DNA of 64,000 nucleotides from the human T2T-CHM13v2.0 reference genome, Homo sapiens. The position numbers and the translations under genes are program-made. The notes under the pieces are model-generated. The model saw only the letters and a list, made by a program, of their open reading frames with translations. It ran no database searches and was not told the DNA's origin. Positions 1-64,000 of the stretch are shown here, piece after piece; the stretch's first letter is position 1; each line of letters starts with the position of its first letter. The stretch is taken from NCBI RefSeq assembly GCF_009914755.1, contig NC_060935.1; one strand, written 5' to 3'.

Positions 1-1700
1 AACATAATCTTATACCTAGAAAACACTAAAGACTACACCAAAAACTACTACAACTAATAAACAAATTTAGTAAAGTTGCAAAATACAAAATCAACACAGA
101 AAAGTATTTCTATATACTAACAGTTAACTACCTTAGAATGAAATAAAGAAGACAATCCCATTTGCAATCGTTACCAAAAATTTCTTAGGAATAAATTTAA
201 CCAAAAAAGTGAAAAATTTATATGATAAAATTATAAAACATTGATAAAATAAATTAAAGAGGACACGAATAAAGAGAAAAATATTCATGGATTAGGAGAA
301 TTAATATTGTTAAAATGTACATATAACAAAAAGCAATCTATAGATTTAATATAATCCCTGTGAAAATACCAATGCTATTATTTATAAAAGTAAAAAACAT
401 CCTAAAATTTGTATGGAATCACAAAAGATCCTAAATAGTCAAAGTAATTATCTTGAGCAATAAGAACAAAGCTGGAGGCATCATACTTCCTGATTTCAAA
501 ATATATTACAAAGCTATAATAACCAAGAGAGCATGCTACTGGCATAAAAACAGAAACATAGACAAATGGAGCAGAATAGAGTTCCCAGCAGTAAATTTAC
601 ACATTTACAGTAAACAAATTTTCTATAAAGGTGCCAACGATACACACTGGGAAAAATGACAGTCTCTCTAGTAAATGGTGCTGGGATAACTGGATATCAA
701 CAAGAAGAAAAATAAAACTAGACCTCTATCTATCACTATATACAAAAATCAAATCAAAATCAATTACAAATTTGAATGTAAGAACTGAAGTTATAAAATT
801 ACTGGAAGAAAACAGGACAAACACTTTATAAGATTTGTTGGGGAAATGCTTTTTTTCAGAATAAGACCTCAAAAGCACAGGTAACAACAACAACAATAAC
901 CAAATGGGAATGCATCAAACTGAAAAGCTTATGCAAAAGAAAGGAAACAATCAACAGAGTGAAGATACAACCTATAGAATGGAAGAAAATAGCTACAAAC
1001 TTACAAGAGGCTTATATGTAGAATACACAAAGAACTCAAACAATTCAACATAGTTAAAAAATCTGATTAAAAATGGGCAAAATATCTGAACACACATTTT
1101 TCAAATGAAGGTATACAAATGACCAACAGGTATATGGAAAAATGTTCAACATTACTAATCATCAGAGAAGTGTAAATCAAAACCAGGATGATATTAGCTC
1201 ACGCCAATTAGATTGGATTTTATCAAAAGAATAAAAAACAAGAAATGCTTGTGTGGATGTGGAGAACAGGGAATTTGTACACTATTGTTGAGAATGTAAA
1301 TAAGTACAGCCATCATGGACAACAGTATGGATCTTTCTCAAAAAAAACAAAAATAGAACTACCATATAGTCAAACAATCAATTCAAAGGAAATAAAATCA
1401 GTATGTGAAAGATATCTACAATCCCATGTTTTTGTAGCACTATTCACAAGAGCCAAAGTATGGAATGAACCTAAGTGTCTATCAGAGAATAAATATATTT
1501 TTTAAATTTTGTATATATACACAATTTAATACTATTCCATCATAAAAAATATGAAATTCTGTCATTCACTACCAACCAGATAAGCCTAGAGGGTATTATG
1601 TTAAGTGAAGTAAGCCAAGCATGGAAGAACAAATACTTAATGATCTCACACATTTGTGTTATCTAACAAAGTTGATTTTATAGACTTAGAGAATAGAACA
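1..1700 (+). mobile_element. Old LINE-1 (L1MA4/5-like), 3' part of ORF2 and start of 3'UTR; interrupted at 1700 by a younger L1
   Basis: Degenerate ORF2 peptides (NKAGGIILPDFKIYYKA, KWCWDNWIS). The sequence resumes at 5683 after the TSD. Confidence 0.92.
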
Positions 1701-4700
1701 GGGATGTAGCTCAGCAAGATAGCTGACCAGACACAGCCAGGTAGAACAGCTGCTATGGAGGGACAAGGACAACTGGTGTGTTCCTAACAGATATTCCAAG
1801 AGAAGGCACTGGGAGTAGACGAAGGGAAGACACAGAAGCCGGGCTGAAGGGGAAGGAAGCTGGGAGTCCTTCATGGGGCTACCTCACAGTAGGACTCATT
1901 CTTAGCCCCCAGTGACTCAGAAAAATGAGTATGTTATGCTGGCAAGGAGCAACCTGCTCAATTCAACAAGAAGATGTAACTATCCTAAATATATGTGCAC
2001 CCAACAGAGAAGCACCTAGACTAATAAAGCAAGTTCTTAGAGACCTAATAAGAGATGCTGACTCCCACACAGTATTAGTTGGAGACTTTGACACCCCACT
2101 GACAGTATTAGGCAGATTATCAAGGCAAAAACTTAACAAAGATATCCAGGACCTGAACTCAGCACTGTATCAAATGGACCTGATTGACATCTACAGAACT
2201 CTCCACCTAAAAACAATAGAATATACATTCTTTTTATTGCCATATGGCACATATTTTAAAATCAACCACATAATCAGAGACAAAACACTCCTCAGCAAAT
2301 GCCAAAAAAAGTAAAATCATAACAACCGCTCTCTCTGACCATAGCACAATCAAGTTAGAAATCAAGACTAAGAAATTCACTCAAAAACATGTAATTTTGT
2401 GGAAATTGAATAACCTTCTCCTGAATGACTTCTGGGTAAATAATGGATGAAGGCTGAAATCAATAAGTTTTATGAAACTAATAAGAACAAAGATACAACA
2501 TACCAGAACCTCTGGGACACAGCTAAGACAGTGTTAAGAGGGAAATTTATAGTACCAGATGCTCACATCAAAAAGTTAGAAAATTTTCAATTTAATAATC
2601 TAACATCACAACTAAAAGAACTAGAGAATCAAGAGGAAACTAACTCCAAAGCTAGCAGAGGACAAGAAATAACAAAAATTAGTGATGAACTGAAAAAAAA
2701 TGAGACATAAGAAACCATTTAAAAGATCAACCAATACAGAAGCTAGTATTTTGAAAAATTTCATAAAATAGATGGCTAGCTAGACTAATAAAGAAAAAAT
2801 AGAGAAGATTCAAATAAACAGAATCAGAAACAACATGAGGATGTTACTACCGACCCCACAGAAAAACAACCATCAGAGAATATTATGAATACCTCTCTGC
2901 ACATAAACTAAAAAATCTAGAAGAAATGGATAAATTTCTGGACACATTTACCCTCTCAAAACTGGACCAAGAAGAAACCGAATCTCTAAATAGACCAATA
3001 ATGACTCTGAAATTGAATCAGAAATAGTGACAACAACAACAAAAGGCCAGGATTAGACAGATTCACAGCTGAATTCTACCAGATATACAAAAAAAAGCTC
3101 ATACCATTCCTACTGAAATTATTCCACAAAATGGAGGAGGAAGGACTCCTTTGTATCTCAGTCTATTAGGCCAGCATCATCCTGATACCAAAACCTGGAA
3201 GAGATACAGCAAAAAGAAAAATAAAACACTGGGCCAATATCCTTGAAGAACTTTGATGCAAAAATCCTAGACAGTATATTGGCAAACCAAATTCTGTGGC
3301 ACATCATAAAGCTTATTCACCACTATCAAGTAAGCTTTTTCCCCGGAAGCAAGGTTTGATATATGCAAATCAATAAATGTGATTCATCACATAAACAGAA
3401 CTAAATACAAAAACCACATGATTGTCTCAATAGATGCAGAAAAGGCTTTCAATAAATTTCAACACTCCTTCATGTTAAAAACTTTCAGTCAATTAGGTAT
3501 TGAAGAAACATACGTCAAAATAATAACAGCCAACTATGACAAACACACAGCCAACATCATACTGAATGGCAAAAATCTGGAAGCATTCCCCTTGAAAACT
3601 GGTAAAAAACAAGGATGTCATCTCTCACCACTCCTATTCAACATAGTATTGGAAGTCCTAGCCAGAGCAATCAGGCAAGGGAAAGAAATAAAGAGCATCC
3701 AAACAGGAAGAGAGGAAGTCAAACTAGCCCCGTTTGCAAATGACATGGTTCTGTAGCTAGAAAACCCTATAATTTTGGTCCCAAAGCTCCTTAAGCTGAT
3801 AGACAACTTCATCAAAATTTCAAAGTCTCAAAATTAATGTACAAAAATCATTAGCATTCCCATACACTAACAATAATCAAGTCAAGAGCCAAATCAGGAA
3901 CACAATTCCATTCACGACTGCCACCAAAAGAGTAAAATACCTAGCAATACAGCTAACTAGGGAGCTGAAATATCTCTACAAAGAGAGTTACAAAACACTG
4001 CTCAAAGAAATCAGAGATGACACACACAAAAAATGGGAAAACATTCCCTGTTCATGGATAGGAAGAATCAATATTGCTAAAATGGCCATATTGTCCAAAG
4101 CCATTTATAGATTCAATGCTTTTCTTATCAAACTGCCTTTGAGATTCTTCACAGAACTAAAAAAAAACTATTTTAAAATTCATGTGGAACCAAAAACCAG
4201 CCAAAATAGCAAAGGCAATTCTAAGCAAAAAGAACAAAGCTGGAGGCATCATGCTACCCAACTTCAAACTATACTGCAGGACTACAGTAACCAAAACAGC
4301 ATGGCACTGGTACAAAAACAGACATAGACTAATGGAACAGAACAAAGAGCACAGAAATAAGGCTGCACATCTGCAACCATCTGATATTTGACAAACCTGA
4401 CAAAAACAAGCAATGGGGAAAAGATTCCCTATTTAATAACTGATGCTGGGATAACTGGCTAGCTATATGAAGAAGATTGAAACTGGACTTCATTACACTA
4501 TATACAAAAATCAACTTAAGATGAATTGAAGACTTACATGTAAAACCCCAAACTATAAAAACCCTGGAAGACATCCTAGGCAATACCATTCTGGACATAG
4601 GAATAAGGAAAGTTTTTATGACAAAGATGCCAAAAGCAATCACAACAAAAGCAAAAATTGACAAATGGAATCCAATTAAACTAAAGAGTGTCTGCACAGC

Positions 4701-5669
4701 AAAAGAAACTATCAATGCAGTACACAGACAACCTACAGAATGGGAGAAAATATTTGCTAACTATGTATCTGTCAAAAGTCTAATATCCAGCATCTATAAG
4801 AAACTTAAATTTATGAGAAAAAACAAACAAACAATCCCATTAAAAAGTGGGTAAAGGACCTGAAGACACCTTTCAAAAGAAGATATACATGTGACCAACA
4901 GGCATATGAAATAATGCTCGACACATTGATTATTACAGAAATGCAAATCAAAACCACAATGAAATATCTCATACCAGTCAGAACAGCTATTAAAAAAAAA
5001 AAAAAACAGGTGCTGGCAAGGCTGTGGATACAAAGGAATGCTTATACGCTGTTGTTGGCAGTGTAAATTAGTTTAACCATTGTGGAAAACAGTGTGGTGA
5101 CTCCTCAAAGGCCTAAAAACAGAACTACCATTTGACCCAGCAATCTCATACTGGGTGTATACCCCAAATAATATAAATAGTTTTATCATAAAGACACATG
5201 CATGTGTATGTTTATTGCAGTGCTATTCACAATAGCAAAGACATAGAATCAACCTAAATGCCCATCAATGGTAGACTGGATAAAGGAAATGTGGTACATA
5301 TACACTTTGGAATACTATGCAGCCATAAAAAAGAATGAGATCATGTCCCTTGTAAGACACCGATGGAGCTGCAGGCCATTATCCTTAGCAAACTAATTCA
5401 TGAATAGAAAAACCAAATACTGCATGTTCTCACTTATAATTGGGAGCTAAGTGATGAGAACACATGGACACATAGAGGGCAACAGCAGACAATGGGGCCT
5501 ATCAGAGAGAGGATCTGGGATGAGAGAGAGGATCAGGAAAAATAACTAGTGGGTACAAGGCTTAATAGCTGAGTGACAAAATTGTCTGTACAACAAACCC
5601 CCATGACAGATTTACCTATATAAGAAACCTGCACATATACCCCTGAAATTAAAATAAAAGTTAAAAACA
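1701..5669 (+). mobile_element. L1PA13-16-like LINE-1: about 255 bp of 5'UTR fused to ORF2 (ORF1 absent), then 3'UTR and A-rich tail
   Basis: 13-bp TSD AGAGAATAGAACA at 1688-1700 and 5670-5682, preceded by TT. Fragmented EN, RT and C-terminal ORF2 peptides ([44 protein letters not shown]). Typical 3'UTR end. Confidence 0.93.
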
Positions 5670-5682
5670 AGAGAATAGAACA

Positions 5683-6032
5683 ATGGGTTATCAGAGGCTA
5701 GAGAGGGTAGAAAGGATCAGGGGATTATGGGATGGTGGTCAATTAGTACAAAGTTAGAAGAGTTACATAGGAAAAACAAGTCCAAGTCTTCCATTGCACT
5801 GTAGCATGACTACAGTTAATAATTATTGTATATTTCAAAATAGTAACAGCTAGAAAAGAGGATTCTGGGTTTTCTCCACAAAGAATAAATGTTTGAGGTG
5901 ATGGATATGCTGATTACTCTGATTTGATCATTACACAATGTATACATGTATCAAAACATCACACTGTACCTCATAAATATGTACAATTACTATATCTCAA
6001 TTAAAATATAATAAAACTTAAAAAAAATAAAA
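5683..6032 (+). mobile_element. Remainder of the L1MA 3'UTR with A-rich tail
   Basis: gtttgaggtgatggatatgc...gatcattacacaatgtatacatgtatcaaaacatcac...aataaaa matches the L1MA 3' end. Confidence 0.88.
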
Positions 6033-6693
6033 TTCCCTGGTGTGGGTGGCAAATTATATGGTTGCCCTACTATCATTTCTGCACACATGACTTGTTTGAC
6101 TTCCTCTAGGCCTTTAGCAATGTTGTGGGAGTTCAGGCTGACCTAGAGGCACAGATCTCAAGCTCCAGAAAGCCATTTCCAGCCACTCGCCGTGGGGTAG
6201 GCAGTCTATTGGCCAGGAGAAAATTTTCACATTAGGTTGTGAAAATAATTTTGTTTCAGAAGCAAACAGTTTATTTCAGTACAGAGTAAAGGCTTCTGCG
6301 GAGATTAACCTGCTTCTGAGCCCTGAAACTTATTTCAATTTATTCAATTATTAAAATTTTCTCCTGGCCAATAGACTGCCCATCCCATGGTGAGTGGCTG
6401 GAAACTGCTTTCTGGAGCTTGAGGTCTGTGCCTCTAGGTCAGCCTGAACTCCCACAACATTGCTAAAGGCCGAGAGGAAGTCACACAAGTCATGTCTGCA
6501 GAAATGATAATACGGCAACCATATAATTTGCCACCCACACCAGGAAATTTTAATTTTTTTTAAGTTTTATGAAATTTTAATTGAGATATAATAATAGTAC
6601 ATATTTATGTGGTACAGTGTGATGTTTTGATACATGTATACATTGTGTAATGATCAAATCGGAGTAATTAGCTTATCCATCACCTCAAACATT
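5888..6693. repeat. Long inverted repeat: arms 5888-6227 and 6353-6693, 125-bp spacer
   Basis: Hand alignment gives 21 substitutions and one 1-bp indel over about 340 bp. Confidence 0.98.
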
Positions 6694-6754
6694 AATTTAA
6701 TTCACATTTAATTAATTTAGTTCACAAAAATAGTAACAGATGTTACTATTCTCG

Positions 6755-6758
6755 CTCT

Positions 6759-6800
<42 letters not shown>

Positions 6801-6840
6801 TGTGAAGAGAGGGAAAGAGTCAGAGACAGAGAGAGATAAA
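6755..6840. repeat. (TG)n microsatellite with CT- and GA-rich flanks
   Basis: Directly visible. Confidence 0.95.
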
Positions 6841-8405
6841 AGAAAAATGTTTAAAGCAAACATGTCAAAATGATTAACAATTAATGAAGTATTATTTTTC
6901 AACTTTTTAAAATACTTTCAAAATATAAAACAAAAAGTAAACAACTAAAAATATAATTGGGATAAAATTACTTGTGTTTGGGCAGTGAAGTCAGTGGGTG
7001 CTACCATTTGAAGGCAGAAGGTTAGAAGTTAATGAAACTGCACTTTATGATGACAGCCTAGTAAACCTGTGTGCCCATCACTTCTGTAAAGCGCTGACCC
7101 AAAAAGAGCTGCACAAGGAACACTAACTTTTTAGGAGCTTGCCTGCCCTTTAACACCAACTGGCTGCTAAAGCGTCATGTACGGCCATCTCCACATCTGC
7201 AGGCTAGAACCCAATTCTCCATTTTCTCAACCTGCTCTACCTAACGTATAAAACATTGGAACTCATTTTTATCTAACTCCTCAAAGCCTATTGTACATCA
7301 TCAGGTTAGACTTTCCATTAAGGACGTAATAGCTATAATTATACTTAAGTCTGATATATTTTTCTAAAGTGGAGAATACAGATTCAGGCACTTCCACTAG
7401 AGTTTGAGAAATCTGGGAGGAAATTTAGCTTTCCTGTGCTTTGAGAGTTAAAAGAGTGCTCAAAAGTTGCAAGGCAGTCCTTCACTCTAGGCCTGATTGC
7501 TAGGATAAGAGCCAGGGAGCCATGTGGGAAAACCATTTAAGCTTGGAACCCCAGATGAGTCTGTTCTGGCTCACAAGAAGAAGTAAGGCTGAGTCCTCTT
7601 TTGGCTAGGGATACATGGGAACAAAAAGGTTCAGGATCACCATGGGCCCCACCAGAGGAATGCAGAGGAGAGGGGTGGGACTATGGCAGATGCTAGCTTC
7701 ATGGACTACCGAAAGCATCCTAAAGGAGGCATTGAACTTTATTAGCAAAGACCATTTTGTTTGAAATTCCTCACTCCTTCCTATCTTACTCCATTATGAG
7801 GCAATGGAACACACAGTAATATAGAGCAGGAAACAGCCAACTTATCTAAATGTTAATGACAATAATTACTGGCCTGGAGAAAATCTTTTAGTTCAATTGA
7901 AATATTTCATAAACATCATTGGGAGGATTTGTTGGGGTTAGCGGTTCTCCTAGCAATGAGGGGCCTTTATCAGGACTAGCGTGACTTTCCAGAAGATAAT
8001 TAACACTCAGCTGGGCTGGTGGCGGAGTTGGTAGCATGGGACTGCTAAACTGGGTGGTGAGGGAGAGAAGGAGGGAAGCACTGTGAAGGTCATGATGAAA
8101 AAAAAATCTGAAAAAAAAAAAAAAGAAAAGCAAGGCTATGTAAACTATGAGTATTGTGATGAGTCCAGACTATGTCCTTGACTGTCATTGGCCCATTTCC
8201 CACTTATTGTGCAAGACCTACTCAGCTGAAAAACTGTGAACTTGTTTGAGATGTTTTTATTGATTGTAAAAAGGTGAGAGTAAAAAAGAGAAAACAATGG
8301 GCCCTGTGAGGAGAAAGAAAGATGTACAGCTAGCCATCCTGAGACCAAGAAAGTACCCTGGGATGTAATGTGAGAAGAACCTTTGTAGGAAATCCCTACA
8401 AAAAA

Positions 8406-8590
8406 GATTCTCAGGGTGTGCTCTCTGGACCAGCAGCACCAGTACCACCTGCAAACTTGTCAGAAATGCATAGTCTCAGTCTGGGACTAAGACTTAGTGA
8501 ATCCAGATCTTTGAGAGTAGGGTCCAGCCATTTTTATGCTTAATAAGCCTTCCAGATGATTTTGATGTACTCTAGAGTCTGAGAACCATG
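8406..8590 (+). mobile_element. MER5A (hAT-Charlie MITE)
   Basis: ttctcagggtgtg...ggaccagcagcacc...ttgtcagaaatgca...tgagaaccatg follows the MER5A consensus. Confidence 0.85.
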
Positions 8591-8913
8591 AATTAGACCC
8601 AACTTCTTCTAAGTTCCTATTAGGAGCCAGAGGTGATATCAGGTCCTGAGGTTCAGAGAGATCAAAAGAGAACACTGGGACTAATATAAAAATAGATCTT
8701 GCTCCCAGGAATCTTGCAGGAAGGAGCCAGAGGTACAAGAAAGGATAAGGAAAACATAAAGTAAATGAGTGCTGAACAGAAGGTAATGCGCCTGCTTCAG
8801 AAGAAAAAAGCTGCTCTGGCAGGAGGACAATTCAGAGAAGTTCTTCTCAAGGACATGGTGGTTGATTTAAAGTTAGATCAACCCTAAGCAGAGTTGCAAA
8901 AGGTGAAGGTCAA

Positions 8914-9418
8914 TGTGGCAGAGACTGCTCTTCTGTATATATTTCCTTCTTCTTCCTTGAAAAATTAAAAACCCAAATTAAAAAAAAAAAAAACACCCTC
9001 GTTCACTTTTTTCCTCCCTCAGTAGCAACATATTACAGGAAAAGACTACATTTTATTTCCCAGTCCCCTTACATCTAGGTATAGCCAATAATATGTAAAC
9101 ATGAATGGTTAGGTAAAACATTGGAATGGCTTCTTAAGAGGAAACAGATAATATGTAGGTTATTTCTGCTCTCTCATACTTCTATTTGAAATGTGATTGT
9201 GATGGGTGGAGTTCCATGAGTCATTTTATATCTCTGAGGACAGAAGCTGCTGCTAAGAACTGTGGATCAAAAGGTAGAAAAGTTGGTGTGATGTCAAAAC
9301 AAGTTCTGGACTGTTTATTATCTAAACTTTTTGTTTTCATATGAGATACACTATAAATTTAAGCCATTATAGTTGGATGTCTGTTGCTGCGAGCTAAAGA
9401 TAATTTCTAACACATACA
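8914..9418 (+). mobile_element. Old MaLR LTR (MLT1J/K-like)
   Basis: Starts TGTGGCAGA, contains ctacatt..tcccagtcccctt, ends ...gctaaagataatttctaacacataca. Confidence 0.65.
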
Positions 9419-9654
9419 GTCAGGAAAGTCATTCTGGAATGACAGAACAATGGAGTCAATGCACATAGCTGTGAATGTGCATGGCATATTTGGAGAATGG
9501 TCATGAACTAAGGAGAGCTGGAGAATGAGGGTTGCAGAATAATTCACAGGAAGAAAAAGCAGATTGAGACTCCCGGGACTGGCAGAAGAAGAAAACAGAA
9601 GAAATGATTTATCAGAAAGATGGAGGGTTCTCTGTGTCTTAATGTGTCTTTTCT

Positions 9655-11190
9655 ACAGGTATGTAAACTCAAAGTGAATTTTTCATCCACCAACATCTTC
9701 CTTCCCATGTGTGGCACTCATTCTGTGAGTGGCCCCACCATTCACCCAGTTCCACAATGCAGAAAATAAATGGTACACAAGATCCCTCTCTTGTTCCCCA
9801 AAGCCCATAAGTCACCCGACCTCAACAAGTCATCTCCTTAAAAAAGCTTGCTCATACCTCTCCCCTTTACCCATTTCTGTCATCAGCACCCAATTCCCAT
9901 TTCATCTTCTCTCTTGCACGTGCATCCGCTTTCTCTTTCTCTCTCTCTCCGAAGAAAGTGCAGCAACAGCTTATTTCATCTCCTTGTTTCCAAATTAATG
10001 GTTTCCACTCCATAGCACACACTGTAACCAGGGTGACATTTAAAAAGGTAAAATGATCACACTGGTTCTTTCTTTAAACTCTTCAATTCCAAGGTATTCC
10101 CTGCAGTGATATTCCATAGGATTCAAATAGATGTTGAGAGGAAAAAAATAAATGTTTTCCTGTTTTAGAGACTTTTGAAAAATGTTGGACTTAAACTAAG
10201 TTAAACAGCTTCTTTACTCTTTAGCAGCTTTAATAAGCCAATGTGCAATGTGTACCTCCAAAAAATAAACCAGACATATTTGTCTTTGTAACTGGTTGTA
10301 GAAGAGCACCTTGTGAGAATGGGAAATTGACAACCAACAATGTGAAGATAAAGCTCCTTAGCCTGAAAGTTAGATTGCCACCATCTCACCCCAGCTGGCA
10401 TTGCCAGGCTCCTCCAACCCACCCCTGCCATGTTCCTAATACTGCAGCCACCTGTAGCCATTTCATTGCCTACAAAGCATTCTTGAAAATATCATTGTCC
10501 TTTGATTCAGCTGTCCCTGTTCCTGAAATGTCCTTCCCCAATCTGCACATATTGAAATTCTTCAACTGAAAAACAGCCCCAAAGTCAATTTCTCTTTGAA
10601 GACTTCCTAGATCCATTCCTCACAGCTCAAAGTAGAACTTTTACCTCCCTCCTTTACCCTCAGATTTCTCTGCATATGCTTATCAGATAACTACTACATA
10701 ATAAGAGAGTTAGTCATAGACCAGTATACTTAGTTCTCTTCTATAACTAGACTAAAGCGATCGTGAAGTTGAGGAATTCACAATATCTATCCACCCACGC
10801 ATCCATTCATCCACAATGATGATTAATGTAGTACTCAAAACAAACATTCTGAATTTTGAAAAGTGGTACACATAATAACCTGGAAAACCCTTATTTGTAT
10901 TACAAATCCAATTTAGGATAGACTTGTACAAAGGTTCAGCAGATCTTTAATACTATATCTATTACAAAAATATAAGGCTAAATACTTAAGACAAATAATT
11001 TAAAAAAGTTTTTATGGAATTAAAATACATCATTATCTTTTCTCCAATGTCTCAATCATATTACTCAACTGATTATTTAGCAAGATGCTCCCTCCACATG
11101 TAAGACTTCTTGAGGATAGGGACCATAAGTCATTCGTGTTTCCATCATTAGTGTCCCTCACTGTCTCTGTAACTCGTAGGCACTCATGTG
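9655..11190 (+). mobile_element. Fragmented L2, with other sequence interspersed
   Basis: ccaccattcacccagtt, taaaatgatcacact and terminal tgtaag..cttgaggataggg..gtaggcactca motifs. Confidence 0.6.
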
Positions 11191-11367
11191 ATGTGTTCTC
11201 TGGTCCTCAAACCTTAATTTGTCTTTCCTTTCTAAGCTAGGCTTATAATCCAATACCTTCAGAATCAGTTTTGAGTAGCTACTACACCCAGTACCATCTT
11301 TTACCTATGTTTACATTATACCTTTGCAGTCTGATAAAGAAAAAAGGAAGAGATTGGCAAAGGCTTT

Positions 11368-11715
11368 GCTATGGACTGAATGTTTCTACCACTGCCCCCA
11401 CCCCCACCAAATATATATATGTTGAAATTAATCCTGACTATGATAGTACCTGGTGGTAGGGCTTTGGGGGAGTAATTAGAGTGAGATGATGTTGTGAGGG
11501 TGGAGATCTCATGATGGGATTAATGCCTTTATGAAAAGAGAGATAGGAAGTTGCTTTCTGGGTATGCATGCACCAGGGAAAAGGCATATGAGGGCATAAC
11601 TGGGAAGAGAGCCCTCATCAAGAACCCAATTAGGCAGTCACCTTGACATCAGAATTTCTAATTTTCAGAACCATGAGAAATAAGCCACTCAGTTTGCTTA
11701 TAATGGCTACACACA
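11368..11715 (+). mobile_element. MLT1A/MLT1A0 LTR
   Basis: tgctatggactgaatgtt...atgatgggattaatgccttt...cagaaccatgagaaataa. Confidence 0.8.
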
Positions 11716-11723
11716 TCGAAGTC

Positions 11724-11875
11724 TGTTTTAGTCAGTTTGGGCTAATGTAACAAATTACCATATGGTAATGGTAAGGAACCATTGCCTCCATGACTTAAAT
11801 CAGCGCTCCTACCCCCTACATCCAACATTGGGGATTACATTTCAACATCAGATTTACAGGGGACAAATATCCATC
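11724..11875 (-). mobile_element. Internally deleted MST-type MaLR LTR
   Basis: tgttttagtcagtttgggct start; cattggggattacatttcaacat..gattt..ggggacaaatatcca end. Confidence 0.65.
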
Positions 11876-11895
11876 ATCATGCCACTCACACATGC

Positions 11896-14138
11896 TGATA
11901 TGGTTAGGCTTTGTGTCCCCACTCAAATTTCATGTTGAATTATAGTCCCTATTATCCCCACACGTTGTGGGACAAACCCAGTGGGAGGTAATTTAATCAA
12001 GGGGGCAGTTACCTTCATAGTGTTCTTATGATAGTGACTTCTCATGAAATCTGATGGTTTTATAAGGGGCTTTTCCCCGTTTTGCTCGGCACATCTCCTT
12101 GCTGCCTCCATGTGAAGAAGGATGTGTTTGCTTTCCCTTCCGCCATGATTGTAAGTTTCCTAAGGCCTCCCCAGCCCTGTGGAACTGTGAATCAATTAGA
12201 CTTCTTTCCTCTATAAATTACCCAGTCTCGGTATGTCTTTATTAGCAGCATGAGAAGAAACTAATACAGTAAATTGGTACCAGGTAGTGGGGTGTTACCG
12301 TAAAAATATCTGAAAATGTGGAAGTGACTTTGGAACTGGGTAAGAGGCAGAGGTAGGAACAATTTGGAGGGCTCAGAAGAAGATAGGAAGATGTGGGAAA
12401 GTTTGGAATTTCCTAGAGATTTGTTGAATGGCTTTGACCAAAGTGCTGATAGTGATATGGATGGACAATGGAAGTCCAGGCTGAGGCGATCTTAGAGATG
12501 AGGAGCTTTTTGGGAACTGGAGTAAAGGTCACTCTTGCTGTGCAAAGAGACTGCTGGCATTTTGCCACTGCCCTAGAGATCTGTGGAACTCCCAGCTTGA
12601 GAGAGATGATTTACGGCATCTGGTGGAAGAAATTTCTAAGTGGCAAAGCATTCAAGAAGAAGCACAGCATAAACGTTTAGAAAATTTGCAGCCTGACTAT
12701 GTGATAGAAAAGAAAACCTCATTTACTGAGTAGAAATTCAAGCTGGCTACAGAAATTTACATAAGTAATGAGGACCCAAATGTTAACCACCAAGGCATTG
12801 GGGAAAATGTCTCCAGGTCATTTTTCCCTAAGAGGGAAAAATCCTTTCATGGACCAGGCCCAGGGTCCCCCTGCAGCCTCAGGACTTGGTGCCCTGTGTA
12901 CCATCTGCTTCAGCTCCAGCCATGGCTAAAAGGGGCCAACATTCAGCTCAGCCCATTGCTTCAGAGAATACAAGCCCCAAGCCTTGGCAGCTTACACATT
13001 GTGTTGAGCCTGCGGGTACACATAAGTCAAAAACTGAGGTTTGGGAACCTCCACCTAGATTTCAGAGGATGTATGGAAACATTTGGTTGCCCAGACAGAA
13101 GTTTGATGCAGGGATGGAGCCCTCATGGAGAACCTCTGCTAGGGCAGTGAAGAAAGGAAATTGTGGGGTCAAAGCCCCCACACAGAGTCCCTCCTGGGGC
13201 ACTGTCTAGTGAAGCTGTGAGAAGAGGGCCACCATCCTCCAGACTCCAGAATAGTAGATACACCAACAGCATGCAACATGTGCCTGGAAAGGATGCAGAC
13301 ATTCAACACCAGCCTGTGAAAGCAGCCAGGAGTGGGGTTGTACCCTGCAAAGCCACAGGGGTGGAGCTGCCCAAGGCTGTGGGAGTACTCTTGCATCAGC
13401 ATGACCTGGATGTGAGACATGGAGTCAAAGGAGATCATTTTGGAACTTTAAGGTTTAATAACTCCCCTATTGGATTTTGGTCTTGCATGGGGCCTGCAGT
13501 CCCTTTGTTTTGGCCAATTTCTCTCATTTGGAATGGACATATTTTCCCAATGCCTGTACCCCCATTGTATCTCGGAAGTAACTACCTTGCTTTTGCTTTT
13601 ACAGGCTCATAGATGGAAGGGACTTGCCTTGTCTCAGGTGAGACTTTGGACTTAGACCCTTGGGTTAATGCTGGAATGAGTTAAGACTCAGGGACTATTG
13701 GAAGGGCATGATTGGGTTTAGAAATGTAAGGATATGAGATTTGGGATGGGCTGGGGCAGAATGATATGGTTGGACATTCTGTCCCTACTCAAATCTCATC
13801 TTGAATTGTAGTTCCCATAATCACCACATGCCATGGGAGGGACCCAATGGGAGGTAATTTAATCATGGGGGCAGTCACCCTCATGGTGGTCTCCTGATAG
13901 TGAGTGAGTTGTCATGATATCTGATAGTTTTTTTAGGGGCTTTCCCCTGTTTTGCCCAGCACTTCCCCTTGCTGCTGCCATGTGAAAAAGGATGTGTTTG
14001 CTTCTCCTCTGCCATAATTGTAAGTTTCCAAATGACTCCCCAGCCCTGTGGAACTGTGAGTCAATTGAAACATTTTCCTTTATAAATCATCCAGTCTTGG
14101 GTGTGTTTTTATTAGCAGCATGGGAATGGACTAATACA
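11896..14138 (+). mobile_element. Complete THE1 (THE1C/D-like) MaLR element: LTR 11896-12268, internal 12269-13761, LTR 13762-14138
   Basis: Both LTRs run TGATATGG...CTAATACA. Purine-rich tract precedes the 3' LTR. 5-bp TSD CATGC (11891-95) / CATGT (14139-43). Confidence 0.95.
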
Positions 14139-14143
14139 CATGT

Positions 14144-14470
14144 ACACCCTGGAAGCATGACGGAGTTAACCTGCCATGGAATAACCTTCAACCAGTGAGA
14201 GAAGAGGAACTGGTGAATGATGAGCACTCTTCCTTTGCTTCCCAGTTCATCATTCTGAGATGCTTTCTACACCATTCCTCAGAAGGGCAGAGTGGACTTC
14301 AGCTCAATTTCCCCACAGGGCAATCAGCTTAACACCACACACTCCTATTAGCTTTTGTTTCCCCTTCTTTCATTTCCCAGTACTCTACCCCCTTTTCACT
14401 GGGTAACGTCATAAAATAAGTGCTATGTGTAAGCCATTTCTCAGGCCCTACATTTTTGGTGCTGTTAGTG
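14144..14470 (+). mobile_element. LTR16-family (ERVL) LTR, interrupted by the THE1
   Basis: ccctggaag..gagttaac..accttcaaccagtgaga...aaataagtgctatgtgtaagcc..tctcaggc. A short 5' remnant (gccactcaca) lies left of the THE1. Confidence 0.7.
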
Positions 14471-14666
14471 GAAGAATGAGCACCTAGGCCAACACAATTA
14501 TCCATCTCATCCAGCAAGCTGACAGTTCCCAGAGGGAAAAAGGCACATTTCCTTCATTTACACATCCCCAGCTCCAAGAACCAGACCTGGCATGGATTAA
14601 GTGCCCAAATATTGATTGAACTTATTGAACAAAACCCGTGAGGTCTATAAGAGCAGGAATCGCATT

Positions 14667-16115
14667 ATTCATTCATTCATTCGTTTAACAAATATTTGTT
14701 TATGTGCTTTCCATGTATCAGGCATTGACCTACTGACTACAGGAAGAGGTAGTGAACCAAGTCTCAGCCCTCATGAACCTAATACCCTAGTAATGGAAGA
14801 AACACATCAATGTCTATTCAATACCTGGAATGCTAAAAATATCCTGTATAAAAATATATACAGGAGTGGCATCTAGGTTAGGAAGAATGCATTATTTTAT
14901 TTAGGGTAGTTAGAGCAGGCCATACTTAGGGATTTAGGAATCTACAGCCAAGTTGACAGTAAGTCATATGAAGGGCTTGAGGGAAAATTCAAGCAGAAAG
15001 AACTCAGAGCCTTGAGGCATAGGTAGGCGAAGGAGACCAGTATGGCTGGAGCAGGATGAGCAGGGAAGGATAAGGAGGAGATGCAGAGGGGTGAGAAGTA
15101 GAAGTGCTGAAGCACAGAGTGCTCTTCTGATAAGGCCTCAAAAGAAGCAAATGCTGATGCTATACTTCTTTTACAGTCTGGGACAACTGAGAACCACAGA
15201 AGTCACCTCAGACATCCACTCTAAGTGAAATGAATGGGTATTAGAGAAATCTGAGGAGAGGACTTCACATTTTAAGGGATTATTATGTTGTGTTGAAGAT
15301 AGAATGAGGCAAAGTGGAAATAAGGAGACAGGTTAAGAGACTCTTCAACTGATCAAGGGAAAAATTTACATTGGCTTGGTCCAGAATAGCAGAGGTAAAG
15401 TTGATGAGAAGCAGATATATTTTATAGCAAGAAATACCAGGATTAACTGATGGATGGAATAAGAGAGAAAAAGAAGAATTGAGGATAACTCCAAAGAATC
15501 TGCATGAACTACTGGAAGGATAAAGTTGTCATTTTCTAAGAGTGGATAGACAGTAGCATAGGCCAGGTTATGAGGTGGTAGAAATAGGAAGTTCAATTCT
15601 GGGACTCTTAATTTTGAGAAGTCTATCAGACAGCAAATTGTACAAGTGGTGATGTCAAATAAGCAGTTGAATGCACAAGTCTGGACTGCAGATGAGAGAC
15701 TTCACCTAGGGATATAAAGCCATTTAGTGTTATAAATCCTATTTAAGACCATGTAATGGAATGACATCAGCTAGGGGAAACCACAGATGGAAAGTGGAAT
15801 AAAAGTGAGAAGTATGTCCTAAAACATCCCCACTTTTAGAGGTCTGGGGGATGATGATGAGCAAGTGAAGAAAGCGAATGAAGAAAAGAACAGAGAGAAG
15901 GATGAACTAGAAGACTAATGGAGGAAATGTTTCAAGGAGGAGAGAGAAATGGCCGTGTCACCTGCTGCTGATAGATAAAGTAAGATGAGGACCAAGGAAC
16001 GACCTTGGAGTTTATCAATATTGCAGTTATTGGTGACACTGGCAGGCTGGCAGGAACTATTTTGATGGAAAGGTGGAGATGGATATCTGATTGAAATGAG
16101 TCAAGAGAGAAAGGG
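14667..16115 (-). mobile_element. L2 3' region
   Basis: (ATTC)n tail with aacaaatattt; purine-rich L2 body. Confidence 0.8.
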
Positions 16116-16319
16116 AAGAGGGGGGATTTTTGGCCACTTCTTAATTATCTTTTTCCTTAGAGATATGGTATTTTTTATGTAGTGAATTATATGGATTATG
16201 AATTCTGTGTGACTCATGAATTCATCTAAGAGACAGGAGCTCATCTCTAAGATATTACATTTCCCTCCATCATTTCCTGAGCTATGAAATAATCAACAGT
16301 TTCAAAATAATATTCTCCC

Positions 16320-16460
16320 CATGTCAACAATTATTCATTTGGTACCTGTTATATTTTTAACATAACCCTATAAGGAAAGTATCATTTTTATCCCCATTCT
16401 ATAGATGAGGAAACTAAGGCATGTAGAGCTTAAGTAATTTGCTCAAGGTCACATAACCAA
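16320..16460 (-). mobile_element. MIR
   Basis: ccccattctatagatgaggaaactaaggc core. Confidence 0.85.
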
Positions 16461-17254
16461 TATATGTCACTGCCTTCCAAGGGAAGAGTAAGCATTTGGG
16501 GTATTCAGGATTTCCATTTCTTGGTCTCTTGGGGCTACAGTTTCATCTTTACCAGCTTTCCTCTAATAGTGGGTTCAGGAGTGGGATAGCTTTCATTAAA
16601 GATCAGGGGATTTTCTGAACAGACCCCTGCAGAGATGAAAACCTTGGCTATTGCTACAAAATAAAAGATACAGCACATGCTCCCGCATCTGCCTGCTCCT
16701 GGGTTTTCTGTAGGCTGGTGAATAATTTTTTTTCTCAGTGTTTCATCTGCACCTTTTTTTTAAGCTAAAGAGAAAGTTCCCTTTGAGTAGAAAAAACAGT
16801 GGTATCTCTTTTACAAAGAATCTGTGTGTATACATAATGTTTCATGGCCAAGTAAAGAAAGCAGCAAGGAAGAGAATATTGAAGCAATGCAAAATACTTT
16901 GTCTTTTAAATTTGAATTCAACATTTTCTGTCCCAGGAGACAATTTTTCTTTCCTTCCTGATTCACTATTATTAAACATTGTGCTGCTATATTATTTGCC
17001 TTTCCACTAGGTCCACATCATCCTATAAAAATAAATAATAAAATAGATATTATCTCAAACATGTCCTGACCACATAAGATGGGGTGACATTTGGATTTAG
17101 GCAAACTAGATTTAAGTTTCAGCTCAATCATTGCTCTTGTATCTGAGTGGCTTTTGCTTGGTCTATCATAATGAACTATCTTCACAAAGACAAACTGGAA
17201 TAGAGAAGAGGATCTATGGTATTCTGACCCCTTATTACTCATTTCCATCATTCT

Positions 17255-17932
17255 AGATCCCATTCTCTTTTTTTCTAGGCCACTGAAACAGTCTCTGAAT
17301 TATTTTCTCCACATCAATTCTTGTCTTCCTTTAATTCATTTCCTACACTAAAGTCCAAGTGACATTTTTAAAACACAAAAATTGACCATGTTACTCTTCT
17401 CATTTAAAGACTTCAAAGATAGGTATTCATTGCACTTAAGACAAAGAACAAATTCTTTAAACTACTCATAATCCCATCAGATCTAGTCCCTGCCTACTTC
17501 AGCTGTTAATTATACACCATTCTCTCTATCTCCATTTTAGGACTCTGTCCATACTGGCCATGTGGCTTTTCCAGCTTTTCATGCCATTTGTTCTATCTGG
17601 AGAGCTTCCTGACACATTACTCAGCCTTTAATTAATTGCTACTCAACTTTTATGTAGAACTCAACTCAAATTCACTTCCAAAGGGTAATATTTTTTCATG
17701 CTCCTACAATCCCTCTAGAATAGGTCCATTTCCCTTGTGATGTGTTCTCAAATACTCTGTCCTTCTTTGTAGAACTCATTAAAAGTGAAATTAAATATTT
17801 GCTATGTAATAATTTATCTGATGACTGTAATCTCTAATAGAAAGCAATCTTTGTAAGGTAAAAACTGTCATTTCTCATCACATAGCCCTCTGTCTTGTAT
17901 ATCGTTGGCACTCAATAATTATTTAATGAATA
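17255..17932 (+). mobile_element. L2 3' region
   Basis: Ends ggcactcaataattatttaatgaat. Confidence 0.75.
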
Positions 17933-18038
17933 AATTCAAGACTTTTCATTTTCTGTATCTGTGAAATGGAAGTGCTTCCTATATTTCTACCTTGCAGGGG
18001 TCTTCTAGGGCCTAGAGATACTATATACCCTTTGCATG

Positions 18039-18415
18039 CATATTAATCTGTTCTCATGCTGCTATAAAGATTGCCCTTAGACTGGGTAATTTATAAAGGA
18101 AAGAGGTTTAATTGATTCACAGTTCTGCATTGCCGGGGAGACCTCAGGAAACTTACAACCACAGCGAAAGGCAAAGGAGAAGCGGGCATCTTCTTCCCAG
18201 GGTGATAGGAAGGAGTGAGTGCAAGCAGGGAAAATGCCAGACATTTATAAAACTATCAGATCTCATGACACTCACTCACTGTCACCACAACAGCATGGGG
18301 GAATCTGCCCCCAGGATCCAATTACCTTCACCGGGTCCTGCCCTTGATACATGGGGATTATGGGGATTACAATTCAAGATGAGATTTGGGGTGGGGACGC
18401 ATCCAAACCATAACA
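18039..18415 (-). mobile_element. THE1D-like solo LTR
   Basis: tattaatctgttctcatgctgctataaag...gcagggaaaatgccagac...gagatttggggtggggac..ccaaaccataaca. Confidence 0.92.
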
Positions 18416-18813
18416 GCAGATGTGTGTTTAGTTCATAATGATGCATCCTTCTTTTAAAATTGTTTTCTCTTTCTCTTTAGGAAATAGTTTTTCATGGAGG
18501 TAAAGTTTTCGTAGCTTATGTGTACTGAGAATACAGCTGAGTGGACCTTAAACTGGGCCACTCAGGAGCCATTCATCAGGAGTTTTGAATTGAGCCTGTT
18601 ATATGTCAATTTATTCTGGACTCATCTTTGAATGGAGGGATATACAAAACAAACAAAACTAAAAGCAAAACAAAACAAAACAAAAACCCACACAGACACA
18701 ACAATAGCATCAACAGAAACCTAAACGAAAATTAGAGAGGTAAACAGTGGATATTTTCTACTCTTTGGTCAAATGTAAGAATTTGGACCAAGTAGCAGAT
18801 AAAGTTAACATGC

Positions 18814-18815
18814 AA

Positions 18816-18858
<43 letters not shown>

Positions 18859-18860
18859 AT
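18814..18860. repeat. (TAAA)n microsatellite; a (CAAAA)n tract lies nearby at 18645-18690
   Basis: Directly visible. Confidence 0.95.
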
Positions 18861-18869
18861 GCAATGGCA

Positions 18870-19095
18870 CAGATGTGCAGAGAGAAAATGAGACAGAATT
18901 GGAGGAAAAAAGACTCTGCATTCCATATACTTTCCCCTCTCCTGATTCTGCCGGTTTTGTGAGGCTTGACTGCCTGGTGCCCTTGAGCTGATTTCACAAG
19001 ATAGCTCTGTATCCTTTATAATGAATTCTTCCCTTCCCTGCATAAGTCAACTTCTCAGTGTCTATTGCTGTAATTAAAGAATTCCAACTAAAATA
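18870..19095 (+). mobile_element. Ancient MaLR LTR 3' fragment (MLT1M/N-like)
   Basis: tatcctttataatgaattc..ccctt..taagtcaactt...tctattgctgtaattaaaga end pattern. Confidence 0.5.
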
Positions 19096-20746
19096 ATATT
19101 TGAAAATACTGACAGAACCTAGTAGGTACTCTATAAATGATAATTGGTATAAGTATACTTACCTCAAATGCTACTACTTAAATGACACTTGTACTGGCTG
19201 AAATTTATTGAGTATATTCTACTTGATTGGTACAAGGACCCTTTCATATTACTCAAATCTTTACAAAATTTTTGTTAAATAGACTGCTAGGTGCTTTGCA
19301 TATTGCATTTAAATTTGTTCTATATGTACCTGGGTTCTTTACCATATGCAAACATGGCAGTGGGTGAGCCTCTGCTATTATTTATTTATCACTGGCACCT
19401 TGAACAGCTCCTGGCATATTAATGTGCATGAACACATGTTTGTTGACTGAATAACTGATTGCCCTTGTGTAAGTTTCTCTCAGAGTCATGGTTTTCTTAC
19501 TTTGAACTAGGATATTTATACCTATCACACAGAATTAGAGCAAAAATTAGATGACAGATGTATAAGTCATCAGAAAATATCAAAATAAAATATGAATTGC
19601 CATTAGTACTCTTGTAGTTGGGCAGGGTCCTGCCATCAACACTATCTAACACATGAGAATCCTGAGGCCAGAGTGGTCATATGGTATGCCCAAAGTTAAC
19701 AAGTGTTAAATATTAAATAGATCATTGAAAAAAAAACCCTATATCCTCATATATCAGGTATGGTTTATGCAAAATAGACCTGAAGCAAAATCTATTTTAG
19801 AGGAGGAAAAATATTATATTAGTTAATGAAAGCAGAATGTATTTATCAATGACACTGAAAAAAAACAGACAAAATAAAATGGCCAAGGATCTTACAGTAT
19901 GAGATGAGCAAATAACAGACAAGCCATTCAACTATAAGGAAAAATATCTCCAAATGAAGCTAAGTTGTATCAGCAGCACTCCCAGATGCCTCAGTTACGG
20001 GACTCCACCTCATCATGACACTATCACAAGATGAGCCTCTGGGTGACATGTGGTCTCAGTATGTACACCTTGAGGGACAGTCTGGAAACGAACTGGGATA
20101 AATTTTACACAAAGGTAAAATGATGTTATGATAAAGAGGAGAGGAACTGAGTTGCTGAGCCTATGAAATGAGGAACATTCTAGCTCTTAAGACTCTTTCA
20201 GTGGCTCATTAATGTATTCTTAGTCAATGTAAATAAAGTAAATTATTTGAGTACTTGTGGCCTCACTTCATCTATCTTGTGGCCATCCACTGGTTAATGA
20301 TTATATCTTCTTGAGTGTATAAAATAATATCTCAAAATTAGCATGCCAAAAACTTATTTCTTGATCATTACCACTTTCCACCAAAACAAAACAAGATAAA
20401 ACAACACATCCTACCTTCCCTCCTGGCTTCCCCATGTAAGCACTGATACCCTTATCTTTCTGGTGAGTAAAGTCAAGGTCTTCCTTGATGTTTCTATTCC
20501 TCTAATACACTTTGTCAATCTATCATCACATTTTGTTGGCTTAATCTTTAAAATATGACCACTTCTCAATAATTTACCGTTACTACCCTGGCCTAAGTTG
20601 CTATCATCTTTTGGCTGGAGGAGGCAATAGACTTCTACTGGTCTTTTGGCTTCTTCCTTACCTCATTTCAGTCTGTTTCAAATATAACAGCCAGATTGAC
20701 CTTAAAATCTTTACTGGACACTCACTTTTTACAGTATTTTTGCCTC

Positions 20747-21329
20747 TGTATTAGAGTTCTTCTGAGATAATTAACAGGAAAGGAGACTAGATAGATGACA
20801 GACAGACAGACAGACAGATAGGAAGGGATTTATTAGGGGAATTGACTTACGTGATTATAGAGGCTGAAAAATCCCATGATAGGTTGTCTTCAAGTGAGAA
20901 ATATTGGGATGTCAGTAGTGTGAGTCACTCCAAATCCAAAAGCCTCCGAATCAGGGAAGCCAATGTGTATAATTCTCAGTCCAAGGCCAAAGGCCTAAAA
21001 ACCCAGGGGAAAGGGGTTGCTGACATAAATCTTGGAGTCTCAAGACTGGAGAGCCTGGGATCCTAATATTCAAGGGTGGAGGAGAAGAGTATGTTTCAAC
21101 TTCAGAAGAGAGAAAGCAATTCACCTTTCCTCTGTTCTATCCAAGCCCCCCAGCCCATCTGATGGTCCTTGACAATATGGAGGGCAGACCTTTCCCACTT
21201 AGTCCACTCAGACTCTCATAGCAATCTCCTCTGGAAATACGCTCACTAATACACCAGAAAATAATACTTCATTGATTATCTAGGTATTCCTTAATCCAAT
21301 CAAGTGGATATCTAAAATGAACCATCACA
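20747..21329 (-). mobile_element. MLT2B-like (ERVL) LTR inserted in an L2
   Basis: tgtattagagttct...gggaattgacttacgtgattatagaggctga...caagtggatatctaaaatgaaccatcaca. Confidence 0.88.
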
Positions 21330-21479
21330 TCAACTCATTAAGGAAAAAAATGCCAAAATCATGACAATGACCTACAAGACGTAACACAATCTACTCAAAC
21401 AGAGCCTACAAATAAATATTGAAACAATACGATAGGTCTCCATCTCTATTCATTATCTTAAAAGAATATCTTCAACATA

Positions 21480-22985
21480 CTTATTTTTATTTAGGAAATA
21501 ACAGATAAAATGAATTATACATAAGTGCTATATTCTAGTTAATAAAGTTATTTCACTTGGGGGGATCCACAGTTCTGAAATCACTGTGCCTGTATACTGG
21601 AACTGAACATTTAAGTAAATGGATTGCAAAGAATGGGAGCTGGGTTTCTCACTGTTAGAGTGGGGGGCCACAAATAAGCAAAAGTAGGAGCTATAATGAT
21701 ATATGTGGCAATGAATTAGAGTTTGAGGCATCAGTATAAACTTATGTTTTGCTATGGATAATATAAGTAGTTACATATGGAAATATTTACAGATACATAG
21801 ATTAATAGACACACATATATTTATATATTTGCTCTGTTAGCTGGAAAAGTCTAGAAGCAATGACATCTCAGCAACAAGCATACCAAGTGCTCAGATCCCA
21901 GTTTATAAAACTATTTCTCCAATAAAAGGAATCAGGACCCTTTGGAGAAATAACCAACTCTATGCCTGTGGCTGGAATTATACAAAATGAGCTTAGGGCA
22001 TCTTGTAGAACCAGAAGGGAAGTGCTCAAACACAGACACACAGACACACACACACACACACACACACACATGCACACACCACCTGCACTCTGCACTGGCG
22101 AGATATGTCAAAGGACACAAGAGCCAACTCACAGGTCTCTCAATGGCCAAAGTGAGAACAATCTGAGCAACAAAACAAATATAAAGTCGTGTTGGATAAT
22201 GATCCAGAGTATAAAATAAATATCCATAACCCTATAACACTATAAATAAGCGATTCATAAGGAAGAAGAAATACGCCTCTCAGATGTAGAACTTCACATA
22301 ATTTATGCAAATGTTAGACCCTAAAGGAGGGGGAGATAAACCTCCGATTCCCTAGTGTGGGCTGTGTAAATAATTTCCCTCCAATGAGTATAATATGAAA
22401 AGGGGTGGGGAAGAATAACTTGATGATAGAGAAACCTAACAAATTCTATTTTACCTGGGTGATCAAGGTTAGCATCAACAGTAATAAGTCATGTCAATAT
22501 TATATACTCTGGGCATAATATGGTGAAAATAGCACTTTGCCTCTGTGCTTCATTCTCCAAACCCATAACCTCAATCTAATTATGAGAAAACATCAGACAA
22601 ATGCTGACTGAGGGACATTCTACAAAACATCTGACCAGAATTTCTCAAAACTGTCAAGATTTCCCAAGTTTGAGAAACTGTCTTAGCCAAAAGGAAACTA
22701 AGGAAATATGATGAGTAAATGTGCTGTATCCTGGATGAAATTTTAGAACAGAAAAAGGACATTAAGTAAACAAACTCACTCTCACACTAAGTTAACCTGA
22801 ATAAAGTACGGACTTTATTTAATAATAATATATCAATATTGGTTCATTAATTGTGACAAATGTACCATACTAAAAATCAGATTTTAAAAATAGAGGGAAC
22901 TAGGTGTGGGATATATAGGAACTCTCTGTACTATTCAGTAAATACAAAACTATTATAAAATAACAAAGTTTTATTTTAAAAAAAA
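21480..22985 (+). mobile_element. L1MC (L1MC3/4-like) 3'UTR containing a (CA)n at about 22030-22080
   Basis: ggttcattaattgtgacaaatgtaccatac...ggaactctctgtacta end motifs. Confidence 0.8.
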
Positions 22986-23124
22986 CAGCATGTAAAAGTG
23001 GTTTTACTTGCTAAAATTCTCTATCATTGTTTATACATACATAGATATCTTAAAAGATGTTCTTGAAAATATTAACAATGATGTGAATTGGTAAAGTGTT
23101 TCCTTAAATGATTTCTCTGTTCTG

Positions 23125-23270
23125 TTTTTATTTTTACTTTTATTTTTATTTTATAGAAATGAGGTCTTACTTTGTTGCCCAGGCTGGTCTCGAACTCCTG
23201 GGCTCAAGCAATCCTCCCCCCTTAGCCTCCCCCTAATGCTGATATTACAGGTGTGAGCCACCACACCAGC
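23125..23270 (-). mobile_element. FLAM_C (Alu monomer)
   Basis: T-rich tail plus tgttgcccaggctggtctcgaactcctgggctcaagcaatcc; single arm only. Confidence 0.9.
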
Positions 23271-23320
23271 CAGTTATTATTTTTAAGTGTTATTAATACA
23301 TGTATTATTTTATTTAAAAG

Positions 23321-23365
<45 letters not shown>

Positions 23366-23374
23366 ATCTATCTA
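23321..23374. repeat. (TCTA)n microsatellite
   Basis: Directly visible. Confidence 0.95.
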
Positions 23375-24019
23375 TGAAAAGAAGGGCCATGTCCTTGGGG
23401 CAGCCTGCCACTTTACTCCTAAAATGTATTTTTCTTTCTTATTAATAAGAATAAGCCCCTACTTTCCTTGCAGAAGGCTGTAGAAACATCTCCCGCAAGC
23501 AGCACTTTTTGGTCTGATAACAAACCCCCAGCTTTACTCTTTTTTCTTTCCACTGGGGCAGTTTCTAACAGTTTGAGAGAGCTAATCAAAGTAATTGTTG
23601 AATCTTGATGACCAGAGCTTCACATGCCAAGCATTTTCTCCCAAACTGGGTTATTTAGAGTCCAGTGAAGCTGGGAATAAATATATAAAGCTAAGTAATT
23701 TAGGGAGATTGAATAATTTCCAGAAAATTTCTTTCACTTGGAAGCATGAAATTACATGCACTATAGTGGAATGAAATCAAATCAATCAGCAGCTCAGAAT
23801 CTCCCGGCTCTACAATCAGCAGGAGCTCAGAAGCTGCTCACTGGGAGGGAAGCTGAAGTTTGGTGGAATACAAAGAGACTGATACCTTGTTACCTGGGAG
23901 ATCTAGCTTTGGTTGCTGATGAGAGGTGTGCATAGGAGAATGCAGGTTGATCAGAGGAAAGGTGGAGGTGCAGGGTGATTGCCCTAACACCTAACTAACC
24001 AGAATGACTCCCTGCCAGA

Positions 24020-24530
24020 GTCATTATTCATTTCCTTGGATAAAGTCCAAACTCCTTAGAGAAGAATATACTTTTCTTGGGGACCTAATCCTTACCTCCT
24101 TCTTAAGCTTATTTTCATCACTTCCTCCCTCACACCCACATTCAGCCATATCAGCCAGATCCTTCTCATGGATTTGTGAATGACCAAGCTCTCTTAGGCC
24201 TCTCTGTCTTTGCAGCAGCATGCCAAGAAGACCCAGAATGCCTGTCCTCTTCCTCATCGCCTGGCAAATTGAGATTTTACCTCCTCCAAAGCAATCGCTC
24301 TAATGCCCTCGTTTTAAGAAAGTATCCAGGTCTACCTTCATGAAACATATTGAATTAAGATCTATTATAGCACATACCATATCAGATTTCCTGGTCTTTC
24401 TTTTCACAGGACTGTGCACTTTTTGAAAATAGAAACTTCACCCTCTACTAGGGTATTGTGAGTATGTAACATAGTATCCAACACTTAGTAGGTGCTTAAA
24501 AACTGCTTGTGAATGAGGAATGAACAAATG
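24020..24530 (+). mobile_element. L2 3' region
   Basis: ggataaagtccaaactcctta...tagtaggtgcttaaaaactgcttgtgaatga. Confidence 0.75.
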
Positions 24531-24584
24531 AATTTGGCAGCTTATGAAAAAATGTTAGAATTTGGAGTAATTCACTTAAAATGT

Positions 24585-24840
24585 GCACGTGCACACATGC
24601 ACACACACATGCACACACACGTACACACACACACAGTGAGGATTTCCAACATTCAGAAAACTTTGCTGAAAGGCATCCACAAAAGCAGAACACTGCAGCC
24701 TGAAATGAATACAAAGCCTAACATGCAAGGAAAAATAAGAAATATTTCTAAAATGAACCTATTCCAAATGCCAGCTTTTCTAATATTTTTTTCTATGATT
24801 TGCAAAAATAAATAAATAAATAAATAAATAAACAAATAAA
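24585..24840. repeat. Imperfect (CA)n at 24585-24635 and (TAAA)n at 24806-24840
   Basis: Directly visible. Confidence 0.9.
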
Positions 24841-26170
24841 AGTCCCCTATGTATCAGGGTAGAAACAGAGGCAGAGGACATTCACAAACACCATAAATCA
24901 GCTGAAGTCTCTCATAATCAGGTGGGTGACTGTCTAAGAGAATGTCTCCTGGAGTGCATCAGTAATTAGGGAGCTAATGGAAAATTACCAACCAACAAAA
25001 TCTATGACCGTTCCGAGGACAATGGAATCCCAGGCTTAGAGTACCACAGGTTTATTAAGAACAAATCATGCCCAAACATTTTGATAGCTTTTTTGATAGT
25101 GGCTGGCCAATTCCTGCCACACTTGCTCCATTGCCTCTACATTGCCTTCTAAATCAATTTAAAATGTCTTCTTTTGAGTTGACCTTCAAGGCTCTCCAAT
25201 ATTTGGTTTATTACTTTGCTTTTCTCTCCCCTCTCTCTGTTTCTCCTGTTCGCATCTCTCCTGGCTTTTGTCTTTGATTGTCTGCTCTGACTTTGTGTTT
25301 ATCCTTACGTAACTGTGGCTTTGCACATGTTACCTGTTCTACTCCAAAAGTCTGTCCCTTCTTTAGACTACCTAGTAAAGTTCTATACATCCTTCAAAGA
25401 CACTATCAGGAACCTATGCTGTCCCGGCCAGTTTCCAACATCAGAGGTGGTAAATCATTCCTTCATATTCCCTTCTATATGCACCTGTTGCTAGGCTATA
25501 ATGTAATTTATGTTTTACTTGTATATTTTCCCCATTAATCTGTGAACAGAGGCACCGGAATGAAAATTTCTCTAGGGCAGCGATTTCTGTCTGTCGTGTT
25601 CACTGATGTTGCTTAAGTACTGAGAACACACACACCTTTCTTCCCCAGGCCCCTGACAGTCACATGCACACACACTTTGATAAATAAATAAGTTCCCCCA
25701 TAGTAAGACTGTTATCTTATATAAAATCGTAACAGATGGCCTAACATATAATAGCTGCTCAGTGAATGACTCTTTATTGATGGAATGGTGCAGAATGGAA
25801 AGAAACAAATATAAACAAACTGACTCAATTCTATAACAGCATTTACTAACTCTTATGATACATATCCCCTATCTTACTAAAACATTTCTAGAAAATATTT
25901 CTGGATACTCTTAGCTTTATTCCACTTTTCCATTTACTGATATAGTAAACTATATGAAAATTAAAATAGCTTATAGTTATTTAGACCTATGTAATCAGTA
26001 CTGTGACTTTCCAAGAATAATTAATTTAATCTTTACAATCATAACCTTGAGGTGGGTAATTTTGTTAAATTTAACTTTATTTTTAAATAATTACATATTC
26101 ATATTCAGTTGTAAGACATAAGTCTAATAAGAGATTCCTGTACCTGTCATTCAATTTTCTTCAATGGTAG

Positions 26171-27596
26171 TGAGAGGTGACAGCGTGCTGGCAGCCCTAA
26201 CAGTCCTCGCTCGCTCTGGGCACCTCCTCTGCCTGGGCACCCACTCTGGCCGTGGTTGAAGAGCCCTTCAGCCCGCCGCTGCACTGTGGGAGCCCTTTTC
26301 TGGGCTGGCCAAGACCAAAGCCGGCTCCCTCAGCTTGCGGGAGAGGCACCGGAGGGAACTGGGGCTGCAAGCTGTGCTTGCAGGCCAGCGTGAGTTCCGG
26401 GTGGGCGTGGGCTCAGCGGGCCCCCCACTCGGAGCAGCCCGCCGGCCCCGCCAGCCCCTGGCAGTGAGGGGCTTAGCACCCGGGCCAGCGGCTGCGGAGG
26501 GTGTGCTGGGTCCCCCAGCAGTGCCGGCCCACCGGCGCTGCGCTCGATTTCTCGCCGGGCCTTAGCTGCTTCCCCGTGGGGCAGGGCTCGGGACCTGCAG
26601 CCCGCCATGCCTGACCCTCCCCCCATCCGTGGGCTCCCATGCGCCCCGAGCCTCCCTGACGAGCGCCGACCCCTGCTCAAGGGCGCCCAGTCCCATCGAC
26701 CACCCAAGGGCTGGGGAGTGCGGGCGCATGGCGCGGGACTGGCAGGCAGCTCCACCTGCGGCCCTGGTGCAGATCCACTGGGTGAAGCCAGCTGGGCTCC
26801 TGAGTCTGGTGGGGACTTGGAGTACCTTTATGTCTAGCTAAGGGAATGTAAATACACCACTGGGCACTCTGTATCTAGCTCAAGGTTTGTGAACACACCA
26901 ATCAGCACCCTGTGTCTAGCTCAGGGTTTGTGAATGCACCAATCCACACTCTGTATCTAGCTACTCTGGTGGGGACTTGGAAAACCTTTGTGTCCACACT
27001 CTGTATCTAGCTCATCTAGTGGGGAGGTGGAGAACTTTCGTGTCTAGCTCAGGGATTGTAAACGCACCAATCAGCGCCCTGTCAAAACAGACCCCTCTGC
27101 TCTCTGTAAAATGGACCAATCAGCAGAATGTGGGTGGGGCCAGATAAAAGAATAAAAGCAGGCAGCCAGAGCCAGCAGTGGCAACCCGCTGGGGTCCCCT
27201 TCCACACTGTGGAAGCTTTGTTCTTTTGCTCTTTTCAATAAATCTTGCTGCTGCTCACTCTTTGGGTCCACACTGCCTTTATGAGCTGTAACACTCACGG
27301 CAAAGGTCTGCAGCTTCACTCCTGAAGCCAGCGAGACCACGAACCCACCGGGAGGAACGAACAACTCCAGATGCGCTGCCTTAAGAGCTCTAACACTCAC
27401 CGCCAGGGTCCGCGGCTTCACTCCTGAGCCAGCAAGACCACGAACCCATGAGAAGGAAGAAACTCCGAACACATCTGAACATCAGAAGGAACAAACTCCG
27501 CACACGCTGCCTTTAAGAACTGTAACACTCACCAGGAGGGTCCGCGGCTTCATTCTTGAAGTCAGTGAGACCAAGAACCCACCAATTCCGGACACA
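26171..27596 (+). mobile_element. LTR12C (ERV9) solo LTR
   Basis: TGAGAGGTGACAGCGTGCTGG...CCAATTCCGGACACA; 4-bp TSD GTAG at 26167-70 and 27597-600; CpG-rich U3 with tctagct tandem repeats. Confidence 0.97.
26830..27180 (+). promoter_or_regulatory. LTR12C enhancer/promoter: CCAAT (NF-Y) and GATA-like repeats plus an AATAAAA TATA-like box
   Basis: CCAAT at about 26898, 26939, 27067 and 27116; tatct repeats; gataaaagaataaaagc at about 27143-27159. Confidence 0.7.
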
Positions 27597-28450
27597 GTAG
27601 CATTTTGCAAAACTGTAATACGATGTCTTAACCAGGATATTGACATTGATTCAGCCAAAATATAGGACATCTCCATCATCACAAGGATCTCTCATGTTGT
27701 CCTTTTATAACCGCACCAAATTCCTTCCTGCTAACCTCTTCCTAGCCACTGGGAAACACTAATATTAACTTTTCCTTCATTTCTGTTGTTTTTCATCTCA
27801 AGAATGTGATGTGAATGGAATCGTAGAGTGTGTGACCCCTTGTGTTTGGCTATTTTCAGTGAGTACATTCTCTAGAGGTTCATGCAGATTGTTGTGTGTC
27901 TCTCTCACAGTCTGTTCTTTTTAATAGCTGAGTATTATGTCATGGTACAGATGTTCCACGGTCTGTTTAACCATTTACCCATTGAAGGACATCCAGTTTT
28001 TGACTATTAGGAACAATGCTGCTATATGTACAGGTTTTTGTGTGAATTTAAGTTTTTATTTCTCTCAGATAAGCCTCCAGGGTGTAATTGCTGGGCTAAA
28101 TTATAGAAGCATGTTGAGTTTCTTTTTTTAATAGTTTTCCTGAGTGACGGTGCATTTCCCATTTCTACCAGTAATGTGTCAGTAATCCAGTTTCTTCACA
28201 TCTTCTTCAGAATTTGGAGTTGTCACTTTAAAAACAAAATTAGCCATTCTGATAGGTGTGTAGTAATATTCATTATGGTTTAATTTGCATTTCCCTAATG
28301 GCTAATGATGCTGAACACCCTCTTATGTGCTTATTTTTCATCTGTATATCCTCCTTCGTGAAATGTTGCTTAATGTATTTTGCCCATTTTATAATTGCAT
28401 TGTTTAGTTTTTAACTATTGGGTTTTAAGAGTTCTTCATACTAGCTTTAG

Positions 28451-28749
<299 letters not shown>

Positions 28750-31700
28750 AAAAGTTCTTCATATTAGTTTTAGAAAGTAGTTATATGTTGGATTGTCCTT
28801 TACAAATATTTTCTCCTACTATGTAGCTTGTTATTATTCTCTTAACATGGTATTTTCCAGGGCAAAAGTTTTTAATGTTGATAACATCTAATGTATCAAT
28901 TTCTCCTTTTATGGATCATGTTTTGGTGGTAAGTCTAAAACCTACTTTGACTAGCCCTAGGCCTCAGAGATTTTCTTCTGCTTTTTTGTTTTCTAATAGT
29001 TTTTATAGTTTTATTTTTTACATTTCGAATAAATTTTTGTATGTGAGATGAGACTTAGGCTGATGTTCTCTAAATAGAAAGAAAACTTTGGAACATCAAA
29101 AATGAACAAAGGACAGTGTAGAGCAAAAATATAAACAAATACAATATGCTTTCCTTTTTCTCTTGAGTTTTCTAAATCACAGTTGAGTGCTGAAACAGAA
29201 GTTGCAACACTGTCTGATGTGGTTCCACATGTATGTAGTAGAAATACTTAAGATAATTGTATTATAAATGAGGAATGGCAAAAGGTCTTACAGAGAGAGA
29301 AGGTTTCTCTACTTCAGTTGAATTGCTGAAATGATGATACCAGATGAGTGTGGTGTCTGCCCATTCATCTCTATCTGTTCTTTCTCTCTCTCTCTCTCTC
29401 TCTCCCTCTCCCTGTCTCATATCTATCAATGTATCTATTATGTAATACCTAAAGGAACTATTTTAAAAACTAAAAAATTCTCTTAGTTTTTCTTCATCTG
29501 AAAATGTTTTGATTTCCTTTTCATTCCTGGAAGATATTTTTGAAGGGCACAGGATTCTGGCTTGACGGTTCTCTCCTTTCAGTACTTGAAAAACATTATG
29601 CTTTTTTCTTCTTGCCTCTTTGATTTCTGATGAGAAATTCCCTATCACTTGAACCGCTGCCCCCAGTATGTAAGTTATCCTTTTTCTCCGCCTGCTTTAA
29701 AAAATTTTTTCTTTGTTTTTAGTTTCCTGAAATGTAATTATGATATGTCATAGCATAGATTTCTTTGGGTTTAGCCTGTGTCATTTTTACTGAGTTTTTT
29801 TTTTTTTTAACTGTAGGTTAATGTCTAGTTCAAATTTGGGAATTTTTCAGCAATTATTTCATTAAGTATTTTTCATACCTGCCTTCTTTTTCCTCTCCTT
29901 CCTGCACTCTGATAACACAAATGTTAGATCTCTTCTTCGTCTCATGCTCTGGAGTTCTGTTTCTTCCTTTCAGTTTGTTTGTTCTCTGTTTTGATTGTAA
30001 AATTTCTCCTGTTCTGTCTTCCTGGTCACTTATTCTTTCTTCTGTCTCCTCTATTCTGTTGTTTTTATTTTAGTTATTATATTTTTAAGTTCTACAGTTC
30101 CCAGTGGGTTCTTTTTAATGTCTTTGATTTATTTGTTCAATTTCTATTTCTTTTCTATTTTCTTCATTTGTTTCAAGTGCATTCATAATTACTCTTTGAA
30201 GCATTTTAATTATGGCTGCTTTAAAATCTCTGATAATTCTAACATATTTGTTATCTTGGTATTGGCATCTATAGATTGCCATTTTTAATTCAGTTATGAG
30301 ATATTGCTGATTCTTGATATGACAAGTGATTTTTGATGAGAACTTGGATATTTTTGTAATATTTTCTGGAACCCTGGATCTTATTTAAACCTTCTGCTGT
30401 ACCTGGCTTTTTCTGACACTGCTACAGTAGATGAAGGTGGAGGCAATTCTTCAATACTTCTAGGTGGAAAAAAAAAGTCTAAATTCCCTACTTGGCCTCT
30501 ATTGTCACCTGAGGCAGGGGTGGGTTTCTACCTTATCATGTGGTTTTCAGAGACCATGGTGGAATGGGGGTGGCCTTGTAACCGTGGGGAAATAGTGAAA
30601 GATCTGACTCTTCAAAAGGCCCCTCTGCTTCTGCTTCCTCCCAGCAGAGAGGGAGAAGAATGCTTCGTTTATGTCGGTTGTAGTGGAAGTCCAGTCTGCT
30701 CTCAGGGCCTCTACTGACACTATGTAGAATAGTGGAGGCTTGTTACTTGCCAGCCGGGATGAAAGGTCCAGCTCCCTATTCAATCTTCTCTGGCATCATC
30801 TCAGCGGCAGTGTTGCTGTGCCTCATCACAACCTCATGAGGATGAAAATGCTGAGTCCCTACTTGGCCTTTTCTGGCATTGGCAAGTAAAGAAGGCCACT
30901 GTTTATTCTGTGGCATTTGGTTGGAGTAGAGCAGTTATTGCCTAAAAGCATTCTATCTTTCTAGGCTGCCCCTCTCCTTGTCCTTTGCCTAGAGAGAGCG
31001 GCTTCTTCTGCTTCTTCATTTTTTTTTATTTTTTTTTGTCTGCACTTGTTGGCATTTCGAGGTTGCCAACTCTTTCAGTTCTAAGTCTTAGCTATATGAG
31101 GCAAAAATAAAATCCTGGGAATTCACCATTGTGTTTTATTCAGGTCCCAAGTTCCCTTGGCAGTCTGCCTTCTCTCCACCTTTCAGAGCCTCCTTATGTT
31201 TGTTGTAAGTATAATGGCCAGGACTTTCAATTGTTGTTAGTGGGAAGAATCAGGTAAAGTACATCTATGCCATCTTCCTAGAAGCAGAAATCCCCCTGCC
31301 TTATTTTTATTACTAATCCCATCTTACAGATGAGGAAACCAAGGTATAGAATGGGTGAGTACCTTGTCCATGGTCAGACAGTTATTCAGTGGTAGAATCA
31401 AAATTTGAACTCAGGCCATCCAGTGCCAGAGTCTGGATTTAGAATTTCAATTGAAAGCATAGGTGAAGCTAATTGTCCCAATCTAATTAAGACTGTAAAA
31501 CAGTACTCATCCATGTAGGGGGATAGATAGGTTTTCATTCATACCAGCCCATGGGGGCTGAGATTGCTTGCTTCTTTGTGTTTATAAGCTATACAGGGCT
31601 GTCCACGGCTTCCACCAACTAGTGCTATGCTGGCTTTTCTAGAAATTAGCCTTACATCTTTGTTTCTAATTGGCTTTTCTGTTATTCTACTAGTACTGGC

Positions 31701-31908
31701 ACTTCATAGGAACTCCTTATAATTATTAATAGCTCACTTTGGGAAGCTTTTACTCTCCATGGATTAAACCCCATTAACTGAACCATCGCCCTATAACTGC
31801 CTGTGATCCAGCCCCCAGCCACAGAGTTTCCAGAGGTTACTCAGTATTTCCAACTGATTCTACCATATTGAAGATCAAGATGGGGTTTTCTTGGGGATGG
31901 GGACTGAC

Positions 31909-32031
31909 CTAGCTCAAGTCCCTGTTTAATAAGCCTTTGCACACAGGCATTTGGCCTGCTGCCCCTATCACAGTTCCCCTGGAGTACTTCAGCTTGCTCT
32001 CCATTTGATCCTGGTTCTTCCTCCAAAATTC
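31909..32031 (-). other. Candidate 123-nt exon of an unknown transcript
   Basis: cctatctacag|GAATT...GAGCTAG|gtcagt; purine-rich; open in phase 1; no repeat recognised. Confidence 0.25.
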
Positions 32032-32349
32032 CTGTAGATAGGGGCCAAAGGGACTACAGACCTCATCCCACTGTAGTAGATATCTTTATACCAACTATTT
32101 CAAACCATGTATTTATATTATTGTTGGATTTTTTGATAAAATCATAGACTATCAGTTCTGGAAGTAAAACCCTTTCATTTTGCAGAAAGGAAACCAGGTT
32201 GGTGGGGTTAGGGAGGGGAGTCTTATTTCACAAAATGACATAACCAAGTTATTCAGGAACTTAGCTGTGATTAGTGCTAGAAATTAAGGTTCATGGTGCC
32301 CAGTAGCCTTTGATTTTGCAGTGTGGTCTCATTAGCATACTAATTCTGC

Positions 32350-32645
32350 TTTTAAATATTTTAAATTTTTATAGATACATAATAGTTGTACATGTTTATG
32401 GGGTACATGTGAAATTTTGATACATGGATACAATGTGTAATGATCAAATCATGGTAACTGGGATATTCATCACCTTAAGCATTTATTATTTCTTTGTGTT
32501 AGGAACATCCCGATTCCATTATTCTAGTTGTTTTGAATTATAAAATTAACTCTAGTTAATTATAGTCACCCTATTGTGCTACAGAACACTAGGAGAACAC
32601 TAGGTAAGATTTCTTCTACCTAACTGTAGTTTTGTTCTCGATCCC
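32350..32645 (-). mobile_element. L1MA 3' end fragment
   Basis: atagttgtacatgtttatggggtacatgtga..tgatcaaatca. Confidence 0.85.
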
Positions 32646-32759
32646 TTATACACATTCAGCTTAAAGAATTCTCACCACTAAGACCCAAAAGTACCATGTC
32701 ACTTTTGTGCAGTTATGTTAATATCCCTTATTCTGAAATGATTCTAGCTCTTTTATAAG

Positions 32760-32990
32760 TCAGCATAATCTAGTGGTCAAGAGCACAAGATGGAATTAGA
32801 CAGCCTTGAATTCAAAGCCTGGTTCTCTCACGAATCTCAAGTACTTACCCTCTAAACTGTAGTTTCCTCACCCAATAAATGAAAGTGGTCACAGCACCTA
32901 CTGCTATGTAGGTTGTAAGATGTAAAAGACACATTCTAAAGTATTTGGGATAACATCTGCAACTTATTAGATATTAAATGTAAAGAATTT
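32760..32990 (+). mobile_element. MIR
   Basis: cagcataatctagtggtcaagagc...gtagtttcctcacc. Confidence 0.75.
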
Positions 32991-34346
32991 AGTGGTAATA
33001 TTGTCACGTATTTTTTACTCCAACCTAAACTATGAGGTAGCTTGGAAAACAAATTTATCTACATATTACAGATAAGAAAACACAAATATTACACTTGCAC
33101 AACACTTTGCAAGTATATAGGCAGCCTTTACATCTGGTTGTTCTTAGTTACTATCCAAAGGACCCATGTGGTAAATTGTACTATTCCCATTTTAGGGATG
33201 TTGACAACAGGTGAAGTGACAAAGCTAGTTAGTAACCATTGAGATGTAAACTCCGTAAAGACAAGAGCTTTGAGTGTTTGGGTATCATCATTAGGTAGAA
33301 CACTGCCTGACATGTAGTAAGCAGTAAGAAATATTTAGTGAGTGAAAAAACCAAAGTAATAAAATTATCCTCAAACAATATTAAATACTGCATGAGCACA
33401 AAGATCTCTCACTGTCTGTAGTCTGCCATCATTGTTCTTCATCTGACAGTTTTCTCCGTGTGATATTTCATATTATTGAGGGATTACTTTACCAAAGAGA
33501 ATGTCTATAATTTCTAATTTGCTCTAATAAATTTTTGGCCTTTAACAGATGCATGACAACTGTACTATACTGTGTTTTGAATTCCAATTATTATAAGACA
33601 GATGCCTGCCCTTTTCTACAAAGCTCAAAGCTTTGTGAACTTTCACTGTTAGTTGCATTTCATATTCATAAATGGACATTTTTACTAAGTGTGTGAGCAT
33701 GTGCTAAGTGTCTATTTAAATCACCCAGAGAGTTACATAGCACTTAGTTGGAGTCGATAGGAAAATATATACATATTCAAATATATTTAACACAATTTTA
33801 TAACTCTATAATATGGTCATCATCAATAAAACAGCACAACAGTAATAAAACTTGGATTTTAGTACCATTTATTTACCACTCAAGTACTGAGTTCTTTATG
33901 ATGAAGCTCTGTTTAAAGATCATTTAACACTATGACTAGCTAGAGACAGGTTCATGTCCTGACTCTCTCATCATCATGGGTTGTGTGATCTTTAGCGTTA
34001 CTTTGCTCATCTTCTTTTTTCATATGAAAATTTGGAATAATGATGATGATGATAAATATCAACTAGCATGCTCATGGTACTAACTCTATTAGGCAATGCT
34101 CACAAAAACTCATATATTATTAACAATGACCCTCTGAATGGACACTGTTTCCTCTCCAATTTACAGATGTTTGGCTCACAGGTAGAATTAAATGATTAAG
34201 TATATATGGAAAAGACTGTACTACCAGTGAAGTCCTATATATTGTTAGTTACAACAGCTTCTTTCCATCACATTTCCATGGACTATCACAATTTTTATAC
34301 AAAATCACATAGACAGACCTGGTTTTAAAGTAAGGTGCCACTTCTT

Positions 34347-34648
<302 letters not shown>

Positions 34649-35344
34649 AAGTTGCCACTTCTTATTATCTTCTGACCTTATACAATATATTTAAATATTC
34701 CAAGATTCAAATTTCTCACCTGCAAGATGGACATGATATAGAACCTAACTCATAAGATTGTTCTGAGGATTTACTGAGATGATGCTTAGTGCCTGGCATA
34801 ATTGCGCAGTAATTGCTGGTTATAATGATGATAGAGATAATGGTGAAGATAAATGTATTTATTGGGAAAGTGGAGTAGAATATTTGAAATGGTGATAGCT
34901 CCTTACATTACTTGATGATACCAAAGTTATTTCAATGCAAAACAGTTTTTGGGTACATAACCTACTACTTTTAACTATAGTGATAGTACATAACTAAAAT
35001 GTATCCTACAGTCATTCTAGCTCCAAGTCCAGTTAACTCTGTTTTATTTTATTTTTCATTAGATCCCTATAGCCTAAAAAACTTAAATGTCCTTTTAGAG
35101 TAATGTGTGTGAATCTGTTTAAATTATAACACTCTAAATTCCAAGATAGCCTAAATACTTACTAGAGATCCCAGCAAGTAAGAAAATTACCAAAAACTCA
35201 ATACATTGATGATGCAAGTTTATGCATAGAGGATGATTTATTCAAGACACAAGGCAACTACATCATCAACATAAAAAAATTGTAAAAATGTATAACTAGC
35301 AGAAGGAACTGAAGATATTTAATCTATCCCCTTTTGGAGGTCTT

Positions 35345-36255
35345 TCATGAGTCATGAAACAGAGCTTATTATTTTCCTACCCAAACTCACCTGTCCTCTT
35401 ATGTTCTATACTTCAGTAAATGATTCCTGTGGCTCCAACCAAAAATGTTGATGCCATACTCGATTCCCACCTCTCTGTTGCCATCTTTCTAAACAGTTTT
35501 CATGAGCTCAGACCTCCCTCAGATTTATTTACTTTTCTTTATTCTTGCCATCATGCTCCTTGTCTTGGCCTTCATTTTTTCCCACATGTACTACTGCAGC
35601 AGAATGTGTATTGAACATTACCCCTTCCAGTCCATTTGACATCCTATAACTAATAGGATCTTAATTTTAAAATAAGCACATCTTATCAATTCAATTTCCT
35701 TCTTTGAAATCTTCAGTGATTCCTCTGTCCCTGTAATAATGTCAAATTTTCTAATATGTTACATGGTCTACCCTTTTCCTACATCTCAAACCATCTGAAA
35801 CTTCTTTCTTTACCTTACTTACTTCTCCCTTAAAACACAACGTGAGCTTCTCCCTTAAAACATAACATGAGCACACAATGAGCTTCCTTCACTTCTTCAA
35901 CAGTGCCAAAGTTTTCTTTCCTCATCTGAATCTTTAAACTTCCCTCTGTCTAGGGAAGTTTTCTCCTCATCTTTCTTTACCTAGGTAATGGCTACTCAAC
36001 CTCAGATAGTCCATTTATTCAACAATCTCCAGGAAGCCTTCTGCAAACCTTCAACCAGATTATGTGGCTCCTTTATTGCTTCCATAGGACTCCTTGTCTA
36101 CCCTCGTTATAGCACTCAAATCTCTAAATCATAATTACCTTTCCTTTTGTGTTCCCTACTAGACTCAGTTCTTTGAGGGCACATCCTGTGTCTGATAAAT
36201 TTGTCATTGCATCCTTAGGACCCATCTTAAAACAAGGCACAAATTAGAAGTTCAA
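35345..36255 (+). mobile_element. L2 3' region
   Basis: Pyrimidine-rich L2 motifs (ccaggaagccttc, ctactagact..ctttgagggca). Confidence 0.75.
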
Positions 36256-36267
36256 CACAGATTTTTC

Positions 36268-37470
<1,203 letters not shown>

Positions 37471-40400
37471 TAAATAAAAACAAGTCAGTGTAAAGGGGTT
37501 AAATAGGGAACAATTTTAGATAAGGTAGTAAGAGAAGAAAACTTTAAGGTATTATTTGAGCAAAAAGACTTTAAAGGGAAAAATGAGCCAAGTGGATACT
37601 AAGGAACAGAGCCTTTCAGGCAGAAAGAATTAGGCAGAGTTTTTGAGGTTCAAGGGAATGATAAGGAGGCTAGTGTAGCTGGAGAACATTGAGCAGAGGG
37701 AAGAGTGGTAGTAGTCAGGTTTAGATCACACAATAATTTGTAGGCCAAAATAGACTTGAGTTTTATTCTGAGTGTACCCAAAATGATTGAAGGGTTTTAA
37801 GAATACCTGTACAGAACCTAACATTTATTTCTTAACTATTAATCATAACAAAGGATATTGAAAAACTATTCTGAGACTTTTAAGATGATTCACCTGGAGG
37901 AATGAAGTTTAGAGACATTAAAGATGTAAAGTCACAGACTGTTTTACAGATACAGAATTTAATCCCAGGTAGGCTGATTACTTTGCTAAAAATTATGCTG
38001 AAAATATATGGCCAGCAGAGATGAGAAGCCATGACTTTTGACTCCCTGCCTGGTTTACTTTTATAAGGATGAAGAAATACATGTGTTACTTGAGACCATA
38101 TACATACAAGCTCCTAAATGGCCATGATAGGTATGACAAGTAACTTCAGATGTTATTAAACTTTATCACATTTTAAATATCTATTCATAAGAATTTTCAA
38201 GGCAACAACAGAGTTGCACTTATTATTTCTGTTTCTCATAGCATGTGCCATAGAACACCGACACTGAATGTGAAAGCGCAATGAATGTGTAGTTCACTTC
38301 CTTTGAATTCTTTCTAAAGTGATCCAAAAATCATTAATTTTTCTATCAGGTATTTCTGAGCCTCTATTTTATGTAAGGTATCATGTTGGGTACTGGCATG
38401 GCAAAGATGAATATGCCATGGCATCTGTCCTCAGGGAACTTGCATCTTAGGGAGGATGACAGAAATGGAGGATAGTCATCATTGAACACAATGTGAAAAG
38501 GGGAATAATGAAACAGGACATTTTATAGTTTATCTAATGCTTTATAGTTTAACACATATAAGTATTATAATAATTTTTATTTTTACTTTTCACTTTATCT
38601 ACAATTGTGTCTAATATGCACGCTCTTATTTAATTATCTTATGATCGTCTTATTATCCTATGGGCCATAAAATTTGCCCAATTTTTCTTCATGAGAAAAC
38701 TGAATACAAGAAGGTTCAATAGCTTGGTCAAGGTCAATCAGTTTGCAGTAAAGCTTACAGTCAAACCCTAGCAGTTTGACTTTAGAAGCTACACTTTCAA
38801 AAACTCACGTATATTTTGAGAGACACTGGCTTATTTTTAAATTAAAATCTATGAGTGGTTATTTATTTTTTCACCATTTCATAGGCAAAAATGTTGGCTC
38901 CAAGGGGTTCAGAAACTTTTCAAGGTCACCATTGAGCCCACATTAAACTCCATGTTTTTTGATTCCAAGTATCATCTTATTCCACTAAAAAATGCTTCCT
39001 CTATACACATTTTTTGTGTATGTTAGAGAACTGGATGAACATAGTAATTTTGATGTGACTGGAGGTGAGGGACTTAATTAAGGAGGTGATACATGCTAAG
39101 TAGGACTACCTACTCTATTTTAAAATGTCACTGAAGAGGGATATTTTTCCACTACGAAATAGCAAGCTGCTTTTCCAGGTTAATTCTATTTCTAGAGAAT
39201 GCAAATTCAGCTTTTCATTGAAGCTACTACATTCCAGATAGTACATGCCAATTTATTTGATCATTATTTTCCCTATCATTGCCAGGCTAAATCTTCTCAA
39301 ACAAAAATCTGCTCCAATTCTTGTGCAAGCATAATTTTCTGACATTTACCTGAAAATCTAACTAGATATTGAATAAATGCAATTCCAGCTGAAATGGGCA
39401 AATGAAATTTCAATAAACTTACAGTAGTGTTTATCGTTAAAAATAACAATAACAATATTATTAAATACATGTTCATTACTGCTGTATTTATTTTATATAC
39501 ATTAAAAATGCTAATCTTCATAAAACTCAGGAGATAGGTATCCCCATTTTGCATAGGGCCTTAATGACTCCAGAAGTTAGATCACAGAGTTAAAAAGTGA
39601 ATAGGGCAGAATAAATGACAAGAAAGATGGTAAAATAAAAAACTTCAAGCCCTCTTCTCCCCACAGAAACACCAATTTAACAGCCAGCCACAGACAAAAA
39701 TAACTTTATGAGAGCTCCAGAATCCACGTGAAAGTCACAGCATAACAGTAAAGCACAGAAAAAGAAAAGATACGTTGAAAAGAGTAAGAACACTTTACCT
39801 ATAACGCCCCTTCCCCAAGCTGGCATGGCACAGTGCTGAGAGAGATCCGCTTGGTTTGTGAATTATCTAATGGCGAATAAAGAGAATGAAATGAGTATTT
39901 GACTGCCTAACTTTTCAGGGCACTATCTGAGAGACCTGTGTCTGTTGTACTTCATCTAGAACACTGAATAAATCTGCATGGCTACATCATCTAGAGGTAG
40001 CTAAGAACAAAAATAAAGGGTACAGGGGCTCTCAACAACCAGCACACAGATCTCAACAGCAATCCCACAGACCCCAGCAGCAGACCCACCCAAGTATCTT
40101 ACTAGCTGGCCTGTCTAGAATCCTTGACTAGGCTGACTGATGGAGGGCTTTTCCTGCCAAAAGCAATCTCCAAAGACAAGAAGAAGCCATTTCTTCTTCA
40201 AATATGCAGACAATAATGCAAGGCCACAAGGATAAAAAAAAAAAATCAGGAAAATATGATACCACCAAAGGAAAAAAATGAAGTTCTAATAACTGATCCT
40301 AAAGAAATGTAGTAAGTGATCCTATGAACTGCCTTACAAATAATTCAAAATTTTTTTAAAAGATCAAGGAACATAAACAGAAAAATGCATGAACTCAGGA

Positions 40401-41710
40401 AAACAATACAGGAAACAAATGAGAAATCAAAAGAAATATAGAGACCGTAAAAAAGCAACAAAGTTCTGAAGCAGAAGAATGCAATATTTGAATAGAAAAA
40501 TTTAATAGAAAGCTTCATCAGTAGATTGGATCAAGTAGAAGAAAGAAGCAGCAATCTCAGTGACAGGTCAATTGAAAATATCCAGTCAAAGGAAAACAAA
40601 GGAATAAAAATAAAAAGACTAAACAAAGCCTGAGACCTATGAGATACTATCAAACAAGCCAATTTAAGCATTATGAAAGTTTAAGAGGGAGAAGATAAAG
40701 TGGGAGAAAATTTATTTAAAGAAATAATTGCTGAAAACTTCCCAAATCTGGAGAGGGAAATAGATACTCCGGTTCATGAAGCCAAACACCACAAATAGAT
40801 TGAATCTAAAGAGACATGCACTGAAACATTTTATAATTAAATTGTCAAAAGTCAACAAAGAAGAGAATGATGAAAGCAGCAAGATAAAAATGACCTGTAA
40901 CATAGAAGAGAATCTCAATAAAATTATCAGCAGATTTCTCAGAAGCAACCTTGTAGAGTAGGAAAGATTGAGATGATATATTTAATTGCTGAAAACATGC
41001 CAACCAAAAATACTATAGTTGGCAAAACTGTCATTTAAAAATACAGAAAAGATAAAAACTTTCCTAAGCAAACACAAACTGAGCGAGTTTGTAACCACTA
41101 GACCTGCCTTACAAGAAGTGCAAAGGGAAATTGTTCAAGTTGAAATGAAAATATGCTAAACAGCAACACAAAACCATATGAAAACATAAATATCACTGGT
41201 AAAGGTAAATACAAAAAAAAAAAACCACAGAATAGTATAATACTGTAATGGTAGTGCATAAATCATTTTAAACCTAGTATAAAAGTTAAAAGACAACAGT
41301 ATTAAGAATATCTATAACTACACAAATTTGTTAACGGATTCACAACATAAAATGAAGTAAATTCTGAAATTAATAACATAAAGTTTGGGAAGGAGAAGTA
41401 AAAGTATAGTTTTTATGTATGACTGAAGTTAAGTTACTATACTAAGTTACCATTCTATAAAACAGAATATCATAACCCTAAGAAAGTTTTATCAATCATA
41501 ACGCTAAGAAAGTTTTATCATGATAACCACAAAGACAAAACCTGCAATAGATATTTTAAAAGATAAAGGAATCAAAGTATATCGTTACAAAAATAATCTA
41601 ATCATAAAGGAAGACATGAGGGGAAGAGGGAAACAAAAGAACTACAAAACATTCAGAAAACACTTTTTAAAAATGTAGTAGTGAGACCTTACCTATCAAT
41701 AATTACTTTA

Positions 41711-42686
41711 TTTTTTTTATTATACTTTAAGTTCTAGGGTATGTGTCCACAACGTGCAGGTTTGTTAGATATGTATACATGTGCCATGTTGGTTTGCTGC
41801 ACCCATTAACTCGTCATTGACATTAGGTATTTCTCCTAACGCTATCCCTCCCCTAGCTCCCCACCCCACGACAGGTCCCAGTGGGTGATGTTCCCCTCCC
41901 TGTGTCCAAGTGTTCTCATTGTTCAATTCCCACCTATGAGTGAGAACATGCAGTGTATGGTTTTCTGTCTCTGCGATAGTTTGCTCAGAATGATGGTTTC
42001 CAGCTTCATCCATGTCCCTACAAAGGACATGAACTCATCCTTTTTTATGGTTGCATAGTCTGCACAGCAAAAGAAACTACCATCAGAGTGAACGGGAAAC
42101 CTACAGAATGGGAGAAAATTTTTGCAAGCTACTCATCTGACAAAGGGCTAATATCCAGAATCTACAAAGAATTTAAGCAAATTACAAGAAAAAATCAAAC
42201 AACCCCATCAAAAAGTGGGCAAAGGATATGAACAGACACTTCTCAAAAGAAAACATTTATACAGCCAACAGACACATGAAAAAAAAGCTCGTCAACACTG
42301 GGCATCAGAGAAATGCAAATCAAAACCACAATGAGATACCGTCTCACACCAGTTAGAAGGGCGATCATTAAAAAGCCAGGAAACAACAGGTGCTGGAGAG
42401 GATATGGAGAAATAGGAATGATTTTACACTGTTGGTGGGAGTATACACTGGTTCAAACATTGTGGAAGACAGTGTGGCAATTCCTCAAGGATCTAGAACT
42501 AGAAATACCATTTGACCCAGCGATCCCATTACTGGGTATATATCCAAAGGATTATAAATCATGCTACTATAAAGACACATGCACACGTATGTTTATTGTG
42601 GCACTATTCACAATAGCAAAGACTTGGAACCAACTCAAATGTCTATCGATGATAGACTGGATAAAGGAAATGTGGCACATATACAC
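41711..42686 (-). mobile_element. L1PA6-like element with 5' inversion (minus part 41711-~42059, plus part ~42060-42686)
   Basis: 14-bp TSD CAATAATTACTTTA (41697-710) / CAATAATTATTTTA (42687-700). Confidence 0.94.
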
Positions 42687-43000
42687 CAATAATTATTTTA
42701 AATGTAAATTGATTAATGTTCCTAGTCAAAAAATATAGAATAGCTCAATGGATAAAACATATGAACCACCTACATGCTATCCATGAAACTCACTCTGGAT
42801 ATAAGGACACACTTAGGCTGAAAGTGAAGTGATGAAAGAAGATAATCCACATAAAGGGTAACAAAAAGAAGCTGGGGCTATGCTTATATCAGACAAAATA
42901 CAATTTAAGTCAAAACTATCACACAAGACCAAAGAAAGCCATTATGTAATAATTAAAGGGTCAATTCAATTGGAAGATAAAACAGTTACAAATATACTTT

Positions 43001-43206
43001 CTTTTTTGTAGTATTGTGTCTCTCCATTATCTTTTTTAATTTCATTTTTAACTTTTAGGTTCAGGGCTACATGTGTAGGTTTGTTAATAAAGGTTAACTC
43101 GTATCACAGGGGTTTGTGTACAGATTATTTCATCACCCAGGTACTGATCATAGTACTCAGTAGTTATTTTTTCTGTTAATCTCCCTCCTCCTGCCCTCCA
43201 CTCTAG
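43001..43206 (-). mobile_element. Short L1PA13-16-like 3' end insertion
   Basis: ttttaggttcagggctacatgtgtaggtttgtt...tacagattatttcatcacccagg; TSD AAATATAyTTT at 42990-43000 and 43207-217. Confidence 0.85.
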
Positions 43207-43439
43207 AAATATATTTTTCCAGCAAACATCAGAGCACCTAAATATACTAAGCAAACACTGGCAGATCAGAAGGGAGCAATGGACAGAAATATAATAATAG
43301 TAGGAGATCTCAATATCCCACTATAAATAAACAATAGATCATCCAGAAAGAAAACCAATATAAGAACAGCACATGAACAACACTATGGACCAAATGGACC
43401 TAACATACATATACAGAACATTCTACCCAATAGTAGCAG

Positions 43440-43548
43440 TATACATGTATGTGTGTGTGTATATATATATATATATACGTCTATAGACATATATAGACGT
43501 ATATATATACATATATGTACATAGACGTCTATATATACATATATATAT
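43440..43548. repeat. (TG)/(TA)n low-complexity tract
   Basis: Directly visible. Confidence 0.9.
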
Positions 43549-44485
43549 TCTCCTCAAGTGTATATAGAACTTTCTCTAGAATACATTACATGCTATGTTA
43601 CAAGAGACAAAAGTCTTAACAAACTGAAGTAGACAGAAATCATTCCAAGTATCTTTTCTGAACAAAATAAAATAAACTAGAAATCAGTAACAAAAGAAAA
43701 ATGGGAAAATTTACAAACAGGTGAAAACTAAACAATATACTCTTGAACGAAGAAGATTGTATTTCAAAGGACATGAAAATGAAAGATACCAAAACTTATT
43801 TGATGTAGTAAAAGCAGTTCTAAGTGGGAAGATTATAGCAATAAATACTTATACTTAGCAAAAAGGAAAATCATAAGTATACAAATGAACTTTGCAGTTC
43901 TAGAAAGTAGAGAAGAACAAACTAAGCCTCAAGTTAGCAGAAAAAAAATAATAAAGATTAGGGAAGAAATAAACAAAATAGAAATCAAGAACAATGGAAA
44001 AAATGGCAAAGCTAAGAAATGTTTTTTTAATACAAATAAAATTGATAAACCCTTGGATAGGCTAACTGAAAAAAGAAAGAGAGAGAAGACTGAAATAAAA
44101 TTAGAAATATGAGAGAGACATTATAACTGTTGCCATAGAAATATAATTATAATAAAGCATTACTATGAATAATTATATGCCAATAAATTTGGTAAACTGG
44201 AAGAAATAGATAAATTCCTAGAAACATACAATCTATCAAGACTGAATCTATAACAAATAGAATCTACAAGAAACAGGAAAACCAATAACAAATAAGGAGA
44301 TTGAATCAGTAATCCAAAAACTTCCAACAAAGTAAATATCAGGACAAGATGTCTTCACAGGTAAATTCTAAAAAACTTTAAAAAATTAAAACACATTCTT
44401 CTTAAACTCTTCTAAATGATAGCAGAAAGAACACTTTCAAACTTATTTTATGAAGGTAGCATCATTCTGACACCAAAGTCAAAGA

Positions 44486-44487
<2 letters not shown>

Positions 44488-44527
<40 letters not shown>
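44488..44527. repeat. (CA)n microsatellite
   Basis: Directly visible. Confidence 0.97.
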
Positions 44528-44529
<2 letters not shown>

Positions 44530-47344
44530 CAAGCCCATCAATGTCCCTGATGAACATAGATGTAAAAATTCTCAACAACATTTTAACAAACAAAATTTCA
44601 CAGCACATTAAAAGTATTATACAAGGATTATACACTATGACCAAGTGGAATTTACCACTGGGTGCAAAGATGGTTGAACATACGTAAATCATATCAGTGT
44701 CATACAGAACATTAACAGAATGAAGAAAAAAAAATCACAGGATCATCTTAAAAGATGTGCAAAAAACATTCACCAAAATTCAACACTCCTTATTAATAAG
44801 AACCCTCAACAACTTTCATGTAGAAGAAACTTACCTCAACACAATAAAAATCATATAGAGAAGGCTTACAGCCTATAATTATGATCAATGATGAAAAACT
44901 GAAATATTTTCCTCTAAGTTCTGGAAAAAGCCAAGGATATCCACTTTTACCACTACTATTAAACACAATACTGGAAGTCCTAGCTAGATCATTTAGGCAA
45001 GAAAAAGAAATAAAAGTCATCTAAATTGAAAAGGGGAAAAATAACAGAGATATATTTATGGTTGACATAATCTTTTAGGTAAAAAACCCTATAAAGGCAC
45101 CATCAAAAAACTGTTAAGATTTAAGAAACAAATTCAGTAAAGGTGCAGAATCAATATAGAAAAATCAAATGTGTTTTTTAAATAAGTTAACAATAAACTG
45201 AGAGAAAAAGAAATTTAAAAACCAATCCCATTTACAATAGTATAAAAATAGTTAGGAATAAGTTTAAGCAAGGATCTAAAATATCTAAAATAGTTATAAG
45301 CGAAAAAGTATAAAATATTGACAAAAAAATTGAAGACACAAATAAATGAGAAGATAGTCCATGTTCATAGATTAGAACTGATATTGTAAAATTTTCATAC
45401 CACCCAAAGCAATCTACACTCTCAATACAACGCCTATGAAAATGTCAAAGGCATTTTTCACAGAAATAGAGCTATTGTCAAAATATTCAAACTACCCAAA
45501 GCAATCTACATTTTCAATATAATATGTATCAAAATTTAAAAAGGATTTTTCACAGAAATAGAAAAAACAATTTTAAAAATCCTAAAATTTATATGGAATC
45601 ATAAAAAAAACCTCTGCATAGCAAAGCAATCTTTAGCAAAAACAAAGCTGGGGACAACATACTACCTGACTTCAAAATATACTACACAGCTATACTAACC
45701 AAAACAGCATGGTCCTAGCATAAAAACAGAACATATAGACCAATGGAACAGAGAATCCAGAAATATACCCATGCATTTAGAATCAAGCTATCACTGACAA
45801 AGGTGTCAAGAGCACGCAATGGAATAAAAATATCCTCATCAATAAATGGAGTTAGAAAAACTGTATATTCACATGCACAGAAACAAAATTGGACCCTTAT
45901 CTCACTATATACAAAAATTAATTAAAGTAGATTAAAGACTTAAACTTAAGAACTGAAACCATGTAACTGGAAAAAAACTTCTTGACATTGGTCTAGGCAA
46001 TGATTTTTCATAAATAATCCCAAAACTACTCTTAACAAAAGCAAAAATTGACAAGTGGGATTGTAACAAGCTCAAAAACTTCTGCACAGCAATGGAAACA
46101 ATCAAAATGAAATGGTAACCTATGGAATGGGGGAAAATATTCACAAGCCATGTATCTAACAAAAGGCTAATATTTAAAATATATGAGGAACCCATACAAC
46201 CCCAAAGCAAAAACAAAACAAAACCAACCAACCAAAAACAAAAAAAAATAACCTGGTTTTAAAATGAGCAAAGGATTTGAATAGACATTTTTCCAAAGAA
46301 CACATATAACTGGTCCACAGGTGTATTAAAACAAAAAAAGCTCAACACCACTATTCATCAGGGAAATGTAAATGAAATCCACAATAAGATATTACCTCAC
46401 ATCTGTTATAATGGCTACTATAAAAAATATATTTTTTAAAAAAGCAGAATATAACGAACGTTGGCCAGGATGTGGAGAAAAGAGAACTCTGTTGCACTGT
46501 TTGTGGTAATGTTAATTGGTGCAGCTCCTAGGGAAAACAGTTTGAACGTTCCTCAAAAAATTGAAAATAGAATTGCTGTATTATTTGCCAACCCCACTTC
46601 TGGATGTGTTTTTTTTATAAAAAAAGAAATCAGAATCTCAAATAAATATCTGCACTCTCATAATCATTACAGCACTTTTGCAATAGTGAAGACATGGAAT
46701 CAATCTAAATGGTCATTGACAGAAGAGTGGATAATGAAAATATGGTATATACATACAATAAAATATTATTCAGCCTTAAAAAGAAGGCAATCCTGACATT
46801 TGTGACAATGTGGATGAACCCATAAGACATTATGCAAAGTGAAATAAGCCAGACACAGCAGGACAAATACTACATGTTTCAGTATTTATGAGGAACCTAA
46901 GACAGTCAAAGTGGTAGAAGCAGAGAGTAGAGTGGTGGTTGTCAGGGGACTGGTGAAGAGGGAAAGTGGGTAGGTATTAGTCTAAATGCAAAAAGTTTTA
47001 TTTATACAAGATGAATAAGTCCTAGAGAGCTACTATACAGCATAATGCCCATAGTTAATAATACTCTATTGTATGCTTAAAATTTTTCTAAGAGGATAGG
47101 AAATATATCTTAATATGTTATCACTAATATATTATTATTGATAAAAACGCAATATATGTGTGTTTTCATACATATATTGTGTGTATAATAATAATAAAGA
47201 ATCCAGGAGGAAACTTTTTGAGGTGATGGATATGTTTATGGCATAGATTGTGGTGATGATTGTATGGGTGCATACATACCTCCAAACTCATCAAGTTATT
47301 GGATGTGTATTAGTGGCTCAACATATGATTAAATGAACATAGAG

Positions 47345-47966
47345 ACTGTAAACTAGTTCAGCCATTGTGGAAGACAGTGTGGCGATTCCTCAGGGATCTA
47401 GAACTACAAATACCATTTGACCCAGCCATCCCATTACTGGGTATATACCCAAAGGATTATAAATTATGCTGCTATAAAGACACATGCACACGTATATTTA
47501 TTGTGGCATTATTCACAATAGCAAAGACTCGGAACCAAGCCAAATGTCCAACAATGATAGACTGGATTAAGAAAATGTGGCACATATACACCATGGAATA
47601 CTATGCAGCCATAAAAAAATGATGAGTTCATGTCTTTTGTAGGGACATGGATGAAGCTGGAAACCATCATTCTTAGCAAACTATTGCAAGGACAAAAAAT
47701 CAAACACCTTATGCTCTCACTCATAGGTGGGAATTGAACAATGAGAACCCATGGACACAGGAAGGGGAACATCACACACCGGGGTCCGTTGTGGGGTGGG
47801 GGGAGGGGGGAGGGATAGCATTAGGAGATATACTTAATGTTAAATGACGAGTTAATGGGTGCAGCACACCAACATGGCACATGTATACATATGTAACAAA
47901 TCTGCACGTTGTGCACATGTACCCTAAAACTTCAAGTATAATAAATAAATAAATAAATAAATAAAT
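47345..47966 (+). mobile_element. 5'-truncated L1PA4/5-like element with a (TAAA)n tail
   Basis: ORF2 C-terminus WKTVWRFLRDLEL...MEYYAAIK; G-rich 3'UTR; 14-bp TSD at 47331-44 and 47967-80. Confidence 0.95.
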
Positions 47967-48014
47967 AAACAAACATAGAGGTTCATTCAACATCTAAACA
48001 TAATTCTTTTTTTG

Positions 48015-48552
48015 AGATAGTTTTGAAAGCTAAACTAAAAACTACTTTTCCAAACTTCTTTGTAACTAGGGTTCTGAATGTAAAGTAGGTTTCATCCATC
48101 AGATGCATTTGCCCGAAATCTGAAGTCAGAGTTGAGACAGAAAGCATTTTTCTACTCTCTTTTGGCTGTGTCTATATAGGCACATGTGAGAAGAAGGTTC
48201 TCTGCAAAGGTACTCCTTGCCTAGCTTCCTGGATGGTTGGGAGATGCCTCTTGGACTCATTTCTCTTTTCCTGGTCTGCAGATAAAGGCTTATGTGTTCC
48301 ATAGTTTGGGTGTCTGCAATGGGGGAAGCAATGGTGGCAGGTTTTTGGGTATGGGACAGCTCCAGAGATAGCCCAGGATTGGTAGCTCCATTAAGGATCA
48401 GCTGGATTGTTTGAAAGTCTTTCCTGGAGGCCCAGTTTAGACTCTATTTCTATGTAATAAATTTTAAACCCCTGATTCCCTATGTTAAATCAATTTTTGC
48501 TTAAAATATCTAGAGTGTCACCTATTTTCTATATTTAATCTTGAGTGATACA
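48015..48552 (+). mobile_element. LTR33-like (ERVL) LTR
   Basis: actacttttccaaacttctttgtaactagggttctg...tgcttaaaatatctagagtg...tgagtgataca. Confidence 0.65.
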
Positions 48553-48829
48553 TTGAGTAATGGTCTCTACTTGTAAAAACACATTTCTAAGAATCCATCT
48601 TTCAATTCTCTTTCAGTGTGAGAGGGGAGTGTTATCAAAATCGTACCCCATTCATCCACAACAAAGATGTGGACCTGGGAGGTATGGGGACAGATCTATG
48701 GGAAGAATTCCACTACCACTGCACATAGTAGTCAGTGAACAAATTAGCAAATAAAAGATTTATGACCAACAATGCTTTTGATTATTTTTGGCTTCCTTGG
48801 GTTTCCTTCTCACTTTAATTAATCATTTA

Positions 48830-49460
48830 AAAAGCTCCTACTTTTGGAGTGCTTATTATATACCAGAAATGGTGATAGAAACTTTGACGAATTTTTTTCC
48901 AATCCTCATGAGATCTTTGTATGTACTTTTGTCCCTGTTTTAGTCATTTGTTTATTCAGATGAAGAATCCCAGGTTCAGAGAGGTAAGTCTTACCTCAAT
49001 TAACTCATTTTCATTCTCCTTTGCCTTTTATCATAGAAAAGCTTTGAAGATTCCATCACCTTTACTGGCAGAAAAAAATGCACTTGAAATAAGAAGACTT
49101 GGTGCACGTACTGTTCCAAGATTTCCTAGCAGTGGAATGTGGCACAATCACTCACATTTTCTTAACCTCCATTCACTCACCAGTAAAATGGGCACATTAG
49201 CATCTTACCTGACTATTGCACAGGTTCCTGCACAACTCCATAGCTCTTTAAACATCCACTAGAATGTTGGAAAGATTTAAAAATATATACATTGTCTAAG
49301 AGTAAACACAAGGGCAAGTCATTTAACCCCTTACATCCCTTACATCTATTTTCTCATCTAAATAATGGGTATGATGAGTGTAGCTCCCTCATTGTTGTGA
49401 GTGTTAAACAGAATAACATAATTGAAGTGCTTAGCACAGTTGCTGAATGCTAAGTACCAA
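48830..49460. mobile_element. Cluster of three MIR fragments in mixed orientation
   Basis: cagatgaagaatcccaggttcagagagg; cagtaaaatggg; ttttctcatctaaataatggg...gtgcttagcacagt. Confidence 0.7.
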
Positions 49461-49619
49461 ATAATTTTAGCTTTTATTTTTATTATGAATAACAAATCAT
49501 AAGTTTGTCTGAGGCATTTTATCCAAGTAGATTCCTCTACGTCCCTGTTCAACAGTTCAAGAGTATTTTAAAAGGAAAAAAAAATGTATTAGCTTTAGCA
49601 GTGCCCTGAGTATATTCAC

Positions 49620-49865
49620 CTGCCAGGAATAACTTGTATCCTGAAGTGGAGATGCAAAGCCTCCTGCCAGTTGGCCCTATGCTCTGTTTGGAAAGCTGCT
49701 TTCTCCCTGTCCTCTTGGCTCTGAGGTGGATAAGTAGATTTTCCATCCTTTGGTCAGTGCCAATGACTCGGGCCAAAGGAACAGATGTGAAGTGCAGCCC
49801 TCCAAGAGCGAAGTCTGGTCAGATGAAAACTTTTCCTAGGACAGCTTTTTTCATGCCTGGCCTCA
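49620..49865 (-). other. Candidate 246-nt exon of an unknown transcript
   Basis: ctctcatccattcttctgcttgccag|TGAGG...CTGGCAG|gtgaat. Confidence 0.25.
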
Positions 49866-50734
49866 CTGGCAAGCAGAAGAATGGATGAGAGACAGCAGCC
49901 ATATGCCAGACCCATGGCAGACACTCGGCAATTACAAATGCTTTGCAAGGTAACTTTTTGTTTGCCTGTTTCTTTTAAGCCAGTAAGGGATCTGAAGGCT
50001 ATATAAAATCACAGTAAAACCCATGCCTAAGTGGGCATGAAATAGATCCCTGAGTGGGTATTTGGGTAGAATGTCTGATTGACTAATCTAGCAACCTAGT
50101 CTGAGAACCAGTCACTTATTTACAATGGAACAGGTTTTGTAGGTAGCACTTGGCATAGAACTCATATTTTTTTCATGCCAACATCTCTCCCGTCAACCAA
50201 ACTACTGAGAAGAGACAGGTCTGTTCTAGGAAGAGGCATTAGGCATGTTTGTGGGATACAAGAAGGAACCTCCTTGAGGCCAAGGGTTGCACAAGAAGTA
50301 GGAACAAGTAAGCCACAGAAACATCTAACACTATAGAAATATAATCACTAAGGACTTTGTATTTCAAGTCCAAAGCTCAAGCAACTGTAGATAGAGAAAT
50401 TCAGATCTTTTTTTTCAATCAGTTTGTCAGCTTTAGTAAAGAAAGTCCAACGAGAGGTAATACAGAATATAGTCAATGATCAAAGACTTTTAAGAAACTG
50501 TGCTGCAACAAGACAGGAGTGTTTCCCTTAGATTATCTGGGCTATGGAATGCTCCAGTTCCCTTATAAGGGGATAGTGGAGTGAGGATACAAATCATAGT
50601 ATTTGGTGGTAGTCATTTTTTAAATTTTTCTTTTTATGTATGTATATGTATACCTGCTCAATTTGCTGTAAAATGCATCTAGTTATTCAGTAACATTATT
50701 ATCAGGCCTTTGGAGGCTTTTTACATAGTCCTAA

Positions 50735-51224
50735 TGATGCCAGACAGGTGAACCCCAAAGTGGCGCTTAGCCCGTGATGGTTCTTGGCTTTGCTCAGGAA
50801 GGAATTCAAGAGCAAGGCAGAGGAAGGAGAAACAGCTTTATTGAAGAGGCAGTGTTACAACTTTGTGACTGCTCCTGTAGAGCAGGGCTACCTCTCACAG
50901 GCAGAAGGTAGCATCTCAGGGAAGTTTTGCAGTCATATTTATATCACTTTTAATTACATGTAGATTAAGGGGGTGGTTTACAAAGAAATTTCTAGGAAAG
51001 GGGTAGTAACTTTTGGGCCATTTGGTTGTTGTCATGGAAAGGGGCAGGTGTTGCCTGCCAACTCCCGGGTGTTGCTGTGGCAATGGTAAACTGACATGGC
51101 AAAATGGTGGGTGTGTCTTATGGAAAGCTGCTTCTGCTCCATCCCTGTTTTAGCTAGTCCTCAATTTGGTCTGGTGTCCAAGCCCCCCCTCCAGGTTCTA
51201 GTCCCACCTCCATCTCCCACCTCA
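50735..51224 (-). mobile_element. MER66-like (ERV1) solo LTR
   Basis: TG...CA ends; tttagctagtcctcaatttggtctggtgtcc; reverse AATAAA (tttatt) at ~50837; 4-bp TSD CTAA/TTAA. Confidence 0.8.
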
Positions 51225-51769
51225 TTAACATAAAATAATTCCTCCCAGATTTCACAAAAAAGTACATGAACCAGTTATACCCAAAGGGCAGTTTAGAGTC
51301 AGGATTCTTATGCCCAGAGTGCAAGATCTTGCAGAACAAGCTTTTAAATTAGGCTCATTTTTTGCTTGAGTGGTATACAAGTTACAGAAATTTTCTGGTG
51401 TCTAATTTTCCCTTGAGTTTTCTGGGTTCTTGAGCTTCTGTGTGTACTTTTCTATGGCATTCTCCAAAGCCCCAGCTAAACAAGATTTTTATCAATTTAT
51501 TAAGTATATACACAGTTCTGGGTATTCTGAAAGAAACATTGAACTTAGTCATTCCAAAAAGCAAGTCATTCCTTGTTGAGATGAAGTTAGTTCAAACCCA
51601 GCCTCAGTTCCCTGCTGCCCTCTGTTGATAAGGCAAAGAGCAAGTGGATCACAGCTGAATGATATAGGGGTCTAGCATTTCCCACGGAAGCAAATGAGGT
51701 AGGGAAAGAAAATGATATACTGCTCCAAGGAGCAGTCTGTTGGATGTGAAGGAGGAAATCGGGAATTAA

Positions 51770-52900
51770 CATTTTTTGAGAGACTACATTATAATAGGAC
51801 TATCTTAGTTAAACATGCCATATCATTGAATTGTCAAACAACACTGAAGCTACATATTTTTATTCTCATTTGACACAGGGAGGAGCTAGCACTCAAAGTG
51901 TGCAGTAATTTTCCCAAAGTCACATGGGCAGCAAATGGAAGAATAAGAGCTTGATTCTTCCTGGATTTCAGAGTTCCCTAACTACTAAGTCCTTCCAGGT
52001 CTGAAGTCAGATTTGTTTCTTCCGTTTCTTGACCCTCTACCTAATCAGTAACTCCAACAACCAACAGAGTTGCCTATGTTGGGATCTCTCCTGCTGACCT
52101 CTCATAATTGCTCTTATCTAGGTTTCCTTCCCCATTTCCATTACTGTAGATCACTGACCATATCCTGAACTACTTGAGTCACCTCCTGCTCCCTCTTCCC
52201 ACTGCTGGTTTTCACTAACAGCTACTATATATGGTGCTGCAAGATTAATCTTCCTAAGGTCAATTTGATACTTTCACTCCATAATGTAAAAAAGAAATCA
52301 GTGGTTCTTCATTGTATTTTTAATCATGATTATTCTCCATAACCTGGCATTTAAGGCCTTCTATAATATGGTCACAGCATATGCTCCAAGTCTAACCTCC
52401 AGCCAAGAGCTTATACCAAAGTATACATTGTTCAAATAAGAGATGAATACTCGTTAAATAATCCTTGCATTTGGATTTTGCTCATGCTGTTATCTCCATA
52501 AGGGTTACTTTCCCCTATTTTCACCTATGTAAAAAATAGTGCTCCTTTGAGGTCCATCTCAAATGCTACTTTCTCTGTAAGCAATTCTTGATACTCCCAA
52601 TCAAATAATACTTTGCTTTTATGGACCTATCCTCCTCTGTGCTGGACAGTGAAAGAGAAAGCAAATTGAAGTTAACTGTGCACTAAATTTGTATTTGCAG
52701 CTTTACACATCTAATCTCATTTAATCATCTACATTAATTTAATAGGATCTGTGATAGTGTCTCTACATTCTACAGATGAGGAAACTGGTACCCAGAGACA
52801 CTAATATTTTTCCCAGTTTCCTAAAGTTAATAAGCAATGGAGTGAGAATAAAATCCAGGGCAACTAATTTCAATGTTGTAATCTTTTCTCTATTCTACAT
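51770..52900. mobile_element. MIR (-), L2 (+), MIR (-) fragments
   Basis: MIR cores at ~51865 and ~52770 (tacagatgaggaaact); L2 motifs ctggcatttaaggccttc and catctcaaatgctactt. Confidence 0.7.
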
Positions 52901-55900
52901 ATGTTTACTAGAGGACCAAATGCTTAATCTGTTTTCAGATATATTTAGTTTGACCTATATGGCCTTTTGATATATCTATATTCGTATCTACATCTATCTA
53001 TTGATTGAGCTTTATAATTACTTTTCAACTTGAAAAAGATTACATAAAACCTAGATTTTAGCTTCTCTTGAAAAAAGTTGGAAACTAGAGATACTTTGGG
53101 TTTACATTCCCCTATGACTCAGTTGGTTGGTTTACTCTGTGCATTGATAACTCTCTTTATATGTCTAATGTCCTCCAGTTTGTGATGGTTCCCACTCTGC
53201 CTCACTCCAGGTTGTAGCATTCTGATGCCTGTACATTTGTTATAATTTCCCTGAGAGTTTATTTTTTTAGGATTAGAATGTCTCTCTTGTTCAGTTTTGC
53301 ATTCTTTATTAGTACCTGGCACAGTGCCTCTATCAGGCAACAGTGAGAATTAAAAAATAAAATAAAATAAAAGTAACATTTTAAAGCACAATTGTTTGGT
53401 TTCAGAGAGACTTTAGTTTCATCCTCAACTTTATTCCACTAAGCGTTTGTCCAATTCCTTAAAATCCCTTTATCTTAGTTGCCTCCCAGAGTTAGTGTGT
53501 GAATTAGATAATGTGCACAAAATAGTAATGTGGCTGGCACATAATAGGTTTTCAATAAATATTAACTCTTATTATGATGGGCTATTATTTGTGAAACATA
53601 AGCAAAATGAAATTCTTTTCATTAGCATTAATAGAAGTAGCAAAATGAGAAAAAAAAACAACTAATAGTTTGCCCTCTTATTGAATGACTCATACAGAGC
53701 AATCTTTTTCTCTCCTTTTCCTCATTTTTCACAGGAGAAAAAGTCAATCAGAAGCTGCTAGAGCAGAGAAAAGCAAATCACTTTGGCACCTGAACAACAA
53801 AGCAATGTTAGTTTATTTTCTTTGTAAAAAGTCATCTGTTTGCAAACCTCTTTTATGAAATACCTGTCATAGTGCATTTTATTGGACGTTATTCACTCCA
53901 CATTTTTTTGGCCTCAAGGTCATTCCATTATCAGTTCCTACTTCACCTTCAGTATTGGAAATGGACTGGGGGAGATGGAAAGGAAAACACACACACAAAT
54001 ATACAACACACACACCAGATGGACAGCTCAGATAATAAAGGTGATTTCAATCCATTGCAGGCGGAACTCAGATCTGTCCCTACTACAGATGAAACCAGCA
54101 CTAGTGACACTTACTGATAGATCTGGAAAGACAGCTTGCTAGCCTGCTATCAAAGGTGCCTGAAGCCAGGAGCAGCTTTCAATCTGATCACTAGGTCTTA
54201 CATGAGATAACAAAAATATGTTTTATGTGCTGTTTCTTTTTGTTAACCCATTTGTTCACTTCCTTTAAAAAAAGAGAGAGAGAAATCAAACAACAGTAAC
54301 CACAAAAATACTCAAATACCTCTCCACATCTTGAAGAATGACTCAAGATTCCCAGCACATTGTCCAGGGTTCCTGCCAAATTTTTGCTACTTTCTGCATT
54401 GGTCTTAATGGGGCTGGCCTGATTAACTTCTCCTGTGATACACTGATCTTCACGTGGGACTGTCTAAAGATAAATTTGGAGATAGATGGGTTTTATAATC
54501 TCCCTCTATTTCTGCACACTTCTCTTTCTCTCTTGCTGAACAACTAAGAAGTCTCTTTTCAAAGCTTGCCCAAAGAACTAGTAGCTTGTTACAAATCAAA
54601 TCTCTCGTTCTGGCCTTCAAAATAAAGAAAAGGGTGCCAGCCAGCCTTCTGCATTTTAGGCATCAAATTTATACTGTACACATGTTCTTTCACTGAATTT
54701 GTAAGAAATCTTTGATGTACAAATAATGATGATGACAATGACAGAGATGATGATGAAGAAGATGAGAGAATCATAACAGTGATGACGATGGACTTTTTAT
54801 AAATTAGGAAATTAGAGCTCACAAAGAATAAATAACTTTAGTCAAGATTATGCAGCTAGCAATTAGAGCTTCTGCAGAATCACAGAGCTCCATTCATTGG
54901 TCTCCAAGCAACGTTTGTACTTTTCTATTTCTGCCTACCAAGCATCTCTGTTAGTTGAGATTTTTATCATAATCGTTTTTGGTCTTGTTTTTGTTTCTTA
55001 GTGGTAAAGGGACTGTAATTGGTGCATACAAGTATAATTCAATTAAATTCAGAGGATAGGGAAGAGATTGACTTTCCAAGCTCTTTGACTATCTTAGATA
55101 AATGAAAGGACTATGCTTCAAGCTGCTCAAAAAGAGCCAGGTTATGAATACAGAATCTGCACCTTAAGGTTCCAGTTAGGTCTGGGATCAATAGGAATGA
55201 TATTCTGAAAAAGTAGATTCACAGACTAAGACGGGTGTTATGTTTAGTTACTCCTTTCTTTTAAAGTTGTCATATTGACCTGATATAATAAATCTAAATG
55301 ACTGAAATATATGTCCTCAGTCATAGAGAACCCAGAATGATACTCTTTCATGTTGAAAATATGTATTTATTGCAAAATGAGTATCCTTCATATACAACTG
55401 ATCCTGCTCTCTAATTAGTGCCATAAAGAAGGGCTTTAGATGAACCATTCGGCAGTGAAAAGCTTCAGTTTGGGCTGGTATCTTAGTTAATAGGCTTGGC
55501 TAACAATCCTAACAACAAATCAACTGCTTTAGTTACCTGTGAGTACATTTTACATGAAGGTGTCCAAGAATATGAATATCTTCTATTCAATTACCAATCT
55601 TGTTACTGATTGAGAGAAAGCAAATTCCAGTTCTCTTATTATGTAAATATAAAACCATAGTCATTTTAAAAATAAAAGATGCCTGACTATGCCTGCAATG
55701 TTTGTTTTCATTTAAATAATAACACAACTTACTCATTTAATTTTTAAAATCTTTTGTCTACTTTGTCCTGGTTTGGCTGTAAAAACTGCTACAGTAACCC
55801 AAAGTAATATTATTTTCATAAAGTTCCCAGCAGTTCTCAGCGGGACACTGAGACTTGAGCAAGCACTTAGAAGGTTATCTCCAATCAACTGCTAATGACA

Positions 55901-57129
55901 GTGAAACTAATGTTATTTTATTTAAGTAACACTTTAAAGTTTACATATTACTTTCACACTCATTATGTAATTGGAATCTTACCAAAACTCTTTTGGCAGG
56001 TTAAGTCATGTTATTTTTCTCATTTAAAAGGCAAAGTAACTAGTGTTCAGAAGGGTTAAGTGCTTTACTGAAATGCATACAACTAAAGTTCATGATATAT
56101 ATATTCTTTAATTTTTGGCATAATATATTTTTGAAGTAGCTTTAATAATCTAAATAAGGATAACGTCCAACTCTATAATTCTAGCCTAGATATCTCTCTT
56201 AAGATTGAGATCTGATCCAATTGCCTTTCAAATATTTCCATCTGGACATGCCATAGCTTCCCACTCAGCCTGTCCATAATGAACTTATCACCCTGTAAAT
56301 CTGCTGCTCCTCATGGGTGCCCAGTTTCAGGGATAGGTACCTCCAAATATGAAGGTATTCAAGCCACTGTCTCTTCCCATGCACTCCCTACCACTCTCAT
56401 TTCTAATCAATCATTAAATTCAGCCAATTTTATATTCCAAATATCTTCTGAATCTTTTCACCTCCCCCTGCTTTTCTAGTTTACATCACAATTTTCTCTT
56501 ACCTGGACTAATACAATTGCCTTCCAACTGGTTCCTGACTTCCAACCATGCTGCAATTCCCAAGTGCCTTACAAATAAAGTGTAAATATTTTATTCTTTC
56601 TTTATTTTATAAAATGAAAATAATAGGGTCTGTATCTCACGGTCCGGTTATTGTAAGGAAGTAATTAGATTATAGTTGTAAAAGTAGAAGGCATTTTAAT
56701 CACTGTTTGAGGAAAGGCAAGGATTGTCTGGACCACCTGAATCACTAACATCCTCCAACTTAGATGATATTGTGTCCACTTTAAGTGTTGGGAAACTGAA
56801 ATTAGGAACAGCGATAAGATCTGCTCAAGGTCAGTTGATAAGTGATACTCCAGAATTTTTTCCGTGTAACTATTTGACCCCACACCTGTGAACTTTCCTT
56901 TACCATAGCTTGGACTCAGTTCTGTGTGAACTTGGGAACCAGGGATGATTTTTGAGGATGACCCCAATACTCAGAAGAGGATTTGTTACATATTTCCCAG
57001 TAATACAATACTTCTGGCCTTGTGGGAATGCTTTCTTGAAGCCTAGGGTAGGTAGAGAGACTGTGAAGCCATAAGCAGAATGAGGTGAATGGGATACTTG
57101 ACCTACTGTGTGAAAAATAAAGAAAATGG

Positions 57130-57525
57130 CATCTCAGGGCTGATGCAGGGGAGCATATCAGCTCCATCTTTGGCTCATATGGGTCATTCTGACTCAAGCC
57201 ATGCATCCATAGATTGACATAGGTGACGTATTGCTTGTGTCTCTCATCCTTCAAGCTACATGGAACATCTTCTCATCATGGCAATGGCAGAGGCATATAA
57301 GAATACAAACCTAACCACAGAAGTGTTTGTTTGTTTTTTTTTTAAGTCTTTGATGAAATCATGTCTGCTAACACCTCATTGGTTATGTCACATGAAAGAG
57401 TCCAAACTGAAGGAGCAAGGAAGTGCACTGTGACCATGGAGTTGGTCAGAACTGCCGAGTCACATGGTAAAGGCTGTGGACACAAGAAGGGATAAAGAAT
57501 TGGCACATTTAATGCAAATTACCAA
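57130..57525 (-). mobile_element. MLT1H/I-like MaLR LTR
   Basis: catggcaatggcagagg...tgtctgctaacacctcattgg...gtcacatggtaaaggctgtgga. Confidence 0.65.
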
Positions 57526-57549
57526 ATGATTGTGACAATTTTACACAGT

Positions 57550-58410
57550 TTGTAAAGAAGTTGTAGAAAATTACACTCCCACCAGCACTGTATAACAGTG
57601 GTTCTATATTTTTGTCTGTGGTTCTATATCTTTGTCAACACTTGATACTATTTGCCTTATTCATTGTAGCCATTTAATCATTACAAATGGTATTGCATTG
57701 CTGTTCTTTGCATTTCTCTAGTGAACTAATAATGATATCTTTTGTAAAGTGACTACTCCTGTCCTTTTCTTTAAGTTTGTTGGTATTTTTCTGAACGATT
57801 TATAAGAATAGTTTATATGTTTTAGATACAAGTTCTTTTTTCAGATCTACATATTGCAAATGTTCCTTATACTCTGTGGCATGCCTTTCTAGTCTCTTAA
57901 GAGCTAAAGTTCTTAATCCAAATAGAATTCAATTTGTCAATGTTTTCCTTATGGTTAGTTTTTTTTTTTTAATGTTCTGTTCAAAAATGTTTTGACTATT
58001 CCAAAGTTATGAAGATTTTTTTCCCATTTTTTTTCTAGCTGCTTTTTTGTGAGTGGTTATTGGTTTATTATTCATATTTAGATCTATTATCCATTTAGAG
58101 TTGATTTTTATGTGGTTAGAGGTAGAGGGTTGAAATTTGTTTTTCCATATGTATACAAAATACACAATACCACTTACAGAAAACACTGTGCTTATTCCAC
58201 TGCACTGAAATGCTACTTATGTCATAAACCTAGTGATTTTAAATGTGTAGATTTGATTCCAGGCTCTCTAATCCTTCTATTGATCTGTTTGTTTATCCGT
58301 ACAATAATGTTGTACTCTTTTAATTACTCTAGCTTTATAGCAGGCCCTCATAGCTAGTAGCATGAGTCCTTCAGTCTTGTTTTATTTCAAGATTTTCTTG
58401 GCTATGTAAA
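57550..58410 (-). mobile_element. Ancient L1 (L1ME-like) ORF2 3' fragment
   Basis: ttacactcccaccagca, ttgcatttctct and tattgcaaat motifs; T-rich. Confidence 0.75.
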
Positions 58411-58439
58411 TTTTTGAAACACATAGTTGATTACATTAA

Positions 58440-59180
58440 ATGTAATTAAACATTTAGATGATTTCCTATAGCACTTTGGGTAGAGGCTGAAATTCTTACA
58501 GGGACCTATGAAGTCCCGTCTGAACTGACCCTATCAACCTCTTAAACCTTATTTTGAACCCCTGTTCATCCTTGATCTCTATTGCCTCACACTGTGCCTT
58601 TGGCGTCTTCTAACATCAGTAATCTCTCCTACCACAGTGCCTTTGTACATGCTGTTCTGTTTCCCTGGAATGTTTTTATGTCAATCTTTCCCCTTGCCTT
58701 TTGATCCTGCAGCTCTCAGTCTAGTTTTTATTTCTTCAAGAAAGTCTTCCCTGACCAATCTGATTAATTTTTCTCTATTCATGTTTCCATAGCTGAATGG
58801 ACCTCCTCTTGCTACTGGTGAGTGAATTGTGTGGGTGATTAATTGGCTAATCTCTATCTTCTCCCTTGGCTTGAAATCTATTTTGATCATTATTTTATAC
58901 CTAGCATTTAGCATAGTACCTGTTGCATAGTAGGTACTCCTAAATATTTTACTGAATTAGGGAAACTGTGTAGTGTACCAAAGGCTGTGTGGAAGGGTGT
59001 GGGAAAGCAACACAGCCTTTTAGTGTTAAACAGACAGGTGTTTGAAACAAAGTAAGAATATGACCAGCAGCATGACCTTGAACAGGTACTTTGAGTACTC
59101 TTTCTGTACCTCACTTTTCCTCTCTAAATATAGGACAGATACCCTGTGGAACCCAGCACAATATGTACAGTAAGTCAGTG
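58440..59180 (+). mobile_element. L2 3' end followed by MIR
   Basis: tagcatagtacctgttgcatagtaggtactcctaaatattt; ctgtacctcacttttcctctct. Confidence 0.78.
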
Positions 59181-60525
59181 ACAATTTTTAGAGGGCAGAG
59201 CGTGGGCCCTATCACTGGCCTCCTGATTCCCGGTTCACTGCTCTGACTATCCACGTTCTGATGATTACTCACATCAAGTTCTGTTATGTGAAAACAAGGC
59301 CTGGAAATTTTCAGATGTAGAAACTCTCATTTGGAGGAAATTGATCACTAGGTTCATGTTCCCATCCATTTCTCTTCGGCTATTTTATTTTAAACCTGAA
59401 ACAGGGAGAACCACCTTCCTGGAGGACAGAATCCTCCTGAACTAAAGAAGGCTCAAAGTCTATCTTATTAGATTTTGGGTATTAGTGAGAGCAGGGGCTA
59501 AGCCAAACAACCATGGTGGAGGAAAATTTTGTAAGAAATTGTTAGCTTTGGCACTTCCCAAGTTTATATCCTGTAAAAGTGTTTGTTTCGATGAAATAAT
59601 AAGAGATGGGTTAAAATAAGAATTTATGGGCTGTCTTTAGAAGCAGCAAGGAGATTCATAGCCCTGAAAAGGTTAGCTTGGGATGAAAGACACACAAGGT
59701 TAGACTGAATGGTGGCAATGTTTACTCAGATTGGATTGTCAAACTGAGATGACCCAGAGGATGTGAGCCCAGTGTGGAAGGCAACACAGCCTTGGGTGGA
59801 AACTATGCAATTCGTTGAACATGACTTTACATAATAATATCACTTTCAGACACAAAAGTCTACTCTGCCCCATTATTATATCATTTAGTCTTCAAGTGTG
59901 TAAAAAATGACATTAAGGTAAGCAATGCTTGTTATCCTCCCTTTTTAAATGTTCTGAACTCTAAAGCCAGGATGAAGTCATGAATACTTTTTAAATCAGA
60001 TGAATTTTTTAATTTTATTTTTCTGCAGGTCTTGTATAGCAAAACTCCAAGTAAGTGAACCAATTGCGGAATGTTTTAGAGAGATCGTAGTGAGAGAAAA
60101 TCCTATCCTGTATGAAAATTCTCTCACCTCATACTATAGCCTCACTTCCTCTGTAGAAAGCTCATGAGCTCCTTCTGTCAGAGAGACCCAAAACAAAATC
60201 CTGACTTCTCTAGCAAAAGATATATATGTAAAGCTTATCACTGGTCTGGGGTGCTGCTCAGTGAATATCAGGGCCAAGGCTAAATCCTGCTCTGTAGACT
60301 ACTACTAAGACTAGTTCAATAGTCTTAGCAGACCATGCTGCCTGTAATTAAAATCTGAAAACTCTAAGAATTGGACCAGAAAATTTATGGGAGACAGTAT
60401 TGGTTAAGTTCTTTTGCTCAAATCAGATTGTCTGTATTTGAATCCTGGCCTCATCATTTACAATCAAGTAATGTTGGACCTCTCATATAGTATATATGTG
60501 CCTCAGTTTGCTGAACTATAACTCC

Positions 60526-60533
60526 ATCTATTC

Positions 60534-60566
<33 letters not shown>

Positions 60567-60582
60567 CTTGCCTATCTATCTC
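60526..60582. repeat. (TCTA)n microsatellite
   Basis: Directly visible. Confidence 0.95.
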
Positions 60583-60769
60583 TTGTCAGCTAAAGGGCTT
60601 GAGAAAATGATGACCCAAGAGTAAATACTTCATATACATAAAGTTAAATATATTGTACCACATATGGCAATAACAAAGATGTCCTCAAATCATCTATCTT
60701 TCTAGGGTCAGCTTGTTCCATTATATCTGAATTACTTATAAAATATATAAAATATCTTGAGGACCTTAC

Positions 60770-60975
60770 CTTTACTGATAGAAAATAGTGAATAGCCCTT
60801 ATGGGTTACTGAATGGGAAATGGAAAAAGAAAACCTTCTAGTTGCTGAAAATATTTTATATATTCACCTTGGGGATGGTTGTTTGAGTGTGTGTGTAAAA
60901 ATTCATCAAACTGTATATTTTAAAAGTGTTCACTTGACTGTGTGTATGTTATACATCTGGTAAAATAAAATTAAA
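60770..60975 (+). mobile_element. L1ME-like 3' end fragment
   Basis: gaaaatattttatat...gtaaaaattcatcaaactgtatattttaa..cacttgactgtgtgtatgttatac. Confidence 0.7.
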
Positions 60976-61749
60976 CTTCCTTGAGGCTCCATCTCTAGCT
61001 CAGTGGGAAATGCAAACTTCCCCAGTCCACTGACTCGATGATTTTCAGGAAACTCATGTTTTTTTAGTCACCTCTTATTTCATATTTATGCTTCTGTTTA
61101 AATCCCTGACTTTATCAATTCTCCCTTCAAGATGGTATTCGTATCTCTCCACTCGATGTTTTTTTCTGTCACTCAAACAAGAAACACAATGACTTTTCCT
61201 TAATTATCTCAAAGCAGTGCTCACAAGTGGTGAGGGGCCAAAAACAGGGAAGTATGACGGTTATAATGCACGACAGCACACAATTTAAAATTGCATACTA
61301 GGTGTTTAGGCTTATGAAGTCCCTTGTGCACATCTGCCCCACACCTTGCTTCATTTTTTTCTATCTAAATCTCACTTTTCTTTACATTTCCTGGACTTCT
61401 CACCTCTGTGTGGCCTGATTTCAGAACTGAAAACTTGTCATAATTTGTCCTTCAAGATACTTTAACCTTCTTTGTTTTTCTCTAACTGCAGGTCTTGTGC
61501 TTAAGGACTATTTATCCCCAAAACATTATGTCAGGTGTTTTGTCAGGAAAGCAACAGATATATATTTTTAGAAACCAATTTAATTACCCCCCACTCACTT
61601 AGAATGCTCTTATTATGATTGTGCTGTTTTTAGGGAATGATTTCATACTCTTGATCTACAATGACATTAATGATACACAACCCCAAACGCACTCATCTGA
61701 TCACTGTTTATGCCACATCTAATATCAGCTATACAGACAACGTAGGCTA

Positions 61750-61890
61750 CATATTTGCTGTGTGTATGTGTGGATATACATATATATAGTATGCATATAT
61801 GTTATGTGTATGTGTTTATGTAAATGTGTATATATAGACACACACAGAATACATATATGTATTCTCACATATATATATATCTCTCATATA
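61750..61890. repeat. TA/TG/CA low-complexity tract
   Basis: Directly visible. Confidence 0.85.
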
Positions 61891-62421
61891 GTTCCTTGAT
61901 TTAAAAACACATATTTTTTACATTTTAAGGTATTTGATATTGGAATATGTTTTATAATTTTTGTAAAAAAGAAAAATGCAGCCATTAAGCAGAAGAATGT
62001 GTGGCAACATAACTTCTCTTTGCCTGTGGACATACATGTGCTCATATCTGTGTTCATACCTATGTTCATACTACTGTTACCTGATTTGGATTACTTTGTT
62101 AACGTGATATAAAATTAAAGTTTGACTTAAATTTTGATCCCCAATTGTCATTTAAAATGTCTTCAGAAAGATTATACAGTGCTAAAAAGTCCACTGAAAT
62201 GAACAGTTATTGTGTATGCCAAAGATTGTCTGTCATGCAGCAGGCATTGCAATTACAGTCAGTAGAAACTGTCACATTTCTGGGAATAGATAATGGTATT
62301 TTCAGCCCTAGAAGAGGTTAGTATGACCAATTTATTCATCATGAAGGACTACCACTCAGGAACATAACATCTATCTGTCAAAAGCCTTTGGCTAACTTGC
62401 AAACAGAGCTACTTCACTTAC

Positions 62422-62523
62422 CGTAATATGTAATACAGTTACAGAAAATTTCAAAATGCTAAGTTCATCCAAATGTGAAAAAATCCAGGTTTTCTTTATT
62501 TGTCTCAAAATTATTATATCAGC
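62422..62523 (-). other. Candidate 102-nt exon of an unknown transcript
   Basis: ctttgtcaaattttag|GCTGAT...ATTACG|gtaagt; phase-0 frame open for 34 codons. Confidence 0.22.
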
Positions 62524-63646
62524 CTAAAATTTGACAAAGCGGACTTGATGACAAGCAAACATTATCGGAAACAGAAAGTTGTCACCGTGATATTTTGCAC
62601 ACTAATTGGTGGCTAAAAGAGATTCATCCATAAGACTTTCTAGGCTTAAAAAGAAGGTTTAGTCTAAAATGTTGATGGTCATACTAAAGAAGAGTATTGC
62701 TTGCAATCATGCAGATAAATGTATACTACTGTTGCTCCATTTTATAAGAATCATGTTTATTATCTATTCAATGTTTTTCCCTCTTCCTCTCTTCTAAGCA
62801 GTGGTTAAATTGATGGTGCATTATATTATCACTGACATCTTAGAATTAAATAAATGAAGTTTTCCATATTAATGCTGAATACATGTTACATGGATTGGCA
62901 GGTTTGTTGAATGGGTAGATGGAAGGGAGGGGATGAGGGAAGAGTGCAAAGCTGCTCTTTTATCTCTCAAGTTTTGATCAAGATTGTTTTTAACCAGTCA
63001 TAGCGCTACTGAAATAATTCATTATTGTCAGTGACTTCAGCTAAATTCACAGATTTGATGAAGGGCCTACACTGCCATAAAAAGTATTGGAATACAAACA
63101 ATGTGTGACACGTGACACTTGCCCATAGGGGCTAGCACACTGCTTACTGCTTGATTAATGGGTGGAAATGCAAGATTATTACATGGAAATCATCTATAGG
63201 AGAGAAGAGATTCACTGTTGGCTATTGAGGTAAAGTCTCTCGGAGGAAGCTCTATCCAGAGACTGAATTGAATTTGGACATAAAAGGAGCAGTGAAAAGA
63301 TAAGGAAAATGTAGAGTAGGTACTATTAGTATGTCCAGGGCAGGAGACAACCATCATTATGGTTTAAACGATCTGAACAGACAATAATAGTAATAAACTT
63401 CACTGTAATCTGGGTCTATGTTTTGTTATTCCTGGCCTTGGTTCATAATAACAGCTGTTAACACTTCTTATATGACAATAAGCCATTTAAGTGGCAAAAC
63501 AGCCCTATGAATATTTAATATACCCATTTTATTGGTAAAGACACTGAGACATATTAACTCAGCCTGGGAAACAGTCAACAGATAGTAGAGTTGTTTTGTA
63601 TATAGCCTGCAACCCAATTCTGCATTTTTTTCCAGGTTTTCTAGAC

Positions 63647-64000
63647 CAGTTCTCAAAGTCTATGGTCTCAGGATACTTTTACAAAACTTTTAAAAATTAT
63701 TGAGGCCTCCAGAAAGCTGTGGTTTTTGTAGGTTATATCTTTCGATATTTGCTATGTTAGAAATTAAAGCTTAGAATTGTAAAATAATGTGTTTATTAAC
63801 GTATTATAAAAATGTCAAAATAAATTACACAATTTTATGAGCAATAACTATGTTTTTCAAATGAAAACAAAATACTAAATAAAGTTGCCTTTAACATTTT
63901 CATTTTTTTATTGTTAGACTTAATAGAAGACAACCGAATTCTCAAATCTGCTTCTGCATTCTATCTGTTTCGATATGTTGTTTTCATTGAAGTATACAAA
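63647..64000. mobile_element. hAT-Charlie-type DNA transposon remnant (runs off the window end)
   Basis: cagttctcaaa..ggtctcagga...aaaaattattgagg terminus typical of Charlie elements; subfamily uncertain. Confidence 0.65.

What the first reader, a model, noticed from the sequence alone, without database searches (positions are those of the whole stretch)
5888..6693. Large inverted duplication (340-bp arms, ~94% identity, 125-bp loop) spanning an L1 3' end and its flank
Seen: 5888-6227 is the reverse complement of 6353-6693 with 21 substitutions and one indel. The duplicated unit crosses the L1MA tail into about 195 bp of non-L1 flank, so it is not two independent inverted insertions. It is a local fold-back duplication made after the L1 inserted. 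Known: closely spaced, high-identity inverted repeats are unstable and depleted in mammalian genomes. They can extrude hairpins or cruciforms, and if transcribed they give long dsRNA (ADAR, Dicer, MDA5/PKR substrate). Inference: this is a persistent non-Alu hairpin locus and the best candidate for undescribed function here, for example an endo-siRNA/editing source or a recurrent micro-inversion site.
Basis: partly seen in the sequence, partly recalled or inferred. Interest (0 to 1): 0.8.

Follow-up and report, generated by a model that had tools for sequence, protein, structure and literature searches.

The report
Old local inverted duplication, likely neutral
A 345-base piece of human chromosome 11, made of the tail of an ancient L1 element plus the unique DNA next to it, was copied backwards 125 bases downstream some 15-33 million years ago, and nothing in the sequence suggests it does anything.

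Summary
The inverted repeat is real. The arms are 5884-6227 and 6353-6697, with 322 of 344 aligned bases identical (93.6%), one 1-base indel and a 125-base spacer. A single strand folds far better than shuffles (z about -54 as RNA, -50 as DNA).

Each arm holds 147/148 bases of an old L1 3' end plus 197 bases of flank. That flank occurs nowhere else in this genome.

Twenty-eight other copies of the L1 tail serve as outgroup. They show 8 changes shared by both arms, then 3 left-only and 5 right-only changes. Both arms have therefore decayed independently. Mismatches are evenly spread, with no excess of transitions.

K2P distance is 0.067, which gives roughly 15-33 Myr. The copy sits inside a short AT-rich tandem array and shows a 5-base microhomology at one junction.

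No gene, Rfam family or other sign of function was found (hub annotation). Spacer length and divergence place it in the range that yeast experiments find tolerated.

Verdict: a genuine but ordinary relic. Function is untested and unlikely.

The parts
2444..6030 (+). Decayed L1 element on the + strand, ending in an A-rich tail at about 6017-6030. The 5' limit was not determined.
   Evidence: Pfam RVT_1 hit on the open stretch 3334-3753 (E 4.1e-16). One full reading frame (3001-5499) holds 41 stops. In all 28 paralogous loci examined, alignments to 5656-6035 end at the A-rich tail; 25 of the 28 also match 4600-5500, which in the loci checked by eye lies just upstream on the same strand.
5884..6227 (+). 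Left arm (344 nt). This is the original copy, because it is continuous with the L1 body upstream.
   Evidence: continuity with the L1.
5884..6030 (+). L1 3'-tail part of the left arm (147 nt).
   Evidence: The first look found 4816 candidates in the genome, of which 40 were scored. The hits other than this locus's own two copies are 75-82% identical. The 28 paralog alignments end at window 6006-6035.
6031..6227 (+). Unique non-L1 flank part of the left arm (197 nt).
   Evidence: The whole-genome search found only itself and its inverted copy.
6228..6352 (.). Spacer (125 nt), single copy. Probably ancestral sequence in its original orientation.
   Evidence: Its own self-complementarity is not significant (51 of 500 shuffles and 7% of genomic controls reach it).
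6353..6697 (-). Right arm (345 nt). This is the inverted copy: 6353-6549 copies the flank and 6550-6697 copies the L1 tail.
   Evidence: Genome search hits at 93% identity on the minus strand.
6331..6352 (+). Left half of a short AT-rich tandem array, into which the inverted copy appears to have been inserted.
   Evidence: With the right arm removed in a script, Tandem Repeats Finder arrays run across the junction with scores of 56-57, against 43-44 in the present sequence. A 16-of-20 match to 6698-6717 was found.
6698..6726 (+). Right half of the same AT-rich array (11-base unit, about 3 copies).
   Evidence: 6695-6726, period 11, 3.1 copies, 78% matches.

Best explanation
This is a relic of a single local DNA-level inverted duplication. 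An old L1 was already in place on the + strand. Later, during replication or break repair, a growing DNA strand that had reached position 6352 switched to the opposite strand about 125 bases behind it. It copied 344 bases backwards, from 6227 down to 5884, across the L1 poly-A tail into the L1 3' end. It then returned to the original template. In the four-point template-switch notation this is a '3-2-1-4' event. The effect was to insert a reverse-complement copy of 'L1 tail + flank' into a short AT-rich tandem array. Since then both arms have decayed independently at the neutral rate, for roughly 15-33 million years. The repeat persists because a 125-base spacer and growing divergence make cruciform or hairpin extrusion rare, not because it is used. 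SHOWN: the structure itself; the L1 and single-copy make-up of the arms; shared changes followed by arm-specific changes; random spread of mismatches; no match to a known RNA family. INFERRED: the template-switch or fold-back mechanism, the date, and the lack of function.
For: (1) The arms are 5884-6227 and 6353-6697, 322 of 344 identical, with one indel and a 125-nt spacer.
(2) Each arm is part L1 and part unique. All 28 paralog alignments of the L1 tail stop at window 6006-6035. The sequence 6031-6352 has only two matches in the 3.1-Gb genome, itself and the right arm. The right-hand flank 6698-7400 is also single copy.
(3) Order of events: 133 L1-derived columns were polarised with 28 paralogs. 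Both arms equal the majority in 116, both share a departure in 8, the left alone departs in 3, the right alone in 5, and 1 is ambiguous. The L1 had therefore already aged before it was copied, and both copies have changed since.
(4) Neutral-looking decay: 9 differences in 147 L1 bases against 13 in 197 flank bases. Mismatch spacing is indistinguishable from random (P 0.49 for the longest gap, 0.40 for dispersion). There are 11 transitions and 11 transversions, and only 6 (+ transcript) or 5 (- transcript) of 22 mismatches would be G:U wobbles.
(5) Junctions: the copy lies inside an AT-rich tandem array that becomes continuous when the copy is removed. The last 5 bases of the insert equal the last 5 bases of the spacer (TTATT, taking 6694 as T, as the paralog majority implies). 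That microhomology is of the kind expected for a template switch or microhomology-mediated repair.
(6) The copy lies 125 bases from its template, which is what local strand switching predicts.
(7) Template switching that creates inverted repeats is documented in human and ape genomes (PMC5453318, passages read; PMC7954356, passages read).
(8) No gene is annotated in the window (hub annotation), and no Rfam family reaches its gathering score.
Against: No orthologous sequence from another primate could be examined. The empty site, the date and the orientation of the spacer in the ancestor are therefore inferred, not seen.
The inner junction (6352|6353) shows no clear microhomology. The TSD-like similarity across the insert is only marginal (88 of 2000 shuffles and 1.3% of genomic controls reach it).
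The template-switch events catalogued in apes are short. That scan searched only +/-100 nt around each mutation cluster, so a 344-base copy is well outside what those catalogues document.
A 1:1 transition:transversion ratio is not what neutral human DNA usually gives, although it does not differ significantly from 2:1 (P 0.11).
Absence of function rests on absence of annotation and on the substitution pattern. Transcription, editing and small-RNA data were not available.
The clock rates used for dating are recalled, not taken from a call.
Confidence: 0.8

Rival explanations
1. Same DNA-level class, different path: a micro-inversion by staggered breaks, or a '3-1-2-4' template switch. A 344-base stagger on one side would be filled in, so that the 125-base spacer is inverted relative to the ancestor and flanked by an inverted duplication.
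For: It would give the same present-day structure. PMC5453318 reports events that create an inverted repeat around an inverted spacer as 23% of its high-confidence human-chimp events (passages read).
Against: The AT-rich tandem units at the end of the spacer (6331-6352) have the same orientation as those right after the right arm (6698-6726). They form one array when the arm is removed. This argues that the spacer still has its ancestral orientation. The evidence is weak, with control frequencies of 1.3-4.4%.
Confidence: 0.08
2. A functional hairpin-RNA locus: the region is transcribed, folds into a 344-bp duplex, and serves as an ADAR substrate or small-RNA precursor. This would be a new RNA gene born from an inverted duplication.
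For: If transcribed, either strand would fold into a very stable hairpin. It would be 93.6% Watson-Crick paired, or about 95% counting G:U, with perfect runs of up to 50 bp. Template switching is proposed as a source of new miRNA hairpins in primates (abstract of 10.1101/2023.04.19.537475 seen in the search listing).
Against: No gene or functional element is annotated in the window. The nearest lncRNA ends about 12 kb upstream of the repeat (hub annotation). No Rfam family reaches threshold. The only notable hit is a plant miRNA model at 101 bits against a gathering score of 230. It matches both strands almost equally, which fits a match to the long hairpin itself rather than to one strand's sequence. 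Both arms carry their own derived changes, and mismatches show no bias towards pair-preserving transitions. In the dsRNAscan census, 88% of long highly paired predicted dsRNAs are intergenic and 74% are unedited, which the authors attribute to lack of transcription (PMC11838218, section 10 read).
Confidence: 0.05
3. A retrotransposition product: a read-through transcript covering the L1 tail plus 197 bases of flank (a 3'-transduction-like RNA) was reverse-transcribed by L1 machinery and inserted in antisense.
For: The copied unit starts inside an L1 3' end and runs past its poly-A signal, as 3' transductions do. The insert is flanked by a marginal 16-of-20 direct repeat in AT-rich DNA.
Against: There is no poly-A tail at the end that would be the RNA's 3' end. 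The bases next to 6353 are mixed AT and belong to the tandem array. By eye, no AATAAA signal lies upstream of 6227. A retrocopy landing 125 bases from its source by chance is extremely unlikely. The direct repeat is explained by the tandem array.
Confidence: 0.03
4. An assembly artefact: a fold-back chimeric read incorporated into the assembly.
For: Fold-back chimeras occur in long-read data. No second human assembly could be checked here, and an exact 36-base junction search in the genome-contig collection found nothing.
Against: An artefactual fold-back gives identical arms. These arms differ at 22 sites plus an indel, and each arm has derived states of its own relative to 28 L1 paralogs.
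Confidence: 0.01

Closest known systems
Long inverted repeats (LIRs) of the human genome, as censused with Inverted Repeats Finder or einverted (criteria of Wang and Leung 2006 as quoted in PMC4319165; dsRNAscan, PMC11838218)
   Same: Stem over 30 bp, stem identity over 85%, spacer under 2 kb: all three are met. It is intergenic, unannotated and partly built from LINE sequence. In that it resembles most of the long, highly paired predicted dsRNAs of the dsRNAscan census.
   Different: Most catalogued cases are two independent repeat copies (Alu or LINE) that happen to face each other. Here one unit spanning a repeat and its unique flank was copied, so the repeat is a true local duplication. 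It is below the 400-nt arm cut-off of LIRBase. By my count it is also below the 96% pairing cut-off of the dsRNAscan 'long, highly paired' class.
Short-range template-switch mutations (four-point model; Loytynoja and Goldman 2017, PMC5453318; Walker et al. 2021, PMC7954356)
   Same: A stretch is replaced or extended by the reverse complement of nearby sequence, creating an inverted repeat. The layout matches event type '3-2-1-4'.
   Different: Catalogued events are tens of bases long and were searched for within about +/-100 nt. This copy is 344 bases, with jumps of about 125 and 470 bases. The ancestral state that defines such an event was not seen here.
Closely spaced inverted Alu pairs studied as fragile motifs in yeast (Lobachev laboratory; PMC10164571)
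   Same: Arm length is similar (about 320 bp there, 344 bp here), and there is the same potential to form a hairpin or cruciform.
   Different: The strongly unstable constructs have 12-bp spacers and 100% identity. Passages read report the following. Going from a 12-bp to a 100-bp spacer lowers recombination about 300-fold. Going from 12 bp to 200 bp lowers gross rearrangements about 20-fold. Going from 100% to 94% identity lowers gross rearrangements about 15-fold. This locus has a 125-bp spacer and 93.6% identity.
Hairpin-RNA (hpRNA) / endo-siRNA loci (Drosophila, plants, mouse oocytes; summarised in LIRBase, PMC8728187)
   Same: A long inverted repeat that would give a long hairpin if transcribed.
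   Different: Those loci are defined by transcription and by 21-22-nt products, and neither is known here. That human cells process long hairpins poorly is recalled from general knowledge and was not tested.

Membership tests
Long inverted repeat, 'recombinogenic' criteria of Wang and Leung as quoted in PMC4319165 | Stem longer than 30 bp | tested here: met
   344/345 nt
Long inverted repeat, 'recombinogenic' criteria of Wang and Leung as quoted in PMC4319165 | Stem identity above 85% | tested here: met
   93.6%
Long inverted repeat, 'recombinogenic' criteria of Wang and Leung as quoted in PMC4319165 | Internal spacer under 2 kb | tested here: met
   125 nt
LIRBase LIR (PMC8728187) | Both arms longer than 400 nt | tested here: not met
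   Arms are 344 and 345 nt; criterion read
dsRNAscan 'long, highly paired' dsRNA (PMC11838218) | More than 300 bp | tested here: met
   344 bp; criterion read
dsRNAscan 'long, highly paired' dsRNA (PMC11838218) | More than 96% of nucleotides paired | tested here: not met
   322 of 344 Watson-Crick pairs (93.6%). With G:U counted, 328 of 344 on the + transcript and 327 of 344 on the - transcript, about 95%. Their own counting method may differ, and their tables S1 and S5 were not held.
Template-switch mutation, four-point model type 3-2-1-4 (PMC5453318) | The inserted fragment is the reverse complement of nearby sequence and creates an inverted repeat | tested here: met
   the template lies 125 nt away
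Template-switch mutation, four-point model type 3-2-1-4 (PMC5453318) | A sister lineage or ancestor lacks the fragment and shows the linear sequence | not testable with these tools
   No primate genomes are held. Indirect support only: the AT-rich array becomes continuous when the right arm is removed.
L1-mediated retrocopy / 3' transduction | Poly-A tail at the 3' end of the insert | tested here: not met
   The bases adjoining 6353 are mixed AT and part of a tandem array, not an A/T run
L1-mediated retrocopy / 3' transduction | Target-site duplication flanking the insert | tested here: inconclusive
   A 16-of-20 match is reached by 88 of 2000 shuffles and 1.3% of genomic controls. It is explained equally well by the tandem array.
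DNA transposon or MITE with terminal inverted repeats | Multiple copies in the genome | tested here: not met
   The flank plus spacer matches only itself and its own inverted copy. Caveat: the search is built for fairly close matches, so very old diverged copies could be missed.
Known RNA family (Rfam 15), including miRNA precursors | Score at or above the family's gathering score | tested here: not met
   Best hits: MIR7533 at 101.4 bits (+) and 90.5 bits (-) against 230; SCARNA7 at 36.1 bits against 65, over a stretch (6645-6830) that includes the TG microsatellite
   RVT_1 at 3334-3753. 4816 first-look candidates. The 28 paralog alignments end at the A-rich tail.
   No repeat-consensus library is available. 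Paralog identity of 75-82% fits an old family but names none.

The most novel reading that the evidence does not exclude
The inverted duplication is the raw material of a young, catarrhine-specific hairpin-RNA locus. An unannotated transcript crosses it in germline or brain, giving a 344-bp duplex that is heavily A-to-I edited or diced. It would be a non-Alu example of a dsRNA gene born in one step by a long-range template switch. That switch would be several-fold longer than the +/-100-nt search space of the great-ape scan read.
Probability: 0.05. Interest if true: 0.45.

Novelty: new member of a known kind. Interest (0 to 1): 0.15.

Why it matters
As it stands it matters little. It is one more intergenic long inverted repeat in a gene desert, of a kind that genome-wide scans already list in large numbers.

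Its one useful feature is that it is a clean case. The copied unit crosses a repeat/unique boundary, so it is provably a single duplication event. The L1 half also supplies a built-in outgroup (other copies of the family). That outgroup lets one polarise changes and show independent decay of both arms without any other species.

If primate orthologues confirm the empty site, the locus would document a germline template switch or fold-back copy of about 345 bases, with jumps of about 125 and 470 bases. That is beyond the +/-100-nt search space of the great-ape template-switch scan.

If it proved to be transcribed, it would be a non-Alu long-dsRNA source. Nothing points that way.

Tried and rejected
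(1) Does the palindrome reach into the spacer? The spacer aligned to its own reverse complement scores 19. That score is reached by 51 of 500 dinucleotide shuffles and 7% of 298 genomic 125-nt controls, so it is not significant. blastn does join the whole 814 nt into one self-reverse-complement alignment at 87% over 829 columns, but that comes from extension through the spacer.

(2) Target-site duplication around the right arm: there is a 16-of-20 match, but the statistics are marginal. It is better explained by the AT-rich tandem array.

(3) Gene conversion or a conserved sub-block within the arms: no sign. Mismatch spacing is random.

(4) Rfam: only sub-threshold matches. I read them as a generic long-hairpin match and a match over the microsatellite.

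I dropped the census. Instead I used only the window and the 28 loci already fetched (0 of 28 loci, 1 in the window), together with published censuses.

(6) Independent sighting of the inner junction: an exact 36-base search in genome contigs gave 0 hits, so it is uninformative.

(7) The dsRNAscan tables that might list this locus are not held. Only a PDF naming them is held.

(8) Warburton et al. 2004 (PMC524409) is not held. Their counts are therefore not cited.

I used open stretches instead. Only 1 of the 5 stretches matched a family (RVT_1).

(11) MITE or DNA-transposon reading: rejected because the flank is single copy.

Full report
**Observation.** The inverted repeat exists as described.
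- The repeat finder reports two gapless pieces, 6013-6227/6353-6567 and 5884-6032/6549-6697. These are one repeat broken by a single indel.
- A gapped alignment gives a left arm of 5884-6227 (344 nt), a right arm of 6353-6697 (345 nt) and a spacer of 6228-6352 (125 nt).
- There are 322 matches, 22 substitutions and one 1-base gap, or 93.6% identity.
- A single strand of the 814 nt folds to -584 kcal/mol as RNA (z -54 against 20 shuffles) and to -364 kcal/mol as DNA (z -50).
- It is the only inverted repeat of at least 60 nt, at least 80% identity and a spacer of 3 kb or less in the window. None occurs in 28 other loci of about 3.3 kb around paralogous L1 tails (0 of 28; 91,625 bases).

**What the arms are made of.**
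- Upstream of the left arm lies a decayed LINE on the + strand. An open stretch at 3334-3753 matches Pfam RVT_1 (E 4.1e-16; 1 of 5 stretches tested matched). One full reading frame (3001-5499) holds 41 stops.
- The stretch 5700-6016 is a high-copy repeat. The genome search's first look found 4816 candidates. Of these 40 were scored, and apart from the locus's own two copies they are 75-82% identical.
- In the 28 paralogous loci fetched, alignments to window 5656-6035 all end between 6006 and 6035, at the A-rich tail. In 25 of the 28 there is also a match to 4600-5500; in the loci I checked by eye (for example L006, L010, L011, L013) it lies just upstream on the same strand.
- So 5884-6030 is the last 147 bases of an L1 3' end. 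I could not test the label 'L1MA', because no repeat-consensus library is available.
- The next 197 bases (6031-6227) and the spacer are single copy. The whole-genome search with 6031-6352 finds only the query itself and the right arm at 93% on the opposite strand. The sequence to the right, 6698-7400, is also single copy. That search is built for fairly close matches, so very old diverged repeats could escape it.

**Order of events.** The copied unit crosses the L1/flank boundary and the flank is unique, so two independent L1 insertions are excluded. I used the 28 paralogous tails as an outgroup for the 133 scorable L1-derived columns of the arms.

| Pattern in the column | Columns |
|---|---|
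| Both arms carry the paralog majority base | 116 |
| Both arms share the same departure | 8 |
| Only the left arm departs | 3 |
| Only the right arm departs | 5 |
| Ambiguous | 1 |

The L1 had therefore already accumulated changes before it was copied, though some of the 8 could be subfamily-specific bases. Both copies have changed independently since, at similar rates. The left arm is continuous with the L1 body, so it is the original and the right arm is the copy. The independent derived changes also rule out a fold-back assembly artefact, which would give identical arms.

**Age.**
- The Kimura two-parameter distance between the arms is 0.067 (standard error about 0.014).
- With recalled substitution rates of 2.2e-9 to 1.0e-9 per site per year, this gives about 15-33 Myr.
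- With the 0.17% per Myr rate I recall being used for primate L1s, it gives about 20 Myr.
- The L1 part gives a relative date. About 6% divergence is shared before the copy (8 of 133) and about 3.4% per arm has arisen after it. The copy was therefore made roughly one third of the way back to the L1's insertion.
- If the copying itself was error-prone, the age is overestimated.
- These dates are inference. No orthologue was available.

**Mechanism.**
- The copy lies 125 bases from its template, in inverted orientation. That is the signature of a local strand switch (replication template switching, or fold-back priming during break repair). It is not the signature of a mobile-element insertion.
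- In the four-point notation of PMC5453318 (passages read) the layout is type 3-2-1-4, which creates an inverted repeat.
- The sequence just right of the right arm is a short AT-rich tandem array (6695-6726, 11-base unit, 3.1 copies). The end of the spacer carries similar units in the same orientation.
- When the right arm is removed in a script, the arrays run across the junction with higher scores (56-57 against 43-44). This supports, weakly, that 6352 and 6698 were once adjacent and that the spacer has kept its orientation.
- At the outer junction, the last 5 bases of the insert equal the last 5 bases of the spacer (TTATT), once 6694 is set to the base implied by the paralog majority at 5887. 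The inner junction shows no clear microhomology.
- A 16-of-20 direct repeat flanks the insert. It is only marginally unusual (88 of 2000 shuffles; 1.3% of 395 genomic controls), and the tandem array explains it.
- A retrotransposition origin is unlikely. There is no poly-A tract at the relevant end, by eye there is no AATAAA signal before 6227, and the chance of landing 125 bases from the source is negligible.
- A staggered-break micro-inversion would give the same present structure with an inverted spacer. The array orientation argues against it, but only an outgroup can decide.

**Function.** Nothing testable here points to one.
- The hub's annotation lists no gene or functional element in the window. 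The nearest lncRNA ends about 12 kb upstream of the repeat.
- Rfam gives only sub-threshold matches. A plant miRNA model (MIR7533) scores 101 and 91 bits on the two strands against a gathering score of 230, which I read as a match to any long hairpin. SCARNA7 scores 36 bits against 65, over a stretch that includes the TG microsatellite.
- Differences between the arms are spread evenly: 9 in 147 L1 bases and 13 in 197 flank bases. The longest clean run is 50 bp, and the spacing tests give P 0.49 and 0.40.
- There are 11 transitions and 11 transversions. Only 6 (+ transcript) or 5 (- transcript) of the 22 mismatches would still pair as G:U. Selection for an RNA stem would favour such changes, and they are not enriched.
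- A real test of constraint needs orthologues, and a real test of use needs RNA data. Neither was available.

**Stability.**
The parameters here are mild.
- Passages read in PMC10164571 report, for 320-bp inverted Alus in yeast, about 300-fold less recombination when the spacer grows from 12 to 100 bp. They also report about 20-fold fewer gross rearrangements from 12 to 200 bp, and about 15-fold fewer when identity drops from 100% to 94%.
- With a 125-base spacer from birth and 93.6% identity now, survival needs no special explanation.
- Recurrent flipping of the spacer by recombination between the arms seems unlikely today. The longest perfect block is 50 bp, well below the roughly 200 bp of uninterrupted identity that I recall being needed for efficient mammalian homologous recombination. 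That figure is recalled, not tested.

**Comparison with what is known.**
- The locus meets the 'recombinogenic long inverted repeat' criteria quoted in PMC4319165: stem over 30 bp, identity over 85%, spacer under 2 kb.
- It falls below LIRBase's 400-nt arm cut-off.
- By my count it also falls below the 96% pairing cut-off of the 'long, highly paired' class of dsRNAscan.
- That census predicts 5,134,754 dsRNAs in the human genome. About 1 million are longer than 300 bp, and 2,018 are both over 300 bp and over 96% paired. Of those 2,018, most lie between inverted LINEs, 88% are intergenic and 74% are unedited (PMC11838218, section 10 read).
- The locus is thus an uncommon but recognised kind of object. 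It is probably already among those predictions, but the tables were not held.
- What sets it apart from most listed cases is its origin as a true duplication spanning a repeat/unique boundary. Its length also lies outside the +/-100-nt search space of the great-ape template-switch scan (PMC7954356, passages read).

**Verdict.** The functional half is unsupported and unlikely. Interest is low. The most novel reading not excluded is a young hairpin-RNA locus, at about 5%.

**Not done.**
- Primate orthologues, pangenome haplotypes, RNA, editing and small-RNA data, and L1 subfamily naming: no tool for these.

Noticed in passing
window 5451-5665: About 215 bases inside the L1 3' region have no counterpart in the paralogs. 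0 of 28 paralog alignments cross this stretch. In several paralogs the blocks matching 4600-5450 and 5666-6035 lie only about 18-130 bases apart, against 216 here. This could be a subfamily-specific segment, a nested fragment or a poorly alignable purine-rich stretch.
   Followed up: partly
window 6762-6804: A (TG)22 microsatellite lies 65 bases right of the right arm. It lies within the stretch (6645-6830) of the sub-threshold SCARNA7 match.
   Followed up: no
window 6695-6726 and 6331-6352: A short AT-rich tandem array (11-base unit, about 3 copies on the right, with similar units at the end of the spacer) is split by the inverted copy.
   Followed up: yes
window 13783-14112 and 18064-18395: Two weak inverted pairs (63 and 95 nt, 76-79% complementary, about 4-4.5 kb apart). 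They are probably two old repeat copies facing each other.
   Followed up: no
window 6136-6444: The Rfam plant miRNA model MIR7533 matches both strands at 91-101 bits (E 1e-18 to 1e-20) but far below its gathering score of 230. I read this as a warning that any long near-perfect hairpin can draw strong E-values from long-hairpin covariance models.
   Followed up: partly
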